Shown here: positions 1 through 64,000 of the stretch, one piece after another | How the letters are laid out: every line of letters begins with the position of its first letter | How positions within the stretch are numbered: the stretch's first letter is position 1 | DNA from: an uncultured Rickettsiales bacterium | Lineage (GTDB): Bacteria > Pseudomonadota > Alphaproteobacteria > Rickettsiales > CANDYO01 | Assembly (NCBI GenBank): GCA_964356785.1 | Contig: CAYHIS010000001.1 | Span: forward strand, 208,998 to 272,997 | DNA length: 64,000 nt | Direction of reading: 5' to 3' | Notes under the pieces: generated by a model | Databases searched by the model: none | What the model was told of the DNA's origin: nothing | What the model saw: the letters and a program-made list of their open reading frames with translations, nothing else | Translations under genes and position numbers: made by a program

Positions 1-2
1 AT

Positions 3-1994
3 GCTTATTATGATCCTAATCATGAAAGTATATGGACGAAATTTGGTTGGATAAAGCCAAATAATAAAATGCTTACTGTTAACTCTAATAAAATAGAAGA
101 AATTGATGTTTCTGTCCGCACTTTTTTAAGCAAAACACCTTTTTTTCTTGGGAAGCTTCAGTTTTCTAGTCCAACCATTGGAATTTTAAGTAAACAATGG
201 ATTTTACCTGTGGGAGTTGGAATTGCTAATAAAGAAGAGAAATTTCTTGGCACTATAAATACAGGGTTTAATCTAGAGAAACTAACAAATAAACTTGAAT
301 TGATTTTTACTAATAAAGATTTAATTTTTATGCTTATCAGTGAAGATATGAAATTTATTTTGGCTTCAGATAATGTAGGTTTTTCTTATTTTAATAATTT
401 ACCACCAGAAAATTTTATTCATAGGTTAAAAGATTCTATAGATTATACTAATAAAGTTTCTGGAGCGCTTCACACCCCTATAGATCTCAATCATCTGCAT
501 TTTTCTTATTTTAAGCATTCAGAACATTATCCATTCTATTTTATAGTAGGAGAGGATATTAGAAAAGCTAATGAAGAATATTGGCAGATAACTTTTCCTA
601 GAATTGCTGAACTATCTCTTATGGGGTTATTATTCATAATTTTACTTTTTTATTTTCGACAATTGATCGTAAAGCCTATAATTTTATTGTCGAATTCGGC
701 TAGAAGCATAGCTCAAGGAGATCCAAATCCAACTATTTATTATGGGCAATATCAAGAGGTGAATTTACTTGCAGACCAATTAAAAGAAATACAAGATACT
801 AAAGTTGAACTTATTAAGGCCAAAGATACGGTAGATTTGGCTAATAAAAACTTAGAGCATAAAGTAAAAGAGAGAACTTCAGAGCTAGAAAAGGCTTTGG
901 CAATAAAGGATGAATTTTTAAATAGTATTAGTCATGAAGTTAGAACTCCTGTTCAAGGTATAACTTCAATTTCTCAAGGATTGATAGAGGGCTGGGATAA
1001 TCACACAGAGAAGCAAAAATTTGCTCTTGCAACTGCTGTGGCCAATAATAGCCAAAGACTATTCTCTCTGGTTTCTAATTTACTAGATCTTACAATATTT
1101 AACGATAATAAAATGTTTTTTAATATGCAAAAAACAGATTTGGTTTCTCTAATAAAGGATATTATTAAAGAATGTGAAGCTCTTTATTTAATAAATAAAA
1201 AAATAAAAATAAGACTAACCTCCCAACTTGAAGAGGCTATGCTTGAAGTTGATGCTGAAAAAATAGTTCAAGTGTTTCGCAATCTATTAACTAATTCCAT
1301 AAAATTTATGAAGAATGGGAGTATATCAATAGATATCGAAAAAACGGATGGATTCTTCAAAATTAGCATAGCAGATGAAGGCGTGGGTATACCAGAAGAA
1401 GATATAGAGAAAATCTTCAAACCCTTTATTCAAAGCGATAGAACAAAGGAAAAATTTTCAGGAGCCGGCCTAGGTCTCGCTATATGTAAAAAAATAATAG
1501 AAGGTCACAAAGGGATTATTTGGGCTAAGAATAATAAAGATAAAGGAGTTACCGTAAGCTTTTCTTTACCAATAAATTATAATAAGTCGCATGTTATTAA
1601 AAATAACTTACCCCCTAACAAAGGAGTCACTATTTTAATGATTGATGACGAAACAACTTGTCAAATGAGTATGGATATATTGCTTAGTAATACAAGTCAC
1701 AAATTAGCAGCAGCTTACAGTGGAACAGATGGTTTAAATTATTTACTAGAGAATCCTTCAGAAGTAGACTTGATCTTCCTTGATTTAATGATGCCAGACA
1801 TACATGGATTAGAAGTTCTTTCAGAAATTAAAGCTAACCCTATTACTAGTCATATACCTGTCATTCTACAAAGCGGTACTAATGACTCAAATGAAATAGA
1901 AAAAGGCCTGAGAATGGGGGCCAAAGCCTATATCCGCAAACCATATCATAAACAACAAATAATCATGGCAATAAAGGATGCTTTAGAGGGGTAG
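3..1994 (+). CDS. hybrid sensor histidine kinase / response regulator (5' end lies outside the window)
   Basis: The frame is open from position 3 (AYYDPNHESIWTKFGWIKPNNK precedes the tracked Met at 69), so the N-terminus is probably upstream of the window. Has a TM segment (LMGLLFIILLFYF), H-box SHEVRTPV, N-box NLLTNSIKF, G1 DEGVGI, G2 GAGLGL and a C-terminal receiver domain with DLMMPD. Paralogous to 19104-21515. Confidence 0.85.
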   Translation, partial: AYYDPNHESIWTKFGWIKPNNKMLTVNSNKIEEIDVSVRTFLSKTPFFLGKLQFSSPTIGILSKQWILPVGVGIANKEEKFLGTINTGFNLEKLTNKLELIFTNKDLIFMLISEDMKFILASDNVGFSYFNNLPPENFIHRLKDSIDYTNKVSGALHTPIDLNHLHFSYFKHSEHYPFYFIVGEDIRKANEEYWQITFPRIAELSLMGLLFIILLFYFRQLIVKPIILLSNSARSIAQGDPNPTIYYGQYQEVNLLADQLKEIQDTKVELIKAKDTVDLANKNLEHKVKERTSELEKALAIKDEFLNSISHEVRTPVQGITSISQGLIEGWDNHTEKQKFALATAVANNSQRLFSLVSNLLDLTIFNDNKMFFNMQKTDLVSLIKDIIKECEALYLINKKIKIRLTSQLEEAMLEVDAEKIVQVFRNLLTNSIKFMKNGSISIDIEKTDGFFKISIADEGVGIPEEDIEKIFKPFIQSDRTKEKFSGAGLGLAICKKIIEGHKGIIWAKNNKDKGVTVSFSLPINYNKSHVIKNNLPPNKGVTILMIDDETTCQMSMDILLSNTSHKLAAAYSGTDGLNYLLENPSEVDLIFLDLMMPDIHGLEVLSEIKANPITSHIPVILQSGTNDSNEIEKGLRMGAKAYIRKPYHKQQIIMAIKDALEG

Positions 1995-2032
1995 TAATTT
2001 ATTTTCAACCCCTGTATTCATCATGATTATTA

Positions 2033-2311
2033 TCATGAGACAAAATTCTTAATTGTAATATTGCTGGCAAAGTCTCTGTTTTTCCATAAGTCATATTGTT
2101 GTTGCATATTTAACCAACTTTCTGGACTAGTATTAAAAGCTTTTGAAAGTCTCATAGACATTTCTACGCTAACTCTATAATGTCCATTTATAACTTCAGA
2201 TAATGATTTTCTTGTAATGCCAAGACCCTTCGCAGCAGCAGTAATGGATAATCCTAGAGGGTCTAAATATAACTCTTTAAGAATTTCTCCTGGATGAGCT
2301 GGATTATACAT
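2033..2311 (-). CDS. higA: HigA-family (VapI-like) XRE HTH antitoxin, orphan
   Basis: 92 aa. PAHPGEILKE at the N-terminus, an HTH core (LSITAAAKGLGITRKSLSEVING) and a WLNMQQQYDLW tail are the HigA/VapI pattern. GAGG lies a few nt upstream of the ATG. No HigB/RelE-like ORF is adjacent. Confidence 0.75.
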   Translation of the reverse strand: MYNPAHPGEILKELYLDPLGLSITAAAKGLGITRKSLSEVINGHYRVSVEMSMRLSKAFNTSPESWLNMQQQYDLWKNRDFASNITIKNFVS

Positions 2312-2355
2312 ATATACCTCGTATCTGGTAAGGGCTGGTTCTCTTTCAGATTTAT

Positions 2356-3147
2356 TTAAATAAATCTTTCTTTATTAGAAGTAGGAGATGCTATAGGTGT
2401 TACAGGCGGTGTAGGCGGAGCAGATTTGCTATCAACATCAATCATTAAAGGTTCTTTAGTTTTAAATGCGGCGAGATTTTTATTTTTTTTCCAAGCGTTC
2501 TTTATTTCTTGGCCTTTTTTTATTAACTTATCTGCTGGTAAATCTTTTAAAGTTTCATAATTTTCTTTTACATATTTACCGACGGTTATTATCAAATCAG
2601 GAGATATTCGTCCATACTTATCTACAATATTAGAGCTTAAAGAGCTGCCAAACATAGAGTTGCTTTTAACTAGTCCTGAAATTATATTTGCTGTTATTTC
2701 ATGAAATTTTTCTTGGTCTTGAATAGGTGAATCTGTAGTTAATGTTGCAAGCTGTGTTGCAATCCCAGCAGCGGTTGCTGAGTTAGTTTTTAATAATGGA
2801 TTTTGGTTTAATTTTTCTATTAAGATTTCGGTATTAAATAAACTGCTAGATAAAGAATATTTGGATTTATCAAGGTTTTTAAAGTTATCTAAAGCGTCGT
2901 TTATGTTATCTGGCTTGAAGCTATTTTGTAATCTCTTCATGCTGTTAATAAATTGATTAACTCCTTCGAGTTCTTTTCCGTTAATTATTATTTTTCCTGT
3001 TTGATTTTGATCAAGTTGATTTATAAAAGCTTGTTGCATATCTTCACTAAGCATATTCCAGCATTCAGTGATTAGTTCTTGTTTTTGATCAGATGAATAA
3101 CCATTTTCTTCTTGAACTTGGTTTAAAAGTTTTTCAGGTAAATCCAT
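2356..3147 (-). CDS. hypothetical protein (no recognisable domain), immediately upstream of higA
   Basis: 263-aa ORF on the same strand as higA, 44 nt upstream of it. Pro/Thr-rich tail SAPPTPPVTPIASPTS. No signal peptide or TM segment seen. Confidence 0.55.
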   Translation of the reverse strand: MDLPEKLLNQVQEENGYSSDQKQELITECWNMLSEDMQQAFINQLDQNQTGKIIINGKELEGVNQFINSMKRLQNSFKPDNINDALDNFKNLDKSKYSLSSSLFNTEILIEKLNQNPLLKTNSATAAGIATQLATLTTDSPIQDQEKFHEITANIISGLVKSNSMFGSSLSSNIVDKYGRISPDLIITVGKYVKENYETLKDLPADKLIKKGQEIKNAWKKNKNLAAFKTKEPLMIDVDSKSAPPTPPVTPIASPTSNKERFI

Positions 3148-3172
3148 TTATAATTACTCCTTTTTATAAACG

Positions 3173-3706
3173 TTATAAACTCGATATTTTTGCTATTATA
3201 TCATCCACTATTAACATATGCGGTCCATCTCCACTATTAACACAAATATCGGCTTCTTGATAAACGGGATAGCGCTCCAAAATTAACTGCTCAACCAAAT
3301 CAGCTTTGTTATCTGCATTAAGAGTTGGTCTAGTGTTGCGCCGTGAAACTCTTTCTAAAATGGTAGTGTAATCAGCCTTAAGCCAGATAGAGATAGATTT
3401 TTCTTTTATTAGCTTTCTATTGACCTCGTCAATAAACACTCCGCCACCTGTTGAGATTACACAATTGGTAAGATTTAGTAGTTCATCTACTACTTGGCGT
3501 TCCTTTTCGCGAAAAAAATCTTCTCCGGCATATTTAAAAATATCTTCCATTGAGCATCCAGCGACTTCTTGAACTAGATTATCAGTGTCATAGAATGAAA
3601 CGCGCAGCTTTCTGGCGAGCCTAGTCCCTACCGTGGACTTGCCGGCGCCCATCATACCAACCAGCACGATAGGTTTATTTATTGGAATAAGATTAGCATA
3701 TGCCAT
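3173..3706 (-). CDS. aroK: shikimate kinase
   Basis: 177 aa. Walker A GMMGAGKST and collinear shikimate-kinase layout (DTD, GGG, R-rich lid). Confidence 0.9.
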   Translation of the reverse strand: MAYANLIPINKPIVLVGMMGAGKSTVGTRLARKLRVSFYDTDNLVQEVAGCSMEDIFKYAGEDFFREKERQVVDELLNLTNCVISTGGGVFIDEVNRKLIKEKSISIWLKADYTTILERVSRRNTRPTLNADNKADLVEQLILERYPVYQEADICVNSGDGPHMLIVDDIIAKISSL

Positions 3707-3788
3707 AAAAATTATTAATTTAACTATAAAATTACTTTCAAACCAGTATACTCAAGTTTGACGGAAAAACAATTTAAAAAATATTTTA

Positions 3789-4424
3789 ATGAAAATATTA
3801 TCTTTTGATACAAGCAACAATCTAGCTTCGGTTTCTATCTCTTTAGATGCTCAAATAATAGCTTATGAATCAACAAAACAAGATTCACAACAAGCAGAGC
3901 AATTATTCAACTTAATTAATGAAAGTTTAAAACAAGCTAAAATTTCTCTTAATGATATAGATTTAGTTAGTATAACAAATGGCCCTGGAAGTTTTACAGG
4001 AGTTAGAATCGCTTTAGCGGCCGCACTTGGAATGGAGTTAACTTTAAAAGCAAAATTTATAGCAATAACAAATTTTCAAGCATTAGCTTATTACGTGAGG
4101 GAGCAAAGTCAAACCAAGAAAATAGCTACTATTTTAGATGCTAGACGTAACCAAGTTTACTTTCAACTATTTAATTCGGATCTTAAAGAGGTTTCAGAGC
4201 CTAAGTTATTAGATATCGAAAATCTATTGAATTATATGCCAAAAAATTGTATCGCTATCGGAGATGGGATAAAATTTCTGCCAGAATTTGAAGAGAAATT
4301 TAATTTTAATGTTAATGCTAAAATTTTAGTGCAAGCAAGCAATTTTTATTTTAAAAATAAATTATATCATGAATTAGAACCTTTATATATTCGTGAACCT
4401 GAAGTTTCTATGCCAAAAAAGTAA
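3789..4424 (+). CDS. tsaB: tRNA t6A biosynthesis protein TsaB (YeaZ)
   Basis: 211 aa. MKILSFDTS start and the GPGSFTGVRI motif are typical of TsaB/YeaZ. Confidence 0.85.
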   Translation: MKILSFDTSNNLASVSISLDAQIIAYESTKQDSQQAEQLFNLINESLKQAKISLNDIDLVSITNGPGSFTGVRIALAAALGMELTLKAKFIAITNFQALAYYVREQSQTKKIATILDARRNQVYFQLFNSDLKEVSEPKLLDIENLLNYMPKNCIAIGDGIKFLPEFEEKFNFNVNAKILVQASNFYFKNKLYHELEPLYIREPEVSMPKK

Positions 4425-4429
4425 TTTTT

Positions 4430-6241
4430 ATGACTTTACCATTGTTTTATATAAAAGATCTTTCCTTAACAATTGTCGATAAGCCTTTGTTTACAAATAT
4501 ATCTGCGAAAATTCATGCTAAAGATAGAATCTGTTTAGTTGGAAAAAATGGCAGTGGAAAATCAACGCTTCTAAAAATAATGGCAGGAGAAATAGAAGCA
4601 GATAAGGGAGAAATATATCATCATCCAGGAATAAAAATAGGCCTACTTGCGCAGCAGCCTTTGTTTAAAGAGGATATGAAAGTATATGATTATGTTCTGC
4701 AAAATATTACTACCGAAGTAACTAGACAAGAAAAATCTTATCTTGCTGATATAATTTTAGAAAAACTTCAACTTTCTGGGGATAAATATTTAAGTAAATT
4801 ATCAGGGGGAAAATTAAGACGAGCTGATTTAGCTAGAGTATTAATAACAGAGCCTGATCTTTTATTTTTAGATGAGCCAACAAATCATCTAGACATCAGC
4901 TCCATTGAATGGTTAGAGGATTATTTAAATAATTTTTCTGGTGGAGTAATTTTAGTAAGCCATGATAGAGCTTTTTTGCGTAATATTTCTAATAAAACTA
5001 TTTGGCTTGATCGAGGTAACCTTATTGCCAATAACAAAGGATACAGTGATTTTGATAGATGGAGTGAGGAAATATTTGAAAAAGAAACAAAAATGCTCTC
5101 AAAGTTAGGTAAAGAACTTGATAAAGAAAATTTATGGCTTGCGCAAGGTGTTACAGCAAGAAGAAAAAGAAATCAACAAAGATTATCTAAATTATATGAA
5201 TTAAGATCAAAATTAAAAAACGAAAAGTCTAGATTTAATAAAATAGATTCTAATATAAAATTAGATCTTCTTTCTCCGCTCAATAAATCTAAGCTACTGC
5301 TTGAAATAGAAAATGTAGCCTTTAAATTTACAGATATGGATCCTCCAAAAGAAGTTTTTAAACCTTTCTCTTTGCATGTCATGAAGGGAGAGACAATAGG
5401 CGTAATGGGGCGTAATGGAGCTGGTAAGTCAACTTTAGTAAAACTAATTACAGGCAAACTTAATCCAACGGAAGGAAGTATAAAATTTGGAGCAAATTTG
5501 GAATATAGTTATTTAGATCAGTCTAGAAGTGAAATAGATCATGAAAAAACTTTATGGGAGACCCTATGCCCTAATGGAGGAGATACGGTCTTTATTGGTG
5601 ATAAGCCTAAGCATGTAGTGGCTTATTTGAAAGACTTCCTTTTTGATAGTAAACAAGCAAATAGTAAAACCTCTACTCTTTCTGGAGGAGAGCAAAATCG
5701 ATTGCTTTTAGCAAAGTTATTATTAAATCCTGGGAATTTTCTGATATTGGATGAGCCAACAAATGATTTAGACATAGACACTCTAGATATGTTAGTAGAA
5801 ATTCTAAGTGAGTATAAAGGAAGCTTGCTTATAGTAAGTCATGATAGAGATTTTATAGATAGGTTAGCTACTCGCATTATAATAATAGACCAGCCTAATG
5901 TTTATGATCATGTTGGTGGATATTATGATTATATTTCAGCAGAAAAGCCTATGAAATCTAAGATCCAGAAGAGTGACGTAGTTAGAGAAGCTTCAAAAGA
6001 GATAAAGAAATTATCATATAAAGAAGAATATGAGTTATCTCTACTTCCTGAAAAAATTGATAATCTAACTAGTTTAATAAATAAATTAGAAGCTGAATTA
6101 AACAATAGCAATCTTTATAATGAAGATATATATAAATTTCATGAGATTAGCAATAATTTAAACAAGAAACATAAAGAATTAAATCAAGCTGAAACGAGGT
6201 GGCTTGAGTTGGAAGCAAAGAAAATAGCCTTATTAACTTAA
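4430..6241 (+). CDS. ABC-F family ATPase (Uup-like, soluble)
   Basis: Two ABC cassettes (GKNGSGKST and GRNGAGKST, each with an LSGG signature), no TM segments, and a C-terminal coiled-coil tail. Confidence 0.85.
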   Translation: MTLPLFYIKDLSLTIVDKPLFTNISAKIHAKDRICLVGKNGSGKSTLLKIMAGEIEADKGEIYHHPGIKIGLLAQQPLFKEDMKVYDYVLQNITTEVTRQEKSYLADIILEKLQLSGDKYLSKLSGGKLRRADLARVLITEPDLLFLDEPTNHLDISSIEWLEDYLNNFSGGVILVSHDRAFLRNISNKTIWLDRGNLIANNKGYSDFDRWSEEIFEKETKMLSKLGKELDKENLWLAQGVTARRKRNQQRLSKLYELRSKLKNEKSRFNKIDSNIKLDLLSPLNKSKLLLEIENVAFKFTDMDPPKEVFKPFSLHVMKGETIGVMGRNGAGKSTLVKLITGKLNPTEGSIKFGANLEYSYLDQSRSEIDHEKTLWETLCPNGGDTVFIGDKPKHVVAYLKDFLFDSKQANSKTSTLSGGEQNRLLLAKLLLNPGNFLILDEPTNDLDIDTLDMLVEILSEYKGSLLIVSHDRDFIDRLATRIIIIDQPNVYDHVGGYYDYISAEKPMKSKIQKSDVVREASKEIKKLSYKEEYELSLLPEKIDNLTSLINKLEAELNNSNLYNEDIYKFHEISNNLNKKHKELNQAETRWLELEAKKIALLT

Positions 6242-6272
6242 ACTCAGTTATTAGCTTAGAAGATTTATTTCT

Positions 6273-6995
6273 TTAAAGAGATTTTACTCTTATAAAGAGT
6301 CTATCTTTGTTGAAAGCAAATATCCATCTCCATATATAGATAATTGACTCGGGATTTGAAAAAATTATTTCCTCTGCTTTACCAATTAATTTTTTATATG
6401 GAACAAAACCTATAGGATATTCACCAAATCTACTGTCAGTAGAATGATCGCGATTATCGCCTAAGAAAAAATAATGCCCTTCTGGAACTTTATAAACTTG
6501 AGTGTTACTCCAGGAGCCATATGTATTTTCTTGCGCTATATAATATGAAACTCCATTAGGTAAAGTTTCTTTATATCTTTGGAGAACCGATCCATCCGTG
6601 TCAGTGAAGGTTCCCTCTTCCTTCCTATCCGCAGGAGTTCCATTAATATAAACAACTCCATTGATTAATTGAATTTCATCACCAGGCATTCCAATAAGCC
6701 TTTTAATATAATTCGTCCAACGTTCATGAGGAGACTTAAAAACAATAACATCTCCTCTTTGAGGCTTATCCAGAACCAATATTCTTCCATCTATTAAAGG
6801 AGGGTCTAGTGGAAAGGATGAGTTGCTAATCCCATATTTATATTTAGATACAAATAAATAATCTCCTACTAAAAAATTTGGTTTCATTGATCCAGTGGGA
6901 ATACTATATGGTTCAAAAACTATAGTTCTTATAAGCAGCGCAATTAATACCGCATAGAAGAAAGATAGAAAAGTCTTGAATTTACTTTTTGTCAT
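6273..6995 (-). CDS. lepB: signal peptidase I
   Basis: N-terminal TM segment, catalytic-Ser box GSMKPN, IKRLIG, and GDNRDHSTDSRF box. Confidence 0.92.
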   Translation of the reverse strand: MTKSKFKTFLSFFYAVLIALLIRTIVFEPYSIPTGSMKPNFLVGDYLFVSKYKYGISNSSFPLDPPLIDGRILVLDKPQRGDVIVFKSPHERWTNYIKRLIGMPGDEIQLINGVVYINGTPADRKEEGTFTDTDGSVLQRYKETLPNGVSYYIAQENTYGSWSNTQVYKVPEGHYFFLGDNRDHSTDSRFGEYPIGFVPYKKLIGKAEEIIFSNPESIIYIWRWIFAFNKDRLFIRVKSL

Positions 6996-8524
6996 AGTTT
7001 ATCCTTTATTAATGCATTACCCGTCATTTCTTTTGGCTTATCTATATTCATTAACTTTAAAACTAAAGGAGCTATATCACTTAAAGTTCCTTTATCTAAT
7101 TTTATTTTGCTTTTATATAAGTCATTTGCTACAAGCACTAATGGCACTGGGTTTAATGTGTGAGATGTGTGGGGTGTGTTGTTTGCTTCATCAAACATAT
7201 ATTCCACATTTCCATGGTCAGCTGTAATAATCAAAAAACCATTTTCATCATTTACTGCTTTAGAAATTCTTTCTATAGCTATATCTAATGTTTTTACCGC
7301 CTCAATGGCAGCTTTCATATTACCAGAGTGACCGACCATATCCCCATTAGCGTAATTTACAACAATGAAATCATACTTTTTAGACTTAATGGCATCTATA
7401 AGCCTATCTGTAACCTCATTTGTAGACATTTCTGGTTTCAAATCATAAGTATCAACATCAGGAGAGGGGATTAGAACTCTCTCCTCTCCAAGATATAAAT
7501 CTTCGGCTCCACCATTAAAAAAGAAAGTTACATGGGCATATTTTTCTGTTTCTGCTATTCTAAGCTGAGTTTTATTATTATTGCTTAATATTTCTCCTAA
7601 AGAATTTTGTATGGTTTGTTTAGGAAATAAACAAATAAGTTCTTCATTCAACTCTTCTGAATATCCAGTCATGCCAATTTTGAAGGCTAATTTGGGTTTA
7701 AATTTCAAGATTTTTTTAGCTATTTGAATAATCCTATCAGAACGGAAATTTGTAAAAATAATCGAATCATTTTCATTAATTCCAGCATAATCTCTAAACA
7801 CTCTGGGAGGAATAAATTCATCAGAAATTTCTAAAGCATATTGATCATTTAAGAATTCTTGCCAATTATTGATCTTCTCTCCATCTCCAAAACAAATAGC
7901 ATTTTTAGATGCTTCAGTGCGCTGCAATCTATTGTCTCTATCCATTGCATAAAATCTTCCAGCAATAGTGGCTATTTTTATATTAGGATATTTAGATGTT
8001 AATTCATCTATCATGGATAAATATTTTTTGGCAGACTTTGGAGGAGTATCCCTGCCATCAAGAAATAAATGCAATTTAACAGCGATTTCGGCTTTAGCTA
8101 ATAATTCGCTTAAAAAAATAAGATGATTAATATGCGCATGAACGCCACCATCTGAACATAGTCCCAATAAATGTACTGACTTTTTTGATTTTATATGAGT
8201 GGCTATTAGGTTCTTAATTTCTGAATTATTAGCAAGACTTCCATCTTCAATAGCTTGAGAAATTCTTACAAAATCCTGAAATATTATCCTACCACTTCCT
8301 ATGGTCATATGACCGACTTCGGAATTTCCCATCTGTCCTTCTGGTAAGCCCACTGCTATGCCAGACGTTTTTAATTCTGTATTAGGATAGTTTTCTAATA
8401 AATATTTCCAGAATTTTGGATTGGCCTGTGAAATGGCATCATATTTAGAATTTTTAGGTTCACTGATTCCAAAACCATCTAAAATACACAATATTATTGG
8501 GTGATAATTATTTCCAATGCTCAT
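6992..8524 (-). CDS. gpmI: 2,3-bisphosphoglycerate-independent phosphoglycerate mutase
   Basis: 510 aa. ILDGFG, GNSEVGH and ADHGN motifs, collinear with iPGM. Confidence 0.92.
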   Translation of the reverse strand: MSIGNNYHPIILCILDGFGISEPKNSKYDAISQANPKFWKYLLENYPNTELKTSGIAVGLPEGQMGNSEVGHMTIGSGRIIFQDFVRISQAIEDGSLANNSEIKNLIATHIKSKKSVHLLGLCSDGGVHAHINHLIFLSELLAKAEIAVKLHLFLDGRDTPPKSAKKYLSMIDELTSKYPNIKIATIAGRFYAMDRDNRLQRTEASKNAICFGDGEKINNWQEFLNDQYALEISDEFIPPRVFRDYAGINENDSIIFTNFRSDRIIQIAKKILKFKPKLAFKIGMTGYSEELNEELICLFPKQTIQNSLGEILSNNNKTQLRIAETEKYAHVTFFFNGGAEDLYLGEERVLIPSPDVDTYDLKPEMSTNEVTDRLIDAIKSKKYDFIVVNYANGDMVGHSGNMKAAIEAVKTLDIAIERISKAVNDENGFLIITADHGNVEYMFDEANNTPHTSHTLNPVPLVLVANDLYKSKIKLDKGTLSDIAPLVLKLMNIDKPKEMTGNALIKDKL

Positions 8525-8541
8525 AAGATTTTTTCTAAAGA

Positions 8542-9279
8542 TTAAATCATTGCCATGCCACCATTGACATGGATGGTTTGTCCGGTAATATATTCTGCTT
8601 CACTGCTTGCAAGAAACACTACAGCATTAGCAATATCATCAGGGTTACCCAATCTACCTGTAGGAATTTTTTTTAGCAATTCTTCTTGTAGCTCAGGCTT
8701 AAGCTTATCTGTCATTGGAGTTGCTACAAACCCAGGAGCAACGCAATTCACGGTAACACCTCTGGTTGCCACTTCTAAAGCTAGGCTTTTAGACATAGCC
8801 ACCATACCAGCCTTTGCAGCTGTATAATTTGCTTGCCCTAAGTTACCAGTAAAACCAACAATAGAAGAAATATTTATTATTCTACCATATTTATGTTTAA
8901 TCATTTTTTTAATAACAGCTTTATTTAAAACAAAAGTAGATCTTAAATTGATGCGCATTACAGCATCAAAATCCTCTACATTCATTCTAAGAGATAGATT
9001 GTCTCTAGTAACGCCGGCATTGCAAACCAATATATCTAAGCGATCATGCAATTCATGAGCCTGATCAATTAGACCGTTTACTGAATCATCATCATTTAAA
9101 TTACAAGTGATAATTTTTACTCTCTCACTCAGCTCTAAAGCTAATCCTTCTAGAACTTGTTCATTGGTTCCAGAAATTATTACAAAAGCCCCTTGGCTAT
9201 GTAATTTTCTTGCAATCGCTCCACCAATTCCACCTGAAGCACCAGTTACTAAAGCAACTTTCCCTGTTAAATCTAACAT
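8542..9279 (-). CDS. fabG: 3-oxoacyl-ACP reductase
   Basis: SDR motifs TGASGGIG, NAG and YTAAKAG. 245 aa, with the typical FabG C-terminus GQTIHVNGGMAMI. Confidence 0.9.
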   Translation of the reverse strand: MLDLTGKVALVTGASGGIGGAIARKLHSQGAFVIISGTNEQVLEGLALELSERVKIITCNLNDDDSVNGLIDQAHELHDRLDILVCNAGVTRDNLSLRMNVEDFDAVMRINLRSTFVLNKAVIKKMIKHKYGRIINISSIVGFTGNLGQANYTAAKAGMVAMSKSLALEVATRGVTVNCVAPGFVATPMTDKLKPELQEELLKKIPTGRLGNPDDIANAVVFLASSEAEYITGQTIHVNGGMAMI

Positions 9280-9292
9280 AAATACTCCTTTT

Positions 9293-10333
9293 CTAATCTA
9301 TATTATTATGATCAGCTTCAGTCATTGCTTCTGCAATGAAGCCACCATCTACAGTTTCAGATAATGTGCGTAATTTCTTTTCAATGTCATCAGCAATGTT
9401 AGGATTGGTTTTTAAAAATAGCTTCGCATTCTCTCTTCCTTGACCAATTCTTTCATTATTATACGAATACCAAGAGCCTGATTTTTCAACGATCTCAGCC
9501 TTTACACCTAAATCAATAAGTTCACCAGTTTTAGAAATACCATCTCCATACATAATATCAAAATCTGCTGTTTTAAATGGAGGTGAAACTTTATTTTTGA
9601 CAACTTTAACTTTAGTTTGATTGCCAACCACTTCTTCTTTATCTTTAATTGATCCAGTCCTTCTAATATCTAATCTTACAGAAGCATAAAACTTGAGAGC
9701 ATTTCCGCCTGTTGTAGTTTCAGGGCTTCCAAACATTACACCAATTTTCATTCTTATTTGATTAATAAAAATAATCATACAATTTGTTTTAGAAATTGAC
9801 CCTGTTAATTTACGTAATGCTTGACTCATTAGTCTTGCTTGCAGGCCCATGTGTGAATCACCCATTTCACCTTCAATTTCAGCTTTAGGAACTAATGCGG
9901 CCACGCTATCTATAACTAAAACATCAATAGCACCTGATCTTACCAATGTATCTGCGATTTCTAGAGCCTGCTCACCTGTATCTGGTTGAGAAAGAATTAA
10001 TTCATCAATATTAACACCAAGTTTTCTAGCATATATTGGATCTAACGCATGTTCAGCATCAACGAAAGCGCAAGTGCCGCCTTTTTTTTGGGCTTCTGCT
10101 ATTACTTGAAGCGTAAGTGTGGTTTTACCAGAGCTTTCAGGGCCAAATATCTCGATTATTCTTCCTTTTGGTAAACCGCCAATTCCAAGCGCTAAATCTA
10201 AGCCTATTGAACCAGTGGAGATGGATTCAATTTCTATATTAGGACGTTGACCTAATTTCCAAATAGAACCTTTTCCATAGGCTTTTTCAATTTGACTTAG
10301 CGCAGTATCAAGAGCTTTTGTTCTATCTAACAT
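9293..10333 (-). CDS. recA: recombinase RecA
   Basis: Walker [10 protein letters not shown]. Full-length collinearity with RecA ([25 protein letters not shown]). Confidence 0.97.
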
Positions 10334-10396
10334 TTTATTTTCCTATTAATTAATTTAAGACAGATTAAAGGTAAGCAAGAAATATGTCAACAACTA

Positions 10397-18410: not shown

Positions 18411-18719
18411 CTATGATTTGTTTTTCTTTTTATTAGGAAAAAATTCATCCCTGGCTTTGCTGCTAGGATATGCAGTTTTTAAAAATATAGAATTTTCACC
18501 TTCTTCAATAAATGGAACCTTATAAACTATATCTAAAATAAATACATACGCTATTTGCTGGTTAGGATATCTCTCTTTATTAAAATGATCTGTAACAGCT
18601 AATACTTTGCCTTCAAGCATGGCTGCTGCAATTTCATCGAAGCCAATTTGACGCTCCGTCAGTAACTTACTATTCTTTTCAGGATCATACCTGAATTGTG
18701 CGTTAGAAAACTGACGCAT
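18411..18719 (-). CDS. BrnT-like (DUF497-type) toxin
   Basis: 102 aa. FRYDPEKNSKLLTERQIGFDEI resembles the BrnT N-terminal signature (F.WD..KN..N...HG..F.E). The C-terminal IFLKTAYPSSKARDEF resembles the BrnT tail. Overlaps the upstream antitoxin gene by 17 nt. Confidence 0.55.
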   Translation of the reverse strand: MRQFSNAQFRYDPEKNSKLLTERQIGFDEIAAAMLEGKVLAVTDHFNKERYPNQQIAYVFILDIVYKVPFIEEGENSIFLKTAYPSSKARDEFFPNKKKNKS

Positions 18720-18993
18720 CTTTATGAATCACCATATTTATGTATGTTTGGTAAGGAATGCCTAGTTTAGAGGCTTTCAATCGCATTACCTCTAGATCGC
18801 GAGGAGCAACTCTAAGAGTAACTGATTTTTTGACTGTAAAATGATTTTTAGCTGCAGCAACCAACTTATCGATCATAATTTTTTCTTTAGCTGGTTCCAA
18901 TCTTTGGCAAAGCTCAAAATTATCTTCTAGCTCTTGTTCGTATTCATCCAGCTCAACATCATATGGATCGTATGCTTGAATTTGTTTTTTCAT
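18703..18993 (-). CDS. BrnA-like CopG/RHH antitoxin
   Basis: The C-terminal KKSVTLRVAPRDLEVMRLKASKLGIPYQTYINMVIHK is the BrnA/COG3514 pattern. I place the start at ATG 18993 (MKKQIQAY) because a GGAG SD and a consensus promoter lie just upstream. The tracked start at 19047 falls inside that promoter. Confidence 0.65.
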   Translation of the reverse strand: MKKQIQAYDPYDVELDEYEQELEDNFELCQRLEPAKEKIMIDKLVAAAKNHFTVKKSVTLRVAPRDLEVMRLKASKLGIPYQTYINMVIHKDASVF

Positions 18994-19018
18994 AATATTT
19001 AATCTCCAATTTGTTGTG

Positions 19019-19047
19019 AGTATAAACAAATGTATTAACAATGTCAA
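19019..19047 (-). promoter_or_regulatory. sigma70-type promoter for the brnA/brnT-like pair
   Basis: The minus strand reads TTGACA (19047-19042), a 17-nt spacer, then TATACT (19024-19019). It sits about 25 nt upstream of the ATG at 18993. Confidence 0.55.
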
Positions 19048-19103
19048 TATTATTATTTACAAAATTATAAAGATATTAGTTGCCTTTATAGGGTTGGCTT
19101 GAA

Positions 19104-21515
19104 TTAACTTGCCTTAGCAACCGGTTTATCTAGCATATTATTTAAATCGTATAATCTAAGAGCTTTGTTAATTTCTGGAATTACATGTTTCTTTTGATAA
19201 GGTTTTCTTATGAAGCATACTATCCCTAAATTAAATGCTTTTATTATTTCTTCTTCATCTAAACTTGCAGTTTGAAGAATTACAGGAATTTTTGCAAGCT
19301 CCGGATCATTTTTAATGTCGGCAAGTAAATTTAGTCCATAAATATCTGGCATCATTAAGTCTAATAATATCAATGAAATATCATTAGGATGTTTCTTTAA
19401 ATACTTAAGGCCCATGTTTCCTGAGTTACATTTAATCAAATTATAATTTGTTTTATTTAATAAGAGCTCCATTGCACTTAAACATATTTCCTCATCATCT
19501 ATAATTAGGATATTTGGTTTATCATGCGCTGGTTCATTTAATAAGGAAGCAGAGTTTCTATTTTCAGTGGAGTATGCGGAAATTGGAATAATAAAATTAA
19601 ACGTCGCTCCTCCGTCTTTGTTATTAAATGCCCAGATTCTTCCATGATGCGCTTTAATTACTTCGTAGCACACTCTCAGTCCAAGCCATTGGTGACTTGC
19701 TTGTTTTTCTGACATTGAAGGTGAAAGTATCGTGGCTACTTCAGCCTCTTTAATACCTTCTCCTTTATCATGAAGGATAAAGTGAATAGCTTCTTGAGAA
19801 GGATTATTTGAATGAGAAAGTTCTGTGCGTGAAATTTGCACCGCTAGAAAACTTAGGTTAGAGCTATTATTAATGGCATTTACAAATAAATTCCTTAAAA
19901 CTTGAGTCATTCGCTCTTTATCAGCATTTATGAAAATAGGTTCTTCTTGGAAAAAATTTATGTTTATATTTTTCTTATGCATATAAAGCAATTTACTTTC
20001 CTCAATAATTTCATTCACTAGATTCACGATATTAAAACTCTCTATATTTAGTTTATCTTGGCCATCTGAAAAATTAGAAAAATCTAATAAATTATTTGTA
20101 AGTGAGAGTAACTTAGAGCTACCTAAAGCTATCTGATGAGTAAATTCTATTCTCATAGGTTCAGTGAGTTCGTTCCAGAAAGATACTAAGTTTTCCACTA
20201 TCGTGACCATGCCTTGAAGAGGTATTTTAATCTCATGACCTAATTGATTAATAAAATCAGTTTTCGTCTGTACTAATTTCTTTAATTCTTTAGTGCGTTC
20301 ATTAACTTGATTTTCTAGTCTCAAATTAGATAGGGCTAAATTATTATTCACTTGAGATAATTCTAAGGTTAATTCTCTTTCTGTGTTTATTGAGCTTCTA
20401 ATCTTTTCTAAAGCATTAGCAATAAGTTCTGCCTCTTTAGTATTAATATCAAGAGGCATTGAGGCTAACATATCTCCATTTGATAACTCGGACGCTACTT
20501 TAGATAAAAGAAGAAAGGGGGATAATATGGATTTATAAAATATTAAACTAAGCACAGAAATTACTAATACAAGCAGTAATAATTCATATTTATAAGATAA
20601 TATATTATGTATAAAATCCTCATTTGTAGGATTTGATTTGGATTCAATTATAAGAGAAAAAGGCGCGGTTAGCTTATTTATATAAAAACTTCTGTCTTTT
20701 GAAGCTAGTACCTGTTGGTTGGTTATTTCATTTGACGTATTGTAAAAATTATTTTGTTGTTTTGGATGTTTGTTAGAGCGCTTGCTTGATATTTTTTTAT
20801 GCTCAGAATAAACAGAATTTTCCTTTAATTTTAGAAACTCTGTAAGATTAAAATTTTTAGATTTAAAAACAATCTCATTATCCTTTGTGTGGATCAAAGC
20901 ATATGAGAATCTTTCCTCATAAATATTTTTAGATATGTAATCAACCACGTATTTTAAGTCTAATGTTGTTAATATACTACCTAAATAATCACCTTTTTTG
21001 TTAGCTATGCCCATTACTATAGATAAAATATTTTCCTTATCATTAAAATTAAAAAATAATTTAAATGGCATATTCTTAGAAGCTTTTAGATTGTCAATAT
21101 AATTTAGGTCTTTTGGAGCTTTGTAGATTTCCTTATTACTAACTATCGCTTTATTATTTTCATTAATCCATGTTAGAGATTGTATAAAAATAAGATGTTT
21201 ATAATGGTCTTCGCATAATGATGAAAAATATTTTTGCATAAGCTGATAATTTTCATAATGTTTTTCCTGGATAATATATTGCCCTATCAATTCTAACTTT
21301 TCTTCGCTATGGATGAATGCATCATTTAAAGTTTGCTGAATATTATAAGTAAATAGATCTAAATTATTTTTAAATAAGTTTATTTTTGTTCGATGTATTG
21401 TGAAAATGGTTATCATTATAATCGCTAAAGACAGAATAACAACCAAGCTAACGAACCTATTAAAAACAGAGTAGTTTTTGTCTTTTATGGTAATCACTGC
21501 GCGTCCCCTTTTCAA
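19104..21515 (-). CDS. hybrid sensor histidine kinase / response regulator, paralogue 2
   Basis: 803 aa. N-terminal TM, large extracytoplasmic sensor region, second TM, H-box GHEIKIPL, N-box NLFVNAINN, G1 DKGEGI, a degenerate G2 (HQWLGL) and a receiver domain with DLMMPD. The tracked start is TTG, so the start is uncertain. Confidence 0.85.
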   Translation of the reverse strand: MKRGRAVITIKDKNYSVFNRFVSLVVILSLAIIMITIFTIHRTKINLFKNNLDLFTYNIQQTLNDAFIHSEEKLELIGQYIIQEKHYENYQLMQKYFSSLCEDHYKHLIFIQSLTWINENNKAIVSNKEIYKAPKDLNYIDNLKASKNMPFKLFFNFNDKENILSIVMGIANKKGDYLGSILTTLDLKYVVDYISKNIYEERFSYALIHTKDNEIVFKSKNFNLTEFLKLKENSVYSEHKKISSKRSNKHPKQQNNFYNTSNEITNQQVLASKDRSFYINKLTAPFSLIIESKSNPTNEDFIHNILSYKYELLLLVLVISVLSLIFYKSILSPFLLLSKVASELSNGDMLASMPLDINTKEAELIANALEKIRSSINTERELTLELSQVNNNLALSNLRLENQVNERTKELKKLVQTKTDFINQLGHEIKIPLQGMVTIVENLVSFWNELTEPMRIEFTHQIALGSSKLLSLTNNLLDFSNFSDGQDKLNIESFNIVNLVNEIIEESKLLYMHKKNININFFQEEPIFINADKERMTQVLRNLFVNAINNSSNLSFLAVQISRTELSHSNNPSQEAIHFILHDKGEGIKEAEVATILSPSMSEKQASHQWLGLRVCYEVIKAHHGRIWAFNNKDGGATFNFIIPISAYSTENRNSASLLNEPAHDKPNILIIDDEEICLSAMELLLNKTNYNLIKCNSGNMGLKYLKKHPNDISLILLDLMMPDIYGLNLLADIKNDPELAKIPVILQTASLDEEEIIKAFNLGIVCFIRKPYQKKHVIPEINKALRLYDLNNMLDKPVAKAS

Positions 21516-21741
21516 CTGATGCTAGAGTTATACCGTAATATTATTATACCTATTAGATATATTTGTAAATAAGAAAATAGCGCTATAGTTGAAGATATTT
21601 GGGATAGATTAGCGTATGATCGCGTACAAGTTGAGTTATATAGTTGTAACAATTAGTAATATTTGTTGTATTGCTTTGGTTGGAGAGGAGTTTTATCATG
21701 AAAGATGAATATTAGTGTATATTTTAATTCCAAGGATAAAA

Positions 21742-22644
21742 ATGTTTGTAAAAAATCAGCGTACTATTAAAAATAGAGTAAATTGCTTTGGAATAGGTTT
21801 ACACAGCGGTTCTTTTGTTAATTTGAGCTTATTACCGGCTCCAGTGGATGCGGGGATAGTTTTTAAGAGAGTAAATGCTGATAAGAGCCATATTGGAGAA
21901 GTGAAAGCGGAATATGATCTTGTTTCCACGACCTTCCTTGGTACAAACCTTGTTAGCAAAGATCAAAAAATAAAAATAGCCACAGTTGAGCATTTAATGG
22001 CAGCTCTTTGGGGATGTGGAATTGATAATGTTTTTGTTGAAGTGGATGCAGATGAGCTTCCAATAATGGATGGTAGTTCTGATCATTTTGTTTTTATGAT
22101 AGAGTCCGCTGGAATAGTTGAACAAAATGTTGGCAGACGATTTATAGAGGTGCTTCGTAAGGTTGAGGTTTCAGATGGTGAAGCAAAAGCCTTCATTGCT
22201 CCAAGTTCAGATTTTTCTGTGCAGATGGACATAGCATTTAATGACAATATTATTGCTAAGCAATCTTGTAGTTTTTTTGCAAATACCAGTTCATTTAAAA
22301 TTGAATTGGCTAGAGCAAGAACTTTTGGATTCTTAAAAGATGTTGAGAAATTAAAAGAAATGGGGCTTATTAAAGGTGGATCATTGGATAATGCTATTGT
22401 TGTTGATGAAGATAAGGTATTAAACGACAATGGTTTGAGATATGAAAATGAATTTGTTCGCCATAAAATATTAGATTCAATAGGAGATCTATACTTAGCC
22501 GGCGCTAGAATCATGGGAAGTTTCCATGGAATTAAATCAGGTCACTCTCTGAATAATCAATTATTAAGGACTCTTTTTGCTGATAAATCAGCATGGAGAA
22601 TTATGCAGTTGAATCCGGACAATTCATTCATTCATGAATTATAA
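21742..22644 (+). CDS. lpxC: UDP-3-O-acyl-N-acetylglucosamine deacetylase
   Basis: Q.T.K....G.GLHSG, TVEHL and HK.LD..GDL motifs. I prefer ATG 21742 (MFVKNQRTIK, AAGGA upstream) over the tracked GTG at 21715. Confidence 0.92.
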   Translation: MFVKNQRTIKNRVNCFGIGLHSGSFVNLSLLPAPVDAGIVFKRVNADKSHIGEVKAEYDLVSTTFLGTNLVSKDQKIKIATVEHLMAALWGCGIDNVFVEVDADELPIMDGSSDHFVFMIESAGIVEQNVGRRFIEVLRKVEVSDGEAKAFIAPSSDFSVQMDIAFNDNIIAKQSCSFFANTSSFKIELARARTFGFLKDVEKLKEMGLIKGGSLDNAIVVDEDKVLNDNGLRYENEFVRHKILDSIGDLYLAGARIMGSFHGIKSGHSLNNQLLRTLFADKSAWRIMQLNPDNSFIHEL

Positions 22645-22648
22645 TCTC

Positions 22649-22811
22649 ATACCAATCCTCACCCATAATTGAACGTTTAGAATTTGAGGTTTGAGTATTA
22701 TACAAATAAGAAAAAAGCTGAGAATATTGGTTATATTCAATGGTTTTTTATTTTTGGAGAATACCAAAAATCGAATTAATAAATGTTCAATTATGGGTGA
22801 GGATTGGTATT
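22649..22811 (+). mobile_element. MITE-like element, family A, copy 1 (163 bp)
   Basis: Perfect 26-bp terminal inverted repeats ATACCAATCCTCACCCATAATTGAAC. The whole element recurs, reverse-complemented, at 48433-48594. Confidence 0.85.
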
Positions 22812-22894
22812 AAAGTCTCGTCTCGGAATAATCTTGCTTCTGCCTTACTAATATGCTAAATGTATTACACTAATGTTTAGAAAACTAAAAGAAA

Positions 22895-24430
22895 ATGCAG
22901 ACCAAAATAAATGAAATCTTAGAAGAAAAAAGACAAATGGCAAGACTTGGCGGGGGTATAAAGAGAATAGATACTCAACATGCCAAGGGCAAGCTTACAG
23001 CAAGAGAAAGAATTGAGATTTTATTAGATACCGATTCTTTTGAAGAATTTGGAATGTTTGTTGAGCAGCGTTGTACAAATTTCGAAATGGAGAAAAACAA
23101 TTATCCAGGAGATGGTGTAGTTACCGGTAGCGGAACTATCAATGGAAGATTAGTTTATATTTATAGTCAAGATTTTACCGTGTTAGGCGGGTCTTTAAGC
23201 GAGACTAATGCTAAAAAAATATGTCAAATCATGGATATGGCCGTGAAGATGGGGGTTCCAGTCATTGGAATTAATGATTCAGGAGGAGCAAGGATCCAAG
23301 AGGGTGTTGATTCTCTTGGTGGATATGGTGAGATTTTTCAACGTAATGTAGATGCTTCTGGTGTTGTTCCGCAGATTTCACTAATCATGGGACCATGTGC
23401 TGGTGGTGCTGTATATTCTCCTGCTTTAACAGATTTTACTTTTATGGTTAAAGGCTCCTCTTATATGTTTGTTACGGGGCCTGATGTTGTAAAAACAGTT
23501 ACTCATGAAGATGTGAGTCAAGAAGTGCTTGGTGGCGCTTCTACGCATGCTACAAAAACAGGAGTAGCAGATAAAGCATTTAACAATGATGTGGAGGCTT
23601 TAATCCAGATTCGTCGTTTGTTTGATTTTCTTCCGCTTTCTAATAAAGCGCCCTTGCCAGAGAAAATAACTCAAGATCCAGCTGACAGAGTAGAGATGTC
23701 ATTAAACACTTTGGTTCCTAGCAATCCAAATAAACCTTATGATATGAAGGAATTAATATTAAGAATTGTTGATGAAGGAGACTTTTTTGAGCTTCAACCA
23801 GATTATGCAAAAAATATAATTATTGGATTTGGGTATATGCAAGGTCGTTCTGTTGGCTTTGTTGCAAACCAACCAATGCACTTGGCTGGATGTTTAGACA
23901 TAAACGCTTCTGTAAAGGCTGCTCGTTTTATTAGATTTTGTGATGCTTTTAATATACCCATCGTAACTTTAATCGATGTTCCAGGGTTTTTGCCAGGAGT
24001 TAGCCAAGAACATAATGGTATAATAAAGCATGGAGCTAAATTGCTATATGCTTATGCAGAAGCTACAGTACCTAAGGTTAGCGTTATTACTCGTAAGGCT
24101 TATGGTGGGGCTTATATAGTTATGAACTCTAAACATCTTCAAGGTGACCTTAACTACGCTTGGGGCAATGCTGAAATTGCAGTGATGGGAGCAAAGGGAG
24201 CTATTGAAATTTTATATCGTGATAAATTATCTGATAAGGAATTTATTGAAGAAAAAATAAATGAATATCAAAATAAATTTACCAATCCATACGTGGCTGC
24301 TTCACGAGGTTTTATAGATGATGTAATACGTCCTCAAAACACCAGATGGCGAATTTGCAGAGCATTATCAATGCTTACTAACAAGCAAGTTACAAAACCA
24401 TGGAAGAAACATGATAATCTTCCTCTCTAA
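22895..24430 (+). CDS. pccB: propionyl-CoA carboxylase beta subunit (carboxyltransferase)
   Basis: 511 aa. Collinear with PccB / methylmalonyl-CoA carboxyltransferase ([32 protein letters not shown]). Confidence 0.92.
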
Positions 24431-24711
24431 GAGAGGAATGACTGCAATTTTCTATTATTATACCAATTCTCACTGTGATAGAAGACGGACATTTATACTA
24501 TTTCTAACAATTTTTAACTTTTTACTTGCAAAGAAGGTTAATTTATGCAATAATTAATACTTATTCTTGTGCTTGCTTAATGTATAATTTAAATAGCCAA
24601 GATGGCTCAGTTAAAATTTTAACCTCTCTTAGGATTTAAGAAAAAACTACAGAGAGTAGGTTATTTATACTCTTTTATATATAATAACTTCTATTAAACA
24701 AGGTATTTGCA

Positions 24712-25221
24712 ATGTTGAATGACGAAAGCTTTAGAGTTGGCGATATGGTGGTGTACCCATCACATGGTGTTGGTGAAATAATTGGTGAAGAAATCCAAAT
24801 TATAGCTGATCAAGAATTAAAAGTTTTCATAATTTCACTTTTAAAAGAAAAAATGCTGTTAAGAGTTCCTGTAAAGCGTGCCGTTCTTGGTGGATTGCGT
24901 CCATTATGCAGCAATGAAACAATTTCCGGTATCTTTAATACTTTACAAAAAAAATCAAGAGCTACAAAAGGCATGTGGAGCAAAAGAGCTCAAGAATATG
25001 AAGTTAAAATCAATTCGGGAGATGTTAATCTTTTAGCAGAAGTTGTAAGAGATTTATATAAAAACTCAGATGATCCTGGTCGTTCATATAGCGAAAGAGT
25101 GATATATGAATCAGCGTTAAATAGACTTGCTGGTGAATTTGCGGTAGTGAAGGGTATTGAACTTGAAAATGCAAAAGATCAACTACTTACCTCTCTTGAA
25201 GAAAGAGAATATGCAGCTTAA
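24712..25221 (+). CDS. carD: CarD/CdnL-family transcriptional regulator
   Basis: 169 aa. F.VGD.VVYP.HGVG.I N-terminal Tudor-like motif and conserved C-terminal helical domain. Confidence 0.88.
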   Translation: MLNDESFRVGDMVVYPSHGVGEIIGEEIQIIADQELKVFIISLLKEKMLLRVPVKRAVLGGLRPLCSNETISGIFNTLQKKSRATKGMWSKRAQEYEVKINSGDVNLLAEVVRDLYKNSDDPGRSYSERVIYESALNRLAGEFAVVKGIELENAKDQLLTSLEEREYAA

Positions 25222-25441
25222 GCCCGGGCTTTTATGTGAATTAAAACTTGACAGCATAAAATACTAACTATACTCTTTTAAGAACATCAATATATTTGTT
25301 ATGGTTACTATCATGTATATTTCATTCAATAATTTAGGTCTTTTTATAAAAGAGCCGTCCTGCTTGTCCTTCTAATCTAGGCCTTATGCTTAATCCTAAG
25401 GTTCACTCAATTATTTAGATCATAAAATTTAAGGACAAATC

Positions 25442-26617
25442 ATGTATATAAAAATCATTAAAAGCCAGCCGATGAGGCTTGTTATTACCATATTATTGGC
25501 AATATTTCTTAACCAATATATTCCTCTAACTTTAAAGGAATTATTTTTAGCTTTAAGCTTATCTTTAAAAGAAATTCTTATTTTCATGTTACCATTTTTA
25601 ATTTTTAGCTCAGTATATAATGCTTTTGCTAAAATTAGGGGGCATGCGGTGATGTTTACATCTCTGCTTTTAACATGTGTAATTTTATCAAATTTCTTTA
25701 GTGTGAATCTAGCTGGAGTTTTTAGTTATTCATTTGTTTTTAATGGCGCTTCAAATCTGCATAGCCCAAAGGAAACTAACGAATTGTTAGCTTTATGGGA
25801 ATTCGGATTACCTAAGTTAGTTTCTAATAATATTGTATTATTGATATCTTTAGTTTTGGCTTATATTAATAAACCAATTATTACAAAAAATGTTGGGATG
25901 GCCGCCAAGATATGTCAAAAAATAGTAGATAAATTTTTAAAGAAATTTTTTATTCCTCTTCTCCCTCTATTCGTTTTTGGATTTATGTTAAAGCTTTTAA
26001 CAGAAGATATATTAAGTGATGTAATAGCGGTTAATCCAAAAGCTTTCATCTATATGATTACATTACTAATATTTTATTTATCATTTTTATTATTACTATG
26101 TAGAGTTTTATACAAGAAAAAGCCTCTAGATATTCTGCGTAATATAGTAGCTCCAACTCTAACTGCTTTCTCTAGTATGTCTAGCGCTGCGGCCTTACCT
26201 TTTTCTATTGCTGCTGCAGAGAAAAATACTGGAAATAAAAGCATAGCTGATGTTGTAATGCCAGCCACAGTAAATATTCATATGATTGGTGATTCTATAT
26301 GTATACCAATTCTAGCAATGATTCTAATAAGTGCTTTCGGGCTTCCTGAGCCAAGTTTTCATGCTTATATTATTTTTGCCTTAACCTTTACTATAACAAA
26401 ATTCTCAGGCGCTGGGGTGCCTGGTGGCAGTATTTTAGTTATGATTCCTGTGCTAGAGAATTGTTTAGGATTTACCCAAGAAATGTCTGCGCTCATAACG
26501 ATTTGCTATATGTTGATAGATCCAATTACCACAAGCGGTAACGTTCTTGGAAACAATATTTTTGTTATTCACTTTAATAAGCTTTATCATTATATAAATA
26601 GAAAATTAATGGTATAA
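25442..26617 (+). CDS. dicarboxylate/amino acid:cation symporter (DAACS) family transporter
   Basis: 391 aa, polytopic. SSAAALP and ATVN..GD motifs as in GltP/DctA-type carriers. Substrate not determinable. Confidence 0.75.
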   Translation: MYIKIIKSQPMRLVITILLAIFLNQYIPLTLKELFLALSLSLKEILIFMLPFLIFSSVYNAFAKIRGHAVMFTSLLLTCVILSNFFSVNLAGVFSYSFVFNGASNLHSPKETNELLALWEFGLPKLVSNNIVLLISLVLAYINKPIITKNVGMAAKICQKIVDKFLKKFFIPLLPLFVFGFMLKLLTEDILSDVIAVNPKAFIYMITLLIFYLSFLLLLCRVLYKKKPLDILRNIVAPTLTAFSSMSSAAALPFSIAAAEKNTGNKSIADVVMPATVNIHMIGDSICIPILAMILISAFGLPEPSFHAYIIFALTFTITKFSGAGVPGGSILVMIPVLENCLGFTQEMSALITICYMLIDPITTSGNVLGNNIFVIHFNKLYHYINRKLMV

Positions 26618-26623
26618 ATCGCT

Positions 26624-27520
26624 ATGTTTTCTAAAATACAAAGAAACTCAAATATATATCTTGCGCTTTTATTAGTTTTTTTAACTCAATGTACCAGCTT
26701 CAAATCCTTAGATAATAAATATAAGAATGCTAAGGTTGCTTTAGTTCTAGGTGGTGGTGGATCCAAGGGATATGCGCATCTTGGCGCTATTGAAGTTTTA
26801 GAAGAAAATAATATTCCTATAGATTTTATTGTTGGAACGAGTATTGGTAGCGCAGTAGGTGCAATATATGCCGATACTAGGGATATAAAAAAGACTAAAG
26901 AAATATTTTTTAAAGCCAAAAGCTATGAATTGCTAGATTTTTCTCTAAATGGTTCTCTTAATTTTTTTAGCAGCTTATCATCTCCTATTAGAGGGAACTC
27001 TTATGAGAAGTTTATAGAATCAAACCTAAGTGTAAAAAGTTTTAACGATCTAAAAATACCTTTATTAGTAGTAGCTGTCGACTCAATCTCTGGACAGAAA
27101 TATGTAATAAAAGAAGGCTCTATAGCTAAAGCTGTTAGGGCTTCATCTGCTATTCCACCGATATTTAAACCTGTAGAGATAGATGGTAAAATATTAATAG
27201 ATGGTGGAGTATTAGAGCCAGTTCCTGTTCAAACAGCGTTAAAGTATAAGCCCGATATCATTATTGCCATTGATATAAATAATCTACCGAATAAAAACAA
27301 ACCTAAAAATATGTTAGAGCTTTCATATAAGGCTCTATGGCTTGCTTATTACCAACTATCAAGATCTCAGGCTGCTTTAGCAGATATTGATATTCACCCA
27401 GACCTAACCGGGCATGGGACTTTTGAGGATAATAATAAAGAAGAATTATATAGATTGGGGAGGGAAGCGGCTCTAAAAGAATTACCTAAAATAAAAGATA
27501 AGTTGATACCAGTTCTTTAA
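26624..27520 (+). CDS. patatin-like phospholipase with N-terminal signal sequence
   Basis: GGGSKG oxyanion motif, GTSIGS nucleophile elbow (G.S.G) and a later DGG (catalytic Asp). Hydrophobic leader ending LTQC. Confidence 0.85.
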   Translation: MFSKIQRNSNIYLALLLVFLTQCTSFKSLDNKYKNAKVALVLGGGGSKGYAHLGAIEVLEENNIPIDFIVGTSIGSAVGAIYADTRDIKKTKEIFFKAKSYELLDFSLNGSLNFFSSLSSPIRGNSYEKFIESNLSVKSFNDLKIPLLVVAVDSISGQKYVIKEGSIAKAVRASSAIPPIFKPVEIDGKILIDGGVLEPVPVQTALKYKPDIIIAIDINNLPNKNKPKNMLELSYKALWLAYYQLSRSQAALADIDIHPDLTGHGTFEDNNKEELYRLGREAALKELPKIKDKLIPVL

Positions 27521-27521
27521 C

Positions 27522-28880
27522 CTAGAACACAATGAATTTATTCTCATAATATTCTAGCAAGCCCGGTTTTCCGCCTTCTCTTCCAAGGCCTGATTCATTA
27601 AACCCGCCATGGATAGTTTTATCAGCGCTAGTTGAAGTTTCATTGATACCAATAACTCCGAAGTTAAGCTCTTGCGATATGGATAATGCTTTTTTAAGGT
27701 TTGAGGTAAATAGATAAGCTGCAAGTCCATAATTTGTATTATTAGCGCGATCAATTACTTCTTCTAAATCAGAAAAAGTCAGGATAGAAAAAATTGGAGA
27801 GAATGCTTCCTCCTTAGCTATTTTCATTTCATCATTTAAGTTTCCAATTACTGTTGGTGGAAAATAAAATGCAGATTTTTGTTGCTGAGGTGCCAAAGCT
27901 TGGTATAAAATTTTAGCGCCATTTTGAAGAGCGTTTTCTAATAATTCTATAGTTTTATTTTTAGCGTTCTGATTAATAAGAGGGCCAATCTCAATTTCTG
28001 CTTCAGATAATTCTTTAATTAATTTATTGGTGAATTCATCCTTAATTGACTTATCTACAAAAATTCTATTTGGAGCAGTGCAAGCTTGTCCACTATTTCT
28101 GAACTTGCCAAGCATTATTTTTTTAACTGTTAAGTCAAGATCTGCATCTTTTAATATTATACAAGGAGCATTTCCACCTAATTCAAGGACAAGCTTTTTT
28201 ACTGTTTTAGCAGATTCTTGCATTAAATATTTACCAACGCCTATTGATCCAGTAAAAGAAATCATTTTAATCTGCTTACTTTCTAAAATAGCTCTTCCTA
28301 TTTCTTTATAATCTCCATATACAATGCCAAATACGTCTTCTGGAACTCCTGCAGTAATTGCAAGTTCTCTAAGTTTAATAGCGGTTAATGGAGTTTCTTC
28401 GGAAGGTTTTAATACTATACTACAACCGCTAGCCAATGCCGGAGCAATCTTTTTTGTAATCATAGCGCAAGGAAAATTCCATGGGGTAATGGCGCCAACT
28501 ACGCCAATGGGTTCCGATATGTTTATGCAGTATTGATTTTTTCTAAAATGAGGAGAGATTTCCCCATAAATTCTTAAGACCTCTTCAGCATAATATTTTA
28601 TAAAGCTATTTCCATAGTCAACTTCTACTAGAGCCTCCTTAAAGGGCTTGCCTTGCTCAGAATGCATTATTTGAGCAATCTCTTCTCTTTGGCTGTTAAT
28701 TAAATAATACCATTTGAGTAATATATCTGATCTTTCTTGAGGCAAGAGAGATTTCCAACTTTCCAAAGCAAGTGATGCTTTGTTAATTACTTTGATAGTT
28801 TCATCAAATCCCATTAATTCAAGATCACAAATTATGCTATTAGTATTTGGATTATATATTGGAAATCTATTCATATTCAT
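27522..28880 (-). CDS. gabD: NAD(P)-dependent aldehyde dehydrogenase, succinate-semialdehyde dehydrogenase-like
   Basis: ALDH motifs FTGS..VGK, LELGGNAP and catalytic Cys in GQACTAPNR. The specific substrate is inferred only. Confidence 0.75.
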   Translation of the reverse strand: MNMNRFPIYNPNTNSIICDLELMGFDETIKVINKASLALESWKSLLPQERSDILLKWYYLINSQREEIAQIMHSEQGKPFKEALVEVDYGNSFIKYYAEEVLRIYGEISPHFRKNQYCINISEPIGVVGAITPWNFPCAMITKKIAPALASGCSIVLKPSEETPLTAIKLRELAITAGVPEDVFGIVYGDYKEIGRAILESKQIKMISFTGSIGVGKYLMQESAKTVKKLVLELGGNAPCIILKDADLDLTVKKIMLGKFRNSGQACTAPNRIFVDKSIKDEFTNKLIKELSEAEIEIGPLINQNAKNKTIELLENALQNGAKILYQALAPQQQKSAFYFPPTVIGNLNDEMKIAKEEAFSPIFSILTFSDLEEVIDRANNTNYGLAAYLFTSNLKKALSISQELNFGVIGINETSTSADKTIHGGFNESGLGREGGKPGLLEYYENKFIVF

Positions 28881-28885
28881 ACCAT

Positions 28886-31800
28886 TTATTTAGCTAATAA
28901 AACTCCAAGCTTCTTAAGACTTAAGTCTATCATAGCATATTCAATATTATTATTTGATTTAACTTCTAAAATAAAGCGATCAAATAATTTTATATGCTTA
29001 TCATTTTGTTTGTACCATTTTTCTAAGCCATCTTCAGATCTTTCAGATAGTTCTACTGCAGAAGCTGTTATTCTACGATGTATATCATATAATTCGTCTT
29101 TAAATCCACGAATCGCAAGGTCTTGCCAGTTATTTTCTGCAACTAAATTATTTGCACAATGACGCAACCAATCTAAACTAAATCTATGTCCAATTTCAAA
29201 ATAGATAATGGCAACTTTTTGTGTAGCAACTTTATATTTGTTAGAAACTTCAACAATGTTATAAGCTGAAGATAATAAATTCAAAATAGCAATTTTTTTA
29301 GCAAGTTCAGAAGGTACTGACATAGTTATGAAATTACTCAAATCACTATTATAATTTTCCTTAAACTTTCCAATAGCGCAACCACCAATTATTGCATATA
29401 ATTCTTTAATTTTATCGCCATATTCTGATATTACCGAAGCTATATTAAGTTTTCCTTTGTAATTTCTTAATAGCCAGCTAGTTGACCTCATTACAAATTT
29501 TTTAATTACAATATAAAGTTTTGATTGATTCTCAACAGGAATTAGTCCATCTAGAGTATTTATTTCTTTCCATAAATTTCTTAAGTCAAAAACATCTCTT
29601 GTGATAGTATAAGCTCTTGCAATATCACAAAATTTATGCCCTGTTGATTCAACAGTTAAATGCAAATAAAATGTATCAATTCTATTTACCATGCTGTTCG
29701 TAATAGCTGTTGTAATTATCTCTCTTCTTAATGGATGAGAGGCAATTATTTCAGCAAATTTTTCACGCATTGATTCTGGAAAATATGCAGATAATTCGCT
29801 ATTAAAATATTCTTCATCTGGAATAGTTGTTTCTATTAAATTATTATAGATTGCATTTTTACTATATGCGAGCAACACAGAGAGCTCAGGGCGAGTTAAT
29901 CCAATTTTACTAGAATGAAGTTGCGCAAATTGTTGCGGTGAAGGTAATCCTTCAAGTTTTCTATCTAGAATCTCTGATTCTTCTAGTAAATTAATAAAAT
30001 GCTCTTGGCTTCCAAGAATTTCATGTCCTTCTTGCTCTGCTATTGTTAATGCTCTAGTTTGAGTGCGGTTATCTTTTAAAACAAGCTCCGCTACATCTTC
30101 TGTCATATGACGTAGAAGTTCTACCCTTTCTTCTTCAGTAATCATAGATTTTCCGAGGGCTTGATGAAGGGCTATTTTTATATTTACTTCATGATCAGAA
30201 CAATCAACGCCCGCTGAATTATCAATAGCGTCAGTATTTAGTCTGCCGCCTTTTCTAGCATATTCTATTCTTCCATATTGAGTTAAACCTAAATTTCCAC
30301 CTTCACCAATAATTTTGCATTTTAAATCTGAACCATTGCAGCGTAAATTATCGTTTGTTTTGTCTCCAACTTGTTCATTAGTTTCAAAACTTGCTTTAAC
30401 ATAAGTTCCAATTCCACCATTCCAAAGCAGATCCACCTCTGCTGTAAGCAAAACTTTAATCATTTCATTAGGTGTAATTTTATCAACAGGAAGTTTAAAT
30501 CTTTCCTTAATTTCAGGAGTTAGCTCAAGTAATTTTGCTTTACGATCATATATTTTGGCTCCTTTGGATAAAATTTCTGGATTATAATCAAGCCAAGTAG
30601 ATCTCGGCAAGTTAAAGAGTCTTTTTCTTTCTTCAAAACTTTTCTTACTATCTGGGTTAGGATCAATAAATATATGAATATGATTAAAGGCTCCAACCAA
30701 TCTAATATGTTCAGAAAGAAGCATCCCATTGCCAAATACATCTCCTGACATATCACCAATTCCAACTACAGTAAAATCTGTTTTATTAATATTTATGCCC
30801 ATTTCTTGGAAATGACGCATTACAGATATCCAACCACCTTTTGCAGTGATTCCCATTTTCTTATGATCATAACCATTTGATCCACCTGAAGCGAAAGCGT
30901 CACCTAGCCAGAAATTATATTCAGCAGATATTTGATTTGCTATATCAGAAAAAGTTGCTGTGCCTTTATCTGCCGCAACAACTAAATATGGATCCTTATC
31001 ATCGTAATGAACTATATGCTTTGGATGATGAGTTTTTCCTTCAATAATATTATCTGTAATATCTAAAATACCTCTTAAAAAGTTTTGGTAGCAATGAACA
31101 GCTTTAGCATATAATGCTTCTCTATCTAAACCAGTAATGTTCTTTAGAATAAAGCCGCCCTTAGAACCGGTTGGTACTATAACAGAATTTTTTACAATTT
31201 GAGTTTTCATTAACCCTAAAACTTCGGTACGATAATCCTCTGCTCTATCAGACCAACGAAGACCGCCTCTGGCCACTTTTCCACCACGAAGATGAATAGC
31301 TTCAAAATTTGCTGAATAAACAAATATTTCTCTGAATGGACGAGGAAGTGGAATTGAAGCAATCTTACAAGAATCTATTTTTAAAGAAATATAGTCTTTA
31401 TACTGACCATCAGCATCATGCAGAAAATAATTGGTTCTTAAGACATTATCTACTAAGTCAATAAATCTTCTAATAATTTGATCTTCAATATTATCATGAA
31501 TTAAACTTAAGTCTTTTTCTATAGCGTTTTTTAAGTGTTCTGATTGTGTTTTGCGTTCATCAATTGTAAGTTTATTATTAAACTTTGCATAAAATAGCTC
31601 TATAATTTGTTTTACAACATCAAAATGTTTATTTAAAACCTGACCAATATATTCTTTACTATAACCGATTTTTACTTGATATAAATATTCTGCAAATGAT
31701 CTTAAAAGAGTAATTTGTCGATGTGTTAGATTAGCTTTAAGAATTAATTGATTATAAACGTCATTTTGACATGTATGATTCCAAATAGCTGCTAAAGCAT

Positions 31801-33655
31801 CTTCAAGATTCAATTTTGCATCATTTATCATTTTTGCTTCATTATCATCAATTTTTAGAGTGAATTGGTGCAACCAAATATCTTTCTCATTTTCAGGGCT
31901 TATGATATAAATTTGTTCAGCAATAATATTAAAGTTCAGATTCTGTAATATAGGCATAATTAAAGATAGATTTAATTCTTCATTATAATATATCTTCAAT
32001 TGCGCAGTGTTCTTCTTACCTTCTGCTGAAGAATTTACTTTAAATAAAATATTGCCGTCATTCATGTTTTTAAAAATATTTTCTATATCTTCTAATATTT
32101 CATTATGGTAAAAAATACTTTCTTTATAGGCGCTTGGGAATGCTTGTTTAAATTTATTAAAATATTCACGCCCTTTATGTTTTCCATATTCATTAAATAT
32201 TAGGTTTCTTAGAAGAGTTTCCCAAGGTTTAGTAAGATTCCTTAAGTTTGTCTCGACTTCTTTTAAGTTATTAATTTGCCCCGCAGCGTTCTTAGTATCA
32301 ATAATAAAATGATAATAACAAAGTTTAGATGCATATACTTGAGCAAAATGGTGATTTATAATAGGACCATATTCAAAAGATAAAGCTAATTTTAATCTCT
32401 TTATATTCTGAGAGTTTGCTAAGTCCATAGGTAAAAATAATATACAACTTAATGTATCTCCTTGTTTTCGCATAAATAGTCTTAATTCAGGAGAGAAGAG
32501 TAAGGCATAAATTTCCATTAACAATGGGTACATCTCTTCAGCAGAAATTTGAAATAACTCATCTCTTGGCAGGGCCTCTATAATAGTAACCAACTCTTTG
32601 CCTGCATAGCTGGTAGGTAAGAAATTAGCTTTCTCTAATACATAACGTAATTTCCCCCTAATAATTGGTATTAAAGTAGCGCTTTGGTAATATAAGATTG
32701 ATGTAAATAATCCTATAAATACTGAAATCTTCTTTACTTCACCTTTGCTATCTGTGATCTTCAGGCAAAGATAATCAATATTTGCATCTCTATGAATGAC
32801 AGAAGGTTTGTTTAATTTTCCAATAGATAGAAGTTCATTAGTCTCAAAAATTGTTGATTTAATTAAATCATTAAATATATTCAATTCAGGTTTTAAAATT
32901 CCTAAAATAGAATCTTGTATAATTTCTGGGTTACCCTTACTAAATTCATACTCAATGCTTCCAAAATATACAAAATATTTACTCTTCATTTTTTCAAGAA
33001 ATTCTTTTTGCTCTTGATATAGATCGCTAGATTTATCTGAGTAATTAAAGAATTCTTTTGTAGAGTTTTCTATTTGTAAAACAATCTTTTTCCAGTCATT
33101 CACTGCATAATCTACAAGATTTAGAATGTTTTTTAATTCAGTTTCAACTTGTTTTAATAAATCTTGATCTAAAGAATGTGAAGTAACAATTTGAATAATA
33201 ATCTCTTGACTACAGTCTTTTTCCTGCTGGTTTTCTATGGATATTAAGTTCCCTTGCTTATCTCTTTTTACAAAAATATTGGGATGAGCCACTCTGTCTA
33301 CATCAATCTGCAACCTGTTAAGTAAGCACATAGCAGAATCAAACAGAAATGGTTTTTCATCAGAAAGAATCTCTATAATTGTATGATTAGACTCTGCAGT
33401 TTTTGATTTTCCATTATATATAGTGATTTTTGGCTCGGGTGATTTGTAATTTTCTAAGAATTTAAAAGCGTTTCTAGCTAATTCTACATATAAAGCATAA
33501 TCATCTTCTTTTGGATTTAACATCGGGATTGTAGCATAAAATTTGCGTACAAAAATTTCTTCCATGTTACTTGCTTGAAGAATATTGAGAATTTTTGTAA
33601 TATGTTGATGACTCTCTCCGTAGAGATGTTGCATTGTAAAATCGTATTCCTTCAT
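28886..33655 (-). CDS. gdhB: large NAD-specific glutamate dehydrogenase (about 180 kDa class)
   Basis: 1589 aa. Central catalytic region (RGGLRWSDR, KGGF, AADKGTA, GGSNGYDHKKMGITAKG) typical of the giant bacterial NAD-GDH family. Confidence 0.9.
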   Translation of the reverse strand: MKEYDFTMQHLYGESHQHITKILNILQASNMEEIFVRKFYATIPMLNPKEDDYALYVELARNAFKFLENYKSPEPKITIYNGKSKTAESNHTIIEILSDEKPFLFDSAMCLLNRLQIDVDRVAHPNIFVKRDKQGNLISIENQQEKDCSQEIIIQIVTSHSLDQDLLKQVETELKNILNLVDYAVNDWKKIVLQIENSTKEFFNYSDKSSDLYQEQKEFLEKMKSKYFVYFGSIEYEFSKGNPEIIQDSILGILKPELNIFNDLIKSTIFETNELLSIGKLNKPSVIHRDANIDYLCLKITDSKGEVKKISVFIGLFTSILYYQSATLIPIIRGKLRYVLEKANFLPTSYAGKELVTIIEALPRDELFQISAEEMYPLLMEIYALLFSPELRLFMRKQGDTLSCILFLPMDLANSQNIKRLKLALSFEYGPIINHHFAQVYASKLCYYHFIIDTKNAAGQINNLKEVETNLRNLTKPWETLLRNLIFNEYGKHKGREYFNKFKQAFPSAYKESIFYHNEILEDIENIFKNMNDGNILFKVNSSAEGKKNTAQLKIYYNEELNLSLIMPILQNLNFNIIAEQIYIISPENEKDIWLHQFTLKIDDNEAKMINDAKLNLEDALAAIWNHTCQNDVYNQLILKANLTHRQITLLRSFAEYLYQVKIGYSKEYIGQVLNKHFDVVKQIIELFYAKFNNKLTIDERKTQSEHLKNAIEKDLSLIHDNIEDQIIRRFIDLVDNVLRTNYFLHDADGQYKDYISLKIDSCKIASIPLPRPFREIFVYSANFEAIHLRGGKVARGGLRWSDRAEDYRTEVLGLMKTQIVKNSVIVPTGSKGGFILKNITGLDREALYAKAVHCYQNFLRGILDITDNIIEGKTHHPKHIVHYDDKDPYLVVAADKGTATFSDIANQISAEYNFWLGDAFASGGSNGYDHKKMGITAKGGWISVMRHFQEMGININKTDFTVVGIGDMSGDVFGNGMLLSEHIRLVGAFNHIHIFIDPNPDSKKSFEERKRLFNLPRSTWLDYNPEILSKGAKIYDRKAKLLELTPEIKERFKLPVDKITPNEMIKVLLTAEVDLLWNGGIGTYVKASFETNEQVGDKTNDNLRCNGSDLKCKIIGEGGNLGLTQYGRIEYARKGGRLNTDAIDNSAGVDCSDHEVNIKIALHQALGKSMITEEERVELLRHMTEDVAELVLKDNRTQTRALTIAEQEGHEILGSQEHFINLLEESEILDRKLEGLPSPQQFAQLHSSKIGLTRPELSVLLAYSKNAIYNNLIETTIPDEEYFNSELSAYFPESMREKFAEIIASHPLRREIITTAITNSMVNRIDTFYLHLTVESTGHKFCDIARAYTITRDVFDLRNLWKEINTLDGLIPVENQSKLYIVIKKFVMRSTSWLLRNYKGKLNIASVISEYGDKIKELYAIIGGCAIGKFKENYNSDLSNFITMSVPSELAKKIAILNLLSSAYNIVEVSNKYKVATQKVAIIYFEIGHRFSLDWLRHCANNLVAENNWQDLAIRGFKDELYDIHRRITASAVELSERSEDGLEKWYKQNDKHIKLFDRFILEVKSNNNIEYAMIDLSLKKLGVLLAK

Positions 33656-33689
33656 GATAAATGCTCTTTAAAACTTATTTGGTTATATT

Positions 33690-35057
33690 ATGCTTAATGA
33701 TAAAAAAACTATTTTTGCTCTTGCTACAGCGCCAGGAAAATCTGGAGTTGCCGTTATTAGAATTTCAGGACCAGATGCAGTTAACTCTATAAAATCATTA
33801 ACTAAAGGATCTGCCTTAAAACCCCGTCAGGCTACTCTCAGAAACCTTATTAATCCTAAAACACAAGAATTAATAGACAAGGCAATTATTATATACTTCC
33901 CTGGCCCAAATAGTTTCACAGGAGAAGATATTATAGAATTACATATACACGGTAGTAGAGCAGTTATCAATATTCTAATTAAGCTTCTATCTGATTTTAA
34001 CAATTTTCGTATAGCTAATCCAGGTGAATTTGCAAAAAGATCATTTTTAAATGGAAGAATGGATCTAACAGAAGCCGAAGGATTAAGTGATTTAATTGAA
34101 GCAGAAACATTAATTCAACAACAGCAAGCCGCACGTCAAATGCAAGGAGAATTAAGCGAGTTATATGATAATTGGAAGATGAAATTGATAAAGATGTTAG
34201 CTTTAATTGAAGCATACTTAGATTTTCCAGATGACGATATTCCAGATGAAGTAATCTCTGAGGTTAATAATGAAGTTGAGTATTTAAAAAATGAACTTGC
34301 TTTGCATTTAAATGATCACCGCAGAGGAGAGATTTTAAGAAATGGAATTTATGTGGCTATACTTGGTTCACCTAATGTAGGAAAATCAAGTTTATTAAAT
34401 TATTTAGCTAAAAAAGATGTGGCTATAGTTTCAAATATAGCTGGAACTACTCGAGATGTTATAGAAGTGAATTTAGATTTGGCAGGATATCCTGTTACAA
34501 TAGCAGATACTGCAGGAATCAGAGAAAGCCAGGATCTAATAGAGAAAGAGGGTATAACAAGGGCTCTAAGAAAAGCAGAAGATGCAGATATTAAAATTAT
34601 TATGTTAGCAGCAGATGATGACTCCTCCTACAAAATTAAAGCAATGATGGATGATAATACAATTATAATAATGAATAAAATCGACCTTCGTCATGTTGAA
34701 ACGATAGCCGAAACATCCAGAGATAACCATACTGGATCCTTCGGTTGCACTCAGGATGACGTTTTAGCAGTATCTGTAAACCAAAATATAGGATTAGATT
34801 TATTCTTAGAAAAACTTACAATGCTAATTTCTGAGAAATTTTCTCCATCCAGTGATCCGGTGATTACACGAGAAAGGCATAGATATCATATAAAAGAATG
34901 CTATGAAGCTTTATCTTTCTTTGATCTTAATAAGCCGTTAGAACTAGCTAGCGAAGATTTAAGAATTGCAACAAGAGCTTTAGGAAAAATAGTTGGAGTT
35001 ATTGATGTAGAAACTATTTTAGATGAAATATTCTTGAAATTTTGTATAGGTAAATAA
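33690..35057 (+). CDS. mnmE: tRNA modification GTPase MnmE, carrying an in-frame palindromic-element insertion
   Basis: N-terminal TIFALAT, G1 GSPNVGKSS, G3 DTAG, G4 NKID, C-terminal FCIGK. The segment RHVETIAETSRDNHTGSFGCTQDDV between G4 and G5 is encoded by repeat family D. Confidence 0.93.
   Translation: MLNDKKTIFALATAPGKSGVAVIRISGPDAVNSIKSLTKGSALKPRQATLRNLINPKTQELIDKAIIIYFPGPNSFTGEDIIELHIHGSRAVINILIKLLSDFNNFRIANPGEFAKRSFLNGRMDLTEAEGLSDLIEAETLIQQQQAARQMQGELSELYDNWKMKLIKMLALIEAYLDFPDDDIPDEVISEVNNEVEYLKNELALHLNDHRRGEILRNGIYVAILGSPNVGKSSLLNYLAKKDVAIVSNIAGTTRDVIEVNLDLAGYPVTIADTAGIRESQDLIEKEGITRALRKAEDADIKIIMLAADDDSSYKIKAMMDDNTIIIMNKIDLRHVETIAETSRDNHTGSFGCTQDDVLAVSVNQNIGLDLFLEKLTMLISEKFSPSSDPVITRERHRYHIKECYEALSFFDLNKPLELASEDLRIATRALGKIVGVIDVETILDEIFLKFCIGK
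34689..34761 (+). repeat. RPE-like palindromic element, family D, inside the mnmE coding frame
   Basis: CGTCATGTTGAAACGATAGCCGAAACATCCAGAGATAACCATACTGGATCCTTCGGTTGCACTCAGGATGACG. Same block order as the intergenic copy at 11081-11150. The reading frame is maintained through it. Confidence 0.8.
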
Positions 35058-35962
35058 TGCAAAATTATATAAATTCATGGGCTGATTTTTTAAGTAATGA
35101 GAAATCTTTTTCTAAGCACACAGTTTCCAGTTATTTAATAGATCTGGATTATTTTTTCAAATTTATAAAAGATCATTATCAAGAATCTATCTCCTTAGAA
35201 CTGCTTGATAAATTACTGCTCCAAGATTTTAGAGCCTGGCTTTCCTTTAGAAAACAGCAAAATTTTGCTTTTACTTCAACTGTTAGGGCAATCTCTTCAG
35301 TAAAGAATTTCTTTAAATTCATGATAAGATCACGTAATTTAAGTAATAAAGCGATTTTTAATTTAAAAAATCCTAAGCTACCATCTTCACTTCCTAAGGC
35401 GCTTAAAGAAGAGCAAACTTTTTTAGCTATTGAAACTCTACAAGAACTCTCGAATGAGCCTTGGATAGCTTTGCGAGATCAAGCGTTATTATACCTGCTT
35501 TATGGATGTGGGTTGCGTATATCTGAAGCCCTTTCATTGAGGCTCAAAGATTTATCCCGAGACTATTTTGTAATAAGAGGAAAGGGAAATAAAGAAAGAA
35601 TAGTGCCGGTTCTAAAAACAATAATAGATCATATAAATGAATATTTGAAGTTATGCCCATACTCCAGAGAAGAAAATGATTTTGTTTTTATAGGAAAACA
35701 AGGAAAGCCTTTAAATGCTGGAGTCTTTCAAAGACAAATTCGTTATTTAAGAAATATTTTAAATCTTCCAGAAACCGCAACTCCGCACGCATTTAGACAT
35801 AGCTTTGCTACTCATATTCTAGCGCATGGAGGGGATTTAAAATCTATCCAAGAACTTTTGGGACATCAAAACTTAACAACTACGCAGAAATATACAAAAG
35901 TTGAAAGTAATCACTTACTTAATGTGTATAATAAAGCACATCCATATACTAACAATCAGTAG
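35057..35962 (+). CDS. tyrosine recombinase, XerC/XerD family
   Basis: 301 aa. R..HxxR..Y catalytic pattern (GLRISE, HAFRHSFATH, LLGHQNLTTTQKYT). I cannot separate XerC from XerD by eye. The start overlaps the mnmE stop. Confidence 0.85.
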   Translation: MQNYINSWADFLSNEKSFSKHTVSSYLIDLDYFFKFIKDHYQESISLELLDKLLLQDFRAWLSFRKQQNFAFTSTVRAISSVKNFFKFMIRSRNLSNKAIFNLKNPKLPSSLPKALKEEQTFLAIETLQELSNEPWIALRDQALLYLLYGCGLRISEALSLRLKDLSRDYFVIRGKGNKERIVPVLKTIIDHINEYLKLCPYSREENDFVFIGKQGKPLNAGVFQRQIRYLRNILNLPETATPHAFRHSFATHILAHGGDLKSIQELLGHQNLTTTQKYTKVESNHLLNVYNKAHPYTNNQ

Positions 35963-35977
35963 GAATATAAGAAATAT

Positions 35978-37246
35978 CTATTTATCACCCCAAATCATTA
36001 TTTTTCCATTACTTCCAATAAAATATATCTTCTCATTCAAAATAAGAGGCATTCTATTCGTAGAAAAGCCGCTTTTATAATGTGATATTATTTTTCCATC
36101 TGAAGGTGAAACAAGTAAGAAATCTCCAGTATTTGAAGCAAGAACTATTTTTCCTCCTCCAATTATGGGGCCAAAATATTTCTCGTCCTTTTTTGTACTT
36201 GGAAGGTCTATCATCCAAACCAATTTACCATTCTCATTTTCAACAGCAATTAATTGGTTGTTATTATTTAAAAGGAAAATCAAATTTCCAGAAACCCAGA
36301 AAGATTTGGCATTAGGAAAATTTTGTCTCCATGAAATCTCATATGCTGCAAGATTTATCTTCATGAGCTCACTTTCTCCTGTTAATACATACAGGTTTTC
36401 TTTATCCATAACTGGAGAGACTATTGGGCCTTTCTCTAGGCTTCCATCGCCAATAATAGAGGACATCGCTAAGTTAACCTGAGTTATCTCTTCGCCATCA
36501 TAACGATTTAGAACTAACAAGTCACCAGCGGTAGTTATGCTAACTAATTTATTATCATACTCAATATTAGGTTGATAGAGATGACTAGAAGTTAAAGTAT
36601 AAACAGGTGCATCATAACTCCATAAAAGCTTTCCTGAAAAATTTATACAAAATAAAGTGTTATCTATAGAGTTAATATAAATCTGCTTATTTTGAATTAG
36701 TGGAATATAGCGAATTACATTTGGAGCTCTATAACGCCATTGTTCTTTTCCACTCTCGGCATTATAAGCTACAAAGTCTCGAGTGCCAGATGATACATAA
36801 ACAACTCCATTATCATATGCTATGCTGCCACCAATATTATCTTTTACTTCATTTTTTGCTGGCACTATAGCAGACCATAGTCTTTTTTCTAAAGAAATAT
36901 TATAAGCAGACAAAGTAGATTTAGTATAAGTATAGATAATGTCATTTATAATTATTATAGCTGAATCATTAGTAGATGGATTAAAATCGCTAGGTGAAAT
37001 TTTTTGGAGCATCTGTAATTTCGGTGATAATTTTAGATTGCTAGGTATATTCGTAAACTGATTATCATCACTAATTTTCCAAGTATGCAAATTAGTGGCC
37101 TTAGGAAGATTAGCTTTTACTTTTGAAGTTTTTCTTGATAATTCATAATGTAATACATTCATGCGATCTCCTTTTAAAGGAGGTCCTTTCTTGTCTGTAC
37201 AAGAGGTCAAAAAAAGTAAAACAATAATTAGTGATATTTTTTTCAT
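35978..37246 (-). CDS. bamB: outer-membrane assembly lipoprotein BamB-like (PQQ beta-propeller)
   Basis: Lipobox LTSC, with repeated W-containing beta-propeller blades (LWS, QWRY, LLWSY, ISWRQ, LVWM). Confidence 0.75.
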   Translation of the reverse strand: MKKISLIIVLLFLTSCTDKKGPPLKGDRMNVLHYELSRKTSKVKANLPKATNLHTWKISDDNQFTNIPSNLKLSPKLQMLQKISPSDFNPSTNDSAIIIINDIIYTYTKSTLSAYNISLEKRLWSAIVPAKNEVKDNIGGSIAYDNGVVYVSSGTRDFVAYNAESGKEQWRYRAPNVIRYIPLIQNKQIYINSIDNTLFCINFSGKLLWSYDAPVYTLTSSHLYQPNIEYDNKLVSITTAGDLLVLNRYDGEEITQVNLAMSSIIGDGSLEKGPIVSPVMDKENLYVLTGESELMKINLAAYEISWRQNFPNAKSFWVSGNLIFLLNNNNQLIAVENENGKLVWMIDLPSTKKDEKYFGPIIGGGKIVLASNTGDFLLVSPSDGKIISHYKSGFSTNRMPLILNEKIYFIGSNGKIMIWGDK

Positions 37247-37250
37247 AAAA

Positions 37251-37907
37251 TTATTTTGTTTTTGGAATTGAAGCTAAAGTACTAGAAGCAATATCATAAG
37301 TGAATTTACTTGCATTTTTTGATGACATGATTTCATTAAGACTTGCCTTAGCGCTATCATAATTTTTACCCTTGATATTGTACATTGCTTTTAGCTGCAA
37401 AGCCAACAAATACCAAGGTTTATTTTCTTTACTTAAATCATTTAAACTATTATGAATTTCTGTAGAAACTTCTTCATTTTTTTCTAACTTGTTTCCTAAA
37501 TATGTCGCTTTAGCTAGATCTCTAAATGCAATATCGAAATCTTTCGTATTTACTATATTCAATAGAGTTTTCTGCCCCTCTTCAAATTGATTAAGTTTAA
37601 ATTGAATGGATGCTTTCATAAAATAAGCTAACGCTGCATATTGATGATGAGAAGAATTAATAACTTGATTAAAATAATCAACAGCTTCACTATCTTTATT
37701 ATTTTCCATACTAATTATGGCTTTATTATATAGATCACCTAGTTTTTCTTGAAGCTTGAGATTATCGTTCTTACGCCAAACATAGCTAGCAACAGCGATA
37801 ATAATTGATATGGCCACTATTATAAAAATTCTAACTAATCTGCTAATCAACAGAGCGCGCTTCTCTTCCTTTATATCTGCATCAATTTCTTCGATTAAAT
37901 CTACCAT
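37251..37907 (-). CDS. YfgM-like TPR membrane protein
   Basis: 218 aa. N-terminal TM anchor plus TPR-like helical repeats, in the conserved position upstream of bamB. Confidence 0.6.
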   Translation of the reverse strand: MVDLIEEIDADIKEEKRALLISRLVRIFIIVAISIIIAVASYVWRKNDNLKLQEKLGDLYNKAIISMENNKDSEAVDYFNQVINSSHHQYAALAYFMKASIQFKLNQFEEGQKTLLNIVNTKDFDIAFRDLAKATYLGNKLEKNEEVSTEIHNSLNDLSKENKPWYLLALQLKAMYNIKGKNYDSAKASLNEIMSSKNASKFTYDIASSTLASIPKTK

Positions 37908-39340
37908 TACTTATCCAATATCGGAATATTTAAAAATACTATAATACCAGCACGGTAAATTTGCAACATTATAGATTTACGCTTCAGTTTTTTAGCATCA
38001 TCAATTGCTCTGGTAAAATCTTCTGTTTTATTTACAGGCTGTTGATTAACCGCATTGATGATATCTCCTCTTCTAATACCATGACGTGCAGCTACGCTCT
38101 TTTTTTCTATATTTGAAACCATCAAGCCATTTATATTAGATTTTATGCCATATTTCTGCTTGATGTCATCACTCATAGGAGAGAGATTCATACCATAAAT
38201 TGTAGTTTTAATGTTATTTGCTAAATCATTAGCTGCTGCTTTAGGCTCAATCTCACTAACTATAAGGCTAATTGTTTTTATTTTACCTTTACTTAAAATC
38301 TCAACATTTACTTTTTTGCCAATAGGAGTCTCAGCAACAATTCTAGGTAATCTTCTGTTTGCTGTAATTTCTTTGCCATCAAATTTTAGAATCACATCAC
38401 CCACTTGGATACCAGCTTTTTCAGCAGGACCTCCTTTTGTAACATTGCTAACTAAAGCGCCGGAATCATCAGATAGTCCTAAGCCTTCTGCCATATCTGC
38501 AGTAGATTGAATCATTACTCCAAGCCAGCCATGCTGAACTTTTCCATTAGTCATTAATTGGTGAATAATTGGCTTTGCTACAGATGATGGTACAGCAAAA
38601 CCTACTCCAACACTCCCTCCAGATGGAGACGCTATCATAACATTAACTCCTATTACTTCTCCATTTAGATTAAACATAGGGCCACCTGAATTCCCTTTGT
38701 TTATAGAAGCATCAGTTTGGATATAATTATCAATAATATTTGTCGAATGAGTGTTTAGAGCTCTGGCTTTTGCTGAAATTATTCCCGAAGTAACAGTGTT
38801 TCCTAAACCAAAAGGATTGCCTATAGTTAATATAATGTCACCCACTCTGCTTACATCTGAATCTCCAAACTTAACAAAAGGTAAAGCAGCTTTAGAAGTA
38901 ATCTTTATTAAAGCTAGATCTGTTCTGTTATCAGACCCAATAAGTTTTGCCTCAAGCTTTTTATCATTGCTTAGAATAACCATAATTTTTTCAGCATTTT
39001 CAACAACATGTTGGTTTGTTACTATATATCCTTCTGGAGATATAATAAACCCAGTCCCCGCTGCGTCAGGTTTATTACTTTCATTGCCATCTTCTTCTTC
39101 CATTCCTGGAATTTGTCCGAATCTCTCAAAGAATTTATATGATTCTTCTGACTGAAAACCCTCAGGCATATCCATTTTATCTCGAAAACTTGTAGGTTTT
39201 TGGACAATAGAAATATTTACTACAGCTGGTATAAGCTGCTCTACTATATCTGCATAACCATCTTTATTGGAGATATTTGCAAATGCATTATTAACGATGG
39301 TTAGCGCAACAAGAACAAAAACAGATATTTTTTTTAACAT
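37907..39340 (-). CDS. degP: periplasmic serine endoprotease DegP/HtrA (Do family)
   Basis: Signal peptide, catalytic TNQHVV, D.AL.K and GNSGGP motifs, two C-terminal PDZ domains. Confidence 0.93.
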   Translation of the reverse strand: MLKKISVFVLVALTIVNNAFANISNKDGYADIVEQLIPAVVNISIVQKPTSFRDKMDMPEGFQSEESYKFFERFGQIPGMEEEDGNESNKPDAAGTGFIISPEGYIVTNQHVVENAEKIMVILSNDKKLEAKLIGSDNRTDLALIKITSKAALPFVKFGDSDVSRVGDIILTIGNPFGLGNTVTSGIISAKARALNTHSTNIIDNYIQTDASINKGNSGGPMFNLNGEVIGVNVMIASPSGGSVGVGFAVPSSVAKPIIHQLMTNGKVQHGWLGVMIQSTADMAEGLGLSDDSGALVSNVTKGGPAEKAGIQVGDVILKFDGKEITANRRLPRIVAETPIGKKVNVEILSKGKIKTISLIVSEIEPKAAANDLANNIKTTIYGMNLSPMSDDIKQKYGIKSNINGLMVSNIEKKSVAARHGIRRGDIINAVNQQPVNKTEDFTRAIDDAKKLKRKSIMLQIYRAGIIVFLNIPILDK

Positions 39341-39343
39341 ATT

Positions 39344-40201
39344 TTAATTACCCTCTAAATATTTAAATAACTTACTATTGGGTGATAATACCAACCTTGT
39401 ATCATTTTTATTTATAGTCTTTTTATATAATTGCATTGTTTTATAAAATTCAAAAAATTCAGGGTCTTTTGAGTATGTTTCAGCAGAAATCTTAGAGGCC
39501 TCAGCGTCGCCTTTGCCTCGAGTAATGTTAGCTATATTTTGAGCTTCTGCTATGGTTATTCTTTGATCTTTCTCAGCGTTAGATTTAATTCTTTGCGCTT
39601 CTTCTGCTCCCTCAGCTCTAAATTCTCTGGCTTGCTTTTCGTAATAAGCTTGTAGCCTTTCGTTAATCGCTTGACTATTGGTTTTAGGAAGATCGGCTCT
39701 TAAAATCCGAACATCAACTATTTTAATACCGAATCTTTGCGCTTCTTTAGAAAAATCATTATATATGTCTTTCATTATCTGAGTACGTTCTTCAGATAAT
39801 AAAGCGAGCAAAGGATACATACCAACAACCTGACGCATTGATGATTCTAAAATTGCATTTAATTTTGATCTTGCGCCGTATTCATTCTGAACTGCTTTAT
39901 AAAATTCTAAAGGATCGTCAATTTTATATTTGGCAAAAGCACTAACTATCAATCGTTTTTGGTCTGAAGCTACTACTTCTTTTTCTTCAGCAATAAAATT
40001 CAATAGTCTGAGATCAAAAAAATCTACTGACTGAATAAATGGAATCTTAAAAGAAAGCCCAGGTTCTTTAACAACTTTAACAACTTCTCCAAATTGGAAA
40101 ACCAACGCTTGTTGACGTTGCTGGACAATAAAAAACGAATTTGCTATAAGAAAAAGGCCTAAAACAAAAGCTATTATTATAATTGCAAAATTATGTCTCA
40201 T
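39344..40201 (-). CDS. hflC: protease modulator HflC
   Basis: 285 aa. N-terminal TM plus SPFH/band-7 domain, downstream of hflK. Confidence 0.9.
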   Translation of the reverse strand: MRHNFAIIIIAFVLGLFLIANSFFIVQQRQQALVFQFGEVVKVVKEPGLSFKIPFIQSVDFFDLRLLNFIAEEKEVVASDQKRLIVSAFAKYKIDDPLEFYKAVQNEYGARSKLNAILESSMRQVVGMYPLLALLSEERTQIMKDIYNDFSKEAQRFGIKIVDVRILRADLPKTNSQAINERLQAYYEKQAREFRAEGAEEAQRIKSNAEKDQRITIAEAQNIANITRGKGDAEASKISAETYSKDPEFFEFYKTMQLYKKTINKNDTRLVLSPNSKLFKYLEGN

Positions 40202-40202
40202 G

Positions 40203-41330
40203 TTATTTCTCCTTACCTAATTGATTTAGTGGAAGATAAGGTACAACCCCACTATCTTTCTTACTATCAATAATAATTTTATCCATGCCTTGCAGGATAG
40301 CTTCCATTGTTTCTAAATAAATTCTTTTCTTGGTAATATCTTTGGCAATTTTATACTCACTATATACAAGATCAAATCTTCCTGCATCCCCCTTTGCTTT
40401 TTCTACCACCTCTCTTTTATAAGCTTCACTTTCAGAGGTAATTTGAGCTGCGTCACCTCGAGCTTTTGGTATTATTTCATTGTGAAAAGCTAAAGCTCTA
40501 TTTATCTCTCTTTCTTTATCCGTTCTTGCTGTTTGAACATCACGGAATGCATCAATAACTTCCGCAGGTGGGTCCGCTCTAAGCAATTTCAAAGTGGTAA
40601 TTTCTACTCCTGAATTATAAGAGTCTAAAATTCTTTGAAGCAAGGTTTTTGCCTCCATCTCAATGCTAGATCTTCCTTCGGCTATTGCATTATCGATTGT
40701 AGTATTGCTAACCACTTCTCTCATCGCACTCTCAGCTACGCTTCTAACAGTTTCACGAGTATTATAAATATTAAAAACGAAATCTTTTAAATTTGAAATT
40801 TTCCATTGAACAATGAAATTTATATCAACAATGTTTTCATCGCCAGTTAGCATTAAGCTTTCTTGCATCACATTATTGGAAGGATTAAAATCTGCACTAC
40901 TTAAATCTTTTTTTGCACTTCTGAATCCTATTTCTTCTTTACGTAAAGTTGCAACTTTTTCTTTTATAATACTTTCAATAGGTGAGGGTAAATGGTAATT
41001 AAGACCTGTATTAGCAGTGCGCTCATATTTACCAAACCTAATGACTAAAGCTTGCTCTCCTTCGTCTACTACATAAAACCCCGTAGACAGCCAAAGCAAT
41101 AAGAGCGCAGTTCCTATTATTCCAAAAAACTTCTTATTTATTCCTGGCTCATCGTTTTTTTTAAACTTTTTATATGCATCATTAAATGAATTATGACTAC
41201 GTTTAAATATTTCATCTAAATGCATATGGCTACCAGCTTCTTTTGAATTTTTCTGAGAATCATCATCCCAAGGTGACTTGTCACGATTATTTTCATTGCC
41301 CCATTTCATAAGATTACCTATATTATACAA
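40203..41330 (-). CDS. hflK: protease modulator HflK
   Basis: 375 aa. SPW-containing N-terminus, TM segment, SPFH domain. The internal Met at MKWGNEN is an alternative start. Confidence 0.9.
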   Translation of the reverse strand: MYNIGNLMKWGNENNRDKSPWDDDSQKNSKEAGSHMHLDEIFKRSHNSFNDAYKKFKKNDEPGINKKFFGIIGTALLLLWLSTGFYVVDEGEQALVIRFGKYERTANTGLNYHLPSPIESIIKEKVATLRKEEIGFRSAKKDLSSADFNPSNNVMQESLMLTGDENIVDINFIVQWKISNLKDFVFNIYNTRETVRSVAESAMREVVSNTTIDNAIAEGRSSIEMEAKTLLQRILDSYNSGVEITTLKLLRADPPAEVIDAFRDVQTARTDKEREINRALAFHNEIIPKARGDAAQITSESEAYKREVVEKAKGDAGRFDLVYSEYKIAKDITKKRIYLETMEAILQGMDKIIIDSKKDSGVVPYLPLNQLGKEK

Positions 41331-41374
41331 ATTAATAACAATATATATAGTACATTAAAATTAAGTTTGCAATA

Positions 41375-42364
41375 ATGACTAAAGAAACTCTTGAGCTAAA
41401 AGAAATAAAAAAATATCTAGAATCAATGGATATTGGTAATTTGCTTTCCAATATTATCTTGGAAGATAAGATACTTAATATAATTATTGATCAGCCCAAC
41501 GGAGTAAATATTGATCAGGAAAAAATCACTAAAGAAATAAAGCATATTGTTTCTAAGAATTACAAAGAAATAAAAGATACTCGCGTTATTTTTAGTGGTG
41601 ATAAAGAGATTAAACCAATTAGCAATAAGAGAAAAATACCTAATGTTAAAAAAATCATTTTGTTTGCAGCCGCAAAAGGTGGTGTTGGAAAGTCAACTAC
41701 AGCAGCTAATGCAGCAATTGCTCTTGCAAAATTAGGATATAAAATAGGCTTAGTTGACGCCGATATATATGGACCAACTATACCAAGGCTATTAGGAATT
41801 CAACAGAAGCCAGATATTTCTGATGGTAAAATGTTACCAATAAAGAAACATGGGATTTATTCCATATCTATTGGATATATAGTAGATGAAGCTCAGGCGG
41901 CAATTTGGCGCGGTCCTATGATAAGCAAAACATTATATCAATTACTTATAGGAGTAAACTGGCCTGAGCTTGACTATCTAATTATCGATATGCCTCCAGG
42001 AACTGGAGATATATATTTAAGTTTAGCTGAAAATTTTATTATAGATGGAGCAATTTTAGTTACTACTCCTCAAAATATTGCTTCTAGTATGTTAAAAAAA
42101 TCAATAAGTTTCTTCAATAAAACTAATATCAAGATATTAGGTGTAATAGAAAATATGAGCTATTTCGTGGATGAGCAGGGGCAAAAACATTTTATTTTTG
42201 GCAAAAGCAATGCCGAAGATATAACAAAAAAATTAGAAATAAAATTACTAGAAACGATTCCTCTTATGCAAAAGATAAGTAGTTTTAGCGATCAGGGATT
42301 AAGTCTTGTGAATGAAAAAGAATTTTATATTTACGAAAATATTGCTAAGATTATTCTTCAATAA
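41375..42364 (+). CDS. apbC: Mrp/ApbC-type Fe-S cluster carrier ATPase
   Basis: Deviant Walker A AAKGGVGKST, DADIYGPT and DMPPGTGD motifs. Confidence 0.9.
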   Translation: MTKETLELKEIKKYLESMDIGNLLSNIILEDKILNIIIDQPNGVNIDQEKITKEIKHIVSKNYKEIKDTRVIFSGDKEIKPISNKRKIPNVKKIILFAAAKGGVGKSTTAANAAIALAKLGYKIGLVDADIYGPTIPRLLGIQQKPDISDGKMLPIKKHGIYSISIGYIVDEAQAAIWRGPMISKTLYQLLIGVNWPELDYLIIDMPPGTGDIYLSLAENFIIDGAILVTTPQNIASSMLKKSISFFNKTNIKILGVIENMSYFVDEQGQKHFIFGKSNAEDITKKLEIKLLETIPLMQKISSFSDQGLSLVNEKEFYIYENIAKIILQ

Positions 42365-43520
42365 CTTTATATTTTCTAAATAACATAAAACAAGCTGCAA
42401 TACTTATGGCTAAAGTAATACATATTGTTGTGCCAATTACAAGGAAGCTACCATCATAAAAATAGCTTGCTATCCCAATTGATATAGCTGAAAGTATTAA
42501 TCGTCCTGATGCAAGTAACGCTCCTATTCTTCCCTTAGCATTCTCTACTGATTCTATTGCTAAAGGCCATAAAATGTTAATTGGATAAACCATGCCTACA
42601 GCCTGAAATAACATTGCTAGAGTTATGAGTAATGGGTCTTTTACATTAAATACAACTAATAAGAAAATTAGAGAGAAGAAAATCAAAACTATAAAACTTG
42701 CTGTTAGGAAGCAGTTATATATGCCATAACGTTTTAAGAAGTGGTTGCTGCTTAAGCTTCCCAAAGAAAATGTTGCAGCAATGGCTCCTTGATATAATCC
42801 AAACTCTTCTAAACTAACTCCTAAATCTTTCATGTAAAGAATTGGCGACATTCCGATGAATACCCAGTATGACTGCATTGCAAAGCATAGTAAAATTAAG
42901 TAAAGAACCGCTTTTTCAGATTTAAATACAGGAATATATTCTTTTAAGGAAATGCTTATATGACCTTGATATTGTGAAGATTGGCTTTTAGGTACATATA
43001 AAAATATAAGAATTAGAGAGACAATACCCATTATGAGTAATACCACAAAATTTCCGCGCCAGTTAAAGAATAAATTTACATAACTACCTACAACCGGAGC
43101 AAAGGCCATTGCAATTGTTACAGATGCATTAACCATCCCCATTAAATGCTGCATTCTATTTGTTGAATAAAAATCAGAGACTAACGCGCAAGTTAGAACG
43201 GAAGGTCCAGAAATTCCAATGCCTTGTAGAATTCTTCCTAAAATTAGAACAGTAAAGCTATTTGCAAAAACACATGCTACACTACCAATTATAAAAATAA
43301 TCACTCCACCAATAATAACTGGTCTACGGCCAAATTTATCACCTAAAGTTCCAGCAAAAAAAGCTGATATGCAATGAGCTATAAGATTAACCGTTAAAGT
43401 AAGTCCAACCATAAAAGAAGATAGATCAAAGATTTTTTGCAACTCAGGAAAACTAGGTACAAATAAATCAACTTCTGCGCCAGTTAAGATCATTAGAAAA
43501 ATGGTTGTAAATAAAAACAT
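42351..43520 (-). CDS. MFS transporter (Bcr/CflA-like)
   Basis: 389 aa, about 12 hydrophobic segments, MFS loop motif GTLGDKFGRRPV. Confidence 0.8.
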   Translation of the reverse strand: MFLFTTIFLMILTGAEVDLFVPSFPELQKIFDLSSFMVGLTLTVNLIAHCISAFFAGTLGDKFGRRPVIIGGVIIFIIGSVACVFANSFTVLILGRILQGIGISGPSVLTCALVSDFYSTNRMQHLMGMVNASVTIAMAFAPVVGSYVNLFFNWRGNFVVLLIMGIVSLILIFLYVPKSQSSQYQGHISISLKEYIPVFKSEKAVLYLILLCFAMQSYWVFIGMSPILYMKDLGVSLEEFGLYQGAIAATFSLGSLSSNHFLKRYGIYNCFLTASFIVLIFFSLIFLLVVFNVKDPLLITLAMLFQAVGMVYPINILWPLAIESVENAKGRIGALLASGRLILSAISIGIASYFYDGSFLVIGTTICITLAISIAACFMLFRKYKVIEE

Positions 43521-43651
43521 GTTTTTAGGTTAAGTATGCCAATACCTGTAAATATAATCATATTCTAAATAAAAAACCATCTATCTTATTTGCAAATATA
43601 AAAAAAACTAATATCTTACTTATTAGTGTAAATTATAACTATTTAAATATC

Positions 43652-45022
43652 ATGATATGGAGCGCTAAAGAAGCTGCAATAGCTACAGATGGTAAAATTT
43701 TTTCTAACTGGAGAGGTGGAAAAATTGTATTTGATAGTCGTCTGATTGAAAAAGATGATATTTTTATTGCTCTGCCTGGAGCAAAAATTGATAGTCATGA
43801 ATTTGTTGCAGATGCATTAAGACAAGGCGCTGCAGCTGCCATTGTTTCAAAAATTCCTGATAATCTTGAAAATAAAGACAAGCTTTTATTAGTAAATAAT
43901 TGTTTGCAAGCTTTAAACTCTATGGCTTTATATAAAAGAAATAGGTCTCAAGCTAAATTCATTGCTGTTACTGGAAGTGTTGGTAAGACTAGCACTAAAG
44001 AGCAGTTGAAATTAGCTTTTGAAGCGCATGGTAAAACATTTGTAAGCAGAGGTAATTATAATAATTTCTTAGGCGTTCCAATAAATTTGGCCTCGATGCC
44101 AGATGATACGGAATTTGCTATTTTTGAAATAGGCATGGATCATGCTGGGGAAATAGAGCCTTTAAGCAAAATGGTTAAACCCTATGTAGCAATTATTACT
44201 GCGATAGATAACATCCATATAGCTAATTTTAACTCGTTAGAAGCCTTAGCTAAAGCCAAAGCTGAAATTTTTTCTGGTTTAGACAAACAAGGGATAGTAA
44301 TAATAAACTCTCTCAGCAATTGCTATGATTTTTTATGTAATAGTGCTAGTAAATATAAGAAATTACTGAGAGCAGGAATAGATAGTGAAGTTTTAAGCTA
44401 TGAAGTAAAAAATAATCAAACTTTTGTTAATTTGAGAATATTAGATAGGAAAATTCCTTTAAGTTTTAAATTCATTATCGGACAGCATCAAGTGCAAAAT
44501 ATGTTAATAACTCTTTCTTGCGTTGAAAGTTTAGGATTGGATTTATATAAATCAGCTAAAGCATTGGAGGCATTTGAGTTGCCAAGAGGAAGAGGGTTAG
44601 TTTTAGAAATAAAGATTGCAGGAAAGAAAATTACCTTAATTGATGAAAGCTATAATGCAGGCCCCGTTTCGATGAAGGCCGCTTTGAGAAATATGGCTAA
44701 TTATAATGGTAGAAAACTGGCTATACTTGGTGGCATGGTGGACTTGGGAGAGAAAAGCAGAGAGTTACATATAGCTTTAAAAGATGATGTAGCTTTAATA
44801 GATAAAGTAATTTGCTATGGAGCTCAGATGGAAGATTTATTTAATGAATTGCCTGAAGAAAAACGCTTAGGCATTTATTATGATCATAAAAGCTTGGCTA
44901 AAGGAGTATCAGATAAGCTTCTTGAAAATGATATTTTACTTATAAAAGGGTCATTCTATCTTACAAGACTTTTTGAATTCACTAGATATCTTATAGAAGA
45001 TAAACTTGAAGAAATAAAATAA
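43652..45022 (+). CDS. murF: UDP-N-acetylmuramoyl-tripeptide--D-alanyl-D-alanine ligase
   Basis: DSR..........ALPG, GSVGKTSTKE P-loop and Mur ligase middle and C-terminal domains. Confidence 0.92.
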   Translation: MIWSAKEAAIATDGKIFSNWRGGKIVFDSRLIEKDDIFIALPGAKIDSHEFVADALRQGAAAAIVSKIPDNLENKDKLLLVNNCLQALNSMALYKRNRSQAKFIAVTGSVGKTSTKEQLKLAFEAHGKTFVSRGNYNNFLGVPINLASMPDDTEFAIFEIGMDHAGEIEPLSKMVKPYVAIITAIDNIHIANFNSLEALAKAKAEIFSGLDKQGIVIINSLSNCYDFLCNSASKYKKLLRAGIDSEVLSYEVKNNQTFVNLRILDRKIPLSFKFIIGQHQVQNMLITLSCVESLGLDLYKSAKALEAFELPRGRGLVLEIKIAGKKITLIDESYNAGPVSMKAALRNMANYNGRKLAILGGMVDLGEKSRELHIALKDDVALIDKVICYGAQMEDLFNELPEEKRLGIYYDHKSLAKGVSDKLLENDILLIKGSFYLTRLFEFTRYLIEDKLEEIK

Positions 45023-45032
45023 GGGACTATTT

Positions 45033-46121
45033 ATGTTTTATCATATTTTTTATCAATTTGCTGAGCATTTCCAAATTTTTAATTTGTTACGCTATATAAC
45101 TTTTAGAAGCGCGGGTGCGATTTTAACATCTCTTTTGATAACTTTTTTACTTATGCCGCAACTCATTAAATTCTTAAGAAAGAAATTTAATAAAGGACAG
45201 CCTATTAGAAATGATGGCCCAGAGCAGCATTTATCAAAGCAAGGTACACCTACTATGGGTGGAATAGTTATTATTTTTTCTGTGGTGACCACATGTCTTT
45301 TATGGGGAAATTTAAAAAATAGCTACTTATGGGTGGCAATATTTGTAACCCTTGCATGTGCTGGGTTAGGATTTATAGATGATTATCTAAAAGTTTCAAA
45401 ATATAATACCAAAGGCGTTCCAGGAAAGGTTAAATTAGTCTGTCAGTTTTTAATTGCTATAATTGCTGGATTATGGATTCAAGATATCGCGCCAATCGAA
45501 TATAGTTCTCATATTGCGATACCTTTTGTCAAAAATTTCATGCTTAATTTAAGCTATTTATATATCCCTTTTGTGATCATAGTGTTAACAGGCTCTTCAA
45601 ATGCTGTAAATCTAACAGATGGTCTAGACGGATTGGCCATTATGCCAATAGTCATCGCAGCTAGCTGCTTTGCCCTTATAGCTTATATTGCAGGAAGCTC
45701 AAAATTTGCAGCTTATTTACAGATTCAATATGTAGAAAATAGTGCAGAACTCGCTGTATTTTGTTGCGCTCTAATTGGATCTGGTCTTGGATTTTTGTGG
45801 TATAATGCGCAGCCAGCTGAAATAATGATGGGAGATGTTGGGAGCCTTGCTTGTGGCGGCGCCATTGGAATTGTTAGCGTAATTGTTAAACATGAAATCA
45901 CTCTTGCTATCATTGGTGGATTATTTGTAATTGAAGCAATATCCGTAATAATTCAGGTTTATTATTATCGTTTTACAGGCGGGAAAAGATTCTTTAAGAT
46001 GGCCCCAATTCACCATCACTTTGAAAAGTCTGGATGGAGTGAATCAAAGATAGTAGCTAGATTTTGGATTATAGCAGTTATATTCGCAATAATTGGTTTA
46101 GCAACCCTTAAAATTAGATAA
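45033..46121 (+). CDS. mraY: phospho-N-acetylmuramoyl-pentapeptide transferase
   Basis: 362 aa, polytopic. GTPTMGG, NAVNLTDGLDGLA and PIHHHFE motifs. Confidence 0.95.
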   Translation: MFYHIFYQFAEHFQIFNLLRYITFRSAGAILTSLLITFLLMPQLIKFLRKKFNKGQPIRNDGPEQHLSKQGTPTMGGIVIIFSVVTTCLLWGNLKNSYLWVAIFVTLACAGLGFIDDYLKVSKYNTKGVPGKVKLVCQFLIAIIAGLWIQDIAPIEYSSHIAIPFVKNFMLNLSYLYIPFVIIVLTGSSNAVNLTDGLDGLAIMPIVIAASCFALIAYIAGSSKFAAYLQIQYVENSAELAVFCCALIGSGLGFLWYNAQPAEIMMGDVGSLACGGAIGIVSVIVKHEITLAIIGGLFVIEAISVIIQVYYYRFTGGKRFFKMAPIHHHFEKSGWSESKIVARFWIIAVIFAIIGLATLKIR

Positions 46122-46154
46122 ATATAGCTTGAAGCAAGATATAGAATCAGCTAA

Positions 46155-47231
<1,077 letters not shown>

Positions 47232-47263
47232 TCATAGAAAAATAAAATCTTATAGAAAACAAA

Positions 47264-47299
47264 ATAGGACCCTCTTAAGAGTTGAGTCCTATTTTTTTT
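47264..47299 (+). terminator. rho-independent terminator after mreB
   Basis: Stem ATAGGAC (47264-47270) pairs with GTCCTAT (47286-47292) and runs directly into an 8-T tract. Confidence 0.6.
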
Positions 47300-47302
47300 A
47301 TT

Positions 47303-47427
47303 ATACCAAAACCCATTTTTAGTGATGCAAATGAATTTTACGAATCTCGGCTGTGCTCACGTAGTAATCTACGCTGCGCATCCTCGTTCTTAAATCCACG
47401 TGCCTGATTAAAAATGGGAAATGGTAT
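47303..47427 (+). mobile_element. MITE-like palindromic element, family B, copy 1 (125 bp)
   Basis: ATACCAAAACCCATTTTTA...TAAAAATGGGAAATGGTAT. Recurs at 60091-60192. This copy has an extra 23-nt apical segment (CTCACGTAGTAATCTACGCTGCG). Confidence 0.8.
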
Positions 47428-47587
47428 TACTCCCTCCTGAAACTCGCTTATACATCGCTCTCTTTAAGAATATTAAAATAAATTAACTTTTCTTAAACTT
47501 TTTTCTTGAATAGTATTTCGTTATAGTTTACATATTATGATTATTGAAATTATTAATAATGATTAACGATTTAGAAGGAAAAGAATT

Positions 47588-48370
47588 ATGAAATCAAGCT
47601 ATGGCAGAGAAATAAAGCAAAATAAAAGATATCTAAAAGAAGATGAAGAACCAAAATTAGTGAAAAGAGTTAAAATTCAAAAAGAAGAAGTTTCTGAAGA
47701 ACTTGTAAATGAACATTCTAATAGCTTTGATTCTACAACTGATGAAAGCAGCTTAACTAGTAGTTCAAGTAATAACTCTAATAATAATGAGCAATCATAT
47801 GATTTTCCTGAAGAAGATTATGAAGATGATTTTGATTTCTTAAGTGAAGAAGATAATAATAATTCAAGTAATAATTCTAACGATTATCCTGCTCATTTAA
47901 CTTTTACACCAATAAAGAAATTCGGTATAAATGAAGATTTATTAAAAACCCACCAAGATTATTATAATTTAAATAATAATAATAACGAACAATATTACAA
48001 CACATGGGATAGAATGGTGTTTGAAGATGAAGATTCCACTTCGTCCTCATCTTCAAGTAGCAGTTCTCAATCTTCAAATGATGCAGTTGGTGAATTAACT
48101 GATAATCAAGTCTCTGCATTAACAGAATATGCAAATAATCAATTAAATATTGTACCTAACTCTGTTTTCACTTTGTCAAGCGCTTCAAGAATGAATGACT
48201 TACTAATATTAGACTCTGGAGCGGTTCAGAGCTTCATAAATGAAGCTTTAGATTTAGTAAATCAATTGGAGGAAATAGTAGGTGCTGTAGCAAATAGTGA
48301 AGAAGTTAACCAATATATAAGCGCTCTAGCAGGCCAGGTAAATTCCATATTAGATTATATTGAGCTTTAA
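47588..48370 (+). CDS. hypothetical acidic Ser/Asn-rich protein
   Basis: 260 aa. Low-complexity D/E/S/N runs (SSSSSSSSQSS, NNNNN) followed by a roughly 90-aa non-repetitive helical-looking C-terminus. Bracketed by palindromic elements. No family recognised. Confidence 0.55.
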   Translation: MKSSYGREIKQNKRYLKEDEEPKLVKRVKIQKEEVSEELVNEHSNSFDSTTDESSLTSSSSNNSNNNEQSYDFPEEDYEDDFDFLSEEDNNNSSNNSNDYPAHLTFTPIKKFGINEDLLKTHQDYYNLNNNNNEQYYNTWDRMVFEDEDSTSSSSSSSSSQSSNDAVGELTDNQVSALTEYANNQLNIVPNSVFTLSSASRMNDLLILDSGAVQSFINEALDLVNQLEEIVGAVANSEEVNQYISALAGQVNSILDYIEL

Positions 48371-48383
48371 TTGCTTGTTGGTT

Positions 48384-48431
48384 ATACCAAGTTCCGTCCC
48401 TAAATGTATAGTTAGTAACGGGATTTGGTAT
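48384..48431. repeat. short palindromic element, family C (48 bp)
   Basis: ATACCAAGTTCCGTCCC...CGGGATTTGGTAT, with imperfect 13-bp inverted termini. Abuts family A copy 2 with 1 nt between them. Confidence 0.6.
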
Positions 48432-48432
48432 T

Positions 48433-48594
48433 ATACCAATCCCAGCCTATAATTGAACATTTATTAATTCGATTTTTGGCATTCTACAAAAATAAAAAAG
48501 CATTAAATATAACCAATATTTGCAGCTTTTTATATTTCCGTATAATATTCAAATCTCAAATTCTAAATGCTCAATTATAGGCTGGAATTGGTAT
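48433..48594 (-). mobile_element. MITE-like element, family A, copy 2 (162 bp, inverted relative to copy 1)
   Basis: Aligns end to end with the reverse complement of 22649-22811 (well over 80 percent identity by eye). Terminal repeats are ATACCAATCCCAGCCTATAATTGAAC and GCTCAATTATAGGCTGGAATTGGTAT. Confidence 0.85.
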
Positions 48595-48597
48595 TAT

Positions 48598-50286
48598 TTA
48601 AGTGTTTTCTCTGCTAACTATCTTTCCATTTTCCAGGTGAATAATTAAATCTACATTTGCAATTGATGACATGTGATGAGATATTACCAAAGTAGTTCTA
48701 TTATGTTTTAAATTATCCAAAGCTAATTGAACTAATTTTTCATTTTCAGCATCAAGCGAGCTTGTGGCCTCATCAAGTAGAAGGATTTTAGGATCTTTTA
48801 AAATAGCCCTGCTAATCGCAATTCTTTGCTTCTGTCCACCAGATAATTTTACACCTTTCTCTCCTAAATATGTATTTAACCCTTCTGGTAAAGAGTTAAA
48901 GAAGTCAAAAATTTCTGCGGATTTAGCAGCTGAAACTACTTCAGATTCGGTTGCTTCTTGTTTTCCATATAGAATATTATTATAGGCTGTATCTGAAAAT
49001 ATTACTGGATCTTGAGTAACTAATGCAAATTGCGATCTTAATTCTTTAAAACTTAAATCTTTAATATCAATGCCGCCTAGAGTGATTGTTCCTGAGTCTG
49101 GGTCTAGGAATCTTAGTAATAGAGAAAAAATAGTGCTTTTACCAGCCCCAGATGGGCCAATAATAGCTATTATATTTCCTTTTTTAGCTTTGAAACTAAT
49201 ATCGTCTAGAACTTTTATATTAGGCCTGGAAGGGTAGGTAAAGCTTAGATGCTTAACTTCTAAATCAAAATTTTCGCTAAGAGACAATGGAAGCTCTGCT
49301 TCTGTTATATTGGATTTAGCATTCAAAACCTCAATAATCCTCTCTAAAGCTCCTGCGGCGCGCTGCCAATCACTAAATACTTCGCTTAAGGCTCCAATGC
49401 TTGTTGCAACTAAAATCGCATAAAATACAAAAGAAGAAAGTTCTCCTGCACTTAAATTACTATATAAAACATCTCGCCCACCTATCCATAATACAAAAGA
49501 TACAGAGGATAAAATTAAAGCAATAACTAAAGCAAATAAAATAGCCCTAAGTTTTATTCTTTCTCTTGCAATATTCTGGGATTGATCAACAGATTTAAAA
49601 AAGCGCTTAATTTCAAACTCTTCTTGAGTATAGCTTTGCACAATTTTAATAAAACTAAGACTCTCCTCTAGATGTGCGTTACTTATAGAAATCATACTCT
49701 GATTTTCTTTCGACAGTCTTTTAACCTTTCTTCCTATAAAAATTAAAGGAATAAGAATTAATGGCAAAATAATTAAAACATAAAGAGAAAGCTTAGGGCT
49801 AGTATATATCAGCAAGAACAGTCCGCCCATTGCCATTAAAGCATTTCTCAAAGAAAATGAAGCAATCATAACTATGCTGTTACTTAGCAATGTAAGATCT
49901 GTAGATAACCTAGATAAAATATCGCTGATTTTATTTAATTCAAAATAACTTGGAGAAACTTTAATTATATTTTTATAAGCATCTTTTTTTATTTTATTCT
50001 CTAATTGTTCACAAATTAGGTTGGTTCTAAGTGATCGATTATAACTTGCAAAAGCTAGTAGGAGAACTAGTAAGATAAGTAAAGCAAAACCTTTATTAAG
50101 ACTATCAAAATCGGTATTTAAAAAACCCTGATCAATTAAATATTTTAAAGCATAACCTAAGCCTAAAATAGCAGAAGAAATAATAGCTATAGAAAATAAT
50201 ATCACATAAATCTGAAGACGAAATTCTTTTAAATATTTATAAAGAAATCTAATTATTTCTTTTGGCTGCTCCTCTTTTGAAAACAT
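48598..50286 (-). CDS. ABC exporter, fused permease-ATPase (MsbA/ABCB-like)
   Basis: 562 aa. Six-TM N-terminal domain plus NBD with GPSGAGKST, LSGGQKQR and LLLDEATS. Confidence 0.88.
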   Translation of the reverse strand: MFSKEEQPKEIIRFLYKYLKEFRLQIYVILFSIAIISSAILGLGYALKYLIDQGFLNTDFDSLNKGFALLILLVLLLAFASYNRSLRTNLICEQLENKIKKDAYKNIIKVSPSYFELNKISDILSRLSTDLTLLSNSIVMIASFSLRNALMAMGGLFLLIYTSPKLSLYVLIILPLILIPLIFIGRKVKRLSKENQSMISISNAHLEESLSFIKIVQSYTQEEFEIKRFFKSVDQSQNIARERIKLRAILFALVIALILSSVSFVLWIGGRDVLYSNLSAGELSSFVFYAILVATSIGALSEVFSDWQRAAGALERIIEVLNAKSNITEAELPLSLSENFDLEVKHLSFTYPSRPNIKVLDDISFKAKKGNIIAIIGPSGAGKSTIFSLLLRFLDPDSGTITLGGIDIKDLSFKELRSQFALVTQDPVIFSDTAYNNILYGKQEATESEVVSAAKSAEIFDFFNSLPEGLNTYLGEKGVKLSGGQKQRIAISRAILKDPKILLLDEATSSLDAENEKLVQLALDNLKHNRTTLVISHHMSSIANVDLIIHLENGKIVSRENT

Positions 50287-50301
50287 AATAATTATCTATA
50301 A

Positions 50302-50631
50302 TTAAAGGAGGTTATTGTCTTTGAGTAAGCTTTTCAGCTCTCCCTTTTCAAACATATCTTTTATTAAATCGCATCCTCCAATAAAATTGCCTTTTATATA
50401 TAATTGAGGAATAGTTGGCCAATCAGTGTAATCTTTTATACCTTGACGCATTTCATTGCTTTCTAAGACATTAATATCAGCAAAAGGAACCTGAAGATGA
50501 TTTAAAATAGCAACTACTCTAGCTGAAAACCCACATAGCGGCATTTCAGCATTTCCTTTCATAAACAAGATAACATCGTTCGTTTTTACTAAATTATCGA
50601 TAGTATCTATAATATTATTATTTGTTGTCAT
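50302..50631 (-). CDS. grxD: monothiol glutaredoxin (Grx4 family)
   Basis: 109 aa. CGFS active site, WPTIPQLYI.G.FIGGCD. Confidence 0.92.
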   Translation of the reverse strand: MTTNNNIIDTIDNLVKTNDVILFMKGNAEMPLCGFSARVVAILNHLQVPFADINVLESNEMRQGIKDYTDWPTIPQLYIKGNFIGGCDLIKDMFEKGELKSLLKDNNLL

Positions 50632-50755
50632 ATTGCCTCAAGAATGGTTAAGAAATTTATAATTGCAAAAAAGAAAATGTTAGTTATATTAATTTTGCTA
50701 TATACTGTTACAGTTTTTATATATTATAAGTTATTTTTTTAAAAGGTAAAGGTCC

Positions 50756-51568
50756 ATGAATTTATTAGCGCAAGCAAATATAGTTGTTATAAAGATTGGT
50801 GCATCATTCATTATGGATTCAAAAAAGTCTATGGTCAATCACGTGTGGGTGGATAGCCTAGTTGACGATGTAATAGAGCTTATTAGATTGGGAAAGAGGC
50901 CTGTAATTGTTTCTTCTGGTACAGTAGCTTTTGGCGCTTATAATCTTGGTTTAAACTGCTTAAAGCTAAAAATACAAGAAAAACAGATTGCATCTATTGT
51001 TGGCCAACATGAAATGATAGAAGTTTATAAAAATAGTTTCAAACGACATAATATAAAAATTGCTCAAGGCCTAGTAACCGTTGAAGATATAGAAGTTAGG
51101 AAGCGATTTCTAACAATGAAAACAACTTTAGAATTTTTACTTAACAACTCTGTGGTGCCAATAATTAATACGAATGATTTATTAACAAGTTCCGAAATCC
51201 GTTTTGGAGATAATGATAGACTTTCTGCTAGAATTGCGCAGGTTGTTAATGCAGATCTTCTAGTAATGTTTTCTTTAGTTGATGGCCTATACGCTAAAGA
51301 TCCGTTGCTTTATCCTAATAGCAATTTTATAAATGAAGTCCGTGGTATAACTCAAGATATAGAAAATATGGCGCAAGACTCGAGAGCGAGAACTGGTGGT
51401 ATGTCTGCAAAAATTACCGCCGCAAAGATAGCTTTAAATAATAAATGTAATGTTATTTTTACAAATGGTAGATATAATAATCCTATAAAAAGAATTGTAG
51501 ATGGCGAAAGATGTACTAGTTTTATAGTTGACGACAAATCATCTACGCAAAAATATAAAATAGGATAA
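50756..51568 (+). CDS. proB: glutamate 5-kinase (short form, no PUA domain)
   Basis: VIKIG, VSSG.VA.G, FGDND.LSA and GGM..K amino-acid-kinase motifs. 270 aa, so the C-terminal PUA domain is absent. Confidence 0.8.
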   Translation: MNLLAQANIVVIKIGASFIMDSKKSMVNHVWVDSLVDDVIELIRLGKRPVIVSSGTVAFGAYNLGLNCLKLKIQEKQIASIVGQHEMIEVYKNSFKRHNIKIAQGLVTVEDIEVRKRFLTMKTTLEFLLNNSVVPIINTNDLLTSSEIRFGDNDRLSARIAQVVNADLLVMFSLVDGLYAKDPLLYPNSNFINEVRGITQDIENMAQDSRARTGGMSAKITAAKIALNNKCNVIFTNGRYNNPIKRIVDGERCTSFIVDDKSSTQKYKIG

Positions 51569-51571
51569 TTT

Positions 51572-51901
51572 ATGAATAATAACACACCAATCTCTAGTCT
51601 ATGTGATTTGATAGTAGCAACTCTAGAAGAACATAAAGCAGAAAATATTTCTGTAATTGATTTAAAAGATAAAAGCGATATTGCTGAATATATGATTATT
51701 GCGACAGGAAGATCTAATAAACATGTTGCATCTACCGCTGAATATGTAATGGAAAAAATAAAAGAAAATGGCTGCAAATATTTTGTAGAAGGAATGCAAA
51801 ACTCTGATTGGGTGCTAATTGATACATTAGATATAATTATTCATTTATTTAGCAAAGAGAAAAGAGATTATTATTCTTTAGAACAATTATGGCAAGGATG
51901 A
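51572..51901 (+). CDS. rsfS: ribosome silencing factor RsfS (iojap)
   Basis: 109 aa. K.A.NI.V.DL........Y.IIATG.S..HV and W.L.D..D.I.H.F pattern. Confidence 0.88.
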   Translation: MNNNTPISSLCDLIVATLEEHKAENISVIDLKDKSDIAEYMIIATGRSNKHVASTAEYVMEKIKENGCKYFVEGMQNSDWVLIDTLDIIIHLFSKEKRDYYSLEQLWQG

Positions 51902-51905
51902 GCAT

Positions 51906-52010
51906 GTATACCTTTAATACTCCAAGATTTGGAGCGTTGCATCAAAGCTCATGTATTAATTTATACACTTTGCTCCTAGCTCCTTCCAACTTTTGAAGTA
52001 TTAAAGGTAT
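51906..52010. repeat. palindromic element, family E (105 bp)
   Basis: The left arm TATACCTTTAATACTCCAAGATTTGGAG is an imperfect inverted repeat of the right arm CTCCTTCCAACTTTTGAAGTATTAAAGGTATA. Lies between rsfS and tRNA-Thr. Single copy in this window. Confidence 0.55.
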
Positions 52011-52063
52011 AGTTAAAAACCTCTTGCTAAAGATCGCATAATATGTAATCTTATCACCCTTAT

Positions 52064-52138
52064 GCCGCCATGGCTCAGTGGTAGAGCACATCATTGGTAA
52101 TGATGAGGTCGATGGTTCGATTCCATCTGGCGGCACCA
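52064..52138 (+). tRNA. tRNA-Thr (anticodon GGU), CCA encoded
   Basis: Manual cloverleaf: acceptor GCCGCCA/TGGCGGC, D stem GCTC/GAGC, anticodon stem CATCA/TGATG with loop TTGGTAA, T stem GATGG/CCATC with loop TTCGATT, then A-CCA. Confidence 0.93.
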
Positions 52139-52488
52139 GCAAAAGCAAGGTCTTTAAGCTTATAGATTTTCTTGCAAAAATCTTATTTTCTACATATTTT
52201 CTACACTTCGTATAAAATAACATCAAATAATGTAAAACATTGACCATACACAAAGCTTCAATTTTGTAGAAAAATCTTCTTTTTCATTTGCGCTTTATTC
52301 TTCTAGTCTGCAATTTCATCTCTATAATACCAATTAATAAATAGATTGATTTTATTTTGTATGAATTCAAACATAATGACATCTCGTTTGCTAACAATAG
52401 CAAACTTATCCCTCCTAGTTTATGCAGTCAATATAAGGATTATCTAATTAAGAAATCTTAATTTAACTTCAAAAAGATACAAAATTTT

Positions 52489-53598
52489 CTATATATTACT
52501 ATTTAATTGATAGCTTGTGCTGCGGCCACTAGCTTCGCTTTTAATTAGAATACCTTGCTCCAGCAGAGAGTTAATATCTCGAAGCGCTGTATCTTGCGAG
52601 CATTTTGTTATCTTTGCCCATTTTGAACTATTTAGCTTTCCTATAAAATTCCCATCCAATAAAAGATTTATTATTAAACGTTGCCTGTGGTTGAAATATT
52701 CTTCTAGATGATTTTCCCAAAATTTAGCTTTTATTATAATAGCGAATAGAATTTCATCAGATTGAGCGATAGCGGAGTTTAAACAATTCAAGAACCATTC
52801 AATCCATATAGATATATCAAGTGACCATTTTTGGCATTTTTCTAAAACGTTATAATATGAGTTGCGCTCATTCTGAATCTGAGAGGACATACTATAAAAT
52901 CGTTTAGATGTATTTTCTGATCTTGCCAGCAACATATCAGCTATTGCACGAGCTATGCGGCCATTACCATCATCAAATGGATGGATAGTTACAAACCAAA
53001 AATGAGCGATAGCAGCTTTGATAACTGGATCAATCTCGGATTCTAAGTTAATCCAGTCAATAAAATGTTGCATTTCTATTTTAATGCGATCATAAGTTAG
53101 TGCTTCATAATGTATTTTTTCTCGGCCATAAGGTCCTGACACTATTTGCATTGCTCCACTAGATTTTCCTCGCCAATTACCTACGGTAATTTTCTGTAGC
53201 CCACTTCTTCCGGTTGGAAATAAAGCAGCATGCCAACTAAATAAACGTTCATTTGTAAGAATATTATTATAATTCTTTGTTGCATCTAACATAATCTCTA
53301 CAATGCCCTCTACGTTACGGGAGGATATTATGACAGGCTCATTAATAGCTATTCCTAGTCGCTTAGCAATAGAAGAGCGCACTTGTTCTTTATTAAGATT
53401 TTCTCCTTCAATTTCGCTAGTTTTGATGACATCCTGAGTTAAGGTTTGTAATGTAGACTCTTCCTGCAAATTAAATCCTAGAGAGCTCATTTTACCCAAT
53501 AAACATCCTTGTGAATAACGTAGTCTGGCTAATAGATCTGTTAATTTTTGTTTATCCCAAGTAAAATTAGGCCATCCTTTTAATAGGTATATATACAT
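52489..53598 (-). CDS. Fic-family protein (class II: N-terminal inhibitory motif, C-terminal wHTH-like region)
   Basis: Fic active-site motif HPFDDGNGRIARA. Upstream inhibitory-helix motif TSEIEG fits [ST]xxxE[GN]. Start placed at ATG 53598 (MYIYLLKGWPNFTW), since the tracked 18-aa extension looks spurious. Confidence 0.88.
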   Translation of the reverse strand: MYIYLLKGWPNFTWDKQKLTDLLARLRYSQGCLLGKMSSLGFNLQEESTLQTLTQDVIKTSEIEGENLNKEQVRSSIAKRLGIAINEPVIISSRNVEGIVEIMLDATKNYNNILTNERLFSWHAALFPTGRSGLQKITVGNWRGKSSGAMQIVSGPYGREKIHYEALTYDRIKIEMQHFIDWINLESEIDPVIKAAIAHFWFVTIHPFDDGNGRIARAIADMLLARSENTSKRFYSMSSQIQNERNSYYNVLEKCQKWSLDISIWIEWFLNCLNSAIAQSDEILFAIIIKAKFWENHLEEYFNHRQRLIINLLLDGNFIGKLNSSKWAKITKCSQDTALRDINSLLEQGILIKSEASGRSTSYQLNSNI

Positions 53599-53756
53599 AA
53601 TAATCTCTGCATTAATTAATGAGATTATAGCTATTATTCTCCGCAATGGCAATTAAATAATATTTTGATAACTATTTGCTACTTATCTTGAATTTTTTTA
53701 TAGATAATGATAAATATTTTAGTAGTATATTTATTATCAATTTTAAAAGGTTATGC

Positions 53757-54227
53757 ATGATAAATGAAATAAGACATGATAATGAATATAAGTTTTTTAA
53801 CGATCTTAATATAATATCTGCCACTGCTGGGTCTATTATTTTTGTTGTTAATGCTTTAACTATAGAAGAGCTTCTTAATTTAAAGCTGTTGGACGATACG
53901 ACTCTTAAAAAGATAAATTATATTACCGGCACAAGCATTATGATTGTTGGTGGTGCAGTAGGTTGGTTTATTGCTCCATATCAATTTGGTTCTGCAATTT
54001 ACGCTATAGGGGCTGAAATAAGTTTCGTCTCTGGAATTGCTATACCTTATGTTGTTTCAAGCTATGTGCCAGACGTTTTTCGTAATGAAGAAGATTCAGT
54101 AGTTTGGAGTGGGATCAAATTACTATTATTATCGCCAATAATTCTATTACTTGTAAATAAATTTATAGATCCTAGTATTGAGCTTTATAATTATAATGAA
54201 AATCAATATTATGAGAATTGGTATTAA
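53757..54227 (+). CDS. hypothetical small membrane protein
   Basis: About 157 aa from ATG 53757 with 3-4 hydrophobic segments. Divergent from fic. Its stop shares the tetranucleotide TTAA (54224-54227) with the frr stop on the other strand. Confidence 0.5.
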   Translation: MINEIRHDNEYKFFNDLNIISATAGSIIFVVNALTIEELLNLKLLDDTTLKKINYITGTSIMIVGGAVGWFIAPYQFGSAIYAIGAEISFVSGIAIPYVVSSYVPDVFRNEEDSVVWSGIKLLLLSPIILLLVNKFIDPSIELYNYNENQYYENWY

Positions 54228-54784
54228 ATTTGTTTTATTTCTTTTTCTTTTGATAAAACTTTATCATCTATATTTTTAGTATAAGTATCAGTTATTTTTT
54301 GGACCTTATCACTTAATTTTTTAGACTCATCCTCAGAAATTTCTTTAGACTTTTCTGTTTTCTTTACCTCTTCCATAGAATCTCTACGTAAGTTACGAAT
54401 AGCGATTTTAGCTCCCTCACCATATTTAGAAGCCATTTTAGCAAATTCATTTCTTCTCTCTTCAGTGAGAGTTGGGAGAGTTATTCTGATAGTTTGGCCT
54501 TCAGTTTGAGGGTTAACCCCTAAATTAGCATTGCTAATAGCTTTCTCAACAGCCTTAACTGCATCTTTATCCCATACTTGAATTGCAAGGGTGCGAGCAT
54601 CCATGGCGCTAACTGTTGCCAATTGGCTAATTGGCATTTTACTTCCATAGGCTTCTGCGATAATTGGTTCAATTAGATGTGTGGAAGCTCTTCCTGTTCT
54701 TATTCCACTAAGTTCATGATCAAGAGTAGATATAGTTTTTTTCATTTTTTCTTCTAAACTTTCAAGTAAAGCTGCTTGTAACAT
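54224..54784 (-). CDS. frr: ribosome recycling factor
   Basis: 186 aa. Collinear with RRF (E..L..IRTGRA....L..I.V..YG, NLGLNP-like NLGVNP, IRNIRRD-like IRNLRRD). Confidence 0.95.
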   Translation of the reverse strand: MLQAALLESLEEKMKKTISTLDHELSGIRTGRASTHLIEPIIAEAYGSKMPISQLATVSAMDARTLAIQVWDKDAVKAVEKAISNANLGVNPQTEGQTIRITLPTLTEERRNEFAKMASKYGEGAKIAIRNLRRDSMEEVKKTEKSKEISEDESKKLSDKVQKITDTYTKNIDDKVLSKEKEIKQI

Positions 54785-54793
54785 TATTATCTC

Positions 54794-55507
54794 CTAACTT
54801 ATAATTGTATATTTGCCTTCTCCAGCGGCTACCCTTGAAAACGCATCCGGCTCTTTTATTGAGAATACTACTATTGGTAAATGATTGTCTCTCGCCATGG
54901 TGATTGCTGAAATATCCATTACTTTTAAATCTTTATTTATTACTTCCCTGTAAGACAAGTGATCATATCTAGTGGCCTTTGGGTCCTTTCTTGGGTCGGC
55001 TGAATACACGCCATCTACGCCAGTTCCTTTAAATACTGCATCGCAGTTCATCTCAATTGCTCTAAGAGTTGCCGTTGTATCTGTTGTAAAAAATGGGCTA
55101 CCAGTGCCTCCAGCAAATATCACAATTCTTTTCTTCTCCATATGCCTTACAGCTCTTCTTCTAGCGTAAGGTTCACAGATAGTTGCCATTGGAATTGCAG
55201 ACTGCACTCTTGTTGGAACTCCCATAGATTCTAAGCAATTTTGTAATGATAATGCATTGATAACGGTTGCAAGCATGCCCATATAATCTGCGCTGGCTCT
55301 TTCCATGCCTTCGGCTGCAACAGAAACGCCTCTAAAAATATTTCCCCCACCAACAACCAAGCAAAGCTCGTAGTCTTGTTCGTAAACACGCTTGATATTT
55401 TCACAGATGGTACGAACGGTTTGCAAATCTATTCCGAAAGACAGGCTCCCCATCAATGCTTCGCCTGAGATTTTTAGTAAGATTCTTTTAAATTTATACT
55501 GGTTCAT
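54794..55507 (-). CDS. pyrH: UMP kinase
   Basis: 237 aa. [22 protein letters not shown] and [18 protein letters not shown] motifs. Confidence 0.95.
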
Positions 55508-55712
55508 TAAGAAATTTTTTAATTTAATTTATGTGACTACATAAATATTTATCATGAAGTGACTTACTATGCAAGGTAGTGTTTCTAAAAAAATCTATTA
55601 TTATTCAGGTTAATAGGTCTAATAAAGGAATATCTCATTTACAAAGTAGTGACCAGGTAGTAACGGTAAAATTTTATGAAGTCAATAATTGGCATGAAAG
55701 CCCAGAAAACAT

Positions 55713-55789
<77 letters not shown>

Positions 55790-55790
55790 A

Positions 55791-55815
55791 TAAAAGACAA
55801 ATATCAAATTTGTCT
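55791..55815 (-). terminator. candidate weak terminator after mlaC
   Basis: On the minus strand, AGACAAAT-TTGAT-ATTTGTCT forms a perfect 8-bp AT-rich stem followed by TTTTAT, directly before the tRNA-fMet 5' end. Confidence 0.3.
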
Positions 55816-55871
55816 AGGCAATATAAATCAGATTTACATACTTGTAAAGAATATAATTAGAACTTATTTTA

Positions 55872-56492
55872 TTATTTACTAGAAGAAGCTGTCTTTCTAA
55901 TTAGTAAATTTATTAAACCATTAAAATCATTATTACTCATGGTAGAGTTGATTTCTGCTCGTTGAGTTGTAATTAAGCTTACGCCTTCGGCGATGATATC
56001 AAAAATTATAAAATCATCAAAATCATTGCCATTCTTAATAATCATATAGTTGATTTTTATTTCTAGATTATTTGTGCTATCTGTGAGCAAAGTTTGAACT
56101 AAAAATTCATTAGGCCTTACTTCTGTTGCATTAACTATCTTTACTTTATTTCCTGTATATTTACGAAAATTAGGAACGTATAGGCCAGTTAGGTAATCAG
56201 AATATATTGTTAAAAATTTTTCTTGCTGATCTGGAGTAATTCTTCTCCAGAATTTACCCATAGCAAATCTACCTATCCATTTTACATCAACATTCTGAAT
56301 AAATATTTCATTTAATATTGATTCTTTTTCTTTTTCTTCTAAATCAGTTTTTTTAACAATATTAATTACTCTTTCCGCTAAATCATTAATATAATTTGCA
56401 GCATCATTAGAAGCCGTAGCAAATGAAATATTTGCTATTATTATAGTAAATATAAAACATATACGGATTATATAATTTTTTATCAATTGCAT
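55872..56492 (-). CDS. mlaC: phospholipid-binding periplasmic protein MlaC (Ttg2D family)
   Basis: Signal peptide. D...I.RFAMGKFWR......Q...F and YS.YL...Y core typical of MlaC. Confidence 0.8.
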   Translation of the reverse strand: MQLIKNYIIRICFIFTIIIANISFATASNDAANYINDLAERVINIVKKTDLEEKEKESILNEIFIQNVDVKWIGRFAMGKFWRRITPDQQEKFLTIYSDYLTGLYVPNFRKYTGNKVKIVNATEVRPNEFLVQTLLTDSTNNLEIKINYMIIKNGNDFDDFIIFDIIAEGVSLITTQRAEINSTMSNNDFNGLINLLIRKTASSSK

Positions 56493-56501
56493 TTATTCCT
56501 C

Positions 56502-57251
56502 TTAATCATTTATTAAGCTAACTCTATTTTGAATATATAAGACCTTAGCTGTTTCATAAGGGTCTATACTAGATTTAATAGTTTTTATAACATTTTTAGC
56601 TCCAGCGCGTTTATGCAGCAACCATGCGACATTTATCGCATTTCGTTCCGATCTTTTCATAGCATATTTAAAAGGATCTATAAAGAAGTCTACCACTTTC
56701 CCTGTTAGATCTCTTAGTGAAGTTGGTCCTAAAATTGGAGCCACAATATAAGGACCAGTTGGAGCTTTATACTGCGCTAAGGTTTGACCAAAATCTTCGC
56801 CTTTATATGGTAAGTTAACCTTTGATGCCACATCTAAAACCCCAAGACATCCAAGAACTGTGTTTGTTGTGAATCTTGTTAAAGAAATATTGGCTTGTTT
56901 GAATTTACCTTGAAGAAGTAAGTTAAAGAAGTTAATCGGTTCCCCTAGGTTGCTCATAAAATTTCCTACACGATTTCGCGCGGGAGCTGGAACGACAAAA
57001 ATATATATTTCGGTTGCAGGAGAAATAAAAGCATTATCTATTAAAAGGTTAATATTAAAAATATTCTTATTAATTATATAAAAAGGATCAGGTATTAAAT
57101 CATCTGATACATTATGGTCACATTCATTATTATCATCCTGATTATCATACATATACATTTCAGAATAAGAGTAGCTGGGCACAGTGGTAGCCATTGCTTT
57201 CGACGAAGCTATAATAAAGAAAAATAATATCTGTAAAAATCTTATAATCAT
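56502..57251 (-). CDS. mlaA: MlaA/VacJ-family lipoprotein
   Basis: DPF...NR..F.FN, N.L.EP....N.LLQGK and R...NT..G..G..DVA core typical of VacJ/MlaA. Confidence 0.8.
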   Translation of the reverse strand: MIIRFLQILFFFIIASSKAMATTVPSYSYSEMYMYDNQDDNNECDHNVSDDLIPDPFYIINKNIFNINLLIDNAFISPATEIYIFVVPAPARNRVGNFMSNLGEPINFFNLLLQGKFKQANISLTRFTTNTVLGCLGVLDVASKVNLPYKGEDFGQTLAQYKAPTGPYIVAPILGPTSLRDLTGKVVDFFIDPFKYAMKRSERNAINVAWLLHKRAGAKNVIKTIKSSIDPYETAKVLYIQNRVSLIND

Positions 57252-58252
57252 TTCTTTGTTAAAATAAACATTAAACCTTTTGTATTATTACAAAATAATA
57301 CTATTTCCTTTTCCTCAAGAATATCCCAATTAAATTTCTGAGAAATTTCTTTTAAAAATTTAGCACTATAAGCAAAACATGCTTGATCATAATTAAATTC
57401 TATGTCACCAGCATTTGATTTTAAAACTACAATACCAAATATTACTCCATTTTTTACTAATTTATCCAATTTCTTATAGAAATTAGAAAAATCATTTACA
57501 TAGCCTAAACTTAGGCAAGCAAGAATAATTCCATATTTATCTTTTAAAAGCTCAAGGTCATGGAAGTCCATTTCCTTGAGTTCAGTATAAATATTATTGC
57601 CATCTTTTTCTAATGTTTTTGTTAATTCTAGCATTTTCGTAGAAATATCAATTCCAATAAGTGATTTTAAAGACACTTCCTGAGCTAATGAATAACCTGC
57701 AAGACCAGTTCCACAACCAATATCTAGGGCTTTGTAACTATCTTCTTTATTTATATATGTGGCTATAGATTTAGCTAATATATCTGGTGCTTCATATTTA
57801 AAATTATTTACCATTATATCTTCATACGAATGAGCGCTAGAATTATAATCTTCTTTCACTATTTCAGCTGGAATATAACTCTCATTATATTGATGATTTA
57901 TAATTTTAAATCTATATTGAGCCGAAAGATTATTAGGATCAAGCTCTAAACAAGTTTCTAAAGCTTGCTTTGCTTTCTCAATTTTCATTTCATAGAAATG
58001 ACATCTTGCCAAATGATAATAAGCCATAGCAAATTGCTTATTTAAGCGTATCACAAAAGAGAAACGCATTTTAGCATCAGCAATGTTTCCTTTTTCTAGA
58101 TGAAATAATCCTAACTCATAATTGGTTTTTGTTAAGTCTCTACTCTTTTCTAGAGTTTCAAGAAGCCCATCTCTTGTCTCAGTATAAAAATTTCTAATAA
58201 CCGCTGGAGCTTTCGAAAAAGCCTCTTTAAATTTAAGTAATTTTTCTTTCAT
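57248..58252 (-). CDS. TPR-repeat protein fused to a class I SAM-dependent methyltransferase
   Basis: N-terminal TPR helices (YELGLFHLEKGN, AMAYYHLARCHF, LELDPNN) and a C-terminal motif I LDIGCGTGLAG. Confidence 0.75.
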   Translation of the reverse strand: MKEKLLKFKEAFSKAPAVIRNFYTETRDGLLETLEKSRDLTKTNYELGLFHLEKGNIADAKMRFSFVIRLNKQFAMAYYHLARCHFYEMKIEKAKQALETCLELDPNNLSAQYRFKIINHQYNESYIPAEIVKEDYNSSAHSYEDIMVNNFKYEAPDILAKSIATYINKEDSYKALDIGCGTGLAGYSLAQEVSLKSLIGIDISTKMLELTKTLEKDGNNIYTELKEMDFHDLELLKDKYGIILACLSLGYVNDFSNFYKKLDKLVKNGVIFGIVVLKSNAGDIEFNYDQACFAYSAKFLKEISQKFNWDILEEKEIVLFCNNTKGLMFILTKK

Positions 58253-58349
58253 TTTAATTTCGTTTTACTATATATTAAATAATAATCACATAAATTAAGT
58301 AATTTAGCAATAGCCACTAACAGTTTCATCGCTTAACAAGGAATCAATT

Positions 58350-64000: not shown

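Follow-up and report, generated by a model that had tools for sequence, protein, structure and literature searches.

RPE-1 is reportedly a palindromic repeat that is translated within proteins, and REPINs (GTAG REPs) are said to be mobilised by RAYT transposases. At about 100–150 bp, RPE-1 is much longer than the element that we describe here. The class of CGTC-tagged REPs takes in RPE-4 and RPE-6 of Rickettsia as well as dRS3 of Neisseria. Its members carry an unpaired CGTC tag (with TGTC and CCTC as variants) and tails that fit CCA, occur mainly as inverted dimers, and are commonest in Alphaproteobacteria, Rickettsia and Wolbachia included; in R. conorii, CGTC-1 is RPE-6 and CGTC-4 is RPE-4, and no dedicated transposase is known for the class (Di Nocera, De Gregorio & Rocco 2013, BMC Genomics 14:522, PMC3733652). 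Additional file 3 of that paper holds in-frame intragenic dimers that encode 20–30 aa, several with peptides beginning ‘RH’; TruB of E. litoralis carries RHPREGGDPANLGDHDESQLDPRLRGG, for instance, and a penicillin-binding protein of R. conorii carries SFLRKQES...LDSRFRGND (PMC3733652). The published view is that the variety of proteins decorated in this way argues against functional constraint (PMC3733652). In the case of RPE-4, -6 and -7, which share the signature ATGAC, inserts are described at solvent-exposed sites, and the choice between a hotspot and one shared origin for same-site inserts has been left open; RPE-1, which is without this signature, originated differently (Matsutani et al. 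2013, PMC3767692). The gene mnmE is not among the host genes given in PMC3733652 or PMC3767692.

The DNA that we analysed, a stretch of 64,000 nucleotides from an uncultured Rickettsiales bacterium (hereafter the window), carries arms of this type at two loci, one of them inside mnmE, which encodes a tRNA-modification GTPase. The principal features are as follows.

33690–35057, plus strand: mnmE open reading frame, 455 aa, intact
34689–34761, plus strand: CGTC-type REP dimer of 73 nt, in frame in mnmE
34689–34720, plus strand: left arm of the mnmE element, with tag CGTC at 34689–34692 and tail CCAG at 34717–34720
34721–34731, no strand assigned: spacer between the two tails of the mnmE element, AGATAACCATA
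34732–34761, minus strand: right arm of the mnmE element, reading CGTC-ATCCTGAGTGCAACCGAAGGAT-CCAG on the minus strand
11082–11150, plus strand: intergenic full dimer, with left arm CGTC-ATGTTGAACGCAACAT-CCAG and a 13-nt spacer
11048–11076, minus strand: solo arm (a half copy of the right type), CGTC-ATCCTGAGTAAAACGAAGGAT-CCAT

The host reading frame is identified as MnmE by NCBIfam NF003661 (E = 7.8e-176), and a phmmer search against PDB sequences matched the MnmE entries 1xzp, 9hip, 3geh and 3gee. No G motif is missing from the protein, and wherever an alignment of 29 sequences shows an invariant column, including residues of G1, G3 and G4 and the C-terminal CIGK, the protein conforms to it. 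With an intact reading frame and all invariant residues kept, mnmE looks like a functional gene. Two other assemblies, an ENA SPAdes contig and a Logan contig, contain an identical protein together with identical arm sequences.

The mnmE element (CGTCATGTTGAAACGATAGCCGAAACATCCAGAGATAACCATACTGGATCCTTCGGTTGCACTCAGGATGACG) covers codons 334–357 (R334–D357) and the first base of V358, and encodes the 24-aa peptide RHVETIAETSRDNHTGSFGCTQDD between G4 (NKID) and the G5-bearing strand VLAVSV. This confirms, at 34689–34761, the initial annotation’s proposal that a palindromic element of about 73 nt lies in frame in mnmE between NKID and G5. Among the forward frames of this copy, only the one used by mnmE is open, the other two containing stops. 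Because only an in-frame, stop-free copy could persist, the open frame argues for translation of the segment. In the left arm the stem-loop ATGTT...AACAT spans 34693–34716, with an outer stem of just 5 bp. Closer to the center of the element, CCGAAACATCCAG pairs with CTGGATCCTTCGG with two mismatches, so that the inner arms ATCCAG/CTGGAT noted previously are indeed an inverted repeat but fall short of the full extent of the pairing. Folding bears out the palindrome, with −27.4 kcal/mol as RNA (z = −5.06) and −12.4 kcal/mol as DNA (z = −3.15). It is only the whole dimer that folds well in the mnmE copy; as DNA, its single arms reach −0.8 and −1.5 kcal/mol, no better than shuffled sequence, which counts against our reading. 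The same is true of the flanks of the two full copies, GACCTT|...|TTTTAG in mnmE and GGCCCT|...|GCAGAC at the intergenic locus, neither of which shows a target-site duplication.

The intergenic copies share a 201-nt spacer with minus-strand reading frames on either side (10397–11014 and 11216–11758). The full dimer, whose right arm reads TGTC-ATCCTGAGGCTTTAGCCGAAGGAT-CCAG on the minus strand, had been placed at 11081–11150 in the initial annotation; it is present, but starts at 11082, and it is accompanied by the additional half copy at 11048–11076. This solo arm lies directly upstream of the dimer and gives the cluster a minus, plus, minus layout. The spacer holds no other mnmE sequence, and when the dimer is read in the mnmE frame, a TAA falls in the loop of its right arm. 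Both full copies have one heterodimer make-up, GTT-type on the left and CCT-type on the right, with identical tails and with spacers of 11 and 13 nt that are related in length, a pattern to be expected should copying act on the doublet as a whole, as with REPINs. Neither copy derives from the other: the left arm in mnmE keeps an inner ...CGAAACAT that the intergenic arm has lost and that foreign GTT-type arms possess. The core 13-mer CTGGATCCTTCGG, with up to two mismatches allowed, has five matches in the window against 0.38 expected. These further copies beyond chance, together with the absence of the peptide from 119 homologues described below, uphold the view that the segment is a repeat element and not native MnmE sequence. 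Five arms at two loci in 64 kb is nonetheless a small number that we count against our best explanation. A relaxed hairpin finder with mismatches allowed found arms no more numerous in the window than in shuffled sequence and was set aside for a covariance model.

This covariance model, R1, was built from 70 non-redundant arms of unrelated bacteria (alignment A2), where 95.5% of cells are compatible with the proposed pairing. Covariation that the selection pattern did not impose is seen at two pairs: pair 13–25 is GC in 55 arms and AU in 10, and pair 14–24 is CG in 35, GC in 13 and UA in 3. Run over the whole window with filters off, R1 finds exactly five arms, with E values from 6e-7 to 0.017.

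11047–11077, minus strand: R1 match, E = 6.1e-7
11118–11151, minus strand: R1 match, E = 3.3e-6
34731–34762, minus strand: R1 match, E = 1.2e-5
34688–34721, plus strand: R1 match, E = 0.0045
11081–11106, plus strand: R1 match, E = 0.017

The model’s next match, a candidate sixth arm at 23696–23730 (E = 2.8), revealed no convincing hairpin on inspection. All five arms have AT...AT stem ends and a complementary inner triplet (GTT/AAC or CCT/AGG), and all five bear the ATGAC/GTCAT terminal signature. The tag is CGTC in four and TGTC in one, TGTC and CCTC being the variants allowed, and the tail is CCAG in four and CCAT in one. Both full copies are inverted dimers with their tags outward and with 19 and 21 nt between the stems, distances that comprise the 11- or 13-nt spacer and two 4-nt tails. 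The left arm of the intergenic dimer forms a 6-bp stem with a 4-nt loop (11086–11101), while the other arms of the window have five outer pairs, then mismatches, then two or three inner pairs. Among 401 arms from other bacteria, taken from the matches listed in the scans described at the end, no layout is more frequent than this interrupted one.

Judged by its sequence features, the mnmE element is a dimer of CGTC-tagged REP units, a known kind of repeat in a new case. It shares with the published class the CGTC/TGTC tag, a stem that starts with A-T and then T-A, the CCA tail, the tags-outward inverted dimer and the short spacer. The genomic setting is also alike, as the repeats are mostly intergenic and downstream of ORFs with occasional in-frame dimers of 20–30 aa, and the hosts are alphaproteobacterial, with Rickettsiales among them. 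Even the ‘RH’ (CGT CAT) with which several published dimer peptides begin recurs in the mnmE copy. The window arms differ in that their stems are 5–6 bp or interrupted by GA/GA-type mismatches, versus 8–9 bp in published units, a difference that counts against the assignment; their loops are irregular, at 4–14 nt versus 4–5 nt. The window subtype is ATCCTGAG...CGAAGGAT / ATGTTGA...AACAT, and we leave it unassigned among CGTC-1 to CGTC-4.

The likeness to RPE-4, -6 and -7 of Rickettsia extends to the GTCAT/ATGAC termini, to in-frame residence in housekeeping genes (here in a length-variable connector) and to recurrent inserts at one locus of orthologues. In contrast, the peptide in the window differs from the published VIPAKAGI, LDSRFRGND and WIPWSNHGMT, and the host is not Rickettsia, its MnmE being ~49% identical to that of a Rickettsia endosymbiont. 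With REPINs, or GTAG REPs, the element has in common a non-autonomous doublet of inverted hairpin units with a spacer, and the two copies in the window share their doublet composition; the tags, however, are CGTC/TGTC rather than GTAG. By host, and presumably by consensus, the element is not a member of the RPE families, nor is it a GTAG REPIN or a classical MITE. We file it under the CGTC superfamily, and neither in a specific numbered family nor among RPEs proper. The initial annotation had seen in it an analogous and possibly independent family. That view is not supported: the arms show the defining features of CGTC-tagged REPs, RPE-6 and RPE-4 are identified with CGTC-1 and CGTC-4, and arms of this type recur in unrelated genomes. 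Database searches added little to this picture. Rfam gave nothing relevant, either over the whole window at gathering thresholds or over the two element regions at permissive thresholds, and up to E = 10 neither MnmE nor the insert peptide had a match among NCBIfam RPE-domain models, which counts against our reading to the extent that NCBIfam covers RPEs. Literature retrieved by sequence strings consisted of primers only. Readings of the CTCAGGATGAC motif as a Box C/D element, a hammerhead-like structure or a 16S 5′ end were rejected from sequence.

Comparison with orthologues delimits what the element has done to the protein. After the self-match, the best MnmE homologues are 65–75% identical and 438–448 aa long, the nearest named one coming from a ‘Rickettsiales bacterium’ metagenome-assembled genome (MAG) at 68% identity. 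The insert peptide is missing from the 28 aligned and 119 surveyed homologues, so that no homologous peptide stands at the insert position in either set. In its place, the orthologues in the 29-sequence alignment have an unrelated connector of 8–12 aa, versus 25 aa in the window. Counted from the asparagine of NKxD up to and including the residue that follows the G5 serine, the segment is 35 aa long in the window, and its length across the 119 homologues is 15–40 aa. If the 24 residues encoded by the element are taken away, 11 aa remain. Since this remainder is shorter than the segment in any of the 119, whose minimum is 15 aa, the comparison indicates that the native connector is lost and that the element-derived peptide now serves in its stead, in keeping with the earlier suggestion that the linker would be unusually short without the element and that the peptide had replaced native sequence. 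For the same reason, and because the frame is open, we rejected removal of the element from the mRNA, which would leave too short a connector.

An AlphaFold2 model computed on the 29-sequence alignment has a mean pLDDT of 80 and an intact G domain. It places β5 at residues 324–329, a weak helix at 337–344 and β6 at 358–360. Confidence drops below a pLDDT of 50 at residues 336–355, within the insert and between β5 and β6; the only other internal segment below 50 is 245–256, presumably switch I. The G4-to-β6 connector of Ras-like G domains sits on the opposite face to the switch regions. In an HMMER alignment, part of the insert falls against the 18-aa connector of MnmE from T. maritima.

Three relatives with 68–72% MnmE identity keep the gdh–mnmE synteny and have no insert. 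In one, L243 (GCA_025210695.1), long-stem CGTC arms form two intergenic minus–plus–minus clusters that share the layout of 11047–11151 in the window, and six arms lie within 21 kb of a relative at 68% MnmE identity. On the strength of the L243 clusters, the repeat class is present in the wider clade.

The same loop has been remodelled elsewhere. In three of the 119 homologues, a long connector proves on inspection to be a palindromic insert of independent origin, located where the window has its own. The insert of P0102 (L246) is a textbook CGTC dimer, CGTC-ATTGCGGA-CTTGA-TCCGCAAT-CC ... GATTGCGGATCGGGGTCCGCAATGACG, which encodes RHCGLDPQSP...GVRND and folds as DNA at −27 kcal/mol (z = −7.2). 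That of P0094 (L247) is a TGTC/CGTC heterodimer. The third, in P0091 (L248), is a different, G+C-rich palindrome, GTAGC...GCTAC, with a PLLLGEG-type peptide and a fold of −57.8 kcal/mol; its core motif was seen again in an unrelated Chloroflexi contig. Thus four of 120 MnmE sequences, that of the window included, bear inserts, each starting one or two codons past NKxD and replacing the native connector: three are dimers of the CGTC type whose stems are unrelated, and the fourth is the G+C-rich palindrome. At no other internal site do these insert-bearing proteins have an insert of at least 8 aa. The lack of sequence relationship among the four inserts favours a hot or permissive site over a single ancient insertion, and the MnmE inserts in this way bear on the question, raised with regard to RPE-4, -6 and -7, of same-site hotspots versus one origin. 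That the G4–G5 connector is a recurrent landing site through a target preference of the mobilising machinery, rather than through structural tolerance, is an idea that we consider unlikely but worth keeping in sight: if it were true, mnmE would offer a natural system in which to learn how such repeats are mobilised. The recurrent remodelling of this loop and the broad distribution of the arms merit systematic follow-up.

The origin that we favour, at a probability of roughly 80%, is that a CGTC REP dimer was inserted in the connector DNA, that native residues were deleted, and that the largely unstructured new connector was tolerated. Each unit of the dimer comprises an unpaired CGTC or TGTC tag, a hairpin opening with A-T and then T-A, and a CCA tail; as the units are inverted with tags outward, the whole element can also form one long hairpin. 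A copy of a heterodimeric master element, its left arm of the GTT type and its right arm of the CCT type, would have transposed as a dimer into the DNA of the G4–β6/G5 connector of MnmE. It may have survived there because it used the only stop-free forward frame and because the connector is a length-variable loop, in which the insert would be nearly neutral. The native connector of 8–12 aa was lost, either at insertion or later, for a net gain of about 15 aa, and the 24 element-encoded residues now make up the connector. The locus thus adds a case, clean and well delimited, in which a peptide derived from a repeat has taken the place of a structural connector in a conserved GTPase; the lineage is uncultured, Rickettsiales-like and outside Rickettsia. 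For annotation, it means that such inserts should not be taken for native domains or for frameshift errors.

Tolerance might not be the whole story. Selection would keep the insert if MnmE owed some property specific to the lineage to the peptide or to the mRNA hairpin, for instance a change in G-domain dimerisation, in the contact with MnmG or in mRNA stability. With the native connector gone, the insert would now be structurally required; the weak helix predicted at 337–344 lies opposite the T. maritima connector, which has a loosely similar pattern, VEKINEEEIKNKLG; and palindromic inserts have remodelled the same loop in three other lineages. Yet those inserts and ours encode four unrelated peptides, the insert of the window is carried by one species-level lineage only, the model gives it low confidence, and the published variety of decorated proteins speaks against constraint (PMC3733652). 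We regard such co-option as improbable. Less probable again, to the point of being very hard to credit, is an assembly artefact in which a repeat was mis-spliced into mnmE, or decay of mnmE to a pseudogene. Repeats are a classic source of chimeric assemblies, and the sequence comes from a low-coverage MAG (the ENA contig is labelled cov 5.66). However, mnmE is contiguous on both flanks with the frame kept, the SPAdes and Logan contigs are identical here, and independent cases of inserts occur in other assemblies; a pseudogene would hardly have an intact reading frame with the invariant residues of G1, G3, G4 and CIGK in place across the 29-sequence comparison.

The remaining alternative is a native, lineage-specific expansion of the loop, with the intergenic likeness due to chance or to a fragment of mnmE copied into the spacer. 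The connector is variable by nature (15–40 aa from NKxD to G5), and the HMMER alignment of part of the insert to the T. maritima connector could be read in the same sense. This explanation is least likely of all and effectively refuted, as both arms of the insert match R1, a model built from unrelated bacteria, and one intergenic arm is identical over 29 nt to an arm of a Gastranaerophilales MAG. A copied mnmE fragment, moreover, sits poorly with an intergenic locus that has an extra solo arm and no other mnmE sequence. We thus retain insertion of a CGTC REP dimer, followed by tolerance, as the preferred account.

Collections of genomes and metagenomes were scanned with the right-arm motif, using the pattern GGATCCTTCGN{3,15}TCAGGATGA for genomes and a stricter one for metagenomes. 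Among the matches listed, the same arm type occurs in well over 100 unrelated genomes and metagenome contigs, which suggests a distribution of CGTC-type repeats far beyond the five phyla reported in 2013; so broad a spread sharpens the question of the mobilising agent. A foreign left arm reads (C/T)GTCAT-NNN-GAGCGAAGCGA-N′N′N′-ATCC and is followed by a variable spacer and by a mirror-image right arm ending in ATGAC. The inner triplet covaries with its partner: in arms selected for complementarity from the matches listed, it is CCT in 341, TCT in 67 and TGC in 12, with TCC (10), CCC (8), GCT (6) and GTT (4) as rarer forms. At the loci that we fetched, 111 arm pairs are convergent, with tags outward, versus 24, 11 and 11 in the other orientations, and the spacers have their mode at 33–36 nt. 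In the 401 arms from the matches listed, GTC is preceded by T in 245 and by C in 135, and a CCA tail is present in 206. Arms of the CGTC type, some of them near-identical, are found in many bacterial phyla among the matches listed.

In three further MnmE genes, independent palindromic inserts lie in frame within the G4-G5 connector, the G-domain loop between NKxD and β-6/G5 that also holds the insert in the window gene:

L246 1144-1218, in-frame palindromic insert in the G4-G5 connector of P0102
L247 about 1110-1200, in-frame palindromic insert in the G4-G5 connector of P0094
L248 about 1070-1165, in-frame palindromic insert in the G4-G5 connector of P0091

Part of the β-6 strand of P0102 (VRNDVSSKTGEG) even appears to be supplied by the 3' end of the inserted element.

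At loci L003-L242, fetched from other genomes and metagenome contigs, the arm type searched out bears a CGTC or TGTC tag and has the form GTCAT-NNN-GAGCGAAGCGA-N'N'N'-ATCC. Among the matches listed, such arms occur in MAGs labeled Acidobacteriota, Verrucomicrobiota, Chloroflexota, Clostridia and Patescibacteria, as well as Bacteroidota (Hymenobacter), Fibrobacter, Gemmatimonadota, Myxococcales, Coxiellaceae and others. Such a host spread is far wider than the five phyla that a 2013 report gives for CGTC-tagged REPs (PMC3733652). One 29-nt arm from a Gastranaerophilales MAG (L029) is identical to window 11121-11149.

The relative GCA_025210695.1 (L243), with 68% MnmE identity to the window, carries six long-stem CGTC arms, with 13-bp stems and CCAG tails, grouped in threes into two intergenic clusters:

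L243 17552-17770, minus, plus, minus, cluster 1, three arms, intergenic
L243 18937-19329, minus, plus, minus, cluster 2, three arms, intergenic

The same minus-plus-minus order is found in the intergenic cluster at window 11047-11151. In L106 (a Pseudobacteriovorax MAG) and L171, CGTC-family arms are arrayed head to tail, repeating every 87 nt and 79 nt, an organization like that of the "large clusters" described in Neisseria and Wolbachia.

Directly adjoining the window's intergenic cluster is a tandem duplication (11210-12488) with a unit of ~640 nt and 71-94% identity between units, corresponding to the neighboring paralogous minus-strand ORFs 11216-11758 and 11866-12387.

The window holds two other palindromic families:

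22649-22810, 162-nt element, copy 1, intergenic, self-palindromic, AT-rich
48433-48594, 162-nt element, copy 2, intergenic, self-palindromic, AT-rich
47301-47432, second palindromic family, copy 1, intergenic
60086-60194, second palindromic family, copy 2, intergenic

The two copies of the 162-nt element, with termini ATACCAATCC...GTTCAATTATGGGTGAGGATTGGTAT, are ~85% alike. The element has the look of a MITE or of a long family of the RPE kind, with no relation to the CGTC element. The second family, with termini ATACCAAAACCCATTTTTA...TAAAAATGGGnnnTGGTAT, has copies of unequal length, one containing an additional central segment. Both families share ATACCAA/TTGGTAT termini.
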